The notes under the pieces were generated by a model, which saw only the letters and a list, made by a program, of their open reading frames with translations, did not search any database and was not told the DNA's origin. From positions 18,196 through 82,195 of the forward strand of contig DAGG01000013.1 of NCBI GenBank assembly GCA_002498125.1: a stretch of 64,000 nucleotides of DNA, in the 5' to 3' direction. Positions 1 through 64,000 of the stretch are shown here, piece after piece. A program made the translations under genes and the position numbers. Within the stretch, counting starts at the first letter, position 1, and each line of letters starts with the position of its first letter. This DNA comes from Candidatus Woesearchaeota archaeon UBA525 (lineage in GTDB: Archaea > Nanobdellota > Nanobdellia > Woesearchaeales > UBA525).

Positions 1-176
1 CCATAAACCGTCAGGCCCCCAGAGCAATTCGAGCGTCTGGTACCTATTTCGAGCGGTCTCTTACTTCCCCGGGAAAAGGGTTATTTAAACCTTTCCCTGG
101 GCCGTTCGTACACTCCTACCGGTAAAACGACTATATAAAACTTTCCTAAATGTATTCACTGTCCAGTAGGTTCAGA

Positions 177-473
177 TTACCTTTTGCTCGCTGCCTGAGG
201 AATCTGTTCACAATAACCCTCGTAGAGAATGTGCGCTCCGGAGCAGCGAGCATCGCAAGCAGAAGGATAGTTCGAAGCCTTGTTCCCGGCGCCAGCACAC
301 ACCGGTTCGCCGCTACAGGCAGAGCAGTCCTCTGCAGGCGCAGCAAACTCCTCGATCACACGGCCAGTCGGCGCACCGAGCGGCTCGTACGAAGGGAGTT
401 CCACGACGGTGAGCACGCCGACGATACCGACGACGGCGACAATTCCGAGAAGCATGAGCAGTGCGTTATCCAT
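177..473 (-). CDS. small Cys-rich membrane-anchored hypothetical protein (98 aa; one N-terminal TM, six Cys)
   Basis: ORF has a clean N-terminal hydrophobic helix and spaced Cys residues. TATA-like gcTTTAAATAct lies about 25 nt upstream on the minus strand. The overlapping plus-strand ORFs are Arg-rich frame artefacts. Confidence 0.4.
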   Translation of the reverse strand: MDNALLMLLGIVAVVGIVGVLTVVELPSYEPLGAPTGRVIEEFAAPAEDCSACSGEPVCAGAGNKASNYPSACDARCSGAHILYEGYCEQIPQAASKR

Positions 474-571
474 GGTTACATCCTTGCCCTCGACAGTATT
501 TAAAGCTTCTCGGCAGTAATTAACAACTAATTAGTAGTAACATTTATATTCCTCGTTGTATCAGTAAACGC

Positions 572-1114
572 ATGCGCAACACCGCACTCATGATCATCGA
601 CATGCAGCAGAACTACATGCGGAGCATAGAACCGAGCAAGCTCGATGACCTCGTAGCCCAGCAGCTCGCGTTACTCGACTTGTGCAGGCAAAGAGACGTC
701 CCCATCTTCACCATCAGGATGGACGTTGACATCCCGATCGATACCAGGATTGCGGCGGCAGCCATGCGCGCACCACGGCACGAGCCATACCTCAAGAAGC
801 GTCGTGACGCATTCACCAACCCACGATTAGAGAGGGCGGTGGAGAGGCACGGCATCCGACATCTCATCATCAGCGGCATCTACGCATCTAATTGCGTACT
901 CGCGACAGCTGCGACAGCACGACGCAAGTACAAGATATGGACAACCCCTGCGCTCATAGCAGACAGTGAAGCGCCTGAATTCGTGAGCACGCAAGGGGAT
1001 GTGCACGAAGCGATGAGTGAGAACGCAGCAATGGTGCAGGAGTGGTACCACCTGAACACCAACTACCACCCCGACGTCACTTCTCTCCTCAGGGCGCTGG
1101 ACGACAACATTTAA
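572..1114 (+). CDS. isochorismatase-family cysteine hydrolase
   Basis: MIIDMQ N-terminal motif and conserved Cys (ASNCV). TATA cATTTATATTcc lies about 25 nt upstream. Confidence 0.7.
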   Translation: MRNTALMIIDMQQNYMRSIEPSKLDDLVAQQLALLDLCRQRDVPIFTIRMDVDIPIDTRIAAAAMRAPRHEPYLKKRRDAFTNPRLERAVERHGIRHLIISGIYASNCVLATAATARRKYKIWTTPALIADSEAPEFVSTQGDVHEAMSENAAMVQEWYHLNTNYHPDVTSLLRALDDNI

Positions 1115-1130
1115 ATAGCCTCATCTCCGG

Positions 1131-1685
1131 GTGAGCAGGAGTGAGGTGGCAAGCTTGAAATCTCGTAAAGGCTCAATGCAGCTCAGCATCGAAGCAATCA
1201 TCATCCTGGTAATAGCCATTGTCCTCCTGGGACTCGGCATAGCGTTCATCAAGAACTTCTTCGGCCAAGCGGCTACGCCGCTCGAAGGGCAGCTTGGATC
1301 ACTGAAGAGCTGCAATGCAAATGCGCAGACACCGTTCTTACCCACGACATATAAGCTTCAGCAAGGGACTAAAGAAGCAGGAGTAGAGGTGTGTGTTTTC
1401 AACAACGAAGCCGCTAAGCTTGTTGATGCCAAAATCAAGATAGATGAATGTCTTACCCCTGCAGGCACCACAGTGAGTGCCGCCAACAGCAAGATAAAGA
1501 TTCAGACCCTCAAATTCGATCTCGACCGCAGCAAGTCAGGCCTCATCCCAATCACCATCGATGCGACCACGACCACTACTGCAGACATAGGAACCTATAT
1601 CTGCGGCATCAAGGTCGAGAAGGATAGCGCACTTGCGTCCGATCCGTCACTCGGTCCGGTCCAAGTCACAATCGAGGTGCAATGA
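1131..1685 (+). CDS. archaeal type IV pilin-like protein (class III signal peptide) with beta-rich C-terminal domain
   Basis: N-terminus SRKG|SMQLSIEAIIILVIAIVLLGLG resembles a prepilin (class III) signal peptide. The stop overlaps the start of the next ORF (ATGATGA). Confidence 0.5.
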   Translation: MSRSEVASLKSRKGSMQLSIEAIIILVIAIVLLGLGIAFIKNFFGQAATPLEGQLGSLKSCNANAQTPFLPTTYKLQQGTKEAGVEVCVFNNEAAKLVDAKIKIDECLTPAGTTVSAANSKIKIQTLKFDLDRSKSGLIPITIDATTTTTADIGTYICGIKVEKDSALASDPSLGPVQVTIEVQ

Positions 1686-1909
1686 TGAAACGCACGATAA
1701 CACGGCAGGAGGAGTTCGAGATTATGAAGCTTGTCATGGACAAGTTCTTGTGGCTCGGAGTCATCATCATGGCGTACGGCCTGTACAAGATCATCAGCCT
1801 ATCGGAAAGCTTCTGGTTCGGGCTGAGCATCCTTGCAGGCGGGGCAATCATCATGTTGCTCTTCGTGTGGATCCTCATGAAGGAGTTCAACTACGTCAAG
1901 CACCCATGA
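1682..1909 (+). CDS. small two-TM membrane protein, translationally coupled between the two pilin-like genes
   Basis: 75 aa with two hydrophobic helices. It overlaps both neighbours by 4 nt. Confidence 0.35.
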   Translation: MMKRTITRQEEFEIMKLVMDKFLWLGVIIMAYGLYKIISLSESFWFGLSILAGGAIIMLLFVWILMKEFNYVKHP

Positions 1910-2442
1910 TTCCTTTCTTTCCTCCTAATTCTAAGGGATTCGAGCTAGCCATCAGCACGCTCGTCGTGATGATACTCGGCGTCCTTGTGGTGGGCGGAGG
2001 CATCGCCCTTCTCGCGAAGATTATGATGGCGAGCGAAGACCTGAATGCCGATCTCCCGACACGCCACCTTGATGAGCTGCGAGAGCGCCTCACTGAAGGC
2101 CAGCTCGTGGCGACAGTGCCCTCGAACCAGAAAGTAGTCGCAGGAGAGGCGGTCACGTTCGGTCTCGCTGTGAAGAACGCGCTTGATACCAAGACGTTCA
2201 CCATAGACATCAAAGGGAAAGATGAGAACGACGCTGACGTGACATTCGGCACTGGAGCAACCCAATGGAGTAAAGTGTTGTTCACAGACCTCACTATCGA
2301 AGGAGGTCAAGAAGCCATTGCCAAGATTATCGTCGTTCCAGGCAAGAACGTACCGCAAGGGACCTACACCTTCATCGTGAAGGTCATGGACGGTGCGGAA
2401 GTCTATGACTCAGCGAGATTCTTCACCGTCGCGGTGCAATGA
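1906..2442 (+). CDS. archaeal type IV pilin-like protein (class III signal peptide), paralogue of 1131..1685
   Basis: Internal Met start gives MIPFFPPNSKG|FELAISTLVVMILGVLVVGGG. The beta-sandwich-like C-terminus ends in TVAVQ, like TIEVQ in the upstream paralogue. The first 91 codons of the 269-aa track ORF are Arg/His-rich and judged non-coding. Confidence 0.5.
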   Translation: MIPFFPPNSKGFELAISTLVVMILGVLVVGGGIALLAKIMMASEDLNADLPTRHLDELRERLTEGQLVATVPSNQKVVAGEAVTFGLAVKNALDTKTFTIDIKGKDENDADVTFGTGATQWSKVLFTDLTIEGGQEAIAKIIVVPGKNVPQGTYTFIVKVMDGAEVYDSARFFTVAVQ

Positions 2443-3082
2443 GGCGCTCGAGCGCCCCACGCTGGTCGTGAGCCAGCACGATATGTGAGGAGAGCAGCAC
2501 GCCGGCTGCACCGAGACTGAGCGCGATGGTGAGATCTGTCCTGTTCTTGATACCAGCGCCAACGAGAAGAGGTCTGGATGACGCTCGGACAGCGTCGCCG
2601 ATGACGCCGGGGCGTGCCATGGCCACAGACACGTCACCGCCAATGAGTTCTGGCGGCTCGATGCAGAACAGGTCTGCGTCCACGTGACGCTCGAACTCTT
2701 GCAGCTGCCGCACATCTGCGGCGATAGCGATGACGTCAAGCCTGCTCTTGCGCAGGTGTGGGATGATGCCACGGATGCCCTGTATGCTGATCCTGTGCTC
2801 TGCATGGTTGAGCAGCGTCCCCTTAGCTCCTGCTTTCTTGAGCGCGTGTGCAGTCACCCAACCCGTGCTCTTGCCCGGCATGGCGAAATCAGCGTGCTGC
2901 GCATAGACAGGGATAGATACCGCCTTGGCGACGGCAGATATGTCTGTGGTCTGCACTGCGATGCGGATATCGACCTTGTGCTTGCGGCCGAGAGTCTGGC
3001 ATATCTTCGCCAGTGCCACCGCCCTTTCACCTGTCGCCTGAGGGTATGTCTTGAAGTTGACGATGACGATAGGCTTTGCCAC
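2423..3082 (-). CDS. tpiA: triosephosphate isomerase, archaeal short form
   Basis: KPIVIVNFKTY...NHAEHR motifs; about 219 aa. Confidence 0.85.
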   Translation of the reverse strand: MAKPIVIVNFKTYPQATGERAVALAKICQTLGRKHKVDIRIAVQTTDISAVAKAVSIPVYAQHADFAMPGKSTGWVTAHALKKAGAKGTLLNHAEHRISIQGIRGIIPHLRKSRLDVIAIAADVRQLQEFERHVDADLFCIEPPELIGGDVSVAMARPGVIGDAVRASSRPLLVGAGIKNRTDLTIALSLGAAGVLLSSHIVLAHDQRGALERLIAPRR

Positions 3083-3107
3083 ACACTCAAACCGGCGCAG
3101 AGGGTAT

Positions 3108-3902
3108 TTATGCCTTTCTCGTCAGGCGATGCTTCCCGCGAGTGGTGAACCACCATATCGCGATGCCGACCATCACGAGGCTGAACCACTGGCCGAGGCT
3201 CAATCCCAGGAGCGCGGGATCTGTCGGGTCGAACTCGCGGAAGAACGTGACGATGAAGCGGAACGTGCCGTAGAGGAGGATGAAGCTCCAGAACACAACT
3301 CCCTCTGCGAAGCGTTTGCTCTGCTCCATGACAAGCAGGATGATGAATATCACGTAGGAGTACAGTGCCTCGTATATCTGCGATGGGTGGCGGCAGCCGT
3401 CGGCATGCGGGAACTCGACGCACCAGGACACTTCAGTCACCCGTCCCCAGAGCTCGCCGTTCACGTAGTTGGCAAGCCTGCCGAAGACCAGGACGAGCGC
3501 GAGTGGCACGATGAGAATGTCTGCGAGGCGGTAGAATCCTATCTCGTGCTTGCGGCAGAAGTACCACGTCACAATCGCAGCGCCGATGAGACCGCCGTGG
3601 ATGCTCAACCCTCCCTTCCACACCGCAAGGATATCGATGAGATGCGTCAGGTAGTATGCGGGATTATAGAAGATGACATAGAAAAGCCGTGCGCCGATGA
3701 TGCTCCCGAGCATGAGCTGGAAGATGTAGTCCTCGGCGAGCTTTTTTGTCATCCCTGGCAGGAGGCCACGCTCTGCTGCGAGCTTGAGCACATAGTAGCC
3801 AAGGAAGAACCCTGCGGCGTAGACGAGACCGTACCATCGGACCTCGAGCGGTCCGAGCGAGAACGCGACAGGATCAAGGTCCCAGGTGATCATGGACTGC
3901 AC
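3108..3902 (-). CDS. lgt: prolipoprotein diacylglyceryl transferase
   Basis: Polytopic membrane protein. It contains GRLANYVNGELWG, which matches the Lgt PROSITE signature G-R-x-A-N-F-x-N-x-E-x2-G, and a GGLSIHGG motif. Confidence 0.75.
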   Translation of the reverse strand: MQSMITWDLDPVAFSLGPLEVRWYGLVYAAGFFLGYYVLKLAAERGLLPGMTKKLAEDYIFQLMLGSIIGARLFYVIFYNPAYYLTHLIDILAVWKGGLSIHGGLIGAAIVTWYFCRKHEIGFYRLADILIVPLALVLVFGRLANYVNGELWGRVTEVSWCVEFPHADGCRHPSQIYEALYSYVIFIILLVMEQSKRFAEGVVFWSFILLYGTFRFIVTFFREFDPTDPALLGLSLGQWFSLVMVGIAIWWFTTRGKHRLTRKA

Positions 3903-4145
3903 TTCCTCCGTCGACTATTTATTTCTTTGCGCTGCGCGGAAGTACCGCTGCGGCACATAGACGGATGCTCGCACAGCGGCTTCGGCACGCCTCGCCGCAC
4001 TCGCATCCTTTGTCTTATCGCAAGGCACGGCGAATTCAAAGAATTCGCGTGCAGGGAAAGTTTCACTTTCTCTCGCAGCGTAGAATACATATCCCGTGCG
4101 CATTGAGTTCAGCAGAACTAGTTCAAAAACAGCAATAAAGAAGCT

Positions 4146-4454
4146 TCAGCCGAACGTCTCTTTGACCTTGGCGTCGATCTGGGGCTTGCCGAGCGCGCCG
4201 ACAAAGCGGTTGACTTCCTTGCCGTCCTTGAAGAAGACGACTGTCGGTATGCCGCGGACGCCGTACTGCTGCGCGACCTCAGGGTTCTCATCGACGTTCA
4301 CCTTGGCGAACTTCACTCCAGCAGCGCCCTTGGCAGCCGCTTCAAAAGCAGGAGCCATCATCTGGCAAGGACCGCACCATGGCGCCCAGAAATCTATGAC
4401 AGCGTTGCCCTTGGCGATCGCGTTATTGAACTCAGCAGCAGTCAGTTCTTCCAT
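4146..4454 (-). CDS. trxA: thioredoxin
   Basis: WAPWCGPCQ active site; 102 aa. Confidence 0.9.
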   Translation of the reverse strand: MEELTAAEFNNAIAKGNAVIDFWAPWCGPCQMMAPAFEAAAKGAAGVKFAKVNVDENPEVAQQYGVRGIPTVVFFKDGKEVNRFVGALGKPQIDAKVKETFG

Positions 4455-4461
4455 GTTTCAC

Positions 4462-4929
4462 CTACCGACGAGGTCGCTCGCGCAATTTATTAAGCTTTTC
4501 CTGTAGTCTCACCCTCTTACGTCGACGATGCTCGAGCCTCCAGAGATGGAACCTTTTGTACAGCGCGGTCTTGCGTAGCTTGCGTCGGTGCTTGGCGAAC
4601 TGCGCATCAAACCATTTCCATCGGTGATACCTGCGCATGACGAGCAGCCCGATGACGATGAGCACGACGCCAGGGATGACCGGCAGCATGATACCGATGA
4701 TGCCTCCGATGAAGAGCGCGAGCACACCAGTCATGGTGAGCAAGTAGATGAGCATCCTGTGCGCCCGGTCCACGAGTGGGTGGCGCTTGAAGAACTGCCG
4801 CAAGAGCATGGTGATGCCGAGCAGCACAAGAATTGTGCAGAACGCGATGAAGACAAGCATGCCGGTCACAACCGTCCCCTTGAAGAGCAACGACTCCCGT
4901 ATCACCAGGACGAAATCGCCCAGGTTCAT
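4462..4929 (-). CDS. membrane protein with Arg/Lys-rich C-terminal tail (DUF454/YbaN-like)
   Basis: Two or three TM helices followed by a very basic tail. It overlaps the hisS stop by 4 nt. Confidence 0.45.
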   Translation of the reverse strand: MNLGDFVLVIRESLLFKGTVVTGMLVFIAFCTILVLLGITMLLRQFFKRHPLVDRAHRMLIYLLTMTGVLALFIGGIIGIMLPVIPGVVLIVIGLLVMRRYHRWKWFDAQFAKHRRKLRKTALYKRFHLWRLEHRRRKRVRLQEKLNKLRERPRR

Positions 4930-6197
4930 GCAGCCCTCAGCTTCCCGATAAGGTCGGATTTTGGCAGGAGCGACTCCTCGCCACTACGCATGTCCTTGAG
5001 CTTGTACATGCCCTGATCGAGCTCCTTCTTGCCGACGAACACGACGTAAGGGATGCCCATCGCATTGGCATAATCGAGGTTCTTGCTGATGCCGCGTTCC
5101 ATTATGTCGACATCGGCGTTGATTCCGCAGTCCCGCAGCTCCTGGCATACCTGGTTGCTCTCAAGCGGCGTCTTGATGGGGATGATGTACACATGGACGA
5201 CGGTCTTGGGCTGCTCCTTCTGGAGCATCTTGAGCGCCTCGGTGATAGGCTCGAGGCCAAAGCTCACGCCGACTGCGGGGAAGTCATCAGGTCTGCCGAT
5301 GAACTCGCCAATCATGCGGTCGTACCGGCCGCCGGCGCTGATACTGCTTGTGATAGAGCCATCATCAAGGTATGTCTCGAAGACAACGCCGGTATAGTAT
5401 GAGAGGCCGCGCGAAAGGGCGGGATCAAAGACGAGCCGCTTGTCAGGCACGAGGGAGAGGATGCTCTCAATGCGCTCGAGCTCGGGAACTGTGCCGTACG
5501 CATCCTTGATGGCGGAGACCTTCTCCTCATTCGTGCCGAGCTGCGCGATGGCGATGATGCGCCCGACTCCAGCGCCAGGAATCCCGGCAGCCTCGAGCTC
5601 TGCCATGACGCCCTCCTCACCTATCTTCTTGAGCTTGTCGATGACGAGCATGGCCTGCGGGAGCTTGTCCGCGGGCACGCCATCGTGAGCAAGCATGAGC
5701 TTGAGGAGCGCGACGCTGTTCACGTCGGTATGCACCGTCATGCCGATATCCTTGAAGACTGAGAGCACGAGCTGGATGCACTGCGCGTCAGCAGCAGCCG
5801 AGTTCACCCCGACGATGTCGCCGTCGCACTGGTAGAACTCGCGATAGCGGCCGAGCTTGATTGGCCCATCACGGTACGCCCTGCCTATCTCATAGCGCTT
5901 GAACGGCAACTTCACGTTCGGATTCATCGCTACGAATCGCGCGAGAGGCACAGTGAGATCGTAGCGCAGGCCGAGCTCGCGCTCGCCTTGGTCGGTGAAC
6001 ATAAACGTCTCTTTGAGTATCTCTGCGCCTCCGGCGTACTTCGCGGAGAGCGTCTCATAGCGTTCGATGATCGGGGTCTCTAGCGGATTGAAGCCGTAGC
6101 GCTCGAAGTGGTCCCTGATGACGACCACGACGCGATCCCTCAGTATCTTCTCCTGCGGAGGAAAGTCGCGGACGCCTTTGGGCTGCATGATTTCCAT
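4926..6197 (-). CDS. hisS: histidyl-tRNA synthetase
   Basis: Class II aaRS motifs; 423 aa with HisRS-like N-terminus MQPKGVRDF. Confidence 0.9.
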   Translation of the reverse strand: MEIMQPKGVRDFPPQEKILRDRVVVVIRDHFERYGFNPLETPIIERYETLSAKYAGGAEILKETFMFTDQGERELGLRYDLTVPLARFVAMNPNVKLPFKRYEIGRAYRDGPIKLGRYREFYQCDGDIVGVNSAAADAQCIQLVLSVFKDIGMTVHTDVNSVALLKLMLAHDGVPADKLPQAMLVIDKLKKIGEEGVMAELEAAGIPGAGVGRIIAIAQLGTNEEKVSAIKDAYGTVPELERIESILSLVPDKRLVFDPALSRGLSYYTGVVFETYLDDGSITSSISAGGRYDRMIGEFIGRPDDFPAVGVSFGLEPITEALKMLQKEQPKTVVHVYIIPIKTPLESNQVCQELRDCGINADVDIMERGISKNLDYANAMGIPYVVFVGKKELDQGMYKLKDMRSGEESLLPKSDLIGKLRAA

Positions 6198-6228
6198 GCA
6201 ACGCGAAGAATAGGCGGGGTATAAAAAA

Positions 6229-6750
6229 TCATCGTCGGGAGCGTTTGGTCACAGCTCTGCGCGAAGATTTAGACGCGGCCTTACGGACAATCTTTCGCGG
6301 CACAGCACGCCGCTTGCGCGTCTGAAGAGTTCGAAGAGCGGGTTTTGCAGACGGTGCACGAGACGGAATGAATCCTGTGATCCTGCCGACCACAGGCATG
6401 GTGTCGGTGGCGAGCTCAACCTCGTCGATGCTCTCCTGGGCCGCTGATGTCGCATCCAGTATATCCTCGAGATGCTGGACTGTTCGTCCTGCGGCTTCCT
6501 TCGCCTCCTCAATCGCCTGCCGCACAGTCTCCTGCGGGATGAGGAACTCCTCCGACTCTTCGACGACAGGCGTACGAGGCTCGACCGGCGTGAAGTGCTG
6601 CGCGATGAGCCCTTTGAAGTGCTGCCTGCGCAGGTGCGCGATGAAGCGTGCGCTGTAGTGAGAATGGCATCGCAGGCAGCTGTATCCTGCAAACCTATCA
6701 CCTTTGAGCTTGAATCCGCATACCGGGCACTCGTGGCTTCGCTCCTTCAT
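6229..6750 (-). CDS. zinc-ribbon protein with basic C-terminal tail
   Basis: N-terminal CPVC...CLRC motif, acidic middle and RK-rich tail. Divergent from ileS. Confidence 0.4.
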   Translation of the reverse strand: MKERSHECPVCGFKLKGDRFAGYSCLRCHSHYSARFIAHLRRQHFKGLIAQHFTPVEPRTPVVEESEEFLIPQETVRQAIEEAKEAAGRTVQHLEDILDATSAAQESIDEVELATDTMPVVGRITGFIPSRAPSAKPALRTLQTRKRRAVPRKIVRKAASKSSRRAVTKRSRR

Positions 6751-6772
6751 GGCCTGTTCCCGGTGGGCAAAC

Positions 6773-6780
6773 TATTTAAA
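6773..6780 (+). promoter_or_regulatory. TATA box for ileS
   Basis: TATTTAAA about 23-30 nt upstream of the ileS ATG. Confidence 0.5.
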
Positions 6781-6802
6781 CGCTTTCTCGGGTCCTGGAC
6801 GA

Positions 6803-9800
6803 ATGCCAGGACCGTATGACTTCAAGTCAGTGGAATCCAGTACGCGGGAGTTTTGGGAGCAGAATCGCATCTATGAGAAGGCGAAGGAGGGCAACCAGAC
6901 GCCTGACCATAAGAAGTTCTACTTCCTGGACGGTCCTCCGTACACGAGCGGGAAAGCTCATATAGGCCATACCTGGAACCACGCGCTCAAAGATGTGGTG
7001 CTGCGCTACAAGCGCATGAGCGGCTTCAATGTCTGGGATCGCGCAGGCTACGACATGCACGGCCTACCGACAGAGCACGCCACAGAAAAGGAGCTCGGCA
7101 TCCATGGCCGCGAACAGATAGAGGCGTATGGCGTCGAGAAGTTCATCGATGAGTGCCGCAAAGTCTGCATCCGTAATATGCTGGAGATGAACAAGGTCTT
7201 CAAGAGCCTCGGCGTGTGGATGGACTTCGACAACGCCTATCAGCCGATCACGAAGGAGTTCATCGAAGGAGAATGGTGGTTCGTGAAAACGGCGCATGAG
7301 AAAGGACGCCTGTACGAGGGCGAGCGCACCATGACCTGGGACCCGACAAACGCGACTGCGCTCGCCAAGCATGAGCTCGAGTACAAGACCATCACCGACA
7401 CCGCCATCTACGTGAAGATGAGAGTCAAGGACGAGGCGGATACATACCTCATCATCTGGACCACCACGCCGTGGACCATACCGTTCAACCTCGCAATCAT
7501 GGCCAACCCTGACGTCACCTATGTCAAGGCAAAGGTTTTGCATGACGGCAAGCAACAGATATGGATTCTCGCGAAAGACCTCATGGATGAGTTCATCGTC
7601 GATAAAATGGGGACTGGCTACGAAATCATCAAAGAGCTCAAAGGAAGCGACATCGCAGGTCTCGAATACGAGCACCCCTTCGCAAGCAAGGCGCCGATCT
7701 ATGCCGAGCTCAAGAGCCGCATGCCAAAGGTCCACACAGTCCTCATGAGCACTGAGTACGTCGATACGAGCACAGGAACAGGTCTCGTCCACTGCGCACC
7801 AGGCTGCGGTCCTGAGGATTACGAGGTCGGCCATCGCAATGGCATCAAACCATTCAACACGCTCGATGAGCAGGGAGTCCTGCGCGATCTCGCCCCGTTC
7901 AACGGCCTCATCGCCAAGACAGACGATGACGAGTTCATCAGGCTCATCGATGAGGAGGGCGCTCTGCTGCACACGCACAAATACAGCCACGAGTACCCGC
8001 ATGGCGAGCGCAGCCGGCAGCCAGTCGTGTTCCGCACGACAAAGCAATGGTTCCTCAAGGTCGAGGACATCAAGGACAGGCTCATCGAAGAGAACAACAA
8101 GATAGCATGGCGACCGGAAGCCGCGTACAATGCCTTCAACAGCTGGCTCGAGAACCTGCGCGACAACAGCATCAGCAAGCAACGTTTCTGGGGCACACCC
8201 ATACCCGTCTGGCGTAGTACTGATGATCCTAAGGAGTATATCGTCGTCGGCAGCGCCAAGGAGCTCGCTGAGCTCGCCGGCCTAGACAAGGAGCCTGAAG
8301 ACCTGCACATCCCGACAGTGGACAAAATCACATTCAAACGCAAAGGCAAAGACGGCAAGATGCACGAGTACCGCCGCATCCCTGACGTCCTCGACGTATG
8401 GGTGGATGCCGGCACGACCAGCTGGAACTGCCTCTTCTATCCGGGCCGCCCCGACCTGCTCAAGGAGTGGTACCCTGCCGCATTTATCCTCGAAGGCAAG
8501 GACCAGATCCGCGGATGGTTCAACCTGCTGCACATCGCGAGCATGATAGCATTCGACAAGCCGGCGTTCAAGGCGGTGTACATGCACGGCTTCATCAACG
8601 ACTCGCAAGGCCGCAAGATGAGCAAGTCATTGGGCAACTACATCCTGCCTGAGGAGATCATCAGCAAATACGGGGTCGACACGACCCGCTACTACATGAT
8701 AGGCGCCGCGAATCCTGGATTCGACATGAACTACAACTTCGATGACACGGATGCAAAGTTCAAGAATATGCTCGTCTACTGGAACATGCACAACTACCTG
8801 CTCGAGCTCGCAGCGCTCGGCGACATAAAGCCGAAGCCCATCAGTTCCCTCGAGCTCGGTCTTGAGGAGCGCTACCTCCTCTCCAGACTGAATACTGCCA
8901 TCAAAGGGATGACAGAGGCGTTCGACGAGTACCGCCTCAATGAGACGCCGGTCATCGTAGAGGAGTTCCTCCTGGACATGAGCCGCACCTACATTCAGCT
9001 TGTGCGCGACAAGGCGACCGCGGGCACTGATGAGGAGAAAGAAACAGTTGTGAGCGCGCTCGCGCACAGCATGCTCGATGCCATGACGCTCTTCGCGCCC
9101 ATCGCGCCGTACTTCGCAGAAGCGATGTACCAAGACCTCAAGGCAGCTTTCCCTGAGATCTGCAAAGAGGAATCAATTCACCTGCGGCAGTGGCCGACAT
9201 CTGACGGAGAGCTCATCGATGAGCAGCTCGAGAAGGATTTCATCATCGCCAAAGACCTCATCGGCGCGATCCTCGCCGCACGCGACAAGGCGCAGCTGGG
9301 CGTGCGCTGGCCTGCCTCGCAGGTTCGCGTCGACTGCACACCTGTGCAAGCGGAGGCGATCCGACGCATGGAGACGCTCGTGAAGGTGCAGACGAACGTG
9401 AAGGACATCTCGTTCGAACCAGTCGAGGTCGAATATGTGATAGAGCCGAACACGAAGACCATCGGCAAGGCGTTCGGGAAGGAGACGCAGGAGGTCATGG
9501 CATTGATCGCACGCAGCCAGGAGGATATCACCCAGATGTTGCGCGAACGCAAGAGCCATATCATGCTCGACCAGAGGACCATCAAGGAGGAGCATCTCGA
9601 TATCAAGCGGCAGGCACCGGATAAGTACCAGCCTGGCGAAGGCAATGTGTTGCGCGCTTACCTCGACACTACGAGGACGCCGGAGCTCGAACGCGAAGGG
9701 TATGCCCGCGAGATCATCAGGCGCATCCAGCAGCTGCGCAAAACGGCCGGCCTTGTGAAGAGCGACCGCATCGGCGTGGAGATTACGAGCGCCGATAGCA

Positions 9801-9958
9801 TGCTGCGCAGTGCCGCCGAGGAGCACAGCGCCTCCATCGCAGAGCGCACAGGCAGCACGAAACTGCAACTCGTCGAGACGCTCACGCAAGGATTGGAGCA
9901 CACGAGCAGCGAGAAGATAAAGGGCGCCGCGTTCATCGTCGGATTCTCCCGCTTATAA
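6803..9958 (+). CDS. ileS: isoleucyl-tRNA synthetase
   Basis: HIGH-like HIGHTWN motif and KMSKS motif, about 1050 aa. Start chosen at MPGPYDFK (ATG 6803); TATA TATTTAAA at 6773..6780 is about 25 nt upstream. The track ORF start at 6704 overlaps the divergent gene. Confidence 0.9.
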   Translation: MPGPYDFKSVESSTREFWEQNRIYEKAKEGNQTPDHKKFYFLDGPPYTSGKAHIGHTWNHALKDVVLRYKRMSGFNVWDRAGYDMHGLPTEHATEKELGIHGREQIEAYGVEKFIDECRKVCIRNMLEMNKVFKSLGVWMDFDNAYQPITKEFIEGEWWFVKTAHEKGRLYEGERTMTWDPTNATALAKHELEYKTITDTAIYVKMRVKDEADTYLIIWTTTPWTIPFNLAIMANPDVTYVKAKVLHDGKQQIWILAKDLMDEFIVDKMGTGYEIIKELKGSDIAGLEYEHPFASKAPIYAELKSRMPKVHTVLMSTEYVDTSTGTGLVHCAPGCGPEDYEVGHRNGIKPFNTLDEQGVLRDLAPFNGLIAKTDDDEFIRLIDEEGALLHTHKYSHEYPHGERSRQPVVFRTTKQWFLKVEDIKDRLIEENNKIAWRPEAAYNAFNSWLENLRDNSISKQRFWGTPIPVWRSTDDPKEYIVVGSAKELAELAGLDKEPEDLHIPTVDKITFKRKGKDGKMHEYRRIPDVLDVWVDAGTTSWNCLFYPGRPDLLKEWYPAAFILEGKDQIRGWFNLLHIASMIAFDKPAFKAVYMHGFINDSQGRKMSKSLGNYILPEEIISKYGVDTTRYYMIGAANPGFDMNYNFDDTDAKFKNMLVYWNMHNYLLELAALGDIKPKPISSLELGLEERYLLSRLNTAIKGMTEAFDEYRLNETPVIVEEFLLDMSRTYIQLVRDKATAGTDEEKETVVSALAHSMLDAMTLFAPIAPYFAEAMYQDLKAAFPEICKEESIHLRQWPTSDGELIDEQLEKDFIIAKDLIGAILAARDKAQLGVRWPASQVRVDCTPVQAEAIRRMETLVKVQTNVKDISFEPVEVEYVIEPNTKTIGKAFGKETQEVMALIARSQEDITQMLRERKSHIMLDQRTIKEEHLDIKRQAPDKYQPGEGNVLRAYLDTTRTPELEREGYAREIIRRIQQLRKTAGLVKSDRIGVEITSADSMLRSAAEEHSASIAERTGSTKLQLVETLTQGLEHTSSEKIKGAAFIVGFSRL

Positions 9959-10042
9959 GCTGCCCAGTCCTGTGAATTTTCTAGCGTAGATGTGCAGGAT
10001 TGAGGGGATAGCTATAAAAAAGAACTGATAGTCTTCTGAATA

Positions 10043-11635
10043 ATGGTTCGTTTTTCACATCTAGCGGCGGCACTCTTGACCTCGGCCACAGTGGTCGGAG
10101 CGCAGACATTGGAAGATAGCTTGCCGAAGTTCTCATTCGAAGCGCCGCGTGAGAAGATGACTGGAACCGTCAATCTCACTGTCAACACAGAGGACCCGAA
10201 CGTGAAGAGTGTCAGCTTTTTCCTCGATGAGATGAAGCACAACTCACGTAGCAGGAATAGCCCTTTCCATCGTGAAATATTCATCGGGCCAATCCCCAAC
10301 CCTCGCAGGCTGTGCGCTGTCGGCTACGATGGGCGACAGAGCCCAATCTACGAGCACTGCACCGTGCTCAACCCAGGACATCGTGCTGCATTCTTCGATT
10401 TCATCACCCCACTCTCTGGACAATATGTGGAGGGAGAAGTACCTGTGCAACTCCAAGTGCACTTGCCCTCGTACGAGAACGTCACAAATATCGAATTCCA
10501 GTACGGCCTTGCAGAGAGCTATACAAAAGCAAACCTGGAACTCATCGGCCAGAAGGAGAAACAGAATCCACACAAAGTGCAGACATACGCCACCTCAATC
10601 TGGATCGACAACCAGTTCACTGTACTAGACGCGACTGTCAAGACAGACCGCCGCCCACCTATCTCCGACACCATCATCGTGAACAACCCCCCGGGCAGGT
10701 TCAGCGAAGCGATAGATGTGAACGCAGCCGAGCGCCTCGTCAGCACGAGAGGAGAGGATGTAAAAAAGGAGAATTTCCGGGTAGTTGACAGGAAGACTGG
10801 CGAGAATTACGAGGTGCTCGAGGCACGCCTGCTCAAAGACATCCCTTTCTCATTCGGTATCGCACTTGACATGTCGAACTCACTGCGGCACGGCACGATG
10901 CTCAGGCAGACGATAGCTCAGCAATTCATAGAGAATATCATGAAGCCCACAGACGCCGCATTCATCTACGGCTTCGGGGATTACATCAGGGAATTCATGC
11001 CCTGGACGAATGACAAGCAGGCGATACAGGAGAAGTTGCTCTCGCTAGGTGACTCGAGATCCTCGATTACGCCAATATACCGCACACTGCTCGATCTCGT
11101 GTATGAGTTCCAGGGCGAACAGGGAGCGCGTGCAGTGATCTTCATCAGCGACGGTGTCGAATTGCTCGACGACAAGCAGGAACCATCAATCCCAGACGGA
11201 CAGAAAATAGGCCTGCCTTTGTTCCACGAGTACCGTGTGCCGCAGAAGGAGGTGCTGGAGTATCTCGCAAAGTCAGGGGTGACGGTGCATACTATAGGTA
11301 TCGAGACCCATTTCCAGGACGGCAGCCGCGTCCAGATAAACAGCGAAGGGCTCAAGGAGATCGCTCGCGTCAGCGGAGGCAACTATTACCATTTGACGCT
11401 GCAAGTGGCAGATGATTACCTGCAGAAGCCAAGTGAAAAGGCAACGCCTGAGGAGAGAAAGAAGATCGCTCAGGAGAATATTAAGAGGATGAAGGAGAAG
11501 AACAAGAGAGATATGGAATCGCTCCAGCAGGTGCAGAGGATATTCGCTGAACTGGAGAAAGACATCAGGACACAGTACTTAGTGACATATAGGCCGACGC
11601 AGCCGAACGCAGTGGAAATCAAGTATTCTCAATAG
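10043..11635 (+). CDS. secreted von Willebrand factor type A (VWA) domain protein
   Basis: Sec-type signal peptide MVRFSHLAAALLTSATVVGA. MIDAS-like DMSNS motif in IALDMSNSL. TATA gcTATAAAAAag about 25 nt upstream. Confidence 0.55.
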   Translation: MVRFSHLAAALLTSATVVGAQTLEDSLPKFSFEAPREKMTGTVNLTVNTEDPNVKSVSFFLDEMKHNSRSRNSPFHREIFIGPIPNPRRLCAVGYDGRQSPIYEHCTVLNPGHRAAFFDFITPLSGQYVEGEVPVQLQVHLPSYENVTNIEFQYGLAESYTKANLELIGQKEKQNPHKVQTYATSIWIDNQFTVLDATVKTDRRPPISDTIIVNNPPGRFSEAIDVNAAERLVSTRGEDVKKENFRVVDRKTGENYEVLEARLLKDIPFSFGIALDMSNSLRHGTMLRQTIAQQFIENIMKPTDAAFIYGFGDYIREFMPWTNDKQAIQEKLLSLGDSRSSITPIYRTLLDLVYEFQGEQGARAVIFISDGVELLDDKQEPSIPDGQKIGLPLFHEYRVPQKEVLEYLAKSGVTVHTIGIETHFQDGSRVQINSEGLKEIARVSGGNYYHLTLQVADDYLQKPSEKATPEERKKIAQENIKRMKEKNKRDMESLQQVQRIFAELEKDIRTQYLVTYRPTQPNAVEIKYSQ

Positions 11636-11640
11636 AACGA

Positions 11641-11690
11641 TGGACCCGGCCAGATTTGAACTGACCATTCTCACTTCGTTCGGAGCCCGG
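11641..11690 (-). pseudogene. tRNA 3'-half-like fragment (degenerate copy of tRNA-Val T-arm and acceptor 3' strand plus conserved trailer motif)
   Basis: tggacccggccagatttgaactgacc matches 20 of 26 nt of the tRNA-Val 3' end. It has no 5' half, so it is not a functional tRNA. Confidence 0.5.
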
Positions 11691-11707
11691 TTCGTATTTT
11701 ATGAGAA

Positions 11708-11779
11708 TGGACCCGCCCGGATTTGAACCGGGGACCTCTACCGTGTGAAGGTAGCGCTCTACCACTAAGCTACGGGTCC
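11708..11779 (-). tRNA. tRNA-Val (anticodon CAC), CCA not encoded
   Basis: Manual fold GGACCCG-TA-GCTT-AGTGGTA-GAGC-G-CTACC-TTCACAC-GGTAG-AGGTC-CCCGG-TTCAAAT-CCGGG-CGGGTCC-A. Confidence 0.8.
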
Positions 11780-11870
11780 GCTTCGCGTCCCCTACTTTGC
11801 CTTCTCTACGAACGCAAAGTACGGGTCCTTATCCTGGAGTGCTGCGAAGGGCTTTATAAAAATATCGTGG

Positions 11871-12185
11871 TCAAGCCAATGCTTGCTCAACCGCCTCGGC
11901 AGTCACATCACGATGCGACGCGTGCCACACCGACTTGCCCTTGCACAGTACGATTACCTGCGGCGACTCGTGCCTGATGCCGGTGATCCGCTCGATAGCG
12001 TCAGACACTTGCCGCGACTCAATAACCTTCACCAGGTAGATATCACGACGTCCGGCCAGTTCCTCCATCTCTGCGTGCGCTGCAGCGCTTATCGGGCACT
12101 GCGTGCTGTGCTTGAACACGATGGCCGTTTCCCTGGAGAGCAGTTCCTCGAACTCCTCCACACTTCTCAATTCAACCATTACCAT
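11871..12185 (-). CDS. ytxJ: YtxJ-like thioredoxin-fold protein (bacillithiol-system type, DUF2847)
   Basis: TQCPIS motif; about 104 aa. Confidence 0.55.
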   Translation of the reverse strand: MVMVELRSVEEFEELLSRETAIVFKHSTQCPISAAAHAEMEELAGRRDIYLVKVIESRQVSDAIERITGIRHESPQVIVLCKGKSVWHASHRDVTAEAVEQALA

Positions 12186-12195
12186 CCGTCACCTC

Positions 12196-12912
12196 TCATC
12201 TTGACCTCTTAACTCCGATACGCGGACACAGGTCAAACATCGGACATTGTGAGCATTTCGGACTCACTGGTACGCACAGGTGCTGCCCGAATGATACGAG
12301 CAAATCGTTATACGACATCCAGTATCTCCTGGGCAACTTCGCGCGCAATTCCATCTCTGTGCCGTGCGGATCCTTTGTCTTGACATAGCCCCAGATATTG
12401 CTAATCCGGTGCACGTGCGTATCTACGCACATCGCGTGCTTGCGGTAGCCGAGCGTAAGCACGAGATTCGCGGTCTTGCGTCCTACACCAGGAAGCCGCA
12501 GAAGGGCATCCATATCAGGAGGAACCACACCACCATGCTCGCCGAGCAGGAGTTCGCATGTTCGCTGTATCGAACGCGCTTTCGTCTTGTAGAACCCTAC
12601 CGGATAGATGAGACGCGCCATCCTCTCGACAGGCAGCGCTGCCATAGCGCGCGGAGTATCTGCGACGGCGAACAGCCGCTCTGACGCCGCCGCAGTCACG
12701 AGATCCTTGGTGCGCAGCGAGAGCATGGTCGATATGAGCACCTTGAACGGGTCGCCTGCTGTGTTCGCGACCAGCGTCACGATAGGCAAGTCATACTGCC
12801 GCACCTCGCGCTTGATGCGGCGGAGCGCCTCGCCGATGTTCCTGTTGTCGACAGGTCCCGGCCGCATCGTGCGGCGCGGCACGAGTTGCCGTGGTTCAGG
12901 CATCACAGACAT
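12196..12912 (-). CDS. nth: endonuclease III (HhH-GPD DNA glycosylase with 4Fe-4S cluster)
   Basis: LPGVGRKTANLVL helix-hairpin-helix and C-x6-C-x2-C-x5-C cluster at the C-terminus. Start uncertain: 12912 (MSVMPEP), 12867 or 13005. Confidence 0.8.
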   Translation of the reverse strand: MSVMPEPRQLVPRRTMRPGPVDNRNIGEALRRIKREVRQYDLPIVTLVANTAGDPFKVLISTMLSLRTKDLVTAAASERLFAVADTPRAMAALPVERMARLIYPVGFYKTKARSIQRTCELLLGEHGGVVPPDMDALLRLPGVGRKTANLVLTLGYRKHAMCVDTHVHRISNIWGYVKTKDPHGTEMELRAKLPRRYWMSYNDLLVSFGQHLCVPVSPKCSQCPMFDLCPRIGVKRSR

Positions 12913-13757
12913 GCGATTACCTCTACTTTGCGCACCTTTCTTGCGAGATTGTCTCTCGCCCATTGGAAGATGAACTGCTGCGCGAGGCCAGCATCCTTCC
13001 CCCAACGATGTTGAGCGAAATCACGCGCTCTTCGTTCATCGGAAAAATGCTCGTGAGGGAAAAGCGCCTGCATTGCCCTCAGCACGTGCACATCCACAGG
13101 GAATGCCTCTCCGTGTCCGAGCGCGAAGAGGCAAATGCAATCAGCCACTTTGGGTCCGATGCCTGGCAGTGATTTGAGGAGTTCGTGGCTGTGATCGTAG
13201 TCAGCGACAGATAGTTCGTTCAACATATCTCCGGTGAGTAACGCATTGGTCCCGACGAGGAACTTCGCGCGGTACCCGGTCTTCGCGGCGGTGACTGCTC
13301 CGAGATCGAGCTCCTGACCGGGCAACGGTAGATGCGCATGCCCTCCAACGACACGGCCGCAAGACTGCGCAATCAGCCTCAGGTTCAGCCTGATCTTCGG
13401 GATATTACTCATGCTGGAGCAGATGAAGCCGAGCGTCGCCTCGTGCAGGTCCTGCCGCATCACGCGCAGGCCAGGATACATCGCGACGACTGGCAAGAGC
13501 ACAGGATCGGCACGCAGCCGTGCGATACGCTCATCGTACTGCGGGACGAGCTGGAACAAGTGCCTGATGAACTCCTCGTCCGCTCCACCATAGCAGAGAG
13601 CGCCATCTTCTTGCCGGATGACGACGGCCTTGCCTTGCGTCAGCAGCAGATAGCCTTCTCCATGCTCCTCATACCTGAAGAACTGCCCACTCTCGAGCGT
13701 CAAACGCAGGTCAAAATCCTGCACGATGAGACATCGCTCCCCCATGATGTTGTGCAC
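12903..13757 (-). CDS. ogg: 8-oxoguanine DNA glycosylase / AP lyase (OGG1-type HhH-GPD)
   Basis: LPGIGPKVADCICLF and DVH motifs; 284 aa. Confidence 0.7.
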   Translation of the reverse strand: MHNIMGERCLIVQDFDLRLTLESGQFFRYEEHGEGYLLLTQGKAVVIRQEDGALCYGGADEEFIRHLFQLVPQYDERIARLRADPVLLPVVAMYPGLRVMRQDLHEATLGFICSSMSNIPKIRLNLRLIAQSCGRVVGGHAHLPLPGQELDLGAVTAAKTGYRAKFLVGTNALLTGDMLNELSVADYDHSHELLKSLPGIGPKVADCICLFALGHGEAFPVDVHVLRAMQALFPHEHFSDERRARDFAQHRWGKDAGLAQQFIFQWARDNLARKVRKVEVIACL

Positions 13758-13797
13758 GACAGAGATTATTTAAATATGATGTCCGGGTCTTCAGCCC

Positions 13798-14256
13798 ATG
13801 GGATTCGCGAAGAGGATAGGATCTGCGCTCCTGCGATGGATCAAACGCACGCTCGGACTGCACCCCATACGGGATATCACCATCAGCGCAGGAGTGCTCG
13901 ACGACATCAGCGACATGGCAGGCTCAGCGCACCCCAAGGAGATGCTGGCGTTCATGTCATCAACCCGCGGTAACCGGCACGGCATCGTGTATATCGATGA
14001 GATCCAACTACAGGCGTACGTCGCCTCGGAGGATAGCGCGACATTCCACACGTGGAACATGCCGACAGTGACTGGCATCGTAGGCACCGTCCATAGCCAT
14101 CCCGGCGGCAGCAAACGTCCATCAGATGCTGATCTGCACCTGTTCTCGAAATTCGGATATATCCACGCCATCATCGGAGAACCGTACAGGCCGAGGGATA
14201 TCAGGTTCTACAATAAGGACGGCATCGCTATCGCGGTGCGTGTCGTCGATGATTGA
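13798..14256 (+). CDS. JAB/MPN (JAMM) metalloprotease domain protein
   Basis: JAMM motif E...HSHPGGSKRPSDAD. TATA gATTATTTAAATat upstream. Confidence 0.65.
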   Translation: MGFAKRIGSALLRWIKRTLGLHPIRDITISAGVLDDISDMAGSAHPKEMLAFMSSTRGNRHGIVYIDEIQLQAYVASEDSATFHTWNMPTVTGIVGTVHSHPGGSKRPSDADLHLFSKFGYIHAIIGEPYRPRDIRFYNKDGIAIAVRVVDD

Positions 14257-14333
14257 ACGCAGCGAAGCATATTTAAAGCCGCCGCGCATGCCTCAACGAA
14301 GATGCCGTCCGCATCAGAATCTAAGGTGATACT

Positions 14334-14858
14334 ATGATCAAAGTAGGTGAAAGAGCCCCAGTATTCAGCGCAGATGCATACGTGAACGGTCAAGTGGCCC
14401 GCGTGAACGCATCGGACTTCAAGAAGAAGTGGATCGTCCTATTCTTCTATCCGCGCGACTTCACATTCGTGTGCCCGACTGAAATCAACGGTTTCGCAAA
14501 GCTCGAGCCGGAGTTCAAGAAGCACAACGCCGTCGTCATCGGCGCGAGCACCGACAGCGTGCACAGCCACAAGGCGTGGTTCGAACGCGATCTTCCGACA
14601 GTGAAGTACCCTGTGCTCGCTGACACGAGCCATGCTATCGCGCGCGCGTACGACATCCTCATCGAGGACACGGGCGAAGCGCTCCGCGGGACATTCATTA
14701 TCGATCCCGACGGGATACTGCAGTATGCGGTCGTCAGCAACCTGAACGTCGGAAGGAGCATCGATGAGACGCTGCGTACGCTCGAGGCGTTGCAGACAGG
14801 CGGACTGTGCCCTGTCGAATGGAAACCGGGCCAGGAAACGCTCAACAAGAAGAAGTGA
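14334..14858 (+). CDS. ahpC: peroxiredoxin (AhpC/TSA, 2-Cys)
   Basis: FTFVCPTEI peroxidatic Cys motif; SD AGGTGA upstream. Confidence 0.9.
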   Translation: MIKVGERAPVFSADAYVNGQVARVNASDFKKKWIVLFFYPRDFTFVCPTEINGFAKLEPEFKKHNAVVIGASTDSVHSHKAWFERDLPTVKYPVLADTSHAIARAYDILIEDTGEALRGTFIIDPDGILQYAVVSNLNVGRSIDETLRTLEALQTGGLCPVEWKPGQETLNKKK

Positions 14859-14869
14859 ATTCCTCTTCT

Positions 14870-14890
14870 TCTCATTATTTTTTTTTGATA
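14870..14890 (+). terminator. oligo-T terminator after peroxiredoxin
   Basis: A run of about nine T immediately 3' of the stop. Confidence 0.4.
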
Positions 14891-15020
14891 TCCTTCTGCG
14901 ATTTCCCATTATTCCTGCACACTCTCGTATAATTTATAAAGCGTAAGCACCGGGTTAAGTGTGGTGGTGGCTGGATCTCGGGGCCATCGCGGCTTCACAA
15001 GAACCTGAGAGGAGAAAAAG

Positions 15021-15119
15021 ATGGCAAAGAAGAAAGCAGCCAAGAAGGCAGTGAAGAGAACTACGACGAAGAAGAAAGCGCCTGCACGCAAGAAGGCCGT
15101 CAAGAAGAAGAAGCAGTAA
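15021..15119 (+). CDS. 32-aa Lys/Ala-rich highly basic peptide (MAKKKAAKKAVKRTTTKKKAPARKKAVKKKKQ)
   Basis: Strong SD GAGGAG 7 nt upstream. It is not in the ORF track because it is under 60 aa. Composition resembles histone-H1/Hc1-like tails. Confidence 0.4.
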   Translation: MAKKKAAKKAVKRTTTKKKAPARKKAVKKKKQ

Positions 15120-15192
15120 TGCTTCATTTTCTTTCTTTTTACCCAATCCAATCAGTCTCGTTTCTCGATAACCGCACCAAACGTCTATATGT

Positions 15193-15729
15193 TTGCTGAT
15201 TGAACTGCGCGGGATGGACGCGATAAAATTCCTCAAGCAAGAGCACAAACGTATCAATGGACTCATCGATGATCTGCATAAGACCACAGAACGGGCCAAG
15301 CTGACGCGCCTCAAACTCCTCGCGGAGATCACTGAACAACTCGATGTCCATTCGCAGATCGAAGAGGAGATATTCTATCCGGAGTTCAACCGCGTGGCCA
15401 AGAAGAGAGAGCACCGCATCCTGCGACAGGAGGCTGAAGAGGAGCACGCGATAGTCGACCGTCTACTCAGGGAGATGCGCAGTTCGGATGTCGAGACAGA
15501 AGGATTCTCAGCGAAGGCAAAAGTGCTCAAGGACCTCGTAGAGCACCACGTCGAGGAAGAAGAAAAGCAGATGCTGCCGATGGCGAAGCGATTGATGTCT
15601 CCGGGGCTACTGCGCGAGCTCGGCGAGCGCATGCAGCAGCGCAAAGAGGAGATTGAGGACACGATAGCAGTCAATGCGCTCGTGGCGGCGACCCGTGATG
15701 ATGCAATCGCTGCGAAGAGGGTACAGTAG
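15193..15729 (+). CDS. hemerythrin HHE cation-binding domain protein
   Basis: H...HxxxE...H-rich four-helix pattern (EHKRING, HSQIEEE, HHVEEEE). Start may be the internal Met near 15214. Confidence 0.6.
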   Translation: MLIELRGMDAIKFLKQEHKRINGLIDDLHKTTERAKLTRLKLLAEITEQLDVHSQIEEEIFYPEFNRVAKKREHRILRQEAEEEHAIVDRLLREMRSSDVETEGFSAKAKVLKDLVEHHVEEEEKQMLPMAKRLMSPGLLRELGERMQQRKEEIEDTIAVNALVAATRDDAIAAKRVQ

Positions 15730-15824
15730 AAAGAGTGAAGATAGAAAGAGTGAAGACGCCCCCACGGGGCAATCTCACTAGCGTTCGGAGCCCCGCGGGG
15801 ACCACGAATGCAGCGAAGCGAAAT

Positions 15825-15896
15825 ACGCCCCCACGGGGAATTGAACCCCGGTCTCAGGGTTCGGAACCCTGAAGTCTATCCGTTAGCCTATGGGGG
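15825..15896 (-). tRNA. tRNA-Arg (anticodon CCG), CCA not encoded
   Basis: Manual fold: acceptor GCCCCCA/TGGGGGC, anticodon arm CAGGG-TTCCGAA-CCCTG, T arm CGGGG-TTCAATT-CCCCG. The D stem has one mismatch, shared with the second Arg tRNA. Confidence 0.7.
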
Positions 15897-16078
15897 CAGG
15901 ATCATTGAATCCTGATACAGGGGAACTCATTCCCCTCGCGCCGGCGTAGCATTGAACTATTTATAAAACTGACTTCCTCGTGAACGCACAGATTATTTTC
16001 CCTAAGTGAAGAAAACGTGCGCATTCTTTGTCCATTCATCACCTAACATATTTAGGCATACGGAGCGTAGGATGCCAT

Positions 16079-16426
16079 ATGACTAAGAAACGCACACGCG
16101 CCAGCACCAGAACTAGCGCTGCGATGCAGATGGTTGCTGCAGGCACATCCACAATCGCGGATTCACTCCTCACCACGACCGCATACAGGCTCAGGGAGGA
16201 GACCGACATCCTGTTCGCCAAACTGGAGGAGCATGCGCTCAATCTCAGGTCCCGCCTGATGAACGGCATGTACTTCTCCATGATGATGGCTGCGGCGACC
16301 GTTTTTCTTATCGTGTCATTCCTGCTCTTCATGGTGCAAGTAGGGCTCTCATGGGCCACGGCATTCCTAATCGGCAGCGTCATACTCTTCGTGGCAGCCA
16401 TAGCATTCCATCTCATCAAGAAGTAA
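16079..16426 (+). CDS. YqjE-like inner-membrane protein (DUF1469 / holin-like family)
   Basis: Basic N-terminus then two adjacent TM helices. ATG at 16079 within the TTG-initiated track ORF. Confidence 0.4.
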   Translation: MTKKRTRASTRTSAAMQMVAAGTSTIADSLLTTTAYRLREETDILFAKLEEHALNLRSRLMNGMYFSMMMAAATVFLIVSFLLFMVQVGLSWATAFLIGSVILFVAAIAFHLIKK

Positions 16427-16440
16427 AGGAGGCGATACGA

Positions 16441-16806
16441 TTGGCAAAGAGAAATAGCAGATCAACACGTAACTCGAACTCTCGCAAGGGAACACAAGCA
16501 TCAACCACCACAGTTAGACGTGCGCAGAAAAGGATAGATTCCACTATCGACCGCGCAGCGAATAGGGTGAGCAGCGGCATGAAACGTGCGGTGAACAAGG
16601 CCGCTACCCGATCGACGGCAAGTGAACGCAAGCTGCGCGCGCAGACGCGCAAGCAGATGGACCGCGCCAAGAAGACGCTGAACAACGCTGACCGCAAGGT
16701 CTCAGGATACATAAGGAACAACCCGAAGAAAGCCGTAGCCATGGCCGCAGGCATCGGAGCGGCAGTGACTGCAGCAGTGGCCGCAGCGATGCGGAAGAGA
16801 AGGTGA
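16441..16806 (+). CDS. ElaB/YqjD/YgaM-like protein (DUF883), C-terminal membrane anchor
   Basis: C-terminus YIRNNPKKAVAMAAGIGAAVTAAVAAAMRKRR matches the DUF883 tail. Proposed TTG start 7 nt after AGGAGG; alternatively ATG 16351 overlapping the upstream gene. Confidence 0.5.
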   Translation: MAKRNSRSTRNSNSRKGTQASTTTVRRAQKRIDSTIDRAANRVSSGMKRAVNKAATRSTASERKLRAQTRKQMDRAKKTLNNADRKVSGYIRNNPKKAVAMAAGIGAAVTAAVAAAMRKRR

Positions 16807-16810
16807 ATTT

Positions 16811-16996
16811 ATGGACGCGACAAAAAAGATAGGACGCGCCATGGATAAGACTGCGAGGGCTATCAAGCGTGGCACAAAGAAGCTGACGCGCGCGGTAGGC
16901 ATCGGCAAGAAATCGAGCCGCGGATCGAAATCCCGCTCCGGCAGATCATCCACGCGCAACTCTAGCGGCAAGCGCGTCACCGGGAAGCGGAGGTGA
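16811..16996 (+). CDS. small basic protein (61 aa, Lys/Arg/Ser-rich)
   Basis: ORF directly follows the DUF883 gene. Low complexity. Confidence 0.3.
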   Translation: MDATKKIGRAMDKTARAIKRGTKKLTRAVGIGKKSSRGSKSRSGRSSTRNSSGKRVTGKRR

Positions 16997-17220
16997 GTCC
17001 CGTCCTATTTTTCTCCTATTTTGACGAGGTGAAAAAACTATTGGACCGTATCGATAAGGAGGTGGAGAGCTACGGCAGGGAAGTAGGCCGTGTGCTGGAC
17101 AAACTTGATGACCTCGTGGGACCGGAGCCGCGCAAGAGGACCACGAAGAGAGCGACTACCAAGAGGGCGACGAAAAGAGTGGTAAATAGACCTGTCAAGA
17201 AAAACGCCCCCGCGAGGTAA
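16993..17220 (+). CDS. small coiled-coil protein with basic tail (75 aa)
   Basis: Overlaps the previous ORF by 4 nt; C-terminal KR-rich repeats TTKRATTKRATKR. Confidence 0.3.
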   Translation: MSPVLFFSYFDEVKKLLDRIDKEVESYGREVGRVLDKLDDLVGPEPRKRTTKRATTKRATKRVVNRPVKKNAPAR

Positions 17221-17275
17221 TCTCAGTTGCCTTCGAGACCTCGCGGGGACCTTGAATGACTGAAAGGAATGAGAA

Positions 17276-17347
17276 CGCCCCCGCGAGGAATTGAACCCCG
17301 ATCTCCAGGACCGCAACCTAGTGGTCTATCCGTTAGCCTACGGGGGC
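17276..17347 (-). tRNA. tRNA-Arg (anticodon GCG), CCA not encoded
   Basis: Manual fold GCCCCCG-TA-GGCT-AACGGAT-AGAC-CA-CTAGG-TTGCGGT-CCTGG-AGAT-CGGGG-TTCAATT-CCTCG-CGGGGGC-G. TATA gcTTTTTAAAc about 35 nt upstream. Confidence 0.7.
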
Positions 17348-17389
17348 AGACGTACTCGCAAGAGATTCAGGGGTGCTTTTTAAACGTTG

Positions 17390-17830
17390 CTAAAAGAATG
17401 TGAGTGCTGCATAGAGCGGGAGTGCCGTCATAGGCATCCATGCGCTCCGCTGCAGCAGGAGCTTGAGTTTCTTTGTGGTCACACCTTGCAAGAATGCGAG
17501 CACGAGCAGGAGCGTGTAGACTGTGGCTTGCGTACCCGCGGGCAATAATGTTGCTGCTGCAGCCACAATGCCCGCCACTGGCGCATAAGCTATCGCGAGC
17601 CATCTGCGCAGAACGACGAGCACCACTGGCACGCCGATTGCCAGCCACATCTGGCCGTAACTGTAGAGCGCGAGGCCGACGCTTATCGCGAGCAATGCAT
17701 CCATTCCGAAGATAAGATACTTACGCGCAGGCACGACCTCATCCTGGACGCCGTTGCCAACCTTCCATCCTATGAAGAATGTGATATAGATGATGAAGAT
17801 GATGGCGATGAATGGAAGGATTGTAAGCAT
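17390..17830 (-). CDS. polytopic membrane protein, unknown function
   Basis: Four or five hydrophobic helices. Confidence 0.4.
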   Translation of the reverse strand: MLTILPFIAIIFIIYITFFIGWKVGNGVQDEVVPARKYLIFGMDALLAISVGLALYSYGQMWLAIGVPVVLVVLRRWLAIAYAPVAGIVAAAATLLPAGTQATVYTLLLVLAFLQGVTTKKLKLLLQRSAWMPMTALPLYAALTFF

Positions 17831-18000
17831 GGTTCATCGACCTCTCCCGCGATTATTAAACTCTTTGGTGCCTGTGCCGCGGACATTTACCTATGGAAGA
17901 TCTCGCCGCTGCACTGTCGCGCTCATTCCATTCGCGCGTCGCAGCGGCTCAGAACTACTCCAAGGCGGCACTAAGCAGATGTCGATGTGACTGGTATTCC

Positions 18001-18444
18001 CTAGTCGTGGCAATTCTGGGGCGTGCTGCCCACCTTACAACCGCAGGGCGTACCTGAGAGGTTGAGTTCGCCAGATCCTGGTCCGATGCCTGTGTAGGCG
18101 TTGCCTTCGTCATCGAAGATATACGTCAGGTTGCCGGCCTCATCGCGCAGGAAGATGCAGAAATCGTTCTCCACACCCAGTTCTACCTTGAGACCCTCAT
18201 AGTCTGTGCGAGCACGCTCGAGCAGAACCTTGAGACGGTCATTATCTATCTGGTTGTTATCGCCCAGACGAAGGCTCGGGTCCTCCGAGAGCTTTGTCGC
18301 TATCAATTCGGACTCTATGCGTAGCGGCGCCACATTCTCATGGTCCTTGCTCGCGAGAAGAGTGTAGATGATGCCGACGGCAATCATGAAGATGAGCACG
18401 CCGAGAATCAAGTCCATAGACCAAGCTTGTCCTTTCCCACCCAT
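18001..18444 (-). CDS. secreted/pilin-like protein with class III-type signal peptide
   Basis: MGGKG|QAWSMDLILGVLIFMIAVGIIYTLL. Start taken at the internal Met (18444). Confidence 0.4.
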   Translation of the reverse strand: MGGKGQAWSMDLILGVLIFMIAVGIIYTLLASKDHENVAPLRIESELIATKLSEDPSLRLGDNNQIDNDRLKVLLERARTDYEGLKVELGVENDFCIFLRDEAGNLTYIFDDEGNAYTGIGPGSGELNLSGTPCGCKVGSTPQNCHD

Positions 18445-18663
18445 GAGCAACCATGCAGAACCAGCGTTTATAAAGGTTATTCTCAAGCGCAGCACAGTGA
18501 AGAGAACTGCCCGCAGCAGAAATCGCAGCAGAAAACGGTCAGCACGACGAGAATTTGCGAAAAGTATATAAATAAGTAATGCACAAGTTTTTTAAAATTA
18601 GCGTCGTGAGACGCTTTAGCTCGTCCCAGGTGACGGGCGAGACCAGAAAAGGGGGGAGTTACC

Positions 18664-19587
18664 ATGTCTCTAGTCAAGAAGTGCCCAGAATGCGGCGGAA
18701 TGAACCTCTGGTTCAACACCGACAAGGGTGAAGTCATCTGCCGCGATTGCGGACTCGTTGTCGAGGACAAGCTCGTCGACTTCGACCAGGAATGGCGCGA
18801 ATTTGATTCTGACGCTGCCGCACGCAAGCGCCGCACCGGCGCCCCGATGTCCTACACCCAGTTCGACCAGGGCCTCGGCACAGATGTCGGCCGCAAAGGC
18901 GACCTGTACGCGCTCGGCGCCAAGAACAAGAACAAGTTCTTCCGCCTGCGCAAGTGGCAGCAGCGCATCAGTACAGCGATCGAGCGCAACCTCAAGCTTG
19001 CACTCGCAGAACTCAAGCGCGTCTCCAGCTACCTCAAGCTCCCACGTTCAGTGGAGGAGGAAGCGAGCCGCGTCTACACGCTCGCAGTCCAGAAAGGCCT
19101 TGTCCGTGGACGCAGTATGGAATCAGTCGTCGCAGGCGCGCTCTACGCAGCATGCCGCCGCCACGACGTGCCACGCACGCTCGATGAACTCAGCGAAGCT
19201 TCAGGCATCGAGAAGAAGGAGATAGGACGCACCTACCGCTTCATCACGCGCGAGCTTGGCATCAAGATCCTGCCCAGCAACCCTGCGGACTACATCGCCC
19301 GCTTCGCGAGCGCCCTGAACCTGTCTGCTGAGACGCAGAGCAAGTCTGTCGAGATCATCGAGCAGGCGCAGGAGATCGAGCTCACCAGCGGTCGCGGCCC
19401 GACAGGCATCGCCGCAGCAGCGCTCTACGTCGCCGCGCTCATCCACGGCGAGAAGCGCACGCAGCGCGAGGTCGCTGATGTCGCGGGCGTGACAGAGGTC
19501 ACGATAAGGAACCGCTACAAGGAGCTGCTCTCGGAACTTGAGCTCGAGAAGGAGATCAAGAAGACGAAGAAGAAAAAGGCGGAGTAG
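18664..19587 (+). CDS. tfb: transcription initiation factor IIB (TFB)
   Basis: N-terminal Zn ribbon CPECGG...CRDCG and two cyclin-fold repeats; 307 aa. Confidence 0.9.
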
Positions 19588-19618
19588 TCCTTCTTTCCTT
19601 ATTCATTCTCTTTTTCCA

Positions 19619-20428
19619 CTATTTCTTATCCTTGAGGAACAGCTTCACCTCATCCGACAGCAATCCATCCACGCCACGCCGCTTGAGCAGAGCGCCCTCA
19701 AGACGCGTGTTCACAACGAATGGATAGACCTTCCACCCCTTGGTATGGGCGAGCTTTACGAGTTTAGAGCTGCAGAAGCGATGGTAGACCTGGATGCTGT
19801 AAAGCGGCAGGTCGGGAAGAGAGGAGAGGTAGTGTTGGTTCGTGAAACCGACCCTCTTCTTCATGTCGAACCTCTGCTCCGTATTGAACTTCATAACAAT
19901 ATGGTGCCTACTGACGCGCTCAGGCATTGTACCCTTCACGAGCTTCAGCGCCGAGTGGATAGGTACATAGCTCAGGCCCAGCCTAATTGAGGGTTCGAGC
20001 TTGTGCACACGGCGCAGCACCTCAGGTTCCCAAGCTATGACTATCACGCGCTCTTGCACGTCACTCTGCTGAATGAGGCGAACGAGCTGGCGCTCCTCAC
20101 CCACATCCTTGACATCGATCATGAGCTCCTTGCCCTCGCCGTGTGCTGCGAAGAGGGCGAGCATATGGCCGAGCAGCGTGACCTCGCGCTTGAGCTTGCT
20201 GTACGTGTGCTCGTGCACCTGGAAGACTATCTGCTTCTCAGTCTTGAGGAACGGATTGTGGATGACCACCCATTTGCGGTCCTTGGTGAGACGCACATCG
20301 AACTCAATCATGCGCACAGGTGATGAGATCGCTGCCTGCATCGCCTGCACCGTGTTCTCGCGGAAGCCGAACCCTAGGCAGCGGTGCGCGATGACTTCGA
20401 AATCAGAACGCGTGGCGTTTTCGCTCAA
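19619..20428 (-). CDS. glycerophosphodiester phosphodiesterase (GDPD family)
   Basis: HRCLG...EFDVR motifs. Confidence 0.7.
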   Translation of the reverse strand: MSENATRSDFEVIAHRCLGFGFRENTVQAMQAAISSPVRMIEFDVRLTKDRKWVVIHNPFLKTEKQIVFQVHEHTYSKLKREVTLLGHMLALFAAHGEGKELMIDVKDVGEERQLVRLIQQSDVQERVIVIAWEPEVLRRVHKLEPSIRLGLSYVPIHSALKLVKGTMPERVSRHHIVMKFNTEQRFDMKKRVGFTNQHYLSSLPDLPLYSIQVYHRFCSSKLVKLAHTKGWKVYPFVVNTRLEGALLKRRGVDGLLSDEVKLFLKDKK

Positions 20429-20723
20429 ACCCCACCACCTTACAGTCCTCTACCATCACTCCTTCCGCCTCGAGCATCGCTATCTTCACCTGTATACCCT
20501 GCCCTTCAGTCTCTCCGAAGAATCCGCCGATGGTACCGTCGCTCGATATGACACGATGACACGGCACATCAGGCATGCCAGGGCTGCGACGCATCGCCTG
20601 GCCGACAGCACGACATGCGCCAGTGCCAAGCGCATATGCGATATCGCGATAGGTCGTCACTCTGCCCGCAGGCACCTGCCGCACGAGGGCATGCACATGT
20701 TGCGTAAAAGTGATTGGTTTCAT
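20403..20723 (-). CDS. ogt: methylated-DNA-protein-cysteine methyltransferase (short form, DNA-binding/active-site domain only)
   Basis: PCHRV active-site motif; 106 aa. Confidence 0.7.
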   Translation of the reverse strand: MKPITFTQHVHALVRQVPAGRVTTYRDIAYALGTGACRAVGQAMRRSPGMPDVPCHRVISSDGTIGGFFGETEGQGIQVKIAMLEAEGVMVEDCKVVGFERKRHAF

Positions 20724-21223
20724 CTCAGTTCGTAGATGCGCATCCGTTTGCGCACCCCTGCCGTCTGCATAGCCCTCGTCCCTTTAAATGTTGCTCCGTG
20801 ATTCTCCAATGAGCGCCACGACCTGATGTTCCCCTCCTCAACCGATGCCCATAGCAAGTATCCGCGCCGTGACGCCGCTCGCTTGAGCGCATCTAAGGTC
20901 TCATGAGTGACACCGGTGCCCCAGAGGCGCGGATGGAGGGCGTGGCCGAACTCCGCACGTTTTCGCCGGCGGTCGATGCTCTTGATATGGAAATCCCCGA
21001 CAACCGCGCCTGTACTTTTATCGACGATCATGTACACGTAACGCGTGCCTCGCTCCCATTCCTGGAGATAGTGCAGCAACTCGTTCCGCGCATACACAAT
21101 GCTCGGAACAGGAGGCCAGGAAAGGCCTTCGGTAGCCATGCGCTTGACGATGAGGTTGTTGAACGATTTCCACGCTGCGGCATCCTCAATACTTACCTTG
21201 CGCAGCACTGTGCGCGCAGTCGT
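20720..21223 (-). CDS. GNAT family N-acetyltransferase (RimL-like)
   Basis: GNAT core (VGDFHIK...RRKRAEFGHAL). Start chosen at MTTARTVL to avoid overlap with the kinase gene; the track ORF extends to 21328. Confidence 0.5.
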   Translation of the reverse strand, partial: TTARTVLRKVSIEDAAAWKSFNNLIVKRMATEGLSWPPVPSIVYARNELLHYLQEWERGTRYVYMIVDKSTGAVVGDFHIKSIDRRRKRAEFGHALHPRLWGTGVTHETLDALKRAASRRGYLLWASVEEGNIRSWRSLENHGATFKGTRAMQTAGVRKRMRIYELR

Positions 21224-21239
21224 CATCCTGGACGGGAAG

Positions 21240-21839
21240 TCATGCGCCACGGATAGTCTCCAGCATGCGCTCATATGCGGGCTTGCCGTGGTCTTTCTTG
21301 TACGCCTTGGCATGGGCGAGCATCGCATCGCGCGGCACCTCGATGCCTTTTGCCGAGAGCAGCGTCGTCATGTCGCGGCCAGTGATCCACTGGCAGACCT
21401 GGGTGACGTTCTTCGGGTTCTCAGTCCTACGCGCTCGTTCGAAGTCGATGAACACCGGCTCGTCGTCGCGCATGAGGATGTGCTTGTGCGGGTGCGTCAT
21501 CTCCTGCTTGTTGATTCCAAGCAGGTCGAGCTGCCTGCACTGCGCGATGACGCGTTCAAGCGCGCGCTTGATGCGCGGTTTCGTTGCGCCGGGGATCCAG
21601 TCCATCATCTCTGGACCGTCGATGTACTCGCGGACAAGGACTCCGTCGCGGTACGCGATGAAGAGCGGGCCGATGCTTTCCTTGTTCACTGCTTTGAGCA
21701 TCTCTGCCTCGTGCGCTATCGTGTCGACGACAGAAGAGGGATTGCGCTCCTTGAGCAGCACCTTACGGTCGCCGATATACGCCGTGGACACGAGACCGCG
21801 CTTGCCTTTGGCGAACTGCTCCTTGCGCTCCAGCTTCAT
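21240..21839 (-). CDS. small atypical protein kinase (Bud32/RIO/KdkA-like fold)
   Basis: About 200 aa. Gly-rich loop KGKRGLVSTAY, conserved Lys in VLLK and Glu in EAEML, catalytic segment HPHKHILMRDD...IDFE. The usual HGD motif is replaced by HKH. Confidence 0.5.
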   Translation of the reverse strand: MKLERKEQFAKGKRGLVSTAYIGDRKVLLKERNPSSVVDTIAHEAEMLKAVNKESIGPLFIAYRDGVLVREYIDGPEMMDWIPGATKPRIKRALERVIAQCRQLDLLGINKQEMTHPHKHILMRDDEPVFIDFERARRTENPKNVTQVCQWITGRDMTTLLSAKGIEVPRDAMLAHAKAYKKDHGKPAYERMLETIRGA

Positions 21840-22417
21840 TGCGCATCCCGTTCCGGCAGCCATATGCGGTAGACGTAGAGGCGCTCGAAGAACTCCGCGA
21901 GCTGCGCGAGCTCCTCATGCAGGTAGCCGAGGCGCTTGAGTTCCATGTCGATACGGTCGCGGTTCGTGAGACTGGAGAAGAGGAAGAGGATCTGCCCGCC
22001 CGGTGCGAGGTACTCCTTCGCCTCCGCGAGGAACTTGACCGCAAACTCGTAGCCCTGCGGCCCACCGTAGAGCGCGGGATCAGTGTCCTTCTCCTCATCA
22101 GGAAGATAGGGAGGATTGCAGATGATAGTATCGAAGCGCTGCCCGTCCAGTACGTCGAACATGTCGCTCTGGAGCACGACCATCGACCTGATGCGTGGGT
22201 CCATTTCCTTGAGCGTCTCGATGCGCCGCGCAACATGCACGATAGCTAAAGGGTTGATGTCCACAGCAGTGATCTCCTTCACCTTGGAGTTCTCTGCCGC
22301 GATGAAAGCCTGCACACCGCTGCCCGTCCCCATATCGAGGACACGACCACGCGCGAGCAGCCTCACGTAGCGCGCGAGCAGGTCCGAATCCTCGCGTGGT
22401 TCGTAGACTGAAGACAT
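21836..22417 (-). CDS. prmC: protein-(glutamine-N5) methyltransferase, HemK/Mtq2-like
   Basis: NPPY motif and SAM-binding DMGTGSG. Confidence 0.75.
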   Translation of the reverse strand: MSSVYEPREDSDLLARYVRLLARGRVLDMGTGSGVQAFIAAENSKVKEITAVDINPLAIVHVARRIETLKEMDPRIRSMVVLQSDMFDVLDGQRFDTIICNPPYLPDEEKDTDPALYGGPQGYEFAVKFLAEAKEYLAPGGQILFLFSSLTNRDRIDMELKRLGYLHEELAQLAEFFERLYVYRIWLPERDAQ

Positions 22418-22426
22418 GCGCGCCTC

Positions 22427-22909
22427 CTAGCGCACCAAGAATACCTTGTCGATCTCATCGACATACTCCTTGACACGGGCGATGATCGATGCGAGGTAGT
22501 ACTTCTCGATGTTCTCCTCGAAGATGGATTTGAGCATCGTGCGTTCGCGGATGCGGTAGTTGTTCTTCACCTTCTCCACGATGAACAGGTCACGCAGGCG
22601 CAGGAGCTGGCGGCGGATGTTCGACGGTGCAATGCCGAGGAGCTCAAGCCCTGATGACTTGCGCTTCTCAATGACCCGGTGCTCGACCTCTGTGGATGTC
22701 AGCTCGGTGTCGGCCTCAAGCATAACCTGCAGGACATCGACGACGACATCGCGCGAGTCCCCTGGCTGCAGGAGCCCGAGGCTCAAGCAGAGCTTGCGGA
22801 CGAGTTCTCTTTTAGACTCGCCGCTAGGTTTCTCATACTTGCGAAGCGTTATTTCAGCTAGCGGTGTATCGACGCTGATCTTTGCCAAAAATATCCCCCA
22901 ACAATTCAT
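22427..22909 (-). CDS. winged-helix-like putative transcriptional regulator
   Basis: Start at MNCWGIF, supported by TTTATATAA about 22 nt upstream on the minus strand. No confident family assignment. Confidence 0.35.
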   Translation of the reverse strand: MNCWGIFLAKISVDTPLAEITLRKYEKPSGESKRELVRKLCLSLGLLQPGDSRDVVVDVLQVMLEADTELTSTEVEHRVIEKRKSSGLELLGIAPSNIRRQLLRLRDLFIVEKVKNNYRIRERTMLKSIFEENIEKYYLASIIARVKEYVDEIDKVFLVR

Positions 22910-23109
22910 TTGAGAGTTGTACCTTATATAAAGTTTTTGATAGAAAGTTTTCATCAAAGCACGTGGTGCGCCTCCTCTGCTCAGAGGTGACACCCCTGGA
23001 TAGCTGCAAGGATAAGAGGCGACCGCGTCAGAAGCAGCATCGCATATGGCATCACTAATCTAATAGCACAGGGAAATGTTTATAATGAATTGTTAAGCGC
23101 AATCGGTGC

Positions 23110-23280
23110 ATGAGCCACAAAGAGGAGAACCTGGAGACGATGCTCGACGGGATATGCGGGAAGTGCGATACGCCGCAGGACATCAGGTTCGATGAGAGAT
23201 GGGAGCTCGGCACGCTGTACATGGTCGGCTGCTGCCCGGGCTGTAGCTACGAACACAGCATCCCTGTTAAAAAGATATGA
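23110..23280 (+). CDS. 56-aa zinc-ribbon protein (CGKC...CCPGC)
   Basis: TATA tgTTTATAATg about 26 nt upstream. Under 60 aa, so absent from the ORF track. Confidence 0.4.
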   Translation: MSHKEENLETMLDGICGKCDTPQDIRFDERWELGTLYMVGCCPGCSYEHSIPVKKI

Positions 23281-23337
23281 CTGACATCACCAAAAGATTC
23301 TTTAACCATACCCCGAGCACCCTATTAAGGTGGTAAC

Positions 23338-23859
23338 ATGGGGTACACGTCATCCAACTATACAGACGACCACACGCTCGTCTACATCGCACATCCGATC
23401 TCCGGCGACATCATCGGGAATATCACGAAAGTGCTCGCTATAGCACGGCAGCTGCACGTGGAGGAGAACGTCATCCCCCTGACGCCCTACATCTCATACC
23501 TGCTCTACCTCGATGACCATTCCGAGAAGGAACGCATGATGGGGGTCATCGGCGACAAGGCTCAGATTGCCCGTGCTGCGGAAAGGATAGAGATATTCGG
23601 CCCAAAAATAAGCACCGGTATAAAATATGAAGCTCTGTTCGGAAAACAGCTCGTGAAACCGATTACCCTGCGCAATCCTGAGCTGATTAATGACCTCGGA
23701 GAGGTGTTAAATGGGTATAAGTTCACAGTCAGGCCGTTCGAGCTCAAGAGGGAATACATGGATTCAGTTGAGTGCAATCTCGCGGGCCTTGTCAACAATG
23801 CGCGATGGCTTGAAAAGGTAACGCGGTTCGCACAACTCTACGACACGCGACGTACGTAA
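23338..23859 (+). CDS. hypothetical protein, possibly DUF4406 / nucleoside 2-deoxyribosyltransferase-like
   Basis: N-terminus LVYIAHPISGD resembles DUF4406. SD AAGGTGG upstream. Confidence 0.3.
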   Translation: MGYTSSNYTDDHTLVYIAHPISGDIIGNITKVLAIARQLHVEENVIPLTPYISYLLYLDDHSEKERMMGVIGDKAQIARAAERIEIFGPKISTGIKYEALFGKQLVKPITLRNPELINDLGEVLNGYKFTVRPFELKREYMDSVECNLAGLVNNARWLEKVTRFAQLYDTRRT

Positions 23860-24774
23860 CTAGTCATCGTCCTGAGTTAGGACCTTGCAGCCGGTCTTCG
23901 TAATCATGAACGTGTTCTCGCGCTGCGCGACGATCCCGCCTGAGCGCTCAAGAAGCGGCGGGTACTCCGAGAGCATGCGCGCGCGTCGCAGCTCAGTGAG
24001 ACCGAGCAATGCCTTCGACCCGATCTCTCGCGTCAGCCACCTCGTCGTGAACGGCAGGCCACCGTAAGACTGAATGAGCGCGAGCGCCTCGCGGCCTGAT
24101 GGCGTGCGCGCGCCGCGCGCTGCTGTAAGCGCAAAGAGCGTGGGGTTCGAGCCGTTATAGATGAGGCCGGCTGTGCCGGTCGTCGCGAACGGCTCGACAG
24201 CGACCACCTGGTGCTCTATGAGCGGTTTCGTCTCCCCTGTGGGCACGTTCGGCATGCTCGGGCTCGTATGAATGATGAACCTGCCGACACCGTGACCACT
24301 GAGGTTGCGGACCGGGCGCATACCTTTGCTTTCGATGGCTTCGCTGATAGCGACACCGACTTCGTGGGGCGTGCATCCTGGACGCAGCACTGCTTGCGCG
24401 GCGTTGACCGCGTCGACCGCCGCCTGCACGAGCGCCTTGTGCTCTCCGCTGAGATCGACGGTGATCGCGGTGTCGCCGATGTACCCGTCATGGTGCGCGC
24501 CGACATCGAGCTTCACCACGTCGCCCTCCTTGTAAATGACTTCATCGACATCTGTCGGGCAGAAGTGCGCAGCGACGTTGCTGATGCTCGACTGTGCAGG
24601 GAACGCGATGCCACACCCCTTTTTGAGAATGTATTCCTCGACGCTGTCGAGTACCTCGCGCATGTTCGCGCCGGGCTTGATTTGCTTCGCGCCGTGACGG
24701 AGCGCTCCTGCAGCGACACGGCCTGCGATCTCATACGATTTGCGTATCTCAGGCGTCGGTGCGAGGTTTTCCAT
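23860..24774 (-). CDS. map: methionine aminopeptidase, type 2 (archaeal)
   Basis: Pita-bread fold metal ligands (D...D...H...E...E); 304 aa. Confidence 0.85.
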   Translation of the reverse strand: MENLAPTPEIRKSYEIAGRVAAGALRHGAKQIKPGANMREVLDSVEEYILKKGCGIAFPAQSSISNVAAHFCPTDVDEVIYKEGDVVKLDVGAHHDGYIGDTAITVDLSGEHKALVQAAVDAVNAAQAVLRPGCTPHEVGVAISEAIESKGMRPVRNLSGHGVGRFIIHTSPSMPNVPTGETKPLIEHQVVAVEPFATTGTAGLIYNGSNPTLFALTAARGARTPSGREALALIQSYGGLPFTTRWLTREIGSKALLGLTELRRARMLSEYPPLLERSGGIVAQRENTFMITKTGCKVLTQDDD

Positions 24775-24895
24775 CCTCCAGCAAAATCCCTACCGTATAA
24801 AAAGGTATCCTGGATATGACCTGTTAGGTCTGCTGGATATGACTCACTGCGACAGGTGACAAAGCTTTTTATTCAGTTGAAGCAGTGGCAGACCT

Positions 24896-25417
24896 GTGAA
24901 GGAGACTGAACTCTTCAGGAAAGCGGATCACGACCCCGCATCCAAGGACGCGAAAGACGCTCTCAGGCTCATTGAGTTCCTCGAAGAGCGCAATGCCAAG
25001 CTCGTGGAGCTTGAGCAAGAGGAGGAGAATGCATCTTTCGGCGCGAAGCTCGCTGACAAGGTTGCCGCTGTCGGTGGCAGCTGGGGATTCATCATCTCCT
25101 TCGTAACCGTGCTGATGATTTGGGTGGCGCTGAATGCCACTGCTGCAATCGGCATCTGGGATCCCTACCCCTTCATACTCCTCAACCTCTTCCTCTCCAC
25201 TGTCGCGGCACTGCAAGCACCAATCATCCTCATGAGCCAGAACCGCCAGGCCACGCGCGACAGGTTGCGCATGTGGATAGACCTTGAGCGCGACCGCCTC
25301 GATCTGGAGGTGGACACGTTCGCAGCCAAGGTCACACGTGATGCGTTCCTCAAGTTGCACGAGATGGATGAGAGGATGAAGAGAATAGAGAAGCTAGTGA
25401 GCAAGAAGAAACGCTAG
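24896..25417 (+). CDS. DUF1003 family membrane protein
   Basis: Motifs SWGFI and PYPFILLNL; two TM helices. Confidence 0.55.
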   Translation: MKETELFRKADHDPASKDAKDALRLIEFLEERNAKLVELEQEEENASFGAKLADKVAAVGGSWGFIISFVTVLMIWVALNATAAIGIWDPYPFILLNLFLSTVAALQAPIILMSQNRQATRDRLRMWIDLERDRLDLEVDTFAAKVTRDAFLKLHEMDERMKRIEKLVSKKKR

Positions 25418-25797
25418 TTCCTCATCTTGCCGAACACGCTCGTGGCATTCAAGTAAGCGGCGTTGACGCCTACGAAAACCAGTCTCTGCTCGAACATCTT
25501 ATAGCCTAATTCTTCTGTTTCACGGCGCGAGCGGTATGCCTGAACCGGGTGCAAGAGCGCACTGATGCCACGAAGCTGGTGGTCACATGCGCTTTTGTAG
25601 TTGGCATTAATCTCGGTGAAACCATTTTGCGCCCTCTGCCTCTCCACGAGGAGTTTATTGCACAGGTCCTGCTGATCGCGTAGGAGCGTCTTCTTCCAGC
25701 CCTTTAAATCAGGCCTGTCGATGAACTCGTTATAGAGATTTGACTGCTCATTCGCCTGCTTGATGAGTTGTGCTGTGGATTCGTCCATGATGCTCAC
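25414..25797 (-). CDS. hypothetical protein
   Basis: ORF only. Confidence 0.3.
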   Translation of the reverse strand: MSIMDESTAQLIKQANEQSNLYNEFIDRPDLKGWKKTLLRDQQDLCNKLLVERQRAQNGFTEINANYKSACDHQLRGISALLHPVQAYRSRRETEELGYKMFEQRLVFVGVNAAYLNATSVFGKMRN

Positions 25798-25799
25798 TC

Positions 25800-26327
25800 C
25801 TAGTAGATTATCGCTACGACAACGCGCTCAATCTGGTGGAAACGTACGCGGCCAGGGTCACTCGTGGGCAGGTTGTCTCCCTTCATGATGAAGTAGGTCC
25901 CCTGCTCATCCTGTCCCTTGTACACGACGCGATGGATGATGCTGCCTTCTGCGTATACGCTCCTGTAGCTCACGATGTCGCCGACCTTCAGGTCGTCCTC
26001 GTTCTCAGGGACTAGCTCTATCGCGTTCGATCCCTTGAAGATCACCGGTTCCATGCTATGCGTGTCGGTGAAGGTGGCCCACTGCGCGTTCTGGATGTCC
26101 AGGATGATGCGTTCCTTGTAGACCTCGATTGCCTTCTCAGGCACGCGGTCCATTGGGTTCTCCTTCGCAGACACCGGTTGCGGCAACACAGCGGCCGCTG
26201 CGAGCAGCACACCGTCACCGTACTCGCCATCAGTCCACGTGTCCTGCTGGCTGAGCGCTAAGTAGTTGCCGGCCACGAGTCCGGTCATGAACACAATGAA
26301 TACGATGAATGCCTTGAAGAGTTTCAT
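25800..26327 (-). CDS. signal peptidase I (S26 family)
   Basis: N-terminal anchor, SMEP catalytic Ser motif and KGDNLPTSDPG box-E-like motif. Confidence 0.6.
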   Translation of the reverse strand: MKLFKAFIVFIVFMTGLVAGNYLALSQQDTWTDGEYGDGVLLAAAAVLPQPVSAKENPMDRVPEKAIEVYKERIILDIQNAQWATFTDTHSMEPVIFKGSNAIELVPENEDDLKVGDIVSYRSVYAEGSIIHRVVYKGQDEQGTYFIMKGDNLPTSDPGRVRFHQIERVVVAIIY

Positions 26328-26525
26328 TGTCAGTCCCCCAGCATTCCTGAGGGGAAGAATACTTTAAATACTTTTCTAAATGTAACCACTTAGTAGAGGT
26401 AACATTAATGAAATCTAGACGGGAAACATATAAACAACTATATGGAAAATAAATAATAAATACTTAAAAACTACCTCGGCATGAACAAGAGAAAAGCTAA
26501 AGAGAAGAATAGAAGAGAAGGAAGC

Positions 26526-26981
26526 TCACTCAATGAGGAGCTTGATGCGCTCTGGATCGTACGACCAGTCCGCCGCGAGCCTGCCTGTGCTCTTGTAGTG
26601 CTTCGCGAGACGGTTGATCTTGTTCTCAGCAAGACGCAGGCCGCGCTTGGCAGTCATGTCCTTCTTGTTCTCGTCCATGTGCTTCTTCACGAAGACGACC
26701 TTGCGGATGAGAGCCATGATATCCTCAGGGATGTCGGTGAGAAGCTCCTTCTCAGCGAGAATCTGCGAGACGCTCTTGTCAGTGACGAGCTTCACGCTCG
26801 GGATGCCGTACTCGTCGCGCAGCAGGATACCGATCTGCGACGGGCTCTTGCCCTCCTTAGCGTACTTCACGACGAGGAGTTCAGTCTCCTTCGGCGTCTG
26901 TGCGAGCCATGCCGGCTTCGTCGGACTGCTCGGTCTTGTCGAACCGCTCTTGCCACGTGCGTGGCTGTGCATTCTTGCCAT
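26526..26981 (-). CDS. rps15: 30S ribosomal protein S15 (uS15, archaeal S15P/S13e)
   Basis: Internal Met start MARMHSHARGKSGSTRP. The track ORF adds 30 upstream codons that are likely untranslated. Confidence 0.85.
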   Translation of the reverse strand: MARMHSHARGKSGSTRPSSPTKPAWLAQTPKETELLVVKYAKEGKSPSQIGILLRDEYGIPSVKLVTDKSVSQILAEKELLTDIPEDIMALIRKVVFVKKHMDENKKDMTAKRGLRLAENKINRLAKHYKSTGRLAADWSYDPERIKLLIE

Positions 26982-27182
26982 ATTGTGCCTCCAAGCAGAG
27001 CACTTGGATTGAGAGAATGACCTCTCGCGTCCAGTATGCGGAAGCAACCAGGCAAGCCTGTACCGCCGCATCTCTCTGCGTATGCAAGGGAGAACAGGGG
27101 ACCCTTTTTAAAATTACCGTCAATGAGGACACGGACATGACCGAAAACCTCCAGAACGCATTTAAGGAGGCATTGCCCTCAG

Positions 27183-27440
27183 ATGCACATGGCCACCCTT
27201 GAGAAAATCACAGACGACTACCGCCCGCAGTACCTGACAAAGATTCCCGCAGACATCATGCAAGAGGAACTCGTGGAGATGGACAAGAGCCTCATGCCTG
27301 GCGCTGAGGAGATGGCGATGCTGCGCCGAAGAGACAGAGTCATCAACAGCGTGAAGAGCCACATGCATGAGTATGGCACTCTCTACGCAGGGCTCGGACT
27401 CACTGCAGCAGTCATCGTCATGGCCTACTACAACAGGTAA
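27183..27440 (+). CDS. hypothetical small protein with C-terminal TM helix
   Basis: SD AAGGAGG upstream. Confidence 0.3.
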   Translation: MHMATLEKITDDYRPQYLTKIPADIMQEELVEMDKSLMPGAEEMAMLRRRDRVINSVKSHMHEYGTLYAGLGLTAAVIVMAYYNR

Positions 27441-27475
27441 GGATTAAAAACCCCTGCAATCCTCACGGATGCAAC

Positions 27476-27547
27476 GCGTCTGTAGTGCAGTGGTTAACAT
27501 ACGAGCTTCCCAAGCTTGTGACCCGGGTTCGACTCCCGGCAGACGCA
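27476..27547 (+). tRNA. tRNA-Gly (anticodon CCC), CCA not encoded
   Basis: Manual fold: acceptor GCGTCTG/CAGACGC, anticodon arm CGAGC-TTCCCAA-GCTTG, T arm CCGGG-TTCGACT-CCCGG. Confidence 0.75.
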
Positions 27548-27599
27548 TAGCAGCCTCGGCGAAAAAACATATAATCTACACTATCACTCCCCACACCCA

Positions 27600-27860
27600 A
27601 TGGCCACCCACGATCTCGAGACAGTCACAATCCTCACATTCAAAGATGGAGATGAGGAGTTCTCAAGGTCCTACGATAGTCTTCTCAACCTTAAGTCGGG
27701 CGACGTGGTGAATCTCCTCATCGGCGGAGGGAATCCGCCGGTACGCGCCGGCAATTACATCGTCAGGATATCGACCATACACAACCAGATGGGAATCGAC
27801 CTTGAGGAGAAGGGACCTGACGGCCTCTACAAATACTTCGATCTCGAATACATAGGCTGA
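27600..27860 (+). CDS. hypothetical protein (86 aa)
   Basis: ORF only. Confidence 0.3.
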   Translation: MATHDLETVTILTFKDGDEEFSRSYDSLLNLKSGDVVNLLIGGGNPPVRAGNYIVRISTIHNQMGIDLEEKGPDGLYKYFDLEYIG

Positions 27861-27880
27861 CAGCTCCGGCAGACGCATCG

Positions 27881-28072
27881 ATGAAACTCTTCTTGGCACG
27901 ACACGGCGAGACCGACTGGAACCAGCAGAAGATGATCCAGGGACCGAATTCAAGCCACCTCTCAGAGAAAGGAAAGCAACAGGCGAGAGCGCTCAAAGAG
28001 CACCTCTCATCACACCCCGCGAAGATATTTAAACAATCCACGAACCGCCATACTGATGGAGCAGTGGAATGA
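27881..28072 (+). pseudogene. histidine phosphatase (PGM-family) N-terminal fragment, truncated after about 60 aa
   Basis: LARHGETDWN catalytic motif followed by a premature stop. No in-frame continuation of the fold. Confidence 0.4.
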
Positions 28073-28709
28073 GTATATCGGCGACATATGGGCAGATGTC
28101 CTGAAAGGATGCGCACTCCCGGACCGGGGTACGCTTGTAGAGATCGCTCCTGGCGGGACGGACAAGATAGGCCGCGGACTCAAGGCACTCGGATGGCAGG
28201 GAACAATCTACCTCGTAGACCCTCATCGTGAAGCGCTGGAGAAGACGCTACACGCATACAAAGCGCTCCTCCCAGCATCACGCGTCATCGGTATCGCCGC
28301 CCCATGCGACGAAGCGCCGCTTCCACCCCGCATGGACGCGCTCATCTCTAACCACCCGCTTGATGATATGATCATCGGCCACACGCTCGATGCTGACGAA
28401 TTCACTTCTTTCTTCGCAGACCACTACGCGAGCGATCCGGAAACGACGCGGTCGCTCTGGCAGAAGAAATCCGAGCAGATAGGAGCAGCAGTGGAACGCA
28501 CCGTTTCGGAATGGAGCACCCTCATGCCGAGAGCGGCAGTCACAGTCATCGCGCAGTACGAGAGCTCATTCTTCAGACAACATCAAATAGACGCACCAGA
28601 CCGCTACGCAAAAGTTGTGCTCGACAGACTACGGAACATATCCCGCACAGCACTCCCCACCTCAGCTAAGATAGCCGATCCGCAACGATGGCTCATCGCC
28701 CACCAATAA
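28056..28709 (+). CDS. putative class I SAM-dependent methyltransferase-like protein
   Basis: LVEIAPGGTDK motif-I-like and DALISNHPL motif. Weak assignment. Confidence 0.35.
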   Translation: MEQWNEYIGDIWADVLKGCALPDRGTLVEIAPGGTDKIGRGLKALGWQGTIYLVDPHREALEKTLHAYKALLPASRVIGIAAPCDEAPLPPRMDALISNHPLDDMIIGHTLDADEFTSFFADHYASDPETTRSLWQKKSEQIGAAVERTVSEWSTLMPRAAVTVIAQYESSFFRQHQIDAPDRYAKVVLDRLRNISRTALPTSAKIADPQRWLIAHQ

Positions 28710-28728
28710 GAGAATCAAGAAGATAAAA

Positions 28729-29745
28729 TCAGGATTTCTTCAGCACGTACTGCGTGGCGAGCGCGAGGTCACGCGCAGAGCCGCGCTCGTTGTCGTAGCC
28801 GGCGACCACGCAGATGCTATAGAGGCCAGGCATCATCTGGTCGACAGTCGTCTTCTTGAGAGCGACAATGCTATTCTGCATCTCGCCTTGGATGTCATTC
28901 ACGTTCATCTCCTTGCCATTGAACACAGCGAATCTGTCGCTCACCGCCTCTCTGAACCATCCATTCACGATATCCTTCGTGAGATCGCCGTCGTATGATG
29001 CGGTGATGAAAAGATACGCGATGCTGCCGTCGAGGATTGGAACGCGGTTCGAAGTCGCGTTCACCTTTCCCTCGAGCGAAGGGATGAGCTTCACTATCGC
29101 GTTGTTCGCGTTCGTTGAATGCGTCGATGCTTGTTCGAGGACATCAAGCACATTCTGCGATGCCGTGGCGGCGTGGACAGTGAGGAGGTTCAGTTTCCTG
29201 TAGACGAAACCATTCTCCTTTCCTCGCCGCTCAAGAATTTCGAGCGGCATCACCGACGCTTTTGTCGTGCATGACGCATTGGAGATGAGGTGGTGCTTGG
29301 CAGGATCATAGGTCTTGTGATTCATCCCCATGACGAGCGACAGGTCAGCCTCCGCATCATAGGACTGCAGGACCTTCTCTGCGCCGAAATTGAAGAACGC
29401 GTCAGCCAAGCGTACGTCCGGGTTCTTCTTATCGTTCCCGTAAAAGCCAGAGCACTCCACGACGATATCCGCTCCGAGCCAGTTCGAGTTCGGGGCCTTC
29501 TCTGCGGTGACGCGATAGTTCACACCATCGATGCTGATAACATCATCTCGGACTTTCTTGACATCCCATTTGAACCTTCTATGCACGGGATCATTTTTCG
29601 TCAGGCTATGGATGATCGCGTCGATGCCCATAGGATCGTTGAGCCCTACGACATTCACATCGTCATCATGCATGGTGATGAGATCGTACGTGACGAGACG
29701 GCCAATCCTGCCGCCTGCGCCATTGATGGTTATTTCCTTCTCCAT
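28729..29745 (-). CDS. gap: glyceraldehyde-3-phosphate dehydrogenase, type I (bacterial/eukaryotic-type)
   Basis: SNASCTT active-site motif and N-terminal NGAGGRIGR Rossmann motif; 338 aa. Confidence 0.9.
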   Translation of the reverse strand: MEKEITINGAGGRIGRLVTYDLITMHDDDVNVVGLNDPMGIDAIIHSLTKNDPVHRRFKWDVKKVRDDVISIDGVNYRVTAEKAPNSNWLGADIVVECSGFYGNDKKNPDVRLADAFFNFGAEKVLQSYDAEADLSLVMGMNHKTYDPAKHHLISNASCTTKASVMPLEILERRGKENGFVYRKLNLLTVHAATASQNVLDVLEQASTHSTNANNAIVKLIPSLEGKVNATSNRVPILDGSIAYLFITASYDGDLTKDIVNGWFREAVSDRFAVFNGKEMNVNDIQGEMQNSIVALKKTTVDQMMPGLYSICVVAGYDNERGSARDLALATQYVLKKS

Positions 29746-29805
29746 TGCGGTTCCCCCGGCGAAAGCTATACGAGGGGAATCTCGCTTCCTATAAAACGCT
29801 TATCC

Positions 29806-31473
29806 TCACACCCTGAAGAACCCGCCATAACCATGATTGATGACCACAGTCAAGGGCATCTCATAGGCCGTCGGGCCCCAGAACTGCCGCGGGCCCGGGG
29901 ATGCGAACGCATCATCCCTCTTCCACTCGTCGCGGTGCTGCGCGAAATACAGGAAAGCAGGATCGTCGAGCTGCACGAGGCGTTTGCTGATGACAAACTC
30001 ATCTTTGCCATTACGCCGTTCCGCGCCCATGATGCCGACGAGAGGTATGGCGACAGGACTGCCGCCCTCATCATAGTTGGTGAACCCTGCCATGTACCCA
30101 GTTCGGCCGTCGAGCACGAGGGATCCTGCGACAAGGCCGAGGTTGTAACTGAGCATGGCGTCGAAACGCGTGGGCGCGCCGCAACGTCCCTCGTAGCCGA
30201 AGAAGTGCGTCTGCGGTAAAAGCTTGACTTTGCCATCAACGCGCGCAGCGACCATGTCGGCGATGAGCCGTTCCGTAGGGATTTGTGACACCTCAAGGTT
30301 GCCGTGGCTGTCGCGATCGGCGATGAGCATGTCTTGGATGTAGTGCGGTAACTGCCCGAAGAGCAGGTGCTGGACACGACTGATGAAGAACTCACGCCTG
30401 TGATGGCGATCGAGCCCTGCATAGGAGCCGTCAGCCACCATGACACGTTCAATCTCCGCGATGAGGTCAGACACTTCAGGTATAAACTCAAGCAAGCCTT
30501 CCGGTACCACGACGACGCCGTGGTGCATGCCGCGCGATGCGCGGTCAAGAACAGCGTCGGCAATCTCATCGATGATGCTCTGGAGCGAGCGGCGCTGCTC
30601 ACGTACCTCCTCTGAGATGAAGGTGATTGTCGGATGCGTCTGGAGCGCTACCTCGAGCGCGACATGCGAAGCTGTGCGGCCCATGAGCTTGATGAAGTGC
30701 CAGTACTTGCCTGATGACGGCGTGTCCTGGAGTATGTTGCCGACGAGCTCCGCATATATCCGCGTCGCTGTGGAAAAACCGAATGGCAGCGGCAGAAGGC
30801 CGTCCTGCTGCACGTCACCGTCCATGGTCTTCGGCACACCGATGACCTGCACGCCAGTTCCATCTGGTTTGATATTGAAGAGCGCCTCAGCGAGGACTGC
30901 GGCGTTTGTGTTTGAGTCGTCGCCTCCGATAACGACGATGGCGTCGAGCTTGTGCTCGAGACACACTTTACGCAGCGTCGCTACCTGCTCATCGCTCTTG
31001 ATCTTCGTGCGGTCTGTGCCGAGGAGATCGAAGCCGCCGATGTTTCTTACGTGCTCAACCTGTTCGTCCGTTATCTCGAAGAAATCTCCTGCGAGCAGCC
31101 CTTTGGGTCCGCAGCGGACGCCAAGCAATGTGCTACCTGCGAGCGCGTGCTTGAGCCCGACGATGACATTATGCCCTCCTGATGCTGGTCCGCCGGAGAA
31201 GAGCACAGCAACACGCATGGCTTGTGAGGCCTCGTTGAACCCGTCGGCCTTGAGGACGTGCCGCCATGATGCGGCAGTGATCTTAGGGAACTGCCGAGCA
31301 ACTGCACCATCATCACCCGTGTTCAGCTGCGCCTCGTGCTTGAAAATCACGGGCCTGATCCCTGTGGATGATACAAAAGAGGCACATGGTAAAAGCGGTA
31401 GTTTGGGAAGATGCTGCTCGAGCAGCGCTGTGCTGCGCATCACACTCACAGGATTCCCCACCTCCATACTCAT
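29806..31473 (-). CDS. pfp: pyrophosphate-dependent phosphofructokinase (PFP, long form)
   Basis: GGPASGGHNV and PKTMDGD motifs; 555 aa long-type. Confidence 0.85.
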   Translation of the reverse strand: MSMEVGNPVSVMRSTALLEQHLPKLPLLPCASFVSSTGIRPVIFKHEAQLNTGDDGAVARQFPKITAASWRHVLKADGFNEASQAMRVAVLFSGGPASGGHNVIVGLKHALAGSTLLGVRCGPKGLLAGDFFEITDEQVEHVRNIGGFDLLGTDRTKIKSDEQVATLRKVCLEHKLDAIVVIGGDDSNTNAAVLAEALFNIKPDGTGVQVIGVPKTMDGDVQQDGLLPLPFGFSTATRIYAELVGNILQDTPSSGKYWHFIKLMGRTASHVALEVALQTHPTITFISEEVREQRRSLQSIIDEIADAVLDRASRGMHHGVVVVPEGLLEFIPEVSDLIAEIERVMVADGSYAGLDRHHRREFFISRVQHLLFGQLPHYIQDMLIADRDSHGNLEVSQIPTERLIADMVAARVDGKVKLLPQTHFFGYEGRCGAPTRFDAMLSYNLGLVAGSLVLDGRTGYMAGFTNYDEGGSPVAIPLVGIMGAERRNGKDEFVISKRLVQLDDPAFLYFAQHRDEWKRDDAFASPGPRQFWGPTAYEMPLTVVINHGYGGFFRV

Positions 31474-31605
31474 CCCATCGGATAGAGGATTTAAAAATCC
31501 TCCGTCAAGAGGTAATCCTTGACAGAAAGCTTTTAATCACATTGTTGATACAGAAGCTTATTAAGGGGTTTCGGGTCGGAAGGCTTGGAATAGGGGAGGG
31601 TATCA

Positions 31606-33678
31606 ATGCTGTTCACACTCTTGACATTAGTGATTCTCATCAGCCTCCTGTCACTGGTCGTCGCGGGTTATCTCACCTGGGACGTCCTGAGACGGGATAC
31701 CGGTACGCCGGAGATGCGCAATGTGTCTGACGCGATTAAGGAGGGTGCGGAGGCGTTCCTCAAACGCCAGTACAGGACCATCGCTTGGCTGGCCATCATA
31801 GTGGCGGTACTGATTTTCGGCATCTATGCCTACTTCGGCCGCTGGGACTATGCCACGAAGACCGCGATAGCATTCATCATCGGCGCAGTGTCGTCGGCGA
31901 TTGCAGGCATCGCAGGCATGTGGATCTCAGTACGTTCGAACATCAGGACTGCGAGCGCTGCCCGCACGTCACTCGCTGACGCGCTCAAGATAGCGATGCG
32001 CGGCGGAGCAGTATCAGGAATCCTCGTCGTCGCGCTCTCGCTGCTAGGCGTCACAGGCCTGTACTGGGCCTTCGGCAGCAACCCGCAGGAGACGCCCTTC
32101 CTCATCGTCGGCTATGGTTTTGGCGCGAGCTTCGTCGCGCTCTTCGCGCAACTCGGCGGCGGCATCTATACCAAAGCGGCGGATGTCGGAGCAGACCTCG
32201 TCGGCAAGATCGAAGCAGGCATCCCTGAGGATGACCCGCGCAACCCGGCAGTGATTGCCGACCTCGTCGGTGACAATGTCGGCGACTGCGCTGGCCGTGG
32301 CGCTGACCTCTTCGAGTCCACCGCTGCAGAGAACATCGGTGCGATGATCCTCGGTGTCGCACTCTACCCTATATTCGGCATGTACGGCGTGCTGTTCCCG
32401 CTCGTGGCACGCGCCTTCGGTCTAATCGCGAGCATCGCGGGTATCTTCTTCGTGCACATGCGCGATGAGAAGGATGACCCGATGAGCGCGCTCAACCGCG
32501 GCTACTTCGTCGCGAGCATCCTCGCGACCGCAGGGTTCTTCCTCGCGACGTGGCTGCTGCTTCGCCCCGAGGCCTACCCGACCGCATACTTGTGGTACTT
32601 TGGAGCCGGCCTTATCGGCATCGTGACGAGTATCCTGTTCGTGTACATCACGCAGTACTACACAGAGTACAAGTACCGCCCGGTCAAGGAGATCGCTGAG
32701 GCGAGCCGCACCGGTCCCGCGACGAACATCATCGCAGGCTTCGCAGTGGGTCTCGAGAGCACAATCCTACCGGTGATTGTCATCAGCGGTGCGCTGTGGC
32801 TGTCTTATAATTTCGGCATCTGGAGCGGCGTCCCTCTCGGGGGGCTCTACGGTACTGCCATAGCGACAATGGGTATGCTGTCTACTGCAGCATACATCCT
32901 CGCGATGGATACCTTCGGACCGATTACGGATAACGCCGGAGGCATTATCGAGATGAGTAAGTCCGCCGCGAATGTTCGCGAGCGCACTGATCGCCTTGAT
33001 GCTGTCGGCAACACAACCAAGGCGCTCACGAAGGGCTACGCCATCGGCAGCGCAGCACTCGCTGCATTCTTGCTGTTCAGCGCGTACATGGATGAGGTCG
33101 CTCACCTGACCGGCGTGCCGTTCGCGACTGTCGACCTGGCGAAAGTGGATGTGTTCATTGGCGCGCTTCTCGGCGCGACATTGATCTTCCTCTTCACGAG
33201 CCTGGCCATCCGCGCAGTGGGCCAGACTGCCTCGTACATCATCGAGGAGGTGCGCAGGCAGTTCAAGAACAAGGGCATCATGACCGGCAAGGTGAAGCCT
33301 GACTACGCCAGGTGCGTCGATATCACGACGCGCGGAGCGCTCAAGGCCATGATCTTGCCTGGCTTGCTCGCCATTGTGTTCCCGGTCGTCGCCGGCGTCC
33401 TGCTCAAGGCAGAGGCGACCGCCGCCTTCCTCATGGTGGCGACAATCGCAGGCATCCTGCTCGCGATGGTGCTGAACAACAGCGGTGGCGCGTGGGATAA
33501 CGCGAAGAAGTATATCGAGACCGGCGTCGCTGGCGGGAAGGGCTCTGAGTCGCACAAGGCTGCTGTCGTGGGCGATACTGTTGGCGATCCGTTCAAGGAC
33601 ACTGCTGGGCCGAGTTTGCACGTGCTCATCAAGCTGCTCGCGACGATCAGCCTGGTGCTCGCGCCGCTCTTTATCTGA
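31606..33678 (+). CDS. hppA: membrane-bound proton/sodium-translocating pyrophosphatase (V-PPase)
   Basis: 690 aa polytopic protein with GGG/DNVGDN/DxxGN motifs. Confidence 0.9.
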   Translation: MLFTLLTLVILISLLSLVVAGYLTWDVLRRDTGTPEMRNVSDAIKEGAEAFLKRQYRTIAWLAIIVAVLIFGIYAYFGRWDYATKTAIAFIIGAVSSAIAGIAGMWISVRSNIRTASAARTSLADALKIAMRGGAVSGILVVALSLLGVTGLYWAFGSNPQETPFLIVGYGFGASFVALFAQLGGGIYTKAADVGADLVGKIEAGIPEDDPRNPAVIADLVGDNVGDCAGRGADLFESTAAENIGAMILGVALYPIFGMYGVLFPLVARAFGLIASIAGIFFVHMRDEKDDPMSALNRGYFVASILATAGFFLATWLLLRPEAYPTAYLWYFGAGLIGIVTSILFVYITQYYTEYKYRPVKEIAEASRTGPATNIIAGFAVGLESTILPVIVISGALWLSYNFGIWSGVPLGGLYGTAIATMGMLSTAAYILAMDTFGPITDNAGGIIEMSKSAANVRERTDRLDAVGNTTKALTKGYAIGSAALAAFLLFSAYMDEVAHLTGVPFATVDLAKVDVFIGALLGATLIFLFTSLAIRAVGQTASYIIEEVRRQFKNKGIMTGKVKPDYARCVDITTRGALKAMILPGLLAIVFPVVAGVLLKAEATAAFLMVATIAGILLAMVLNNSGGAWDNAKKYIETGVAGGKGSESHKAAVVGDTVGDPFKDTAGPSLHVLIKLLATISLVLAPLFI

Positions 33679-33684
33679 TCCTTT

Positions 33685-33705
33685 TTTACTTTTCTATCTT
33701 CTTCT
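33685..33705 (+). terminator. oligo-T terminator after hppA
   Basis: ccTTTTTTacTTTTc immediately after the stop. Confidence 0.4.
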
Positions 33706-33886
33706 GTTGCTGCGGCGTTCATACTCTCGAGGAGTTTCGCGCCTCATACAGTGACTTTGCTAGCGCTCGTCACACTCGGCGCTCAGGATGCACGCCAAGG
33801 CAGTCGGTGTCCGTTAGGAGACCGACTAAGGAACGATAGTGACTGCAGCGAAATAGGAACTTCCTCGATGTGATTGAGAATATGCC

Positions 33887-34078
33887 CTAAGCGTCCTTCA
33901 ATAGCTCTATGACCTTGTCGCATTCCTGGTCGATGAGGGTGTAGGCTTGCTCGAGGTCCTTGTCCTTGAGCGTTCCGTCGTGGATGAGCTGCGTGAGGTT
34001 CTTCACCACCATCATGCTGCCCCGCAGGTCGTGCACGAGCTTCCGGTCTTCGATATTCGCCATTGTATGATTCAACAT
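33887..34078 (-). pseudogene. HisKA (H-box) dimerisation/phosphoacceptor fragment of a histidine kinase, 63 aa, no ATPase domain
   Basis: LVHDLRGSMMVVKNL H-box. There is no room for a HATPase_c domain before the hppA terminator. Confidence 0.35.
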
Positions 34079-34162
34079 CCCGTTTAATACCTGAGGAATT
34101 GTTGCTATGGTCCAGGAGTAAAAATACCAACTATTAAAAATTACCCTTTATACCCCTCCTTT

Positions 34163-34534
34163 ATGAACGATCGCCCAAAGACCATCCTCATTGTCGACGA
34201 CGCGCCCGGTGTGCGCCTGATGCTCCGCTCCTACCTCGAGCCCGAAGGGTACGATATCCTCCAGGCAGATTCTGCTGAGACTGCGCTTCGCCTGAGCAAG
34301 GAGCAGCGCGTGGACCTCATTATCCTCGATATCATGCTTCCTGGCGGCCAGATGGGGACTGACGTCCTGCAGAAGCTGCGTAAGAAGAGCAGCACCGCAA
34401 GCATCCCGATCATCGCGATCAGCGGACTCTCGGCATACCAGGACGGACTGCAGACAATCGACCCGAACATCGCGTTCCTGCCTAAGCCGTTCGACAAGCA
34501 GACCTTCATGAGCGTGTTTGACTCGCTTATCTGA
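34163..34534 (+). CDS. response regulator receiver domain protein (CheY-like, stand-alone)
   Basis: ILIVDD...D...LIILDIMLP...K pattern; 123 aa. Confidence 0.75.
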   Translation: MNDRPKTILIVDDAPGVRLMLRSYLEPEGYDILQADSAETALRLSKEQRVDLIILDIMLPGGQMGTDVLQKLRKKSSTASIPIIAISGLSAYQDGLQTIDPNIAFLPKPFDKQTFMSVFDSLI

Positions 34535-34621
34535 TCCTCTTCTTCACAGTTCATATCATCTTGACTCTCTCAGTTCTGCAAGCAACGTTTATAAACAGCG
34601 AGCGGTCTCAGCGAAACCCCG

Positions 34622-35167
34622 ATGGAAAACTACTGGCACACAATCCCCACGAGCGAGAAAACTATCGCAGAGCAAATCAATGCGGTCATCGAGATCCCGA
34701 AGGGCTCGCAGAACAAGTTCGAGTACGACAAGGACTACGGCATCATCAGACTTGACCGCGTCCTGTTCACAAGCACGCACTACCCCGCCAACTACGGCTT
34801 CATTCCGCAGACATACGCTGATGACGACGACCCGCTCGACATCCTCGTGCTATGCACGCAGCCAATGGTCCCGGGAGTGCTCATGCGCGCGAGGGCAATC
34901 GGAGTGTTCATCATGGTGGATGGAGATAGCTTCGATGAGAAGATCATGGCGGTGAGTGACGACGACCCGACATACAAAGGCATCACACACATCGATCAGC
35001 TCCCCAAGCACATCATCGAGGAGATGACACACTTCTTCGAGGTCTACAAGGAGCTCGAGGGCAAGAAGACAAAAGTCATGAAGTTCAAGAACGCGCCAGA
35101 AGCCCTTAAGGTCATCGAGAAATGCCAGGCAGCGTACAAAGAGAAGTTCAAGAACATCAAGGAGTGA
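34622..35167 (+). CDS. ppa: inorganic pyrophosphatase, family I (soluble)
   Basis: DPLDILVL and DGD motifs; 181 aa. Confidence 0.9.
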   Translation: MENYWHTIPTSEKTIAEQINAVIEIPKGSQNKFEYDKDYGIIRLDRVLFTSTHYPANYGFIPQTYADDDDPLDILVLCTQPMVPGVLMRARAIGVFIMVDGDSFDEKIMAVSDDDPTYKGITHIDQLPKHIIEEMTHFFEVYKELEGKKTKVMKFKNAPEALKVIEKCQAAYKEKFKNIKE

Positions 35168-35198
35168 AGTTTAAAACCCTACAACCCCTCTTCCTACG

Positions 35199-35816
35199 AT
35201 GCGCATCGACTATTGGATCAACGCGGAGTACCTCGATGAGACTAATATACTGAAACTACGCGCTCAGTACGCGGGGGCGAAACCGTTCCCGCACATCGCA
35301 ATCAAGGGATTCCTCAGGCCCACAAAGGCTCGCGAACTCGAACGGGCGCTACGCAAGCAGCAATTCTCACGAAAGGAAGCCGATCTCTTCAGCTTCAGCC
35401 AGAGCGCTGACCTGCACGCACTCAGAGACAAGACGCTCAAGGAGTTCCTCGCAGTCCTGCAAAGCGTTGAGGTCACACATATCGTCCGGTCCATAACCGG
35501 CGCGAAGATAACGCAAGGAAAAGCCGACGCATCCGCATTCATCTATGGCCCCGGCGACCACCTGCTCTGCCATGATGACGGTGTGAGCAGCCGCCGGGTA
35601 GCGTATATCCTCAACCTGAGTACGTTGAACGCAATCAATGGAGGAGCGCTCACTCTCTTCGCGAGCAAAGCCAATCGTCCGACGAGTATCGCGAAGCGCA
35701 TCCGGCCGCAGAGGAACTCGCTCGTGCTCTTCGGCGTCACGCGTCGCTCGCACCACATGGTCGAAGAAGTGTTAAGCGGAGAACGTCTCACTGCGACAGG
35801 GTGGTTCCATGGATGA
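35199..35816 (+). CDS. 2OG-Fe(II) oxygenase (prolyl-hydroxylase-like)
   Basis: HxD in LCHDDG and second His in SHHMVEE; conserved RxS region. Confidence 0.55.
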   Translation: MRIDYWINAEYLDETNILKLRAQYAGAKPFPHIAIKGFLRPTKARELERALRKQQFSRKEADLFSFSQSADLHALRDKTLKEFLAVLQSVEVTHIVRSITGAKITQGKADASAFIYGPGDHLLCHDDGVSSRRVAYILNLSTLNAINGGALTLFASKANRPTSIAKRIRPQRNSLVLFGVTRRSHHMVEEVLSGERLTATGWFHG

Positions 35817-36336
35817 ACGCATCAACTCGTTCTATTCAAGGCCTGAAATCCTGAACGCAATCAAGAAATCGTGGAAAGTCGACCGCAGCGTCGCGCTCGC
35901 GGGATTCCTGACTGAGAGGGGACTCAAGGCACCTGGAGAGATGGATAATTGGCGACATATCATCATCCCGGACAAGTTCAGCTTCGAAGGCCACCTGCGT
36001 ATTCCTGAACAGAGAATGTTAAGCGCATTCGCCAAGACCATAACGGGCCAGACACCGGTGCGCGACTGCGCGAAGCGCTTCAAGCACGGCAACTACACCA
36101 TCCTTCATGACAAGGACGTGCAGAAACCCGGCATCGTCGCGCTCCTCTTCCTCGACGACTGGGACGAGTCATGGGGCGGCTATGTCGCGTTCATGAAAGA
36201 TGGCGAAACCCTCTACAGATTCACTCCGCGTAGGAACACATTCCTCATAGTCGAACGCAAGAAAGGCGTGCGCTACTTCGTCAAGTACATTAATCACCGC
36301 GCAGGGAAACGAAGACTCCGAATAGTATCGGCCTAA
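35809..36336 (+). CDS. 2OG-Fe(II) oxygenase-like paralogue lacking the second metal-binding His (probably non-catalytic)
   Basis: Aligns to the upstream gene (ILHDKD vs LCHDDG), but the second His position is occupied by Val/Arg. Confidence 0.4.
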   Translation: MDERINSFYSRPEILNAIKKSWKVDRSVALAGFLTERGLKAPGEMDNWRHIIIPDKFSFEGHLRIPEQRMLSAFAKTITGQTPVRDCAKRFKHGNYTILHDKDVQKPGIVALLFLDDWDESWGGYVAFMKDGETLYRFTPRRNTFLIVERKKGVRYFVKYINHRAGKRRLRIVSA

Positions 36337-36354
36337 GAAAAAGCTATATGATTC

Positions 36355-36759
36355 CTAAAGTTCCCTGCTGACGTACTCCAGAAGGGAATGAAACCGTACA
36401 TTGTCCTCGAGCGTGGGAGTCCTACCATCTTCAGCGTCCGCGAAACGCAGCAACTTCTCGCCCCCGCGGTACGGAGTGGAAAGGTTCACTCCCTGCAAGA
36501 AGACCTCATCGAGCAGCTTACCGAAACTGCGGTACCCTGTACGGATACCGAGGAATCCCGAATCAGCGGATGTTGGAGAGTAACGGAAATCACCGAAGTG
36601 CTCAGCTATCGTCAAGCAAACGAATTCTCGATCGCTGAACTGAATGTTAAGCGTGCACAACGGAAGAATATAAGTGTCCACGTTATCATCACTTGAACGA
36701 GGCTTCGTCACCTTAACCTTATCCAGGATATTCTCAATCTTCTCTGAGAGGTTTGACAT
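36355..36759 (-). CDS. hypothetical protein (134 aa)
   Basis: ORF only. Confidence 0.3.
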   Translation of the reverse strand: MSNLSEKIENILDKVKVTKPRSSDDNVDTYILPLCTLNIQFSDREFVCLTIAEHFGDFRYSPTSADSGFLGIRTGYRSFGKLLDEVFLQGVNLSTPYRGGEKLLRFADAEDGRTPTLEDNVRFHSLLEYVSREL

Positions 36760-36790
36760 AGAGAGAGGAGTCTAGGCGCAGTATAAATGT

Positions 36791-37696
36791 TTACTGCTTG
36801 TCGTGGATCTTGTGCCCGCCGAACTCGTGGCGCTGCGCAGCAACGACCTTGTACGCAAACACTTCAGGCTCACGGGAGAGGTAGCGGCTGAAGAGCGCGT
36901 GCGACGTCATGAGGAACGGCACCTGGTAGTCCAGCGCCTCCTGTATCGTCCACTTGCCCTCACCATTGTCGTCGATGCGCTGCGTGAGCTTGCCCAGATC
37001 AGGATCCTTGGCGAGCGCACTCGCGGTGCAATCCATAAGGAAGCCGCGGATGATGGATCCGTTCGTCCAGAGCTTAGCCACGGCAGCCAGGTCGAGGTCC
37101 TTGCCGTAGTGCCCTTTCTTGAGTAGCTCAAAGCCCTCGCCGATGCCCTGCATGATAGCGTACTCTATCGCGTTATGCACCATCTTGGTGTAGTGACCGC
37201 TGCCCGCGGGGCCGCAGTGGAGATACCCTCCTTCAATGCTCATGTCGCGAAGTACCGGCTCGATATGAGAGAATACTTCCTTCTGGCCGCCCGCCATTGT
37301 GCAGTACCCTACCTCGCCGCCGAGCAGTCCACCACTCACGCCGACATCGATGAAGTTCACGCCCTTCGCTTCCACGTGCGCATGCCTGCGCAAAGTATCT
37401 TTATAGAAGCTGTTCCCTCCGTCAATCAGGATATCGCCTGGCGAGAGCGTCTCGAGCACATCCTGCATGACCTGCTCAGTCACGTCGCCCGCAGGGAGCA
37501 TGAGCCATACGACACGAGGCGCCTTGAGATTCTCCGCTACTCTTTTGTGGTCATCGACCACGCGGCAGCCCTTGGCAGCGACCTCATCACGAGGCCCGGG
37601 GCCTCGGTTCCATGCGAGGACGTCGTGTCCTTTCTCCTTGAGCCGGAGCGCTATGCCTTTGCCCATCCTTCCGAGTCCGAGTACTGCGAGTTCCAT
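36791..37696 (-). CDS. gnd: 6-phosphogluconate dehydrogenase (decarboxylating), short YqeC/GntZ-like form
   Basis: N-terminal NAD(P) Rossmann GLGRMG and 6PGDH C-terminal domain; 301 aa. Confidence 0.8.
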   Translation of the reverse strand: MELAVLGLGRMGKGIALRLKEKGHDVLAWNRGPGPRDEVAAKGCRVVDDHKRVAENLKAPRVVWLMLPAGDVTEQVMQDVLETLSPGDILIDGGNSFYKDTLRRHAHVEAKGVNFIDVGVSGGLLGGEVGYCTMAGGQKEVFSHIEPVLRDMSIEGGYLHCGPAGSGHYTKMVHNAIEYAIMQGIGEGFELLKKGHYGKDLDLAAVAKLWTNGSIIRGFLMDCTASALAKDPDLGKLTQRIDDNGEGKWTIQEALDYQVPFLMTSHALFSRYLSREPEVFAYKVVAAQRHEFGGHKIHDKQ

Positions 37697-37697
37697 A

Positions 37698-38966
37698 TCA
37701 CTTCCTCTTGCGCAGGGGTTTTTGAGGTTTTGCTTTCGCGCGTGTCTTCCGCTGCGAAGCGACCTTCACCTTCTTGAGCGTCTTGACGACTGCCGCAGGC
37801 ACCTTGAGCACTTCGCGCTTGCCGATATCATGATGCTCCTTGCGCATCAGCGCCTGGCGCACAGCGAGGACGATGTCTTGAGCACGCAAACCGTACTTGT
37901 CCAGGAGCTCGGCAGACGTGCCGCTCTCACCGAACGTATCACGAACGCCCACGCGTTCCATCGGCACGGGCAGGTGCGTCGCTATTACCTCTGCGACAGC
38001 CGATCCCAACCCACCGATGATCTGATGCTCCTCGACGGTCACTATAGCGCCAGTATCATGCGCAGCGTCAAGCACAGCGCGCTCATCGAGCGGCTTTATC
38101 GTGTGCATGTTAATGATGCGCGCAGAGATCTTCTCTTTGGCAAGAGTATCCGCCGCGATGATAGCTTCTGAGACGAGGTTGCCGCAGGCGATGATGGCCA
38201 CATCATTTCCGCGGCGCAACGTCACTGCCTTACCAATCTCGAACGGAGTCTCCTCCGATGTCACCTGCGGGAACTTCTCGCGGCCGCTGCGGAGATACAC
38301 AGGGCCTTTGAACTTGGCTGCCGCGACTGTCGCCTTGCGCATCTCTATCGCGTCAGCAGGGACGATGACAGTCATGCGCGGCAGGCATCGCATGATAGCG
38401 ATATCCTCGAGCGCCTGGTGCGTCGCGCCGTCCTGGCCGACAGTGATGCCGGCATGGCCGCCGACGACCTTGACGTCAGCGTTGCTGTAGCATACGCTCA
38501 CGCGCACCTGATCCCAGCTCCTGCCTGGTGAGAACACTGCGAAGCTCGCGGCGAATGCGGTCTTGCCTACGTGCGCCATGCCTGCGGCGACTCCGATGAG
38601 GTTCTGCTCGGCTATGCCTACCTCGACAAAGCGCGACGGATACTCCTTCTTGAACTTGTCGAGCTTATTGCTCTCAGTGAGATCGGCGCACAGCGCGACC
38701 ACATCAGGGTTCTCCTGCGCCGCAAGCATGATGCCTTCGCCAAATCCGTCACGCAATGCGCGCTTGACAGGCTCAATCGGAGACGCTGGTTTCACTTCTT
38801 GCTTCGGTGCAATCTTCTGCTCGACAGGTTTCTCTCCCAGTCCCGCGATCAGTTCCGCGCCTAGCTTGCCCTCAGGAGTATCTAGCTTCACCTCAGGCGA
38901 CTTGACCTCAGGTGTACCTAGCGTCACCTCAGGTGCGGACTTCAACTCAGTGATTGTATCAGGCAT
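37698..38966 (-). CDS. tkt: transketolase C-terminal subunit with N-terminal P/E/V/K-rich repeat extension and basic C-terminal tail
   Basis: RDGFGEGIMLAA...ADL pyrimidine-binding domain. The ATG at 38966 overlaps the upstream stop (TGATG). The track ORF extends to 39059. Confidence 0.8.
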   Translation of the reverse strand: MPDTITELKSAPEVTLGTPEVKSPEVKLDTPEGKLGAELIAGLGEKPVEQKIAPKQEVKPASPIEPVKRALRDGFGEGIMLAAQENPDVVALCADLTESNKLDKFKKEYPSRFVEVGIAEQNLIGVAAGMAHVGKTAFAASFAVFSPGRSWDQVRVSVCYSNADVKVVGGHAGITVGQDGATHQALEDIAIMRCLPRMTVIVPADAIEMRKATVAAAKFKGPVYLRSGREKFPQVTSEETPFEIGKAVTLRRGNDVAIIACGNLVSEAIIAADTLAKEKISARIINMHTIKPLDERAVLDAAHDTGAIVTVEEHQIIGGLGSAVAEVIATHLPVPMERVGVRDTFGESGTSAELLDKYGLRAQDIVLAVRQALMRKEHHDIGKREVLKVPAAVVKTLKKVKVASQRKTRAKAKPQKPLRKRK

Positions 38967-39808
38967 CAGAACCACCTCTTCTCGATCCTTGTACGGATCT
39001 CCTGCAGCTCGGCGAGCGCCTTGTCGCCTTGCTCCTTGCTCGGCGTCTTGCCGTGCCATTCGTAGTTGTTCTCGAACTCAGAGCAACCTTTACCAGGCAC
39101 AGTCTGCGCGAGTATCGCTGTCGGTTTGCCACGGGTAGCTCCTGCTTTGCCGAGCGCCTTCTTAATCTCACCGATATCATGGCCGTCGATACCTATCACG
39201 TTCCATCCGAACGCACGCAGCTTGTCACCGAGCGGTTCAAGATTCATGATGCTATGTGTCGGGCCGTCGATCTGGATATTGTTGCGGTCGATGATGATGG
39301 TGAGGTTGTCGAGTTTGTGCTGGGCAGCGAACATGAGCGCCTCCCATACCTGGCCTTCGTCCATCTCGCCATCGCCGAGGAGCGCATACACTCGGTTGGG
39401 CTTACCGTCAGCCTTGAGTGCTATTGCGCAGCCCGCTGCCTGGGATATGCCTTGCCCGAGCGGACCGCCACTGTTCTCAACGCCAGGGATCGTCTCGTTA
39501 TGAGGGTGGCCTTGGAGGAGTGAATTGATCTTCCGCAGGTGCTGGAGCTCATCGACAGGGAAAAACCCCCTCATCGCGAGCGTCACGTACCATATCGGGC
39601 AGATGTGGCCGTTGCTGAGGTAGATGTAATCACGATCAGGCCAGGAAGGGTTGTTCGAGTCAACTCTTGCACAGTCATAGTAGAGGACAGTGAATATATC
39701 AGCCATGCCGAGCGGTCCTGCGGTGTGCCCGCTCTGCGCATTGACGAGCGTCTTGACCAGCTCTTGACGAGCGCTATTCGCGAGGAGCTCAAGTTCCTTA
39801 TCCTTCAT
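38966..39808 (-). CDS. tkt: transketolase N-terminal subunit (TPP-binding)
   Basis: GHxS and GDG(E/x)25-30N TPP motif (LLGDGEMDEGQVWEA); 280 aa. Confidence 0.85.
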   Translation of the reverse strand: MKDKELELLANSARQELVKTLVNAQSGHTAGPLGMADIFTVLYYDCARVDSNNPSWPDRDYIYLSNGHICPIWYVTLAMRGFFPVDELQHLRKINSLLQGHPHNETIPGVENSGGPLGQGISQAAGCAIALKADGKPNRVYALLGDGEMDEGQVWEALMFAAQHKLDNLTIIIDRNNIQIDGPTHSIMNLEPLGDKLRAFGWNVIGIDGHDIGEIKKALGKAGATRGKPTAILAQTVPGKGCSEFENNYEWHGKTPSKEQGDKALAELQEIRTRIEKRWF

Positions 39809-39816
39809 TCTTCACC

Positions 39817-40578
39817 TCATTTCGAAGTCCACTTGGAAAGCTTCGTCTTCACTATCTTCCCTATCCGCTTGGCAGGGGCTCTCTTTGGACTTGCCGCAGT
39901 CCTGGTTTTCGGCTTGGCAGCGGGTTTCGCTACAGGCACTGCAGCATAGAGCTGCCGCAATGCTTTGGCAGGATCAGGAGCGTTGCTCACGAAACTGCCG
40001 CTGTTGATGCGCGTCGCGCCTGCGGCGACAACCGCTGCGATCGTCTTCGGCGTCATGCCACCATCGACCTGCACCACCAGAGCAGGATTCGAGTTCTTCC
40101 TGACGAACTCCTTGATACGAGCAGGCGTCTTGGCGACATATGGTGCTCCGTTGAATCCTGGATGCACGCCGAGGAAGAGCACACCATCGATGAGCTTCAC
40201 GTATGGCAGGAGTTTGCTCACCGGAGTCTCCGGATTGATGGCGAGTACAACTTCCATCTTGTGCTTCCGGCAGAGGTCTATAAGATTCCTGATTGTCCGG
40301 TCACTGAGCGGCTCGACGTGGAAGAGGATACGTTTGATGCCACGGCGTGCCATGGGTTGGATGTAAGCGCCAGGATTCTGCACCATAAGGTGCGCCTCGA
40401 ACCGCTTGCGGTACCGCCTCACTTCAGGTATCTGATGGATAGGGATGCTCATCGATGGCACGAACTTGCCGTCCATGATATCGAACTGCAGCTCATCGGC
40501 CACTTTGAGGAGCTTGCGCAGTTTCATGCCGAACTCCGCTTCCGTGTTCGCGAGCACTGTCGGCACGATCTTTATCAT
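39817..40578 (-). CDS. rpe: ribulose-phosphate 3-epimerase with Lys/Pro/Ala-rich C-terminal tail
   Basis: TIM-barrel RPE motifs; about 35 extra basic residues at the C-terminus. Confidence 0.85.
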   Translation of the reverse strand: MIKIVPTVLANTEAEFGMKLRKLLKVADELQFDIMDGKFVPSMSIPIHQIPEVRRYRKRFEAHLMVQNPGAYIQPMARRGIKRILFHVEPLSDRTIRNLIDLCRKHKMEVVLAINPETPVSKLLPYVKLIDGVLFLGVHPGFNGAPYVAKTPARIKEFVRKNSNPALVVQVDGGMTPKTIAAVVAAGATRINSGSFVSNAPDPAKALRQLYAAVPVAKPAAKPKTRTAASPKRAPAKRIGKIVKTKLSKWTSK

Positions 40579-41072
40579 CGCTTCCTCTCAAGCGTCGCGA
40601 TCTTGGCGATCCGGCGCTTATGTCTGGGAAGATTGGAGAATGGAGTCTCCAAGAATATCTTGACGAGGCGCGGCTCTTTCGCAGTGTTGAAGTTCCGCGC
40701 CCGCAATGCCATGACGTTGGCATCGTTGTCGTGCCGCGCCATCTTCGCGCTGTACTCGTCGTACACAACTGACGCCCTTATCCCCGGCACCTTGTTGGCA
40801 GCGATGACCATGCCGGTGCCTGAACCGCAGATGAGGATGCCGCGGGCGGCCTTGTCCTCGGCGACGAGCTTCGCGACTTCGGCCGCGTAGTCAGGGTAGT
40901 CGTCGTGCGCATCAGGATCGAACCCGCCGACGTCAACGACAGTGTAGCCCTTTCCCGCGAGGAACTTAAGGAGTCCTTGCTTTGTTTTGTACCCTGCATG
41001 ATCGCTGCCTATTACAACGACTGGCTCAGGGTTTGCCTTTGGATTGTTCCTCTTCAGTTTCTTCGCCATCAT
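40575..41072 (-). CDS. rpiB: ribose-5-phosphate isomerase B with basic N-terminal extension
   Basis: VVIGSDHAG...CGSGTG motifs. Confidence 0.85.
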   Translation of the reverse strand: MMAKKLKRNNPKANPEPVVVIGSDHAGYKTKQGLLKFLAGKGYTVVDVGGFDPDAHDDYPDYAAEVAKLVAEDKAARGILICGSGTGMVIAANKVPGIRASVVYDEYSAKMARHDNDANVMALRARNFNTAKEPRLVKIFLETPFSNLPRHKRRIAKIATLERKR

Positions 41073-42388
41073 CTCTTCCTCGCCAGTATGCGTTTCGTCT
41101 CAATCTTGTAGTCCTCGACATTCGGCTGGTCGAATGGGTTCACGTCCAGGAGCGCGGCGAGGTATATCATCTCCATCATGTGTAGCTGGAGCAATGCTCC
41201 AACACTCTCCTCTTTGGCGTCCTGCAACTCAATATGACAGTACGGCCGGTGGAGCTTACGCAGCGTCGCCTCGACACCACCACTGATCGCCCCCATGATG
41301 ACGGGGAGCGGCTTGCCCTGGATGTTGTGGACGAGCGGGTCGTACTGGCGCATCTGCGGCACCTTCACCTTCGACTTCCAGTCCTTGACTGTGACGAGGG
41401 TGAATATCTTGTCATCGGGCCCGCCGAAGTAGAGCTGCGCCATGCTGTGCAGGTCTGTGCTGCCGATGCTGACCGTTGGCGTGATACCCATATGGACCTG
41501 CTTCGCATGCTCGCGGTCCCATTCCTTGCCGATGCTCTCGCCCATGAGCTGTCGGTACCATTTGCCGATGCTCTCGAGGTCTGTTTTGAAGTAGAAGTTG
41601 TCTGCGATGCAGCGGCCGTGCGTCCACGCATGCGCGAGGATGGCGGCGCGGATGATGGCAGGGTTCTCCCTGTGCCCTACGTTCAGGCATGCTGCGCGCA
41701 TGTGCGCTGCACCGTCAAGGAGTTTCTTGATGTCAACGCCAAGCACTGCCAGAGGGAAGAGGCCCACTGGCGAGAGTACACTATAGCGGCCGCCTACTTT
41801 CTTGGGTATCGGCAGCACAGCAAAGCCCTGCTGGTTGGCCACATCCCAGAAGTGCGATCCCTCGTCTGTCGTGACGATGACATAGTCCTTCGCTTTGGCT
41901 TTCTTGTAACGCTGCAATGTCTGGAGCAGCACTTCGAAGTTCGCTATGGATTCTGTCGTGCCGCCAGATTTGCTCACAACACTGAGGAGCACGTTCCTCT
42001 TACGTGAGAGTTCTTGGCGCATGAGACCTTCGATGCGTGCAATCGCGTCGGCGTCGACCGTGTCTGCGTAGAGTATGCGCGCACGTTTGCCTGGATCAAG
42101 GTTGTGCATCTTGCCAAGGACTGCCTCCTGCACAGCAACCGTCCCGAGGTTGCTGCCGCCGATGCCTACCACAATGATGAGCGAGACCTTCTTGTGCTTG
42201 GCTGCGGTGCGCTGCACAAGGCGCAGGTGGTCATTGTCCACCGGCAGGTTGATGCTCGCATGGTCGTTCTCATAGAATCCCTTGCTCGCCTGGCGCATCG
42301 CTTCGAGCTCCGGCATGAGCTTATGCTCATAGGCCTGGAGGTCGTGGTCTGCGAGGTTCGCGTGTTCGTAGTGGACCTGGACTCGCAT
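41069..42388 (-). CDS. pgi: glucose-6-phosphate isomerase (SIS-domain PGI)
   Basis: Two SIS domains; 439 aa. Confidence 0.8.
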   Translation of the reverse strand: MRVQVHYEHANLADHDLQAYEHKLMPELEAMRQASKGFYENDHASINLPVDNDHLRLVQRTAAKHKKVSLIIVVGIGGSNLGTVAVQEAVLGKMHNLDPGKRARILYADTVDADAIARIEGLMRQELSRKRNVLLSVVSKSGGTTESIANFEVLLQTLQRYKKAKAKDYVIVTTDEGSHFWDVANQQGFAVLPIPKKVGGRYSVLSPVGLFPLAVLGVDIKKLLDGAAHMRAACLNVGHRENPAIIRAAILAHAWTHGRCIADNFYFKTDLESIGKWYRQLMGESIGKEWDREHAKQVHMGITPTVSIGSTDLHSMAQLYFGGPDDKIFTLVTVKDWKSKVKVPQMRQYDPLVHNIQGKPLPVIMGAISGGVEATLRKLHRPYCHIELQDAKEESVGALLQLHMMEMIYLAALLDVNPFDQPNVEDYKIETKRILARKR

Positions 42389-42391
42389 GGA

Positions 42392-43069
42392 TCACCTGAG
42401 CTTCTGATGATATGCGGCAGTGTCCGCCTGGAACTGCGCGATGCCCTTGTCTGTGAGCGGGTGGCTGAAGAGCTGCTCGAACACCTTATAGGGTATCGTC
42501 GCTATGTCCGCGCCGATGAGCGCTGCATCGCGCACGTGCGTTGGCGTGCGGACGCTCGCCACGAGGACCTTGGTCTCATAACCGTAATTCTCGTATATCT
42601 GCTTGATCTGGCCGATGAGATCCATGCCTGACGCTCCGGCGTCGTCGATACGGCCGACGAATGGGCTGATGATGAAGGCTCCTGCTTTTGCTGCGAGTAG
42701 TGCTTGATTTGGTGAGAAACAGAGCGTGACGTTCGTCCTGATCTTGCGCCTCTTGAACTCCTGGACCGCAATGAGACCATCTTGCGTCATCGGGACCTTG
42801 ATGATAATATGCTTGTCCCATTTGGCGTACTCGAGCCCTTCCTTGACCATATCCTTCCATTCTGTGGAGTTCACTTCTGCACTCACGGTGAAATCGTCAG
42901 TGTGTGCTTTGAGTATCTTCACGATCTCAGATATCTCTGTCTTGAAGTCGCGTCCTTCCTTCATGATGAGCGTCGGGTTTGTCGTGACGCCGTTCAGGAG
43001 TCCTGTCGCGGCGGCTTTCTTTATCTCTTCAATGCTCGCGGTATCCAGATAGATTTGCATGGTCCTCAC
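42392..43069 (-). CDS. tal: transaldolase (short, FSA-like type)
   Basis: MQIYLDTASIEEI...NPTLI motifs; 225 aa. Confidence 0.85.
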   Translation of the reverse strand: MRTMQIYLDTASIEEIKKAAATGLLNGVTTNPTLIMKEGRDFKTEISEIVKILKAHTDDFTVSAEVNSTEWKDMVKEGLEYAKWDKHIIIKVPMTQDGLIAVQEFKRRKIRTNVTLCFSPNQALLAAKAGAFIISPFVGRIDDAGASGMDLIGQIKQIYENYGYETKVLVASVRTPTHVRDAALIGADIATIPYKVFEQLFSHPLTDKGIAQFQADTAAYHQKLR

Positions 43070-43202
43070 CTGAAGATTTCCCTGAAGACGAGCCCTTATA
43101 AATGTTTTGCAGGCTCTCCGACGGGAGAAAGGTATCCTTCACGACACCGTCTCGACGAAGACAACAATAGGGATACAAAGATGAGAAAACTGGGAGAACT
43201 AC

Positions 43203-43886
43203 CTAGCGCAGAGAGGTGAAGACTGTGAATGTCGGCACCTGCAGGAGCAACTTCGCAGGGCACTGGTCGACAGCAGTCTTGGGATCGCTGAACAACTCGT
43301 ATGCACGGCGCTTCTCGCCGATGAAAAACAACACCGCTTCTGACGCTGACGTGATGAGCTGTGGAGTGATGGTCACGCGTTCAGGAGGGGCTTTTGGCGC
43401 GTGGTCCTCCATCATGTAGCCTGCGTGCTGCGCGTGGAGCGTGTCATGCCCCGGGAAGAGCGAGGCGATGTGGCCGTCCTCTCCAGCGCTGCAGATGATA
43501 AGGTCAAAACGCGTCGGTCCCGGCAGCTCGACAAGAGCGTTGAAAACCTGCCGCATCTCCACCTGCATCGAATCCTTGTGTGTGCTCTGCAGCGGGTGCC
43601 AGACGATATCGACGCCTTCGCGATGCAGCTGCTCAAGGAGCGGCAGGACTGGCGCGTAGTTCTTATGGTCCGCATGCAGGCGCTCGTCAAGCCAGAACAC
43701 CTCTATCCTGCCATTGAACGGGCCATAGGGGAGGAGCTTATCGAGTATCGCAGGGACACTGCGGCCACCGACAATCCCGAGCACGCACTGCTTCTGCGCA
43801 GCGCAGATGCCTGCTATCCTGTCAGCGATGAAGCCTGCTGCCTTGATATACAGCTCCCGATCATCGCGCTCAGATATCATCAGCAT
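43203..43886 (-). CDS. pgl: 6-phosphogluconolactonase (NagB/DevB family)
   Basis: LGIVGGRS motif; 227 aa. Confidence 0.65.
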   Translation of the reverse strand: MLMISERDDRELYIKAAGFIADRIAGICAAQKQCVLGIVGGRSVPAILDKLLPYGPFNGRIEVFWLDERLHADHKNYAPVLPLLEQLHREGVDIVWHPLQSTHKDSMQVEMRQVFNALVELPGPTRFDLIICSAGEDGHIASLFPGHDTLHAQHAGYMMEDHAPKAPPERVTITPQLITSASEAVLFFIGEKRRAYELFSDPKTAVDQCPAKLLLQVPTFTVFTSLR

Positions 43887-43889
43887 AGG

Positions 43890-45194
43890 TCACTCGCTGG
43901 CATCGTCTCCTTTTATTGGTTTGCAGCGCGATGCCTTGACGCGTTCCAGGACATACTCCTGGCTGAGGAAGTGCTCGATGAGCTTGACCGGATCACGGAA
44001 CTTACGTGTCTCAAGCGCGTACACCTTGCCTTCACGCGCGTACGTGGTCTCATGGGCGGTCTGGAAGCGCGCGACGTCGGTGGTGCGGTGCACTGGCGGC
44101 CCTGCGAGTTCCTCCTCCTTGGACAAGAGCCCGTACTCGAGCGCGAACAGGAGCAAGGTGCGTGCGGGGCTGAACTCCCATGTCGATGCATGGACTGCGA
44201 AGTTATGCTCTACGAGCTGCTGCCAGATGTGCTGGTAGACCTTGTAGCACTTCGCGCCTACCACATCCTTCTTGCCGCGTTGCGGCGTGAGCGTGACGGC
44301 GATAATCCTGGATCCTGGATACTCAGCAGCGAATTGCGCAGCATCGAGCGGCTCGATGGTGAAGTACGCCTCCTGCTCATCCTCTGACGCAGCGAGGTAC
44401 TCTGCTGCTCTGGCCTTGAACCTAGCGAACGCCTGCTGCGTGAGCGCCGCCGCGCTGTTGCGGTCCTGTTGGACTGGGTCCACGATGACGAGCGGCGCCT
44501 GGATCTTGGCGTCGTTGAGCTCGGTGAGCGGATTGTCGAGCTGCCGCTCCGGATCAAGCACCACGCGCGCAGGCCACTGCGCCGCCGCCTCGAGCAGCTG
44601 CCGGAAACCTCCATAGTGGATGTTGAGCAGGTCGACCACGTGACCTGAGAATCCGCCGATGTAGCTCTCTGCACCGTAGACCTTCGCTGCTTTGCAGAAC
44701 TGCTTGGTGAGGCGTATCTCGCCAGCAAGCCATGGCCGCTCGCCCGTGTGCTGTGCGACGTAGTCGACGTGGAGCGGACTCATGTCAGTGACATTGCGCG
44801 CCTCCTGCCAAGAGCTGATGTGCAATACCGGAATGAACTCGAAGACGAAGTCGTCGAGTAGGACGTGGAAGTAATCCCTGCTGCCGTGCACGCGCTCGAC
44901 ACTGTCGAATACCGACTCGAGGATTGCTTGAAGACGGTCAGCGAGTGTCGCATCATCGTAGTCCGGCGAGAATCTCACGAACACGTCGATGTCATGGTCG
45001 CCCTTGAGATACGTTCCCTTGGCTATGCTGCCGCCGAGGGCCACGGTGGCGAGCTCCTGGCGTGCTTTGATGGCCTCTTCTACCTTCGTGAGCGTCTTAC
45101 CCACGATAGCAGGCAGGGTCTTGGGAGGGGTAATCCTCTTGAGCACGCGCAACTCCGCAGCGGTGTGCGGCGCGCCAGTCTGGGGAGTATCCAT
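43890..45194 (-). CDS. cca: CCA-adding tRNA nucleotidyltransferase, archaeal class I
   Basis: GSIAKGTYLKGDHDIDVF nucleotidyltransferase motif; 434 aa. Consistent with the tRNA genes lacking encoded CCA. Confidence 0.85.
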   Translation of the reverse strand: MDTPQTGAPHTAAELRVLKRITPPKTLPAIVGKTLTKVEEAIKARQELATVALGGSIAKGTYLKGDHDIDVFVRFSPDYDDATLADRLQAILESVFDSVERVHGSRDYFHVLLDDFVFEFIPVLHISSWQEARNVTDMSPLHVDYVAQHTGERPWLAGEIRLTKQFCKAAKVYGAESYIGGFSGHVVDLLNIHYGGFRQLLEAAAQWPARVVLDPERQLDNPLTELNDAKIQAPLVIVDPVQQDRNSAAALTQQAFARFKARAAEYLAASEDEQEAYFTIEPLDAAQFAAEYPGSRIIAVTLTPQRGKKDVVGAKCYKVYQHIWQQLVEHNFAVHASTWEFSPARTLLLFALEYGLLSKEEELAGPPVHRTTDVARFQTAHETTYAREGKVYALETRKFRDPVKLIEHFLSQEYVLERVKASRCKPIKGDDASE

Positions 45195-45239
45195 ACGCAG
45201 CCTTGCTGACGTGCTCGTTTAAGAATCTTTAGCACCGGT

Positions 45240-45944
45240 TCAGCCGAAGTAGTCCATGGACTTCTTGTCCTGTTCGCTGAGCATCTTCTGGCTCTGACCC
45301 ATCATGGATTTCAACTTCTGCTCAAACTGCGTTGCCTGCTCGACGAGCGGATGGTAGTCCACCTCGAGGCCCATATACTTGTCCAGGAACTTTACAATTT
45401 CAGCCGCCGCCTTGCTGTCAGGGAACTCGCTGTGCGTTGTCGCGAACAGGCATGAGGTGTTGGGATGGATGAGCATGAGCGCCGCCGACACGCCCATGAT
45501 GACCGACTCCTGCATCTGCTGGGCGCCGAGCTGCGTGAACTGCGGGTTGCCGAATGCGTAGATGATGGATTCCTCGCTCGCGGCATTCGCTCCATCGATG
45601 CAGATAATCTCCTTAGCGCCGAGGTCCTTGGCGAGCTGAGCCAGTACACCGGCGACAGCCCACTCCTCCTTGCGGACGTTGAGCACTGTGTAAGCGATGA
45701 GTGCGTTGTGCTTCTCGCTATAGTGCAGCGACATCGGGTGCACGAGCGCACCCTTGTGCACGGCTGCAGTAGCGGGGAGCTCGTCGTAGACGAACTTGCC
45801 CATAACCTCTGTCTTCATGTGGTCAATGAGGAACTCAGTTACGATAGGGCCGACGAGGCCGACGCCAGGGAAACCGACGATGATTGTGGGAGATGAAGGT
45901 CTCTTTGTGAGCTCAATGCGCATTATTACCACCTTCATACGCAT
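45240..45944 (-). CDS. proteasome assembly chaperone, PAC2 family
   Basis: IVGFPGVGLVG motif. Confidence 0.6.
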   Translation of the reverse strand: MRMKVVIMRIELTKRPSSPTIIVGFPGVGLVGPIVTEFLIDHMKTEVMGKFVYDELPATAAVHKGALVHPMSLHYSEKHNALIAYTVLNVRKEEWAVAGVLAQLAKDLGAKEIICIDGANAASEESIIYAFGNPQFTQLGAQQMQESVIMGVSAALMLIHPNTSCLFATTHSEFPDSKAAAEIVKFLDKYMGLEVDYHPLVEQATQFEQKLKSMMGQSQKMLSEQDKKSMDYFG

Positions 45945-45985
45945 CCAGCGATATCATTTAAAAGACTTGCGTCCTGCACACCGGA

Positions 45986-47206
45986 ATGGTTAGCTTCCGC
46001 GATCCCATCCACGGGGATCTCATCTTCGATGGCGTCATAGAGGAGCTCATTCTCACTGAGGAGTTCCAGCGTCTCTCTGAAGTCAAGCAACTCGGCCTCA
46101 CAGACAAGGTCTACCCTGGCGCGAACCACACGAGATTCTCCCACGCGCTCGGCACCTGCTATCTCACGGGCGAGCTCGCAAAACGTCTGGGCGTACCGAC
46201 CAAGGACCGGATGCTCCTCCAGATTGCGGCGCTCCTGCATGACATAGGCCACTACGATTTCAGCCACGCGGTCGAGCATCTCGCCCCGTACGACCATGAG
46301 GAGAATGGCAAATGGATCATCCTCGGCAAGGCCGAGCTCCCAGGCCGCACAAGCGGGCAGATCGCAAAGGTGCTGCGCAAGCACGGCTTCAAACCTGAGG
46401 ATATAGTGCAACTGCTGCACAAGGAAGGTAGGTTCCCCAAGTTCTACTACACGATGCTCAGCGGTCCGCTCATCGATTGCGACCGCATGGACTACCTGAA
46501 GCGGGACACGTACTGCGCCGGTGCAGTAATCGGAGAGGTGGATGTGCACCGCCTGCTCGGCGTGCTCGTGGTGCATCCGAAGACGAAAGAGCTCGGCATC
46601 ATGCACAAAGGCGTCGCATCGCTTGAGCAGTTCCTCGTCGCGCGCACCCACATGTACCGCCAGGTGTACATGCATCCAGACACTGAGGCTGGCGAGACAA
46701 TGCTACGCAAGGCGGTCCAGTCAAGCAAGAAGATCGCCATCCCACTCATGTACGGTGATGGCCACCTGCTCGCGAGGCTCGCAGAGCACGGCAGCCCCCT
46801 CACCAAAGACCTCGTCCGCAGAATCAGGGCGGGAAAACGCGCGTACTACCCTACTGCGATTACCGTGGATGCGACCGGTAGCGCAAAGCATCTCCTGGAG
46901 CGCGTACGCGCGCTCTACGAAGAGGAATGGACAGATCCCGGCCATACTGAGCGCGAACTGCTCAAACGCACAAAGCTCAGAGAAGGACAACTGCTCGTAT
47001 CATTCCCTGATGCCAAGAAGCACAAGCCGCTGCCCAAGTTCCCAGTCCTACTGAACGAGGGAGAGTGGATAGATTTCTTCGATGTCGCACCCATAGCCAA
47101 GGCTGCAATGGAGGCCCGCGTCTCCAACACAGCGCTCGTCGTGTATGCACCCCTGGAGCATGTGAAGAAGGTGCGCGAGACAACGACAGCCTTCCTCCAA
47201 AAGTAA
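45986..47206 (+). CDS. HD-domain phosphohydrolase (dGTPase/SAMHD1-like dNTP triphosphohydrolase family)
   Basis: HTRFSHALGT...LLHDIGHYDFSH HD motif; 406 aa. TATA atcATTTAAAAga upstream. Confidence 0.65.
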   Translation: MVSFRDPIHGDLIFDGVIEELILTEEFQRLSEVKQLGLTDKVYPGANHTRFSHALGTCYLTGELAKRLGVPTKDRMLLQIAALLHDIGHYDFSHAVEHLAPYDHEENGKWIILGKAELPGRTSGQIAKVLRKHGFKPEDIVQLLHKEGRFPKFYYTMLSGPLIDCDRMDYLKRDTYCAGAVIGEVDVHRLLGVLVVHPKTKELGIMHKGVASLEQFLVARTHMYRQVYMHPDTEAGETMLRKAVQSSKKIAIPLMYGDGHLLARLAEHGSPLTKDLVRRIRAGKRAYYPTAITVDATGSAKHLLERVRALYEEEWTDPGHTERELLKRTKLREGQLLVSFPDAKKHKPLPKFPVLLNEGEWIDFFDVAPIAKAAMEARVSNTALVVYAPLEHVKKVRETTTAFLQK

Positions 47207-47234
47207 TTTATACCCCTCGCCTGGAATCAGGCGC

Positions 47235-47846
47235 ATGAATATCGCCGTTTTATTCGACTGGCTCGTGACGTTCTTCGATGACCAGTTCCTGAAGATCATG
47301 CTCGCGACAGCGCTGCTCTTCCTCCTCGTGTTCTTCACGTGGTGGCTGTACAGGATCATCTCCCGACGCAACATCTTCGTGCTCTTCCACACAAGCAAGA
47401 GCAAGCCACACCCCGACGCCTGGGACCATATCCTCTACGTGCTGAAGTACTTCTTCCTCTTCCCGCTCCTGACATTCGCGGGATTCATCGTGTTCGCATT
47501 CTCACTGTTCATATTGATGAAACCTGCGCTGGCCGCAGACCAGCAGAATGTGCTCTTCATCGCGATAGTCGTCGTCAGCACAATCCGCGTGAGCGCCTAT
47601 GTGAACGAGAACCTCGCTGAGGACCTCGCGAAGCTCATCCCACTCTCCATGATCGCAATCATCCTCACGCATCCGAATTTCGAAACCATCGGACTCAGCA
47701 CAGAGCAGGTGACGGGGTTCTTCATGCTCATCCCCGGCTTCCTCAAATACCTCGTATTCACCATCATGCTCGAAGCGCTCCTGCGTGGCGGCACGTGGCT
47801 CGCGAGGAACATCAACGTCGATGTCCCGAACGACAGCCTCGAGTAG
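47235..47846 (+). CDS. polytopic membrane protein, unknown function
   Basis: Five or six TM helices. Confidence 0.35.
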   Translation: MNIAVLFDWLVTFFDDQFLKIMLATALLFLLVFFTWWLYRIISRRNIFVLFHTSKSKPHPDAWDHILYVLKYFFLFPLLTFAGFIVFAFSLFILMKPALAADQQNVLFIAIVVVSTIRVSAYVNENLAEDLAKLIPLSMIAIILTHPNFETIGLSTEQVTGFFMLIPGFLKYLVFTIMLEALLRGGTWLARNINVDVPNDSLE

Positions 47847-47885
47847 TGACACAGCTTTTTATACCGATATTGAGGCAGCAATAGC

Positions 47886-48770
47886 ATGCGCAACGGAGCC
47901 AAGCACCATCCGATACGCAGGCGTGTCCTGCACCGGCATCGTGTTGAAGCTAAGCAACGGGTGAAACGTGTCAAGCAGAGGATAGAGCTTCCTGCGCTGC
48001 CAGAGCAACCGGTCGAGAGCATCAATACCGGAGAGGCGGCCATCTCGACATCTCCCATCGCTGGCGGGCAGCCGTTACAGCGCAAGCATTCTTTCGCCGA
48101 AGACCTTCACGACTGGATCCTCGGAGGCCAGGACGGACTGGTCAACGTCCTTGGAAGCCTCATGGGAGTGGCCATCGTGACCACGCAGAAGGAGATTGTA
48201 CTCGTCGCAGGACTGGCATCGCTATGCGCAGAGAGCATCAGCATGGCGGCGGTTGCTTACACCTCAGTGAAGGCGAGCCATTCATACTACCATAGCGAGC
48301 ACTACGCACAACGCAAGCTCATCGAGGAGAACCCTGTGCTGCAACGCGAGATACTCATCGACATCTATGAGCACAAGGGATTGTCACGCGCAGATGCGCA
48401 ACGTGTCGTCGCTGAACTGACGAAAGATAAGGCTGTCTGGTTGCAGACGATGATGGAGGAGCACCTCCACATGGCGGCGCCGGAGGAGACCGGTCCTGCC
48501 CATTCCGCCATCGTAGTCGGACTGGCGTCGCTGCTAGGGTCTGCCATCCCACTCCTGCCCTTCTTCTTCCTTAGTGGCATCCCCGCCATCCTCTGGTCCT
48601 CAGGGATCAGCGTGACCGCGCTCTTTGGTCTCGGAGCTATGGGCGCGAAGCTGACCATCGGAGACTGGAAAGCTCGCGGTGTCGAGCTCGCCCTCATCGG
48701 CGGCACTGCAGCGGCAGTGAGCGTGCTCATCGGCTGGGTGTTCGTCAGCGGTATCATCCCAGTAGGATAA
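47886..48770 (+). CDS. VIT1/CCC1 family membrane protein (DUF125), possible iron/manganese transporter
   Basis: GGQDGLVNVLGSLMGVA motif; TATA cTTTTTATAcc about 25 nt upstream. Confidence 0.55.
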   Translation: MRNGAKHHPIRRRVLHRHRVEAKQRVKRVKQRIELPALPEQPVESINTGEAAISTSPIAGGQPLQRKHSFAEDLHDWILGGQDGLVNVLGSLMGVAIVTTQKEIVLVAGLASLCAESISMAAVAYTSVKASHSYYHSEHYAQRKLIEENPVLQREILIDIYEHKGLSRADAQRVVAELTKDKAVWLQTMMEEHLHMAAPEETGPAHSAIVVGLASLLGSAIPLLPFFFLSGIPAILWSSGISVTALFGLGAMGAKLTIGDWKARGVELALIGGTAAAVSVLIGWVFVSGIIPVG

Positions 48771-49010
48771 TCATCTCCTCTTGACGACTGGCGCGTCCAT
48801 GGGCGGAGCGTGGCAGTAGCCCCCGCAACCGCAAGTCGGCCAGCGCATACGCAGCACGCCGCCAGTGATGAGAAGGACTCCGATGAGGAGCCACGGGTTG
48901 ATGAAGGAGAGCCACGCGTTGGCGACGATGACCACACCGATGACGATGATAACGATGCCCCAGCACTTACCACAGTACTCATCCATTAACTCCACTCCGT
49001 GCGTAAGCAC
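48771..49010 (-). CDS. small membrane protein with CGCGGYC motif
   Basis: Two TM helices; Cys-rich C-terminus. Confidence 0.3.
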   Translation of the reverse strand: MLTHGVELMDEYCGKCWGIVIIVIGVVIVANAWLSFINPWLLIGVLLITGGVLRMRWPTCGCGGYCHAPPMDAPVVKRR

Positions 49011-49572
49011 GATAGCGTGCCCTTGGCTTATTTACTTAAGACTGTCCCTGAAGTCTTGCAGCTCGGCACCAAGCACAGGACAGCAACCTTTAAAAAGGGC
49101 TTCAGAATCCACCGGAGTATGGCAAAGATCCACACCCGCGCGAAGCGCCTGCTCGGCATAACGAGCACGCAACGTAAGCACCGCTTCTACTTCACGAGCG
49201 TGACCGCAAAGAAGGGCCACAAGAGCTTCGACACGAAGGAGAAGGCGATGGAGTGGGCCAAGCAGAACAGCGTCGACATGAAGACGCACGAAGTGCACAC
49301 GCTGCGCACGAAGTTCCAAGTCAGGCCGATTCCGCGCCAGTAGTTTCCCATTTCTCTATAATCAACGTAATAGCTAGCTAAAGCGCTGCAGTCACTTCGT
49401 TCCGCACTTTGTCTTCTCCGAACACAAAGTGCCTTGGCGCAAATCTGAGGAGCGACGACAACGAGCGCAGCGAGTTGACAGTGGCGCTCCGAGACAATGC
49501 TCTGAGGGACGAAGAGAATATGCGCCGCAGCGAATAGGGAGAAAGACCGCAGCGCGGTCTACGTCGATAATC

Positions 49573-49580
49573 TATATAAA
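49573..49580 (+). promoter_or_regulatory. TATA box for PIN-rpo7 operon
   Basis: TATATAAA 23-30 nt upstream of ATG 49603. Confidence 0.5.
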
Positions 49581-49602
49581 CAGACCGCGGTTCGCCCTCT
49601 CA

Positions 49603-50022
49603 ATGCGCAAAGTCATCGTCGACACGAACATGCTGCTCGTCCCAGGACAGTTCAAGGTGGACATCTTCACCGAGATCGACCGGGTCATGGACGAGCCGTA
49701 TGAGATCGTCGTCCTCGAAGGCAGCCTCGCGGAGCTGAAGAAGATCGCGGAGACCGGCTCAGGCGAGGACAAACGCGCAGCGAAGCTCGCCGCCATGCTC
49801 GTCGAGCACATGCGCAAACGCGACTTCGCATCGACGGGGAATTGCAAAGCTTTAAAAATCGTCGCCGGTTCTCCCGACAAGTACGTTGATGACGCAATCC
49901 TGGAGATTGCCGAGGACGAGCTGGTAGCCACCAATGATGGTGAGCTCAAGCGTCGTCTTCTCGACAAAGGTGTTCGCGTCATCTACCTGAAGCAACAGCA
50001 GCACCTTGCAATCTCGACCTGA
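49603..50022 (+). CDS. PIN-domain protein conserved upstream of Rpo7 in archaea
   Basis: MRKVIVDTNML PIN N-terminus. The track ORF starts earlier, but TATA placement supports 49603. Confidence 0.6.
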   Translation: MRKVIVDTNMLLVPGQFKVDIFTEIDRVMDEPYEIVVLEGSLAELKKIAETGSGEDKRAAKLAAMLVEHMRKRDFASTGNCKALKIVAGSPDKYVDDAILEIAEDELVATNDGELKRRLLDKGVRVIYLKQQQHLAIST

Positions 50023-50091
50023 GCGAAGGCATCCTTTGTTCATCCGGATCCACGGATCCAACCTAATAGGCCCATCGGGGCGGGTGAAACC

Positions 50092-50667
50092 ATGTTTTAC
50101 AAAGTCGTAGTCAAAGACCACATCAGAGTCAGCCCGAACTACTTCGATAAGGATATCGAGGAAGCGATAGCCACAGAGGCGCGCAACAAGTTCACTGGCT
50201 TCATCAGCAAAGAGCTAGGCATCGTCATCGATGTCATGGACGTCCGCGAAGTCGGCGACGGCATCCTCATCCCTGGGGACGGCGCGCCGTACTACGAGAG
50301 CATCTTCGAGCTGCTCGTCTTCGAGCCGGAGAACCAGGAGATCCTGTCTGGCAAGATCAAGGACATCGCCGATTTCGGTGCGTTCCTCACCATGGGACCG
50401 ATCGACGGCATGGTCCACATCGGGCAGACGATGAACGACTTCGTCACGTACAGCAAGGAGAAGGTGCTCACCGGCAAGGAGAGCAACCGCACGCTGCACG
50501 TCGGCGACAAGTGCGTCGCGAAGATCATCGCAATCAGCTACAAGGATCCGCAGAACCCTAAGTTCGGCCTCACCATGCGTGGCGAGGGACTGGGCAAGGA
50601 GGACTGGATCGAGCCTGACCTGAGCGGAGAGCCGAAGGTCGTCAAGGGCAAGAAGAAGGCAGAATAA
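50092..50667 (+). CDS. rpoE: DNA-directed RNA polymerase subunit E' (Rpo7)
   Basis: S1-domain subunit; MFYKV...GxV N-terminus; 191 aa. Confidence 0.85.
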   Translation: MFYKVVVKDHIRVSPNYFDKDIEEAIATEARNKFTGFISKELGIVIDVMDVREVGDGILIPGDGAPYYESIFELLVFEPENQEILSGKIKDIADFGAFLTMGPIDGMVHIGQTMNDFVTYSKEKVLTGKESNRTLHVGDKCVAKIIAISYKDPQNPKFGLTMRGEGLGKEDWIEPDLSGEPKVVKGKKKAE

Positions 50668-50675
50668 GAGGTGTC

Positions 50676-50864
50676 ATGATGAAGAAGAAAGTATGCCGCA
50701 ATTGCAAACTCTTCACTGAGGAGAACATGTGCCCTATCTGCAAGAAGGACGCGTTCTCCACACAGTGGCAGGGCCGCATCAATTTCGTCAACGCCAAAGA
50801 GAGCTTCATCGCCAAGCAGATGGGCGTCGAAGAGAACGGCGAATACGCAATCAAGGTGAGATGA
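50676..50864 (+). CDS. spt4: transcription elongation factor Spt4 (RNAP subunit E'')
   Basis: CRNC...CPIC zinc ribbon; 62 aa. Confidence 0.8.
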   Translation: MMKKKVCRNCKLFTEENMCPICKKDAFSTQWQGRINFVNAKESFIAKQMGVEENGEYAIKVR

Positions 50865-51038
50865 GCAAGGATAATCACGCGCCGCCTTGGAGTCATCCAG
50901 ATTTTTGCCCGATTCGCAAAGGGAAGCTCCGCTTCCCTGCGCCGAGGAAACAAAATGTTTCCTCCGGCATGCAGGGCAAAAATCGCAAGTCCCGCGAGGG
51001 ACGAGCAGCAAAGCTCCGCGGCGCAAGGAGGAGTGACA

Positions 51039-51362
51039 ATGGACGTTAACATTCAGCACAAGGAGGAGAAACCGCTCCTGCACCGCACCGACGCGCGTGT
51101 ACGCATCGCGTACGAAGGAGCGACACCGCAGCGCACAGCGCTCCAGAGCAGCATCGCAGGAGCGATGAAAGCACAGCCGGGCAACGTGATCGTGCGCCGC
51201 ATCGCGACCGAGTTCGGCAACCAGGCCGCCATCGTCGATGTGAGCGTATACAAGGACAGCAAGGCGCTCGAGCAGTTCGAGCCGGTGCACATGAAGAAGC
51301 GCCACGGCCTTGACAAGAAAGAGGAGCCTGCAGCCGAAGCGGCCGCGGAGAAGAGTGAGTAA
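51039..51362 (+). CDS. rps24e: 30S ribosomal protein S24e
   Basis: Start MDVNIQHKEEKPLLHR preceded by AGGAGG SD. The track ORF begins upstream in an untranslated leader. Confidence 0.8.
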   Translation: MDVNIQHKEEKPLLHRTDARVRIAYEGATPQRTALQSSIAGAMKAQPGNVIVRRIATEFGNQAAIVDVSVYKDSKALEQFEPVHMKKRHGLDKKEEPAAEAAAEKSE

Positions 51363-51364
51363 CC

Positions 51365-51583
51365 ATGGCAGCGAAACCAGCACCTAAGGCAGCGAAGAAG
51401 GGCGCAGGCAAGGAGAAGAAAGCTCCGGGAGCCGCGCGCAGCCGCATCCAGATCTACAAGGTTAACGGGGACAAGCTTGAGCGCACCACGCGCTTTTGTC
51501 CCAAGTGCGGCCCGGGCATCTTCATGGCGAACCACAAGGACCGCTTCACCTGCGGCCACTGCAACTACATGGAGAAGAAGTAG
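51365..51583 (+). CDS. rps27ae: 30S ribosomal protein S27ae (zinc ribbon)
   Basis: CPKCG...CGHC motif; 72 aa. Confidence 0.85.
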   Translation: MAAKPAPKAAKKGAGKEKKAPGAARSRIQIYKVNGDKLERTTRFCPKCGPGIFMANHKDRFTCGHCNYMEKK

Positions 51584-51638
51584 GATTATTTTTTAACTTA
51601 TCGAACAATTTTTAAACGCACCAGCGGCACCATCTAGT

Positions 51639-52010
51639 ATGTCGCGGCTCGCCGGGAAACTGGGAATCCCTCTTCTCGAGGACGAACTTGAGAGGGTACT
51701 CGCTCTCGAGGATGATGATAGCGCCGCGATTGAAGTCGATACGCGGAGGGAGAACAGACGGGGTTACGTCGCGGTGCACGTCTATCTGAAGAGGCAGTTC
51801 GAATCATCCGATGATTTCATGGGCTTCCTGAAGGATAAGAGAATAGCGCAGCCTGAATCGCCACCATTCTCGTCAGGAGGGGGATCAAATGGATACACGA
51901 TTTTCTACGATCGCATGCGCGTGGACTTCTCGTACCATATAGGCCGTCCGTTCGCCCCCTTCATCAAGCACGGGACTGCCCTGCCACGCATAGACACCCG
52001 TAAGTTCTGA
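51639..52010 (+). CDS. hypothetical protein (123 aa)
   Basis: ORF only. Confidence 0.3.
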   Translation: MSRLAGKLGIPLLEDELERVLALEDDDSAAIEVDTRRENRRGYVAVHVYLKRQFESSDDFMGFLKDKRIAQPESPPFSSGGGSNGYTIFYDRMRVDFSYHIGRPFAPFIKHGTALPRIDTRKF

Positions 52011-52278
52011 AGGATATCGGTATCCTGCATCGACCATCCAATGAATCAAAAATAGAGAATTTGTTCTATCTCTTGAATTCGTAGCCGCCTTTGATGTACA
52101 AGTCACCGGCACGGCCAGATAAATTCCAGAAGTATGACCGCATAAGCGACATGAACTCCGATGAACGCGGCGGAATGGTGCGCATCTACGCCTTCAAGAA
52201 TGACGGCGACGGGAACTACAAGTAGCAATCCTCTCTTTTTCATCATCTTTATAATTTCTCGATAATAACCATACAATC

Positions 52279-52548
52279 ATGAGATACTTGCACCACGATC
52301 CGGCTTGCGCAGAAGACTCGTGCAACGTCGATGGAGAGCTGGAATTCAAGTACAAGGGCAGAGAGGTCATCGCCATCATCTACAGCGAACGCGGAAGCAA
52401 CAAGCCACGCGTCAATGTCCTCGGTTATGTCATGCAGAGAGAGGAGCACTCCACTGAGATCGAACGAGTCAGCACAGCTCCCGAGCGCAAGGACATCACG
52501 AAGAGACTCCGGTCCCGAGGTCTCGAGCAGGAGATAGATTTCTTGTGA
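52279..52548 (+). CDS. hypothetical protein (89 aa)
   Basis: ORF; overlaps the downstream methyltransferase by 4 nt. Confidence 0.3.
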   Translation: MRYLHHDPACAEDSCNVDGELEFKYKGREVIAIIYSERGSNKPRVNVLGYVMQREEHSTEIERVSTAPERKDITKRLRSRGLEQEIDFL

Positions 52549-53243
52549 TGCAGCGCCTCGCCGCCATCGTCGAACTCCTCAAGGAGTCGAACAAGCGTAT
52601 AGAGGATTCTAGGGAGGCAGAAGGCACGGGGTTCCTCTCGTTCGATCCAGAGCGGATCGCGCAGACAGTGCTTGAGTTGAGCGCAATCAGTCGGCCTCCC
52701 AGGAGCGTCCTCGACTTGGGCTGCGGAAACGGCCAATTCGCATTGCTCGCCGCGGCGGCAGGTTACCCGTCGTATGGCATCGAGATAGAGCCTCGCCTCA
52801 TCGATGAAGCAAGGCATCTCCACGAGATATGTGTTGAGCGCAATCTAATAGACAAGAATATCCCGTGCAGGTTCGTCGCCGGCGACATGATCCCATTCGA
52901 ATACCGCGAGCAGTACAGGAAGTTCCGGACCGAGCACAACGAGAACGAGGCCAGCATGCCAATATCCGAAGATACCTCCGACCCCTACAAGGAGTTAGGC
53001 ACAAGCATTCAGACAGCGGACATCATCTACTGCTGGTCGTGGCCAGGCCAATCGCGATTCCTCTACAATCTCCTCGAGGATATCGCGAAACCTGACTGCG
53101 TATTCATACTTCCCTCATATGAGCGTTATACGCAAGGAGAGCACATGAACGCTGCTTTCAAGGAAAGGAACCGCCTTGTGCTTACGCGTCTGGCAGAGGT
53201 CCAGGGCCAGACGAGCATCTTCATCGGTCGCCGCGCTCAGTAG
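52545..53243 (+). CDS. class I SAM-dependent methyltransferase
   Basis: VLDLGCGNGQFAL motif I and post-I acidic residue. Confidence 0.6.
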   Translation: MMQRLAAIVELLKESNKRIEDSREAEGTGFLSFDPERIAQTVLELSAISRPPRSVLDLGCGNGQFALLAAAAGYPSYGIEIEPRLIDEARHLHEICVERNLIDKNIPCRFVAGDMIPFEYREQYRKFRTEHNENEASMPISEDTSDPYKELGTSIQTADIIYCWSWPGQSRFLYNLLEDIAKPDCVFILPSYERYTQGEHMNAAFKERNRLVLTRLAEVQGQTSIFIGRRAQ

Positions 53244-53809
53244 CGAACTGTTACATCTCTCGGCGTTTTGCCGATGAGGTCCCACGTATAGATAACGGCA
53301 TCGAAGGGCTCGTATGAAGTGATTCGTACCCAGTCTGCAGGTACCCAGTCCCCTGCAGCGATTACCTGCCGATCTCCCGCGGCACGCTTGATGACTGCGG
53401 CAATGTTATTCTCCTCCCCGTTCCATGCTGTCGAGCAACTGTTCAGAAGTATGGTCGCATCAGGCGCAAGCTGGTTAAAAAAGCTGCGCAACTCCTCCAC
53501 GTCACTACGGTCAATGTAGCGCTTCTCGTCGCAATCGACTCCACAAGGATCATCAGGGCCGCCGAGCGCAATTGATGTCGGCGTGCCATGGCCTCCGATG
53601 ACGAGCAACTTCGCTCCCGCCACAGGCGTACGGTACAGCTCATCCTCTGTCCCTACCTCTGCCATATGCGTCAGGTAGTGCGACTCAATCTGACTGATCA
53701 GCTTTGATTGCGCTGCCCGCGAGAACGATCCAGAAGTATCATACACGGGCATCGTCATGACTGCTTTCGGCTGTGAGAGCGCTGCTGCGAGGATGAGTTC
53801 GAGAAGCAT
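53237..53809 (-). CDS. secreted small protein with His...Cys dyad arrangement (clan-CD caspase-like signature hhhhGGHG ... hhhhNSCS)
   Basis: Signal peptide; LLVIGGHGTP and ILLNSCSTAW motifs. Confidence 0.4.
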   Translation of the reverse strand: MLLELILAAALSQPKAVMTMPVYDTSGSFSRAAQSKLISQIESHYLTHMAEVGTEDELYRTPVAGAKLLVIGGHGTPTSIALGGPDDPCGVDCDEKRYIDRSDVEELRSFFNQLAPDATILLNSCSTAWNGEENNIAAVIKRAAGDRQVIAAGDWVPADWVRITSYEPFDAVIYTWDLIGKTPRDVTVRY

Positions 53810-53812
53810 GCG

Positions 53813-54430
53813 TTACTCCATGAATGTGTAGTCGATTTCCGGCATCGTTCCAGAAGGATACGATTTCCCTACGATGTTTTCGAGACGCACGGTCTTGCCA
53901 GGCATATGACCTCCGTCGATATCTACCTTGCTTGTTATCCGCAGGCGGAATGGGTATCGTGAGATATAATGCTCATTGACGTCGTTGAAGGACGAGGTAG
54001 ATGCGATGACCGTGCGTGTGCCTGCGATGCGCTTGAACTCAGCAGCGAAAGAACCAGGCCCTTTCGCCGTACTGCCGGACCGCAGGTAGATGGTCGCATC
54101 CTCAGGCATGTGCGAGATGGCTTCGCGGAGCGCCTCCATGTCGCCGAGATCGAGCTTACGCGCCTCTCCCTCGCCGGCGCTGAGCGTGATGCCATCGGGC
54201 GTGCCATGTCCTGATATCACGAGCGTATGAGGGCCGGTCCGCATCATCGCGTACACCTTATCCTCAGTATCGACCTCGTACATCCGCACACGGTGCGTCG
54301 ATGCGAGGTAGGTGTCTATCGCCTGTTTTGTCCCGGCGTTACGCGTGAACATCCCTGTATCATAGTTAGGATGGAGGATGACAGCCTGCGGCATAGCCGC
54401 GATAATCAGTGCCGCCACCCATTGGAGCAT
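53813..54430 (-). CDS. secreted paralogue of 53237..53809 with Cys replaced by Gly (likely inactive)
   Basis: Signal peptide; LVISGHGTP retained but IYLRSGSTA has Gly where the paralogue has Cys. Confidence 0.4.
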   Translation of the reverse strand: MLQWVAALIIAAMPQAVILHPNYDTGMFTRNAGTKQAIDTYLASTHRVRMYEVDTEDKVYAMMRTGPHTLVISGHGTPDGITLSAGEGEARKLDLGDMEALREAISHMPEDATIYLRSGSTAKGPGSFAAEFKRIAGTRTVIASTSSFNDVNEHYISRYPFRLRITSKVDIDGGHMPGKTVRLENIVGKSYPSGTMPEIDYTFME

Positions 54431-54526
54431 GCGCCTTCGCGCACAAGTCTGCTCTTAAGGCCTGCGGCATATTCCCGTTGAAAACAAGAGAAATGCTCCT
54501 CATATGAGGAAGCGAAAAAAATAGGA

Positions 54527-54575
54527 GGCGGCGGATTCAATCCGCGTTCCGGCATTCGGAATGCCTGGAATCCCG
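54527..54575. promoter_or_regulatory. two adjacent 15-bp perfect palindromes (GCGGATTcAATCCGC and GGCATTCgGAATGCC), candidate operator
   Basis: Each is a 7+1+7 inverted repeat, 5 nt apart, in a 520-bp divergent intergenic region. Confidence 0.4.
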
Positions 54576-54953
54576 TTAGGGATCATCCTGCCCGTAGTGG
54601 CAGCTCCGGGCGAGGAGCAAGAGATAGCGACGCCTAACAAAAGAGGGGTATGAAGCAGGACCTACTCGTCCTCTTCTATGAGGTCACCACTGCTGTTGAC
54701 CTTCCACTCGTTTGGCGTTGCCATAAGTAGGCGAGGGATTTTCTCCTTTATGAAGGTTGTGTCATCATACTTTTTCGTCTGAGAAATCCACCAAAAGTGC
54801 ATTTTTAGTCATAAGGAAAAGAACGTAAACGACCATATAGAAAATAAATAATTTATTGATGTATTTAAACAAATCGTAGTATTTAAAGAGAGGCACGTAT
54901 CCGCCAGAAGAATTCAAAACCGCAACCATGCTTGCGCTTCTGGAGGTATCACG

Positions 54954-55544
54954 ATGGAACACCAAGTCAAGACATTCGATCTCAAAGGCCTTAATGGTCT
55001 CAGCGACCAGCAGATGGAGCCGCATCGCGACGCGCTCTACGTCGGCTACGTCAAGAAACTCAACGAGATAGAGAAAGCACAGCGCGAGGCCGACCTCACG
55101 AAAGCTAATGGCACATACGCAGAGTTTCGCGAACTGAAGGTAGAGGAGCCGTTCGCGACGAATGCAGTATTCCTCCATGAAGGGTTCTTCGCGAACCTCG
55201 AACACGGCAAGGGTGGCGAGCCGCAGGGAGCGCTGGCCGAGGCGATAGCGAAGGAGTGGGGGAGCTTCGATAAGTGGAAGGCAGAGTTCATCGCCTGCGG
55301 AAAGGCTGCGCGCGGCTGGGCAGTGCTCGCGTACAGCTTCAATGACAACCGCCTGCACAACTACGTGATGGAACGCCACGATATCGGCGGGGTATGGGGC
55401 TGCATCCCGGTGCTCATCCTCGATGTGTATGAGCACGCGTACATGATCGACTTCGGCGTGGACCGCGCAGCATACATCAATACGTTCTTCGAGAACCTGA
55501 ACTGGGACGTCGCAACCCAACGGTACGAGAAGACGCTGAAGTGA
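54954..55544 (+). CDS. sodA: superoxide dismutase (Fe/Mn family)
   Basis: Motifs characteristic of Fe/Mn SOD (HxxK...DVYEHAY); 196 aa. Confidence 0.9.
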   Translation: MEHQVKTFDLKGLNGLSDQQMEPHRDALYVGYVKKLNEIEKAQREADLTKANGTYAEFRELKVEEPFATNAVFLHEGFFANLEHGKGGEPQGALAEAIAKEWGSFDKWKAEFIACGKAARGWAVLAYSFNDNRLHNYVMERHDIGGVWGCIPVLILDVYEHAYMIDFGVDRAAYINTFFENLNWDVATQRYEKTLK

Positions 55545-55644
55545 CCGGCGGGGTTTTATCTTTTCCTTGATTCCTCAGCGCGGGATTTCGAGACTGTAGA
55601 CCACAGCAAAGATAGGCGATATCTTTTTATCCGACAGCGCACTA

Positions 55645-55950
55645 TTGAAGCTTATGGGTTACGAATGGCTGGATCCTAGACAGGATTTCGACGGTGTAGA
55701 TCTCAGTGATGCCTTAGACGGTAATCTTGCCGATATCATCAAACGAGAGTACCGTAGGATGGTGCCGGGCATCGTGCGTTCTACTCTGCGCGGAGCGACT
55801 GCTGGCGCAATCGCTGGTTACGTGGCGCAGCGAGCCTTCAATCTCCCTCCAGACACAGTGTTTGCTGGCAGCATCGTGGGAATAACTGTCGATGTTGTCC
55901 AGTACAATATCAGGTACCAATACAGGGTGGCGAAGAAGTTCTTCGAATAA
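55645..55950 (+). CDS. hypothetical protein (101 aa, TTG start)
   Basis: ORF only. Confidence 0.3.
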   Translation: MKLMGYEWLDPRQDFDGVDLSDALDGNLADIIKREYRRMVPGIVRSTLRGATAGAIAGYVAQRAFNLPPDTVFAGSIVGITVDVVQYNIRYQYRVAKKFFE

Positions 55951-55993
55951 TCTACTGCATGATTGGTCCGTAGCCGATGAGGCGGAAGAACTG

Positions 55994-56374
55994 TCAATGG
56001 CGTGAATAGATTTCTTTCGCTTTCGGCGTCAGGAAGATGATGTTCGGCGCGTTGTGCTGGGCCTGCGGCAGGTACCATTCATACTCCATCTGATCCATCC
56101 GCCGCGAACGCAGCCTATCCAGCAGAGGGACGCATTTCCAGAATGTCCTCGACAGATACTTTGAATCCTGCTCAGCGGCATTCTTCACAAACCCGCTCAT
56201 CCATTCGTAAACAGGATCCTTGAACGCCGGATCATCACTACCCCAGGACTCAAGACGCACTTGCCGATCGGACATCTTCCGGAGCAGTTCGCTGTTCCAT
56301 TCGACGAGCATGCTTCTCTGCGATTTAGGAAGCATTTTTGGGAATTTCTCCTCAATCTCTTGAAGCGTGTGCAT
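55994..56374 (-). CDS. hypothetical protein (127 aa) flanked by duplicated aIF2-gamma 3' end
   Basis: Start at MHTLQEIEEKF; the longer track ORF overlaps aIF2-gamma. Confidence 0.35.
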   Translation of the reverse strand: MHTLQEIEEKFPKMLPKSQRSMLVEWNSELLRKMSDRQVRLESWGSDDPAFKDPVYEWMSGFVKNAAEQDSKYLSRTFWKCVPLLDRLRSRRMDQMEYEWYLPQAQHNAPNIIFLTPKAKEIYSRH

Positions 56375-56409
56375 AGAAGTCGGGAACTCGGGACTGGTTA
56401 AAAAGATTC

Positions 56410-57732
56410 TCACTGCTTGATTAGTCCGTAGCCAATGAGGCGGAAGCGGGTGCCAACACGGCGTGAGATTGTGACCCGCGCGCCGACATCTGCGCAGACA
56501 GGCTTCTTCAGCGTGCACTTGATCACGTTCTTTGAGATGTCGCGCACAATGCCGACAGTCGCTGAGCTGTTCACGTTGAGCATGAGCAGTTCGTTCGGCA
56601 CAATCGGGTTGACCTTGAGGTCCTCGATGCTGCCGACCACACGCTCCATGAGCGTAACCTCGAGATTGAGGCTGTTCCACACCGGCGGAAGCTTACCGGG
56701 GAGGCCGACGACGTTGCCGGTGAGCGAGTCTGATTTCACGACGCCAGGGTCAAGGTCTGTCATGATGCCGATGCTGCCACCGGGACCGACAGATTCCACC
56801 AGAACGCCGCCAGTCACTGCTGAGACGACTGTCGCCATGATTGGCTTCGCCTTGAGCTGGTTCGCTTCCTCGTAGACACGGCCAGGACGGAGCTCCACCT
56901 TGTCACCAATCTTGAATCGTCCCTGCTTGAGCGAGCCACCGAGCACTCCGCCTTTGATCTTCTCTGGCTTGGTGCCGGGCTTGTTCATGTCGAAGCTGCG
57001 GGCGACGAACATGATCGGGTCTGCTTCAGCGTCACGCTGAGGCGTCGGGATGAACTCCTGGATTGCCTGCAGCAGAACGTCGATATTGACTCCGCGCTGG
57101 GCGCTGATTGGAATGATAGGGGCATCCTCGAACTTTGTGCCCTTGAGGAACTCCTTGATCTGCTGGTGGTTACGGAGCGCGCGCTCTTGACTGACGAGGT
57201 CGATCTTATTTTGCACGATGATGACCTTATCGATTCCACTGATCTCTAGCGCCATGAGGTGCTCGCGTGTCTGTGGTTGCGGGCACAGCTCATTCGCTGC
57301 GACCAAGAGGAGCGCACCATCGATGATGGTCGCGCCTGCAAGCATGGTAGCCATGAGACTCTCGTGTCCTGGCGCATCGACGAGACTGATTTTCCGGATC
57401 TCAGTGGTCTCACCAGCTTCCGCGTCCACCTCTTTGGTGGTGAGCGTGCCGTCCTTTGCCTGGCGAACGGTGAAATCGGCATAGCCGAGCCTAATCGTGA
57501 TGCCGCGCTTGACCTCTTCAGAATGCGTATCTGTCCACTTGCTGCTCAAGCGCTCAGTGAGCGTAGTCTTGCCGTGGTCGACGTGGCCGACCAGGCCGAT
57601 GTTGATCTCTGGCTGCGCGACGCCGTGCGCGGCCTTGGCCTTGGATTTCTTCTCCTTGTGCTCAGGCTTGTGCTCTGGCTTCTCCACTGCAGTCTGTTCA
57701 GGTTCTGCAGTCTTCTGAGCCTTTTTCGCCAT
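56410..57732 (-). CDS. eif2g: translation initiation factor 2 subunit gamma (aIF2-gamma) with Lys-rich N-terminal extension
   Basis: INIGLVGHVDHGKTTL and WTDTHSEEVKRGITI motifs diagnostic of aIF2-gamma; 440 aa. Confidence 0.8.
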   Translation of the reverse strand: MAKKAQKTAEPEQTAVEKPEHKPEHKEKKSKAKAAHGVAQPEINIGLVGHVDHGKTTLTERLSSKWTDTHSEEVKRGITIRLGYADFTVRQAKDGTLTTKEVDAEAGETTEIRKISLVDAPGHESLMATMLAGATIIDGALLLVAANELCPQPQTREHLMALEISGIDKVIIVQNKIDLVSQERALRNHQQIKEFLKGTKFEDAPIIPISAQRGVNIDVLLQAIQEFIPTPQRDAEADPIMFVARSFDMNKPGTKPEKIKGGVLGGSLKQGRFKIGDKVELRPGRVYEEANQLKAKPIMATVVSAVTGGVLVESVGPGGSIGIMTDLDPGVVKSDSLTGNVVGLPGKLPPVWNSLNLEVTLMERVVGSIEDLKVNPIVPNELLMLNVNSSATVGIVRDISKNVIKCTLKKPVCADVGARVTISRRVGTRFRLIGYGLIKQ

Positions 57733-57757
57733 CTAGAGGAGAATCAGGAGGTTCTTT

Positions 57758-58306
57758 TTAAAGGTTTGTAGATTCTCTCCTGTATTTCGCGACGTCAATA
57801 ATGCCACGATTGTTCAGGATGTCTAAGAGTGTGGGTTCATTCACCAGACAGCTCTGTTCCCTGAACCTCTTCTTCACCGCCTCAAGCTCAAAATCCCTCT
57901 GTGTTTCGAGAGAGCCCATCTTCCTATCGTACTCCTGCCTTGCGCTATGGAAGTAGGAAAGATCGCCTGCGATATCGCGCCTCGGCACAGTAAGGAGGTC
58001 TAAGACGCTATTGTAGTGCCGGTCAGTTACGATCACTCCTTTATCATAATCGTAGAAGGTGATGAAGCGCGATTTGCGCATGAACGTGACGTCCTCACCC
58101 ACCCCGATAGGGTCTGGGCAGATTACTGCCCGACGTTCCTGTCTCTTCCTGAAGAGACCGTACTGCCGCAACACCACTGGAGCCAATACCAGACCATCTT
58201 CCGATCTGGCCTCGTAGTTCACATAGTTCGTGGCAAGGATATGGTTCTTGTGATCTGCGACCACCAGTCCTGCAATGTCCAGGATGTATAGGCGTAACTC
58301 TTCCAT
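57758..58306 (-). CDS. hypothetical protein (182 aa)
   Basis: Start MEELRLYILD supported by TTATTTAA about 27 nt upstream on the minus strand. Confidence 0.35.
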   Translation of the reverse strand: MEELRLYILDIAGLVVADHKNHILATNYVNYEARSEDGLVLAPVVLRQYGLFRKRQERRAVICPDPIGVGEDVTFMRKSRFITFYDYDKGVIVTDRHYNSVLDLLTVPRRDIAGDLSYFHSARQEYDRKMGSLETQRDFELEAVKKRFREQSCLVNEPTLLDILNNRGIIDVAKYRRESTNL

Positions 58307-58346
58307 GAGAATTGGGACGGAACGCCGTGTTAAATAACTTACGAGA

Positions 58347-58874
58347 GTGGGATTTAAGAATTCACAACAACTCCCTGACTCCATGCTCATCCGTAGAGCG
58401 CGTATCGATGATGCTGAAGACATCAGCAAGCTCTGCGCAGAGCTCAATGTGACGCGATCATCATCGGCACGCACAGGTTTCGTGGAGCACGCACCTTCTC
58501 CAGAGGAGTTCAGGCGACGTATCATAGGCAATCCGCTCTTCTTCACCGCGTACGAGCATCACGAACTCGCCGGGTTCGTCGCTGCGTACAGGGATGACAG
58601 GATGCCAGAGGAAGATATCACGAAAGCATTGGATACCAAGGAGCGACCGTTCGTTTACTGCGAGCTTCTCGGCGTGAAAGAGGGATACCGCGGCCTGGGC
58701 AAGATACTGGTGCAGTACCTCTTTGATCATTCAAGAGGGCCATACTGGTCGGCGACAGTTTGCGCTCCGCGCAGGAACAGGCCTGCCGAAGCGCTCCTCA
58801 GGCTCACCGGCTGGAAACCTGAGCAGAAAGTAGAGAGTGACGGATTGACGTTTCAGTTCTATAGGCATGAGTAG
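58347..58874 (+). CDS. GNAT family N-acetyltransferase
   Basis: GVKEGYRGLGKILVQ acetyl-CoA-binding motif; GTG start. Confidence 0.6.
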   Translation: MGFKNSQQLPDSMLIRRARIDDAEDISKLCAELNVTRSSSARTGFVEHAPSPEEFRRRIIGNPLFFTAYEHHELAGFVAAYRDDRMPEEDITKALDTKERPFVYCELLGVKEGYRGLGKILVQYLFDHSRGPYWSATVCAPRRNRPAEALLRLTGWKPEQKVESDGLTFQFYRHE

Positions 58875-59353
58875 AAAAAAAATCGCCCGATTTTCCAACC
58901 ACCTCGGGCGCCGGTGTTGCCGCCCCGCGCTGAGTGTTGGGGGGTGATACGTATAAAGCGCGGAACAGCCAAGAATTCTCCGAAAGGAGTGTCATCTCTT
59001 GGCCATTTGGCCACGGATCCTTGCGAATCCTGGTTCCGGGAATGTCCCGTAACCGTTGCCACTGTCATCACTGTCCGGCAAGATTCTCTTGCGGTTCGTG
59101 CTGCGGCGCACCCATACTTGCGCATGGTTGTTTCGGCCCTCGCACAGTTGCGTCGCCATAGCTCGCAACACTCAGGCCTCAGACCTATGCCAAGGCAGCA
59201 CTGGAAATTGAGTAAGGAAAGGAAAAAAAGGGCCGGTTCACTGCGTCACCAATTCCACCATGTTACCAAACAAGCCATCCTTGGTGTATTTCTCTGTCGT
59301 CTCTATCGGCCCCTCTGTCACCACCGTTGACTGTGAGGGAAAAAGGAGTAAAA

Positions 59354-60469
59354 TCAGTACAGGATCTCGAGTCCGAGGTCCTGGCTCACCTGCTGGCGCG
59401 CGCTGGCTTTCGCCTGCGCTGATTGCTTGCCCATAACATACGGGCTGCGCACGCCGGTGATGATTGTCATGATGGTCAGCTTACCCTTCATCTCAGGCAC
59501 GACGCGCGCGCCCCAGATGACGTTGGCATCCTGGTCCATGGCCTCTGTCACGAAGTCGCCGACACGGGCGACCTCATCGAGCGTCATGTCCTCGCCACCA
59601 GTCACGTGGATGATTGCGCCAGTGGCGCCCTCGTAGCTGATGTCCAGCAGTGGGTTGGCGAGCGCTCCCTTGACCGCCTCTTCTACGCGGTTGTTGGTGT
59701 CGCTCGCGCCTACGCCGATGACCGCTACGCCGCCGTTCGTCATGATCGCCTTGATATCGGCGAAGTCAAGGTTGACGAGCGATGGGACGCTGATGATCTC
59801 GACAATGCCCTTGATCATCGTGGAGACGAGCTCGTTCGCGACCGCGAACGCCTGGTTCACCGGCAGGTTGCCGGCGATCGCCACGAGACGGTTGTTGTCA
59901 ATCACGATGACCGTATCAGTGTGGCTGCGTAGTGCCTGGAGGCCGAACTCTGCGCGGTCAATGCGCGCGCGCTCAATCTTGAACGGCATCGTCACTGTGC
60001 CGATGACAATCGCGCCGCTGTCCTTGGCCATCTGGGCCACGAGCGGTGCGCTGCCGGTTCCTGTGCCGCCGCCCATTCCTGCGCAGACGAAGACCATGTC
60101 AGATCCCTTGAGGACCTGCTGGATCTCCTGCTTGGACTCGGTCGCTGCCTCACGGCCGCGCTCCGGGAATCCGCCGGCGCCAAGGCCGCGAGTCGTGTCG
60201 CGTCCGATCAAGAACTTGCGGTCCGCCTCGACAAGATCGAGGTGTTGCTTATCTGTATTGAATGCTATGATCTCTGCGCCTTTGACTCCTTTCTTATAGA
60301 GCCAATTCGCCATGTTGCTGCCGGCGCCGCCGCACCCCACCACTTTGATGGTTGCGTGCCCGACGAGGTTGTCGTTGCTGTCCCTGTTGCCACTGCCTGC
60401 GATGTCCATGTTGCTCCCCGTACCCCTAGCGATCGTCAGACTGCCGTCTTGCTTGCTTATTTTCCGCAA
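59354..60469 (-). CDS. ftsZ: cell division GTPase FtsZ
   Basis: GGGTGTGSAP tubulin signature; 371 aa. Confidence 0.9.
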   Translation of the reverse strand: MRKISKQDGSLTIARGTGSNMDIAGSGNRDSNDNLVGHATIKVVGCGGAGSNMANWLYKKGVKGAEIIAFNTDKQHLDLVEADRKFLIGRDTTRGLGAGGFPERGREAATESKQEIQQVLKGSDMVFVCAGMGGGTGTGSAPLVAQMAKDSGAIVIGTVTMPFKIERARIDRAEFGLQALRSHTDTVIVIDNNRLVAIAGNLPVNQAFAVANELVSTMIKGIVEIISVPSLVNLDFADIKAIMTNGGVAVIGVGASDTNNRVEEAVKGALANPLLDISYEGATGAIIHVTGGEDMTLDEVARVGDFVTEAMDQDANVIWGARVVPEMKGKLTIMTIITGVRSPYVMGKQSAQAKASARQQVSQDLGLEILY

Positions 60470-60649
60470 GAATGGCTTCGCCCGCTTCTTGGACCTGAGT
60501 ATGAGCCTTCGGCATCATTGCTCAAATCTTTTAATCACAACCTTGAGTTTACTTATATATAAATACTCTCGTTATTCAATATAGTATTGAAAACCTACAT
60601 ACTGCACAGAATTTCTGCAGAAAAGAATTCGGGGCCTCACGTCGATAAA

Positions 60650-61183
60650 CTACTTCTGCAGCAGGACCTGGCGATCATCACTGTACAACCCCATCTGGGT
60701 CATCTGCTCATACTGCTGCGGCTCAAGCATAAGGTATACTATAGTAAAACCCATTTCCTCTTTGATCTTGGCCACTGCAGCCACCAATGGCTCTGTGGCG
60801 ATACCTGAGCCGATGATGAGCAGGTGCGCCTTGTCCTTGAGCTTCTTACCATGGAGCACAACTTGCCTGATGCCCTCGATAGGTCTGCAGAGCTCGATGA
60901 ACTCTTCGACAGCACCGCGTCGCAGTTCGATGAGCTGGTCCACGAACTTTGACTCCTTGCCCGTACCGTACTGGTATATCTTGAACTTCTTGATTTTGAT
61001 CTCCTGCACCACACCCATGGTGACCAGTCTGCGGACGATGCGGAAGACCGTGGCGATGGGAACCCTGGTCGTCTTGGAGATCTCACGAAGATAGTACTGC
61101 TTCTCCGCGTTCTGCGAGAACAACCTCAAGACCGCAAGCGTCTTCCTATCGAATAATTCCTCAAGGATCTTGCCCGGTTCCAC
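60650..61183 (-). CDS. winged-helix transcriptional regulator with C-terminal uncharacterised domain
   Basis: HTH segment REISKTTRVPIATVFRIVRRLV. A palindromic site lies in its upstream region. Confidence 0.45.
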   Translation of the reverse strand: MEPGKILEELFDRKTLAVLRLFSQNAEKQYYLREISKTTRVPIATVFRIVRRLVTMGVVQEIKIKKFKIYQYGTGKESKFVDQLIELRRGAVEEFIELCRPIEGIRQVVLHGKKLKDKAHLLIIGSGIATEPLVAAVAKIKEEMGFTIVYLMLEPQQYEQMTQMGLYSDDRQVLLQK

Positions 61184-61225
61184 AGAATGCCTCTACAGGC
61201 GCCCTCTTATATAATTATCGAATTT

Positions 61226-61240
61226 GGAACAATGTTCCAT
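61226..61240. promoter_or_regulatory. 15-bp perfect palindrome TGGAACAaTGTTCCA upstream of regulator gene
   Basis: 7+1+7 inverted repeat about 45 nt upstream of the regulator start, within a 340-bp AT-rich island. Confidence 0.35.
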
Positions 61241-61543
61241 AATTGAAAACATAAAATATGAGGCAATTCCAAAGTTACGAAAAGACAGGATCTTGCCCAG
61301 GACCCCTTCGTTTCTCGTCGAAAGTTCCATGAGAAATCAAGGGGTTGTCATGCACGGGTGACTACGGAAAAATTACGGACGAGGGAATGTTTCACGAATT
61401 ATTTTCTATATTGTGCGGAAATACTACAGAACCTAACGACCCCACTTCCCAAAAAATTAGTTTCTATATAGTACATAAAAATGCACGCATATATCGAAAA
61501 ACTGTAGAGCAACACCAATTACTTCTCTAAACTATATTCTGCA

Positions 61544-62038
61544 CTAGACAATTTTGCGGCCGGAGATATCCCTGATGCCATCGCCAGGATCTCCGCAAAG
61601 AGAAAAAGGTATGAATTCAGAAGTATACATCAAATCATATTCTTTGAAATCTATATTTTGTAATGCGGATGCTATCCGGCCAGGAACATACAAGTACCGC
61701 GAGTGGTCGTGCCGCATCTTGTAGAGTCCGCCGCGTTGCCGGCGCTCGAGGGCAAGCACATCACGCCTGAAAGAAGGATAGGCCTTCATTTCCACCCAGA
61801 ACATGCAGTCCGGGGCCACGGCAATGTCGAAGCCAAGGTTAGCAAAGGAGCAGGGTGCCATGATGCTGATGTCAACACGCTCCAACTGCTCAAACCCGTC
61901 ATCAGCTATCTGCGGGATGGAGAACCCGCGGCCTCGGTAGTGCTCAAGCGTCTCTTGGATCTCCGCAGGCGTGTCACCGTACATGACAGCGATAAGGGTC
62001 GCCAAATGCTCAGCGGAGTTGTACCGGTACAAGCCCAT
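61544..62038 (-). CDS. hypothetical protein (164 aa)
   Basis: ORF only. Confidence 0.3.
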   Translation of the reverse strand: MGLYRYNSAEHLATLIAVMYGDTPAEIQETLEHYRGRGFSIPQIADDGFEQLERVDISIMAPCSFANLGFDIAVAPDCMFWVEMKAYPSFRRDVLALERRQRGGLYKMRHDHSRYLYVPGRIASALQNIDFKEYDLMYTSEFIPFSLCGDPGDGIRDISGRKIV

Positions 62039-62069
62039 AAGGAAGAGAGATGCAATGGAAGATTAATAG

Positions 62070-63839
62070 TTACTTGTTCCTGCCGCGCTGTGCCTCGTAG
62101 GCATCCATGACATCGGAGAGCGTGCTGATCTCCTCAGGCCTGCGGTCGTCCCGCAGCCGCACGAATCGCGGGAAGCGCAGCGCGAAGCCACTAGAATAGG
62201 AGGGTGAGCGCTGTATCTCCTCGAACTTGACCTCGACCACGATGTTCGGCTTCAGCCTGACCTCCTTCCCTTCCTCTGCCAGGATGTCGTCCTTGAGCAG
62301 GTCAGTGACTTGGGAGAACGTGGTTCCGCCCTCCTGCTCAAGCTCCTTGAGACCAGTGCCGAAGCGGCCGATCTCAACGAAGTTGCCATCATCATCTAGG
62401 ACCGCGATGGTGAAGCTGGTGAGCCAGCCTGAGCGCTTGCCCTCACCCCACTCTGCACCTACGATGACTACATCGAGCTCATCCATGACTGGCTTCATCT
62501 TGACCATGAAGCCGACGCGACTGCCGGGCTTGTACGGCGCTGCGAGTGTCTTTAGCATGATGCCCTCGTTACCTGCGGCCAGGCTTTTCTTGTAGAATGA
62601 CTCCACCTCTGCCTCTGCGTGTGCGATCAAGAGGTCGCTCGGCTTGATGTGCCCAGGCCTGTTCGGAATTATTTTTTCTATGAGCTTGCGCCGCTCCTCG
62701 AACGGCCTGAGGTAGACAGACTCATTCTCGTGGTAGAGGATATCGAAGACATTGAGCTCCACCGGCAGTTCCTTCATGAGCGTGTCGATGTCGTACTTAC
62801 GGCGGATGCGTTGGCTGATCTGCTGGAACGCAGTGTACTTCCCAGTCTTCGGGTCGTAGCCTACAGCTTCGCAGTCCAGGATACAGGCCACCTTGACCTC
62901 CTTGATGAACTCCACGACATCAGGGAACTGGTCTGTGACGTTCTCCAGGCGGCGCGTGAAGAGCGTGATCTTCCCTTCCTTGTCCCGATGCACTTGCATG
63001 CGAAAGCCATCGTACTTGTACTCGAGCGCGGCAGGAGTGCCTACGCGCGTAAGCGCCGCCGCAACCTCAGTCTCCTTCTGCGCGAGCATGACGCGGATCG
63101 GCACGCCAATCGTGAGGTCGATGCCGCGAAGGCCCTCCAACCCCTCATGCCTCGCGGTGACTGCGACCTTGGCGACATCGTTGGAACGGTCGATGGCATC
63201 CTGGACTGCCGCCCGCCACTCCTGTGCCGGCGTCTGGACTCCTGAGTCCTCAGCCTTAGGCGGCTTATCGGCAGGGATGACGTGCAGGCCGTGCTTCTCC
63301 AGCGCGTACTGGATGATAGCGTCGCGTATCGTACCATCGGCGATGCCGATACGGAGGTCCTCAAGCAGGATGCGGATTAGGAACCGGGCTTCGAGCGGCG
63401 AGGCATTGTTCAGGAGATGGGCGATGGTCCTCAGCTTAAGATCCACGCTGCCGCTGCCTTCGATCGTGCTGATCTTGCGCATGCCCTTGATGACATCCTT
63501 GACTGAGAGCTCGGAGCTTGCGAGTGTGGACTGCTTGCGCTTTGAGAGGAGCTGCTGGCAGACCTGGCCGATGTCCCCGGTCTTCTTGAATTGCTGGACT
63601 ATCTTCGTCTCTGATTCACCGCTCGCCATGCTGATTGCGCGGATGGCGAGCTTTGAGCTGATGCCGAGCTGCGTCTTGTCCCACTCCGGATAGACACGAC
63701 CCTTGAGCAGCATCATGACCTCTGCCATGTCAGAGTCAGGGACCTCCTTGAGCAGCGCGGCTATGAGCGCAGTCTTCTCAAGGCGCTTGGCTGTCTGGGA
63801 CAGCTCAAGATACGCATCACAGAGCTGGGAAAAACGCAT
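62070..63839 (-). CDS. lig: ATP-dependent DNA ligase
   Basis: KYDGFRMQVH (KxDGxR) adenylation motif; 589 aa. Confidence 0.9.
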   Translation of the reverse strand: MRFSQLCDAYLELSQTAKRLEKTALIAALLKEVPDSDMAEVMMLLKGRVYPEWDKTQLGISSKLAIRAISMASGESETKIVQQFKKTGDIGQVCQQLLSKRKQSTLASSELSVKDVIKGMRKISTIEGSGSVDLKLRTIAHLLNNASPLEARFLIRILLEDLRIGIADGTIRDAIIQYALEKHGLHVIPADKPPKAEDSGVQTPAQEWRAAVQDAIDRSNDVAKVAVTARHEGLEGLRGIDLTIGVPIRVMLAQKETEVAAALTRVGTPAALEYKYDGFRMQVHRDKEGKITLFTRRLENVTDQFPDVVEFIKEVKVACILDCEAVGYDPKTGKYTAFQQISQRIRRKYDIDTLMKELPVELNVFDILYHENESVYLRPFEERRKLIEKIIPNRPGHIKPSDLLIAHAEAEVESFYKKSLAAGNEGIMLKTLAAPYKPGSRVGFMVKMKPVMDELDVVIVGAEWGEGKRSGWLTSFTIAVLDDDGNFVEIGRFGTGLKELEQEGGTTFSQVTDLLKDDILAEEGKEVRLKPNIVVEVKFEEIQRSPSYSSGFALRFPRFVRLRDDRRPEEISTLSDVMDAYEAQRGRNK

Positions 63840-64000
63840 GGGTATGCTGAGAACGCAGGCATTAAAATATGTTCCTCAATATTTTATTTAATTTCCACAC
63901 CCCCCGTTTATATTTTAGTTACTCTATAGTGATTATAATGGAAGAATATTTAAACCATGCGCGCACCGCACAAAACATGGGGCGCAATGGGCATTTTCCT

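Follow-up and report, generated by a model that had tools for sequence, protein, structure and literature searches.

Organisation of the gene pair

The window analysed, a stretch of 64,000 nucleotides of archaeal DNA, contains two adjacent genes, A and B, both on the minus strand. Gene A (53237..53809) is an ORF of 190 aa encoding a candidate DUF4347-like cysteine peptidase of clan CD, with His74 and Cys125, while gene B (53813..54430) is an ORF of 205 aa encoding a predicted inactive paralogue, in which the histidine (His75) is kept and Gly119 occupies the position of the nucleophile. The two ORFs match exactly the coordinates given in the original prediction, made earlier from the DNA letters. 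That prediction placed the glycine in the downstream paralogue: the glycine itself is present (codon GGC), but B precedes A in transcription, which makes B the upstream gene and A, the copy with the cysteine, the downstream gene of the pair.

At the junction of the two genes (53810..53823, minus strand), as read from the sequence, the TAA stop codon of B is followed by 3 nt (CGC) and the ATG of A, with a GGAG located 6 nt upstream of this ATG; moreover, no terminator-like site was found between B and A. The 3-nt spacer and the GGAG before A therefore indicate a two-gene operon, B followed by A, the translation of which would be coupled. As for the surroundings, an Rfam search of the window returned four tRNAs only and nothing near the pair, PADLOC matched no defence family, and no defence-type genes are present around A and B. 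The organism is a DPANN, Woesearchaeota-like archaeon, and its aIF2-gamma is 65-73% identical to relatives bearing the Woesearchaeota name.

The two proteins are paralogues. BLASTP aligned 150 residues at 41% identity (E = 4e-24) and reproduced the motif string given in the original prediction, YDT, F.R.A..K, TED..Y, LVI.GHGTP..I.L and DATI.L.S[C/G]STA. The 1,194 nt of the pair recur without a single difference in two further assemblies, JGI L001 and Logan L002, and since these are independent, a sequencing error behind the glycine of B is ruled out.

Predicted fold and active site

The structural check proposed with the original prediction was carried out with AlphaFold2 and Foldseek, and returned a clan CD fold for both proteins, with matches mainly to clan CD proteases. 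The model of A (pLDDT 85, pTM 0.85) has the element order b1-a-b2-a-b3-[GHG]-a-b4-[SC]-a-b5-hairpins, GGH74G following the strand E68-72 and SC125 the strand E119-123. In the model of B (pLDDT 86), GH75G follows the strand E69-73 and SG119 the strand E113-117.

When compared with the PDB, A matched best Tce1 (9qpe_G, E 6.2e-4, TM 0.54/0.57), further matches being Craspase CHAT, MALT1, MARTX CPD (3gcd, 3eeb, 8yjc), gingipain R (TM 0.51) and caspase-9. The matches of B included CED-3 (E 1.2e-4) and Tce1 (9qpe_G, E 1.6e-4, TM 0.50/0.56), as well as caspases 3/4/6/7/11, Csx29, legumain, PIGK and gingipain. The E-values are modest overall (1e-4 to 1e-2), and three-layer alpha/beta folds of other kinds (UDP-glucose dehydrogenase, flavodoxin and aminotransferase domains) are interleaved at similar E-values among the matches of A. 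The latter would be expected if the caspase likeness were coincidental, that is, if the fold of both proteins were of a generic alpha/beta type, flavodoxin/Rossmann-like, and the conserved histidine and cysteine were non-catalytic, forming for instance a metal or cofactor site. Such a coincidence is highly improbable in view of the list for B, which consists mainly of clan CD proteases, of the relatives matching DUF4347, CHAT, C14 and C25, all of them caspase-fold families, and of His and Cys, which follow strands 3 and 4 as is canonical and align with the Tce1 dyad. The caspase/hemoglobinase fold of peptidase clan CD, an alpha/beta/alpha sandwich whose sheet is mainly parallel, is predicted with confidence for both A and B, which represent no new fold or clan. 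Furthermore, they had been regarded as smaller than known caspase-fold proteases, which is not the case: the MARTX protease-domain chains have 201-210 residues, the resolved Tce1 domain about 200, and Tce2 190 aa (PMC13323088).

The codon of His74 of A (CAT, 53588..53590, minus strand) is part of LVIGGHG, immediately behind strand 3, and that of Cys125 (TGC, 53435..53437, minus strand) is part of ILLNSCSTA, immediately behind strand 4; these residues align to His186 and Cys240 of Tce1, respectively, the dyad proposed for that protein (PMC13323088). The two sequence blocks of clan CD, a hydrophobic strand followed by H-G and a hydrophobic strand followed by a small residue and C, are both found in A (LVIGGHG and ILLNSC), while B is without the cysteine. 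The original suggestion that the His and Cys blocks of A are spaced as in clan CD is supported by the predicted strand positions and the Tce1 alignment; it is from topology and this alignment only that we infer the proximity of His74 and Cys125. In B, the codon of His75 (CAT, 54206..54208, minus strand) lies in LVISGHG and that of Gly119 (GGC, 54074..54076, minus strand) in IYLRSGSTA, at the position of the catalytic cysteine and one base from TGC; there is no cysteine in the whole B protein.

In addition, alignments show that A carries a C89-x3-C93 insert (PCGVDCDEKRYID; 53533..53547, minus strand) in the loop after the histidine, which P0025 and P0027, its archaeal orthologues of the A type, also have. 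This loop has a low pLDDT (64-65), and a disulfide between C89 and C93 is possible.

Family relationships

When A and B were scanned against Pfam and NCBIfam, the only matches were sub-threshold, to DUF4347 (E 0.24) and lonely_Cys (E 0.16). In the case of Pfam DUF4347 (PF14252), A scored 11.6 bits, below the gathering cut-off of 24.6 bits, and B gave no match. Peptidase_C80 was matched neither by A or B at E<=10 nor by 33 relatives at E<=0.01, and Peptidase_C14 by neither protein, although one relative matches it (E 4e-4). The relatives are more informative: DUF4347 is matched by 17 of 33 family members at E<=0.01, a few members matching CHAT, Peptidase_C14 or Peptidase_C25 weakly, and PF14252 is matched by nine of the ten multi-domain relatives, two of them above the curated cut-off (P0037, 30.1 bits; P0052, 25.2 bits). 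One relative is already named as a DUF4347 protein by NCBI. A wide family profile found Tce1 as its best match in the PDB, at a marginal E of 0.11, with His74/Cys125 placed on His186/Cys240; a narrow profile found no match there. The family of A and B is a divergent branch of DUF4347, in which A and B themselves are outliers, their kinship being of superfamily level. Thus, a family name can be assigned, contrary to the original prediction, and neither is the protein type undescribed: PA0256 (Tce1) is a DUF4347 protein (PMC8262886), and Tce1 and Tce2 have recently been described as toxin-type (C80-like) cysteine proteases, ahead of biochemical proof of proteolysis or substrates (PMC13323088).

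The family profile search yielded 647 cluster representatives at E<=1e-3, in most of which the domain is C-terminal in signal-bearing repeat proteins of Woesearchaeota; in the fusion proteins, a segment F-x-D-T-x-K-P-N-A is conserved immediately before the domain. Among the 126 full-length family domains aligned, the histidine is present in 125 and the cysteine in 125, B being the sole domain without the latter. Small homologues of A number 17, at 36-44% identity, while a word-indexed homology search with B returned only B itself. A profile search of genome contigs returned Acidobacteriota/Thermoanaerobaculia genomes only, the window's own genome not being among the matches, and searches of metagenome contigs with the A-type and the B-type alignments gave zero matches each. 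Neighbourhood clustering of 26 Acidobacteriota loci showed lineage synteny only: 13 loci have a sensor kinase on the downstream side, and 10 have a large PHP-like protein on the upstream side; neither a second copy nor an evident partner gene was found at these loci.

The domain architecture of the family also bears on the type of chemistry. Instead of hydrolysis in trans, the His-Cys pair could serve in transpeptidation or ligation, as it does in GPI8, legumain ligases and PorU, or in a single-turnover self-processing module, the stand-alone forms then being left over from larger surface proteins in which they were the C-terminal processing domains. The C-terminal location in long repeat proteins, which recalls the self-cleaving MARTX/TcdB domains, and the conserved segment preceding the domain would fit self-processing, while PIGK and a legumain ligase among the structural matches of B would fit ligation. 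However, A and B carry nothing attached that could be processed, and no cleavage or ligation site is identifiable; moreover, A is acidic in overall composition (pI 4.6, with 15 K+R against 25 D+E; pI 6.2 for B), unlike the basic InsP6-binding protease domains, a composition that speaks against a basic cleft, and the Peptidase_C80 match is missing. Overall, a chemistry other than hydrolysis in trans is decidedly unlikely.

Distribution of the pair and status of B

The co-occurrence of the pair in other archaea had been proposed as a further check, and the outcome is mixed: a second archaeal contig carries an A-type and a B-type gene at the same locus, both with the cysteine, while three closer relatives are without the pair. 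These closely related genomes do without the pair at that locus, so it is dispensable. The nearest relative of B is P0028, in which the cysteine is kept, at 31% identity, as compared with 41% between A and its own orthologue. A clusters with P0025 and P0027 in a neighbour-joining tree, and B with P0028, which rules out a recent tandem duplication as the origin of the two genes. Only one B sequence is known, and the combination of an active and a Cys-less gene is seen in a single genome.

Glycine at the nucleophile position would make thiol catalysis impossible in B. The original view of B as a pseudo-enzyme is credible, since the predicted fold is kept, glycine stands in the cysteine column and no other of the 126 domains is Cys-less; B would be an inactive paralogue, or pseudo-protease, with the nucleophile replaced and the fold and most motifs retained. 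Whether such a protein serves A is another matter. A could be a functional peptidase working alone, with B as a decaying or neutral relic having no partner or regulatory role. The inactive form is restricted to B and is thus not a conserved state, its nearest relative keeps the cysteine, B has diverged further than A from the respective relative, and the whole pair can be missing, all of which speak for a relic. Against it stand the intact 205-codon ORF, the confident model, the spacer of 3 nt separating B from A, and the retention of all other family motifs (GHG, DATI, R139, V141, P160). A relic is possible, though somewhat unlikely, and B may be a partner of A.

Probable export

Both proteins begin with a hydrophobic segment, read from the sequence as a putative short export signal: MLLELILAAALSQPKA in A (53762..53809, minus strand), which forms a helix (2-11) outside the domain in the model, and MLQWVAALIIAAMPQA in B (54383..54430, minus strand), with a helix at 2-12. 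The start of B cannot be earlier, because 8 codons before its ATG there is a TAA in frame, with no start codon between. The original prediction credited both proteins with signal peptides, and this is plausible as far as the hydrophobic N-termini are concerned; as signals, however, they are weak and short, with some 10-12 hydrophobic residues, no basic n-region and, relative to the most evident Ala cleavage site, a proline at -3.

These features would suit proteins that are cytoplasmic or membrane-associated, with uncleaved N-termini and an intracellular role such as regulated proteolysis or defence in the manner of metacaspases or CHAT proteases; the fairly high AlphaFold2 confidence of the N-terminal segments (81-85) points in the same direction. 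Nevertheless, canonical signal peptides occur in the bacterial (Acidobacteriota) homologues, a lipobox-like LSC in P0028 and N-terminal signals or membrane anchors in the Woesearchaeota relatives, while the paired CxxxC of the A-type proteins and a neighbourhood free of PADLOC matches and defence-type genes also argue against an intracellular or defence role, which is unlikely. Export of A and B is the likely alternative, judging from their N-termini and those of their homologues.

Proposed function and significance

Taken together, it is probable that B and A form an operon for exported single-domain proteins of clan CD, A being a candidate thiol peptidase and B a pseudo-protease. Both would be minimal proteins of about 170-190 residues. 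A would most likely act as a thiol peptidase, with His74 as general base and Cys125 as nucleophile at the C-terminal ends of the adjacent strands 3 and 4, and its site of action would be outside the cell, on surface proteins of the archaeon itself or of its host. B would derive from a different, older subtype, having retained the fold, the histidine and the other family motifs, and might bind substrate or regulate A, or might have lost its function.

DPANN archaea are reliant on physical contact with host cells, and Woesearchaeota are episymbiotic members of this group. To our knowledge, a function has been assigned to very few exported DPANN enzymes. The superfamily of caspase-fold cysteine proteases now takes in these two hypothetical proteins, together with several hundred relatives from Woesearchaeota, and A becomes a concrete candidate for surface or host-directed proteolysis. 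The Tce/DUF4347 type of protease is extended, modestly, from bacterial T6SS effectors to archaea. Moreover, the active and Cys-less genes constitute a natural experiment on pseudo-enzyme formation, the significance of which is limited for now because they occur together in a single genome.

A more far-reaching proposal, very unlikely as a whole, would be that Woesearchaeota have expanded a DUF4347/toxin-type protease domain as an exported module. In that event, the C-terminal domains of the large proteins would process themselves and release arrays of repeats of about 36 residues, an archaeal counterpart of MARTX/TcdB autoprocessing; A and B would be a heterodimer of secreted protease and pseudo-protease, remodelling surface proteins of the host or of the cell itself during symbiosis; and these archaea would be the source from which the Acidobacteriota obtained their homologues.

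Comparison with known systems

Several well-known proteases share the clan CD fold and the dyad order with A and B, including CHAT/Csx29 (TPR-CHAT, Craspase), MALT1, gingipain R, legumain and GPI8, but they are much larger or multi-domain, and do not resemble A and B significantly in sequence. The protease domains of MARTX and TcdA/TcdB (MEROPS C80, clan CD) are closer in several respects, having a caspase fold of about 200 residues with a His/Cys dyad and with beta-hairpins at the C-terminus; as in the C80 arrangement, relatives of A and B also occur fused to large exported proteins. The C80 domains, however, are internal, InsP6 activates them by way of a basic cleft, and they cut their own polypeptide after Leu, while A is acidic, stand-alone and archaeal.

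As an analogy only, caspase-8 and cFLIP also combine an active enzyme with an adjacent Cys-less paralogue that retains the fold, and by this model B may regulate A through heterodimerisation. In contrast to cFLIP, the loss of the cysteine is not conserved in the B-type lineage, where P0028 has it, and neither caspase-style dimerisation nor linker cleavage is predicted for A and B.

The nearest counterparts are Tce1 (PA0256) and Tce2 (PA2372) of the H3-T6SS of Pseudomonas aeruginosa, the latter with a toxicity in yeast that hinges on the predicted active site (PMC13323088). Both Tce proteins are from a bacterium, lack a Sec signal and are carried for delivery within Hcp rings belonging to a type VI secretion system, whereas A and B are archaeal, with hydrophobic N-termini, no T6SS context and about 14% identity to Tce1; given this host and the missing context, a role as T6SS effectors is ruled out for them. 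Nonetheless, A and B share the fold with the Tce proteins and are likewise small, with His and Cys in a single domain; Tce1 is the best structural match of A and the second-best of B, and Tce2 is equal to A in size.

Organization of the gene pair

Genes A and B are adjacent paralogous ORFs of the minus strand, encoding 190 aa (A, 53237..53809) and 205 aa (B, 53813..54430), and lie exactly where the original prediction had placed them. Aligned by BLASTP over 150 residues, the two proteins are 41% identical (E 4e-24) and show every motif quoted there; the blocks LVIGGH74G and ILLNSC125STA of A correspond to LVISGH75G and IYLRSG119STA in B. The Cys to Gly change is directly seen in the codons, which differ by a single base: TGC for Cys125 of A (53435-53437, minus strand) and GGC for Gly119 of B (54074-54076, minus strand). 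A JGI contig and an independently made Logan assembly carry the same 1,194 nt without a difference. The sole factual slip concerned gene order, since the Gly copy, described as downstream, is upstream of the Cys copy. At the junction the TAA stop of B is followed by CGC and then by the ATG of A, with GGAG 6 nt 5' of this ATG, and no terminator-like site was found between the genes; this arrangement points to a single operon with B as the upstream gene.

The 3' end of A overlaps by 7 nt (53237-53243) that of a convergent class I methyltransferase gene (52545-53243, plus strand), which is there in all relatives, with or without the pair, so that a functional link to A and B is probably absent. 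On the other side, the region between B and the divergent Fe/Mn superoxide dismutase (SOD) gene (54431-54953, viewed on the minus strand; 520 nt) has a lower GC content, of about 0.48, and contains two short perfect hairpins (ggcattccgaatgcc and gcggattgaatccgc) followed by a T-run near 54520-54575, the palindrome cctcatatgagg and a 46-aa ORF called by JGI (54662-54802); no Rfam match was found in it.

Predicted fold and family assignment

AlphaFold2 models fed with family alignments were confident, with pLDDT 85.3 and pTM 0.85 for A, and 86.2 and 0.83 for B. Both proteins follow the order strand 1, helix, strand 2, helix, strand 3, GHG, helix, strand 4, S-C/G, helix, strand 5 and beta-hairpins. 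Strand 3 thereby ends in the His and strand 4 in the Cys (or Gly), which is the clan CD arrangement. In Foldseek searches of the PDB, the first match of A was Tce1 (PA0256; 9qpe_G), a Pseudomonas aeruginosa H3-T6SS protein (E 6e-4, TM 0.54/0.57), followed by the Craspase CHAT protease, MALT1, the MARTX cysteine protease domain, caspase-9 and gingipain R (TM 0.51), with some unrelated three-layer alpha/beta folds mixed in. The matches of B were mainly clan CD: CED-3 (E 1.2e-4), Tce1 (E 1.6e-4), caspases 3, 4, 6, 7 and 11, Csx29, legumain, PIGK and gingipain. As regards fold and motifs, the caspase-like reading is supported.

The proposal of an undescribed family was not supported. Neither protein reaches any curated family threshold: A scores 11.6 bits against the DUF4347 profile (cut-off 24.6) and B gives nothing. 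Of ten multi-domain relatives nine match DUF4347, two with scores that pass the cut-off, and so do, at E<=0.01, 17 of the 33 members of a wide alignment, isolated members of which match CHAT, Peptidase_C14 and Peptidase_C25. The best PDB match of the wide profile, although marginal (E 0.11), is again Tce1, deposited as a 'DUF4347 domain-containing protein'; PA0256 has also been described as such (PMC8262886). The GHG His and SC Cys of the family align with chain residues 77 and 131, that is, His186 and Cys240 of Tce1, the proposed catalytic dyad (PMC13323088), which has been superposed in the literature on that of the TcdB protease domain. On these matches and this alignment, the family is a divergent offshoot of a superfamily already known, its domain being DUF4347/Tce-like and of clan CD. 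In addition, residues 52-136 of B, the His-to-Cys region, weakly match positions 313-398 of the NCBIfam 'lonely Cys domain' (NF012197, E 0.16), a hint that this uncharacterised domain may be a caspase-fold His/Cys module too.

Distribution and conservation

Seventeen small proteins of 175-209 aa are homologous to A, at 36-44% identity. Scanning of species-representative genomes gave 26 loci, all from metagenome-assembled Acidobacteriota/Thermoanaerobaculia and with one copy per locus. An exhaustive profile search retrieved 647 cluster representatives when cut at E<=1e-3, and 115 at the stricter E<=1e-10. In most of the 647 the domain is C-terminal, in proteins of 250-800 aa. The named long relatives belong to Candidatus Woesearchaeota, one being already a 'DUF4347 domain-containing protein' at NCBI; the long proteins start with signal peptides or membrane anchors and hold arrays of ~36-residue repeats (...IKDxxG...F....EYAKxL...), for which no Pfam family match was found. 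This layout is seen in P0029-P0067 and others (for example P0037, residues 60-330; P0031; P0052), where a conserved F-x-D-T-x-K-P-N-A segment, resembling a repeat start, joins the repeats to the protease-like domain. A Fic-domain gene (L032, 3043-3960) lies near a multi-domain member, and another (L033, 1293-2584) adjoins a HATPase_c_2 gene on a related Woesearchaeota contig.

When 126 full-length domains are aligned, His and Cys are each present in 125, the Cys-less one being B. This is the strongest argument both for a functional dyad and for B being dead as a thiol enzyme.

The host is a DPANN archaeon, as indicated by the archaeal housekeeping neighbours (SOD, methyltransferase, ribosomal S27ae and S24e, Spt4, RpoE', aIF2-gamma, FtsZ and DNA ligase) and by an aIF2-gamma 65-73% identical to relatives named Woesearchaeota, others of similar identity being named Nanoarchaeota or Nanoarchaeia. 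A farmland metagenome contig of a related organism (L029; RpoE' 92%, VIT1 78%, SOD 74% identical to those of the window) likewise has two tandem genes in the slot between SOD and the methyltransferase, in reverse gene order, comprising P0025 (A-type) and P0028 (B-type), both retaining the Cys. A third contig has a lone A-type gene (P0027) adjoining the methyltransferase, and in three closer relatives (aIF2-gamma 80-82% identical) no family member was found in the slot or elsewhere on the contig. A and P0025 are 41% identical and B and P0028 31%, far below the flanking housekeeping genes (60-92%). The slot (window 53244-54953) holds an extra MTS-type methyltransferase in L033 and nothing in L034; L035 has no SOD gene and an unrelated 147-aa ORF before the methyltransferase. 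Variable among related Woesearchaeota and fast-evolving, the slot is an accessory locus.

By neighbour-joining, A groups with P0025 and P0027, beside Acidobacteriota proteins, and B with P0028. On this tree A and B represent two old subtypes rather than a recent duplication, and the Cys loss of B is lineage-specific. The nearest small stand-alone homologues of the archaeal A-type are single-copy secreted proteins of soil Acidobacteriota (genomes L003-L028); their place beside the archaeal A-type clade in the tree suggests that the gene has passed between archaea and bacteria, in either direction.

Export

Signal peptides had been assigned to both proteins. Their N-termini are short hydrophobic helices that have no basic residues and carry Pro at -3 relative to the evident Ala site; by themselves they are weak export signals. 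An extracytoplasmic location is indicated by the canonical signal peptides of bacterial homologues, the lipobox-like N-terminus of P0028, the signals or anchors with which the Woesearchaeota fusions start and a CxxxC pair confined to A-type proteins, which may form a disulfide or metal site. The archaeal insert, C-x3-C-D-E-[KR]-x-Y-[IV]-D, occurs in A (residues 89-93, 53533-53547), P0025 and P0027, in a low-confidence loop past the catalytic His, and not in B-type or Acidobacteriota proteins. Taken together, these sequence features make export of A and B reasonably probable.

Proposed roles and comparison with known systems

A is most likely an exported caspase-fold thiol peptidase, in which His74 would play its usual clan CD part of activating Cys125, and B its co-expressed inactive paralogue. 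B may regulate A, by analogy with cFLIP and caspase-8, or may bind substrates; its intact ORF, conserved motifs and translation coupled to A favour a retained function. Alternatively, B may simply be decaying, and a Cys loss unique to this genome favours recent loss. Both the expansion of the domain in DPANN archaea and the naturally occurring active/inactive pair merit a note; they would not surprise a specialist and open no long-standing question.

Toxin protease domains undergo InsP6-type activation; for A this is unlikely, since the protein is acidic (pI 4.6) and no Peptidase_C80 profile match was found. Finally, the pair had been considered smaller than known caspase-fold proteases, but in size it is in line with the smallest members described: Tce2 (PA2372), the paralogue of Tce1 whose predicted active site is required for toxicity in yeast (PMC13323088), has 190 aa, the same length as A.

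Follow-up and report, generated by a model that had tools for sequence, protein, structure and literature searches.

The gene for aIF2-gamma, an essential housekeeping GTPase, is followed in Candidatus Woesearchaeota archaeon UBA525 by a small open reading frame (ORF) and then by a second copy of its own 3′ end, which raises the question of how the repeated gene end and the ORF between its copies arose. The window, meaning the whole stretch of DNA that was analysed, spans 64,000 nt, and this locus comprises the following features.

54954..55544, plus strand: Fe/Mn superoxide dismutase (SOD) gene (Pfam Sod_Fe_C), a syntenic anchor common to relatives
55645..55950, plus strand: convergent 101-aa ORF, its stop 1 nt from the pseudo-end stop, marking the putative ancestral downstream border
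55954..55988, minus strand: repeat copy A, the displaced aIF2-gamma pseudo-end FRLIGYGPIMQ, then TAG at 55952-55954
55994..56374, minus strand: orphan ORF of 126 aa, predicted to be all-helical, with no homologue or library match
56375..56409, minus strand: 35-nt spacer after the aIF2-gamma stop, carrying a TATA-like box
56398-56404, minus strand: TATA-like box TTTTTAA, ending 23 nt before the ATG of the small ORF
56410..57732, minus strand: intact aIF2-gamma gene of 440 aa, its product ending ...RFRLIGYGLIKQ before the stop, with Pfam domains GTP_EFTU and eIF2_C
56412..56446, minus strand: repeat copy B, the last 11 aIF2-gamma codons and the first base of the stop codon, which is the functional gene end

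The identity of the aIF2-gamma gene is established by both of its domains (GTP_EFTU, 1.6e-36; eIF2_C, 3.8e-28) together with orthologues in synteny, with FtsZ upstream and an S27ae/S24e/Spt4/Rpb7 cluster downstream, as in relatives. In the promoter of aIF2-gamma, TTAAAAAG can be read from the sequence and ends 21 nt before the ATG of that gene. The two copies of the gene end, at 55954-55988 and 56412-56446, form a direct repeat that is identical at 32 of 35 positions (BLASTN-short E = 5e-8). A preliminary description of this DNA had reported 31 matches in 34 nt, a figure borne out by direct comparison, and had placed the duplicate about 445 nt away; the duplication itself stands, and the copies lie 458 nt apart from start to start. 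Copy A, which falls outside every ORF and is untranslated, reads QFFRLIGYGPIMQ between two stops, and its end FRLIGYGPIMQ-stop set against the genuine C-terminus FRLIGYGLIKQ-stop at the upstream copy B confirms the earlier reading of the two translations.

The repeat had also been described as extending over some 55-58 nt with a shared ggcgtgaRat tail, however when the 40 nt beside it towards the gene interior are aligned locally, P is 0.06 relative to shuffles and 0.10 relative to random 40-mers of the window, and the repeat is 35 nt long. The distal flanks of the copies are unrelated (P = 0.63), and the repeat is therefore sharp-edged, since similarity has no statistical support on either side. 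No further copy of the 34-mer and no second pair at three or fewer mismatches occurs in the 64-kb window, and a two-match pair arose in none of 100 dinucleotide shuffles. Two assemblies, one from JGI and one made independently by Logan from another run, give the same locus sequence; the source samples are JGI 3300034945, SRR5036858 and SRR1026849. That the feature is a chance match or a chimera of the assembly is scarcely credible against these two results, and nothing speaks for it except the shortness of the repeat.

The differences between the copies are unevenly distributed. Copy A carries two non-conservative changes (L>P and K>M) relative to copy B, which itself shows a single synonymous change, ATC>ATT, relative to most relatives; this asymmetry is as expected if the pseudo-end is decaying and appears to favour that reading. 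The same mismatches, T/C, T/C and A/T, bear on the notion of a diversity-generating retroelement (DGR), with the variable repeat in the 3′ end of the gene and the template repeat downstream. DPANN archaea commonly carry DGRs, and a near-copy of a gene 3′ end close by is their layout, however the mismatches break the rule that only template adenines vary, the repeat falls short, at 35 nt, of the ~100 nt or more of a DGR, a housekeeping GTPase is the target, and no reverse transcriptase was found in the annotated parts of the window, leaving this reading with hardly any likelihood.

The bracketed stretch is 423 nt (~0.42 kb) and consists of the 35-nt spacer and one ORF, which leaves no more than 5 nt before the repeat and encodes 126 aa, not 127 as previously given. 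The geometry of the TATA-like box fits a leaderless archaeal mRNA, and we infer a promoter role for the box and expression of the ORF. Among the six frames, that of the ORF scores best for codon usage (0.09), and its GC3 of 0.65 against a GC of 0.52 resembles that of other accessory genes of the locus. The stop of the small ORF lies in frame with the pseudo-end, 42 nt apart, which would occur by chance in one of three cases and is not evidence alone.

A word search of 5.8 billion proteins returned the ORF alone, and a HMMER search of 1.84 billion representatives returned the ORF itself and one artefact, so that the insert is single-copy, known at this locus alone in both collections. The artefact (P0002), a tandem-repeat protein of 732 aa with repeated matches to 27 residues, was judged spurious as a homologue. 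Comparison with Pfam, PHROGs, PADLOC and PDB sequences gave zero matches, and a single-sequence AlphaFold model had a pLDDT of 44, too poor for a fold search.

That the arrangement is a local tandem duplication of ~458 bp, produced by slippage or unequal crossing-over and followed by divergence or replacement of the interior, is very improbable. The copies are close and in direct orientation, and in the relative L072 the tRNA-Ser repeats its flank after the 3′ end too, both of which would suit such an origin. However, Smith-Waterman comparison of the insert with the two flanks gives scores of 18 and 20 against shuffle means of 18.6 and 19.2; the insert is without similarity to either flank and is therefore not a tandem duplication. 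The repeat is moreover still 91% identical, so the interior could not have been randomised in the meantime, and the proposal is largely refuted.

Comparison with related loci bears on which state came first. The relatives examined comprise 80 GTDB aIF2-gamma loci, all from Woesearchaeota or Nanoarchaeota, and the orphan ORF is absent from these, from 22 metagenome loci and from the relatives L084 and L085. The repeat is absent in the closest relatives (L002, L084, L085, L109 and L106, at 78-82% amino acid identity), so that related loci lack both ORF and repeat, as the comparison called for in the preliminary description would have it under an insertion. In L084, L085 and the contig carrying P0009 the order runs from aIF2-gamma to a small convergent ORF to SOD, and in L085 the stops of aIF2-gamma and the convergent small ORF are 5 nt apart; in the window it is the pseudo-end stop that lies 1 nt from the convergent stop. 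The pseudo-end thus appears to occupy the ancestral gene-end position beside the convergent ORF. The downstream neighbour of aIF2-gamma differs, however, from one genome to the next.

The event also appears to be much younger than the splits from the nearest relatives, because the copies are 91% identical whereas third codon positions against those relatives are 31-54% identical. No empty site was found in a close strain: all six contigs with the locus, from several samples, are 100% identical, and the nearest relative stands at 82% in protein. An exact 22-mer search of JGI metagenomes gave zero matches, and a degenerate scan gave 57 loci, 24 of them with aIF2-gamma, none above 80% identity and none with an echo, as downstream copies of a gene tail are called here. 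Taken as patterns in the DNA, the absence of ORF and repeat in relatives, the position of the pseudo-end at the ancestral border and the lack of flank similarity support an insertion that left the gene end intact; this part of the earlier claim, that an insertion had regenerated the gene end, is supported, and the duplication of transposon type that it implied is not.

The most favoured explanation, to which we assign a probability of about one half, is that foreign DNA integrated at an att-like site in the end of aIF2-gamma and left a remnant or cassette. Under this reading, a lineage-specific piece of ~0.42 kb carrying one ORF and a promoter-like box would have recombined into the last 35 nt of the gene. 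The recombination partners would have had that 35-nt stretch in common, in the manner of an attachment site, and because they shared it each junction would end up with one copy. The copy on the gene body would keep aIF2-gamma intact, and the other would be the displaced gene end beside its old downstream neighbour, decaying. The model predicts an empty site consisting of the aIF2-gamma body, one 35-nt core and TAGATTATTCGAAG..., and a closed circle of the 458-bp unit running from the small-ORF end ...CATTGACAGTT through the core to TGAGAATCTTTTTAACC.... The most likely agent would be an integrative element whose attachment site in the chromosome was the 3′ end of aIF2-gamma, a highly conserved sequence. 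We infer a site-specific recombinase and a once larger insert, and what is present now could be either a miniature cassette that was moved in trans or what trimming has left of an element in this streamlined DPANN genome.

Several expectations of such integration can be compared with the locus. Direct repeats stand at both junctions, and one of them completes the target gene. The insert differs from the core genes in composition (GC 0.52, core genes 0.57-0.58) and codon usage (score 0.09, core genes 0.29-0.80), a signal that is weak because neighbouring accessory genes have the same values. An integrase or other recombinase in or beside the element was absent among the annotated genes of the window, and neither a free form nor the same element in other hosts appeared in the protein searches or in IMG/VR. 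More specifically, the insert, the Pfam-annotated genes at ~11.4-43.7 kb and 46-64 kb and the long ORFs at 0.5-14 kb yielded neither an integrase nor a transposase nor Cas1. No intact element was seen beside aIF2-gamma in ~100 related loci, and the 25 Pfam families listed for 124 ORFs downstream of the gene in relatives, which take in only part of the families hit a single time, include no integrase. Three degenerate scans of IMG/VR viruses for a mimic of the aIF2-gamma tail returned 0 and later 3 hits, all three due to chance and one of them in an acyl-carrier-protein gene. As separate observations against integration, the unit is a tidy single-gene one, unlike a remnant of random deletion, and its ORF is found nowhere else and shows no sign of mobility.

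The bracketing repeats had originally been likened to a target-site duplication, which in the transposon sense would be a staggered cut filled in during insertion of an IS element, a casposon or a miniature derivative. A short insert between direct repeats has that appearance, and two tRNA-Arg genes of the window have repeats of 14-15 nt. The duplications made by casposases are 14-15 nt and those made by transposases usually 2-15 nt; against these the repeat of 35 nt is too long, no inverted repeat links the two ends of the insert, the insert is single-copy, and neither a transposase nor Cas1 was found in the annotated parts of the window. The 3′ ends of EF-2 and tRNA genes are known casposon targets (PMC6563490), however the defining features of both the casposon and the DGR reading failed here, and a transposon-type origin is accordingly quite improbable.

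The preliminary description had noted a likeness to duplicated tRNA 3′ ends in the same DNA, and the likeness is real. An Rfam search of the window found four tRNAs and nothing else, and all four are followed on the same strand by a copy of their own 3′ end. The bracketed lengths are 42-57 nt for tRNA-Val and the two tRNA-Arg genes and 315 nt for tRNA-Gly, which also brackets a single orphan ORF in the following arrangement.

27533..27878, plus strand: the parallel case as a whole (tRNA-Gly 3′ end, orphan ORF, 3′-end copy)
27533-27548, plus strand: tRNA-Gly 3′ end, then 51 nt containing ATATAAT
27600-27860, plus strand: orphan ORF of 86 aa, then CAG
27864-27878, plus strand: copy of the tRNA 3′ end

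The tRNA-Gly and aIF2-gamma units both end in TGA-CAG directly before the downstream copy, and both carry a TATA-like box 23-24 nt before the ATG. In the two tRNA-Arg trailers the 3′-end copy is paired within a stable hairpin, of which it makes up one strand (z = -2.6 and -4.75). The repetition in the L072 tRNA-Ser, mentioned above, reaches into the flank beyond the 3′ end.

Among protein genes, a survey of 706 ORF ends identified aIF2-gamma as the sole one with convincing downstream echoes, and these occur in at least three lineages. Tail echoes without an ORF, with 24-68 nt between the copies, are present in L055, L078, L081 and L075, and weaker ones in L049 and L071; a candidate in L073 proved to be an internal repeat of a repeat-domain protein, and the L075 repeat array gave nothing against Rfam. 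Recurrence across lineages is as expected of a repeatedly used attachment target. The four differences between the L075 copies are all synonymous, as would be expected had one of them formerly been a gene end brought in by an element. In the clade with the GYGILK-stop ending, the 50 nt downstream are 72-83% identical between genomes, against 41-52% at third codon positions, which implies that the stretch is probably under constraint. Because this echo is conserved well above synonymous sites, some echoes may be functional RNA or DNA elements and not scars.

These echoes weaken the earlier assumption of a single event for repeat and ORF: tail copies without an ORF exist in other Woesearchaeota, one of them conserved, and the repeat could predate the ORF. 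On that alternative, the tail copy in the 3′ flank would be older or independent, and the orphan ORF would have landed or arisen later between the copies. The ORF-less echoes, the conservation in the GYGILK clade and the hairpins that hold the tRNA-Arg copies all suit this order of events. Nevertheless, an echo is lacking in the closest relatives and so is not ancestral here, and two genes, this one and that at tRNA-Gly, would each have had to land exactly in a gap of a few tens of nucleotides. In addition, the two aIF2-gamma tails of the window have no notable RNA structure (z about 0), and the changes in the pseudo-end are non-conservative, as decay would give. We regard an echo preceding the ORF as unlikely.

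In E. coli, phage 21 and e14 integrate at the icd 3′ end. As in the integration proposed here, the element supplies an alternative end to a housekeeping gene and the displaced original remains at the far junction, with differences between the ends that are largely synonymous, as in the L075 echo; these are however full bacterial prophages that encode an integrase, and the segment duplicated there measures ~165 bp. As a working analogy, integron cassettes are likewise single-ORF units, often orphan, placed at a defined recombination site, although they have attC, usually lack a promoter and depend on IntI and attI. None of these is found here, and the flanking repeats at this locus are the target gene's own 3′ end.

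Closer parallels exist in archaea. Among integrated elements of Thaumarchaeota, 14 of 68 lie in the 3′-distal part of protein genes, including EF-2, with the frame reconstituted (PMC6563490). These elements and casposons (Krupovic et al. 2019, PMC6563490) resemble the present case in targeting the 3′ end of a conserved translation GTPase, in their short junction repeats, in a frame rebuilt with a new stop and in the presence of tRNA targets in the same genomes; they differ in spanning kilobases and carrying an integrase or Cas1, whereas the insert here, of 0.42 kb, has a single orphan ORF without a recombinase, aIF2-gamma is the target and the host is a DPANN archaeon. Fragments of tRNA genes are common in archaea as direct repeats around integrated elements (PMC9897764). 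In the cases described by van der Gulik et al. (2023, PMC9897764) and by She et al. (as given in PMC6563490), the partial copy is likewise non-functional; the cases documented there bracket 9-23 kb, in contrast to 42-423 nt in the window, and are unlike some of the short tRNA brackets here, which form conserved-looking hairpins. No report of aIF2-gamma as an integration target was found in the literature searched, and the locus looks like a known kind of event at a previously undescribed target, the shrunken footprint of an element.

A broader possibility, which we regard as doubtful, is that Woesearchaeota possess a recombination process that repeatedly duplicates the 3′ ends of tRNA and aIF2-gamma genes and installs small self-contained units there, two of them in this genome being promoter-equipped single orphan genes, with some echoes (those of the GYGILK clade and the tRNA-Arg hairpins) kept for function. 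If so, DPANN archaea would have a cassette-type way of gaining orphan genes in which no integrase can be recognised. That tail echoes recur in several lineages, with one of the echoes conserved, is an unproven hint of something beyond scars. In practical terms, gene-end echoes could be used as markers when metagenome bins of DPANN archaea are searched for hot spots of integration and remnants of elements, and annotators are cautioned that short gene pseudo-ends are not noise. To our knowledge, the mobile elements of Woesearchaeota (DPANN) are almost unknown. If the integration reading is true, the conserved C-terminal coding stretch of aIF2-gamma (RFRLIGYG...) would be added, beside EF-2 and tRNA genes, to the chromosomal sites at which mobile DNA lands in archaea, one through which an orphan gene enters a streamlined genome while leaving an essential gene undamaged.

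The 3′ end of the aIF2-gamma gene is present twice in the window, as a direct repeat of which 32 of 35 positions are identical (E = 5e-8 by BLASTN-short; 458 nt start to start). The 34-mer reported in the preliminary description occurs exactly twice at no more than 3 mismatches, and two matches were obtained in 0 of 100 dinucleotide-preserving shuffles, confirming the duplication. The features concerned are as follows:

56410-57732, minus strand: aIF2-gamma ORF, 440 aa (Pfam GTP_EFTU, 1.6e-36; eIF2_C, 3.8e-28)
56412-56446: copy B, the true gene end, comprising the last 11 codons of aIF2-gamma and the T of its stop codon
55994-56374, minus strand: 126-aa ORF between the copies
55954-55988: copy A, the displaced pseudo-end, reading FRLIGYGPIMQ followed by TAG at 55952-55954

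Extension of the repeat to about 55 nt through an upstream ggcgtgaRat, as initially proposed, is without statistical support (P = 0.06 with shuffled sequence as the control and 0.10 with random 40-mers taken from the window) and the flanks past both stop codons are unrelated to each other; the repeat is thus a sharp-edged block of 35 nt. The intervening ORF, previously given as 127 aa, is 126 aa in length. The locus is present on six contigs from several assemblies, and the three that were compared (one JGI and two Logan contigs) are 100% identical to the window, ruling out an assembly artefact and providing no strain variant for comparison.

Among GTDB species representatives, the 80 aIF2-gamma loci closest to this one all belong to Woesearchaeota or Nanoarchaeota (DPANN) bins, and a search of 5.8 billion sequences gave no protein closer than 82-83% identity. 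Synteny with relatives is kept upstream (DNA ligase, HTH protein, FtsZ) and downstream, where an S27ae-S24e-Spt4-Rpb7 cluster lies on the opposite strand at a variable distance of 0.7 to 4.8 kb from aIF2-gamma. In three relatives with 79-81% identity (loci L084 and L085, and the contig encoding protein P0009), aIF2-gamma is followed by one small convergent ORF and then by the Fe/Mn superoxide dismutase (SOD) gene; the stop codons of aIF2-gamma and the convergent ORF are 5 nt apart in L085, and the two genes overlap in L084. The small convergent ORF in this slot is unrelated in each genome:

Window, 55645-55950: 101 aa
L085, 3711-3968: 85 aa
L084, 6392-7096: 234 aa
P0009 contig: 88-aa PQ-loop protein

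The slot between aIF2-gamma and SOD is therefore a hot spot of gene turnover right at the aIF2-gamma 3′ end. In the window, the convergent 101-aa ORF adjoins the pseudo-end, with stops 1 nt apart, and the real end lies 458 nt beyond, placing the pseudo-end at the expected position of the former gene end; the odd one out at this locus is the segment between the two copies. The variable region from SOD to a methyltransferase gene also holds two adjacent paralogous ORFs of 205 and 190 aa (53241-54430, minus strand; 40% identity over 143 aa) with no Pfam family.

Identity of aIF2-gamma to its nearest relatives is only 31-54% at third codon positions, whereas that of the two repeat copies is 91%, indicating an event much younger than the splits from these relatives. 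Of the three positions at which the copies differ, two are non-conservative replacements in the pseudo-end (Leu to Pro and Lys to Met, where relatives have I/L and K/Q) and one is a synonymous change in the functional copy (ATT in place of the ATC of the pseudo-end and most relatives), a pattern that would be expected if one copy is held by selection and the other decays. The lineage-specific ending of Q followed by the stop is common to both copies, so the source of the duplication was the gene of this lineage itself or a very close donor.

The interior of the insert is unrelated to its surroundings: Smith-Waterman scores against the two flanks were 18 and 20, compared with shuffle means of 18.6 and 19.2. 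Since this holds while the repeat is still 91% identical, a simple tandem duplication is ruled out. The 126-aa ORF, which stops 5 nt short of copy A, does look like coding sequence, with the best score among six frames and a GC3 of 0.65 exceeding its GC of 0.52; its codon adaptation is clearly below that of core genes and similar to that of the other accessory genes of the locus. Under neutral drift to the divergence of the repeat copies the frame would have a chance of about 19% of still being open, and its persistence is weak evidence for selection. No homologue was found in two large protein searches (5.8 billion and 1.84 billion sequences), and there was no match in Pfam, PHROG, PADLOC or PDB. 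A single extra match proved to be a repeat artefact, and the single-sequence structure model, all helical with a pLDDT of 44, is unreliable. The 35 nt after the aIF2-gamma stop hold a TTTTTAA box ending 23 nt before the ATG of this ORF, and aIF2-gamma's own promoter box, TTAAAAAG, lies 21 nt before its ATG; from this matching spacing we infer a putative promoter compatible with a leaderless archaeal mRNA. On the plus strand, TTAAAAAGATTCTC (56398-56411), just past the aIF2-gamma stop, is an inverted copy (12/14) of the box that precedes the aIF2-gamma start (57748-57761); if active in the plus direction, it would drive RNA antisense to the aIF2-gamma 3′ end.

The repeat and the ORF are likely to have come from a single event. 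The preliminary description had proposed an insertion that restored the end of the gene and was bracketed by a target-site duplication; the regenerated end stands, and a transposon-type duplication fits poorly, as 35 nt is too long, the ends of the insert lack inverted repeats, and neither the insert nor the annotated genes of the window include a transposase or Cas1. Known staggered cuts are well below 35 nt. In the favoured reading, two DNAs with a common 35-nt stretch would have recombined there, with the attL and attR of a site-specific integration as the outcome; in formal terms, the event could also be a Campbell-type single crossover on short homology. The sharp repeat, unrelated interior, intact essential gene and old end beside its old neighbour fit such recombination, and we put an att-type insertion at the aIF2-gamma 3′ end at a probability of about 0.5. 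Across the phylum, the C-terminal RFRLIGYG motif hardly varies, and conserved sequence of this kind is what such integrating elements exploit. Counting against the att-type reading, no recombinase gene is found in the insert or among the window's annotated genes, no intact element was found beside aIF2-gamma in about 100 loci, among the matches listed, no viral contig with an aIF2-gamma tail mimic was found in IMG/VR, and the insert, a neat unit of one gene, lacks the ragged look of a remnant. Such an insert may be a remnant trimmed by deletion bias or a miniature cassette moved in trans; the data fit both alike.

The parallel drawn earlier with duplicated tRNA 3′ ends holds for all four tRNA genes of the window, each of which has a same-strand copy of its 3′ end downstream:

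tRNA-Val: copy 19/21, 46 nt downstream
tRNA-Arg(CCG): copy 14/14, 55 nt downstream
tRNA-Arg(GCG): copy 14/14 (15 nt exact with the next base), 57 nt downstream
tRNA-Gly: copy 13 nt exact (15/16 with one indel), 315 nt downstream, at 27864-27878
27600-27860: 86-aa orphan ORF linked to tRNA-Gly

The tRNA-Gly(CCC) region (27476-27883) consists of the tRNA, a 51-nt spacer in which ATATAAT ends 24 nt before the ATG of the orphan ORF, the ORF itself, for which neither a homologue among 5.8 billion proteins nor a Pfam match was found, and the 3′-end copy. TGA-CAG joins the ORF to the copy, as TGA-CAG(TT) precedes the repeat in the aIF2-gamma cassette, and the two cases have the same anatomy. A His_Phos_1 gene starts 3 nt past the tRNA-Gly copy (27881-28709); its call is 63 aa long and overlaps an ORF of 217 aa without Pfam match, and the gene may be frameshifted or split. 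The short Val and Arg cases differ from that of tRNA-Gly. Both tRNA-Arg trailers (genes and trailers at 15756-15898 and 17204-17348, minus strand) contain a 13-bp hairpin (z = -2.6 and -4.75) in which the copy forms the 3′ strand. The 5′ strand (GTCCCCGCGGGG / GTCCCCGCGAGG) covaries with each tRNA's own variant, and the 21-nt loops are related (CTCCGAACGCTAGTGAGATTG / TCTCGAAGGCAACTGAGATTA); the hairpin of Arg(GCG) is followed by TTTTT. Such a hairpin might act as a terminator or as a tRNA minihelix mimic, or be left over from an att site. The tRNA-Val (11641-11779, minus strand) is followed by a 42-nt spacer bounded by TTCTCA...TGAGAA and then by a second T-arm and acceptor 3′ strand, gtcagttcaaatctggccgggtcca, with compensating changes in the T-stem; GGGCTCCGAACG is common to this spacer and the tRNA-Arg(CCG) trailer. 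Among other Woesearchaeota loci, two of five tRNAs have a downstream copy, namely tRNA-Ser of L072 (171-299; 18-19 nt exact, 110 nt downstream, with the flank motif TAGATTTRAACGT also repeated) and tRNA-Pro of L041 (2686-2848; 15/16, about 134 nt past its 3′ end), and the other three have none.

A downstream copy was also sought for the last 24 nt of 706 ORF ends in 82 Woesearchaeota stretches. Seven ends scored at least 18/24, four of them aIF2-gamma (the window and loci L075, L055 and L078), with a weaker aIF2-gamma echo in L081. The strong match in L073 is an internal protein repeat, and those in L043 and L033 (18/24 in A-rich sequence) are not above the best control scores. The aIF2-gamma end is a recurrent duplication site in the phylum, which supports a site-specific process. 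In L075 (63% aa identity; 6196-6316), a stretch made up of the last nine codons, the stop and four further bases is found again 90 nt downstream; the duplicated tail reads IGFGTIQE*, with four differences, all synonymous. Its 68-nt insert is a patchwork of a non-coding repeated unit found elsewhere in that genome (pieces at 1954-1978, 2132-2156 and about 2203-2232). L075 also has a non-coding array at 1860-2420, partly masked as N and without Rfam match. Its units span about 90-180 nt, and each combines a TATA-like CATATAAAG with the palindrome GCTGAGCT..AGCTCAGT; they may represent genes for small RNAs or the remains of elements.

The echoes elsewhere also leave room for an echo that came first, as a separate and possibly functional element, with the orphan ORF arriving later. 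Genomes of the clade with an aIF2-gamma ending in GYGILK* have a second CGYGILK*-coding stretch 24-27 nt past the aIF2-gamma stop (L055, 4573-4640; L078, 6297-6365; L081, 5029-5100; weaker in L049 and L071), and this downstream stretch is 72-83% identical where third codon/synonymous positions are saturated at 41-52%, so that it appears constrained, not decaying. RNAalifold predicts that the last codons pair, in a hairpin, with the bases directly downstream of the stop, from four sequences with little covariation. Against an echo-first origin, no echo is present in the five genomes most closely related to this one, and the aIF2-gamma tails of the window have no notable fold.

Integration at the 3′ end of a conserved gene is a kind of event already known, and one that the att-type reading of the window would share with thaumarchaeal elements, 14 of 68 of which lie in the 3′-distal part of protein genes with the reading frame reconstituted, EF-2 being the favourite target of thaumarchaeal casposons (PMC6563490). 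Direct repeats made of tRNA fragments are likewise common around integrated elements (PMC9897764). What is unusual in the window compared with known 3′-end integrations is the aIF2-gamma target, the tiny content of one orphan gene, and the recurrence.
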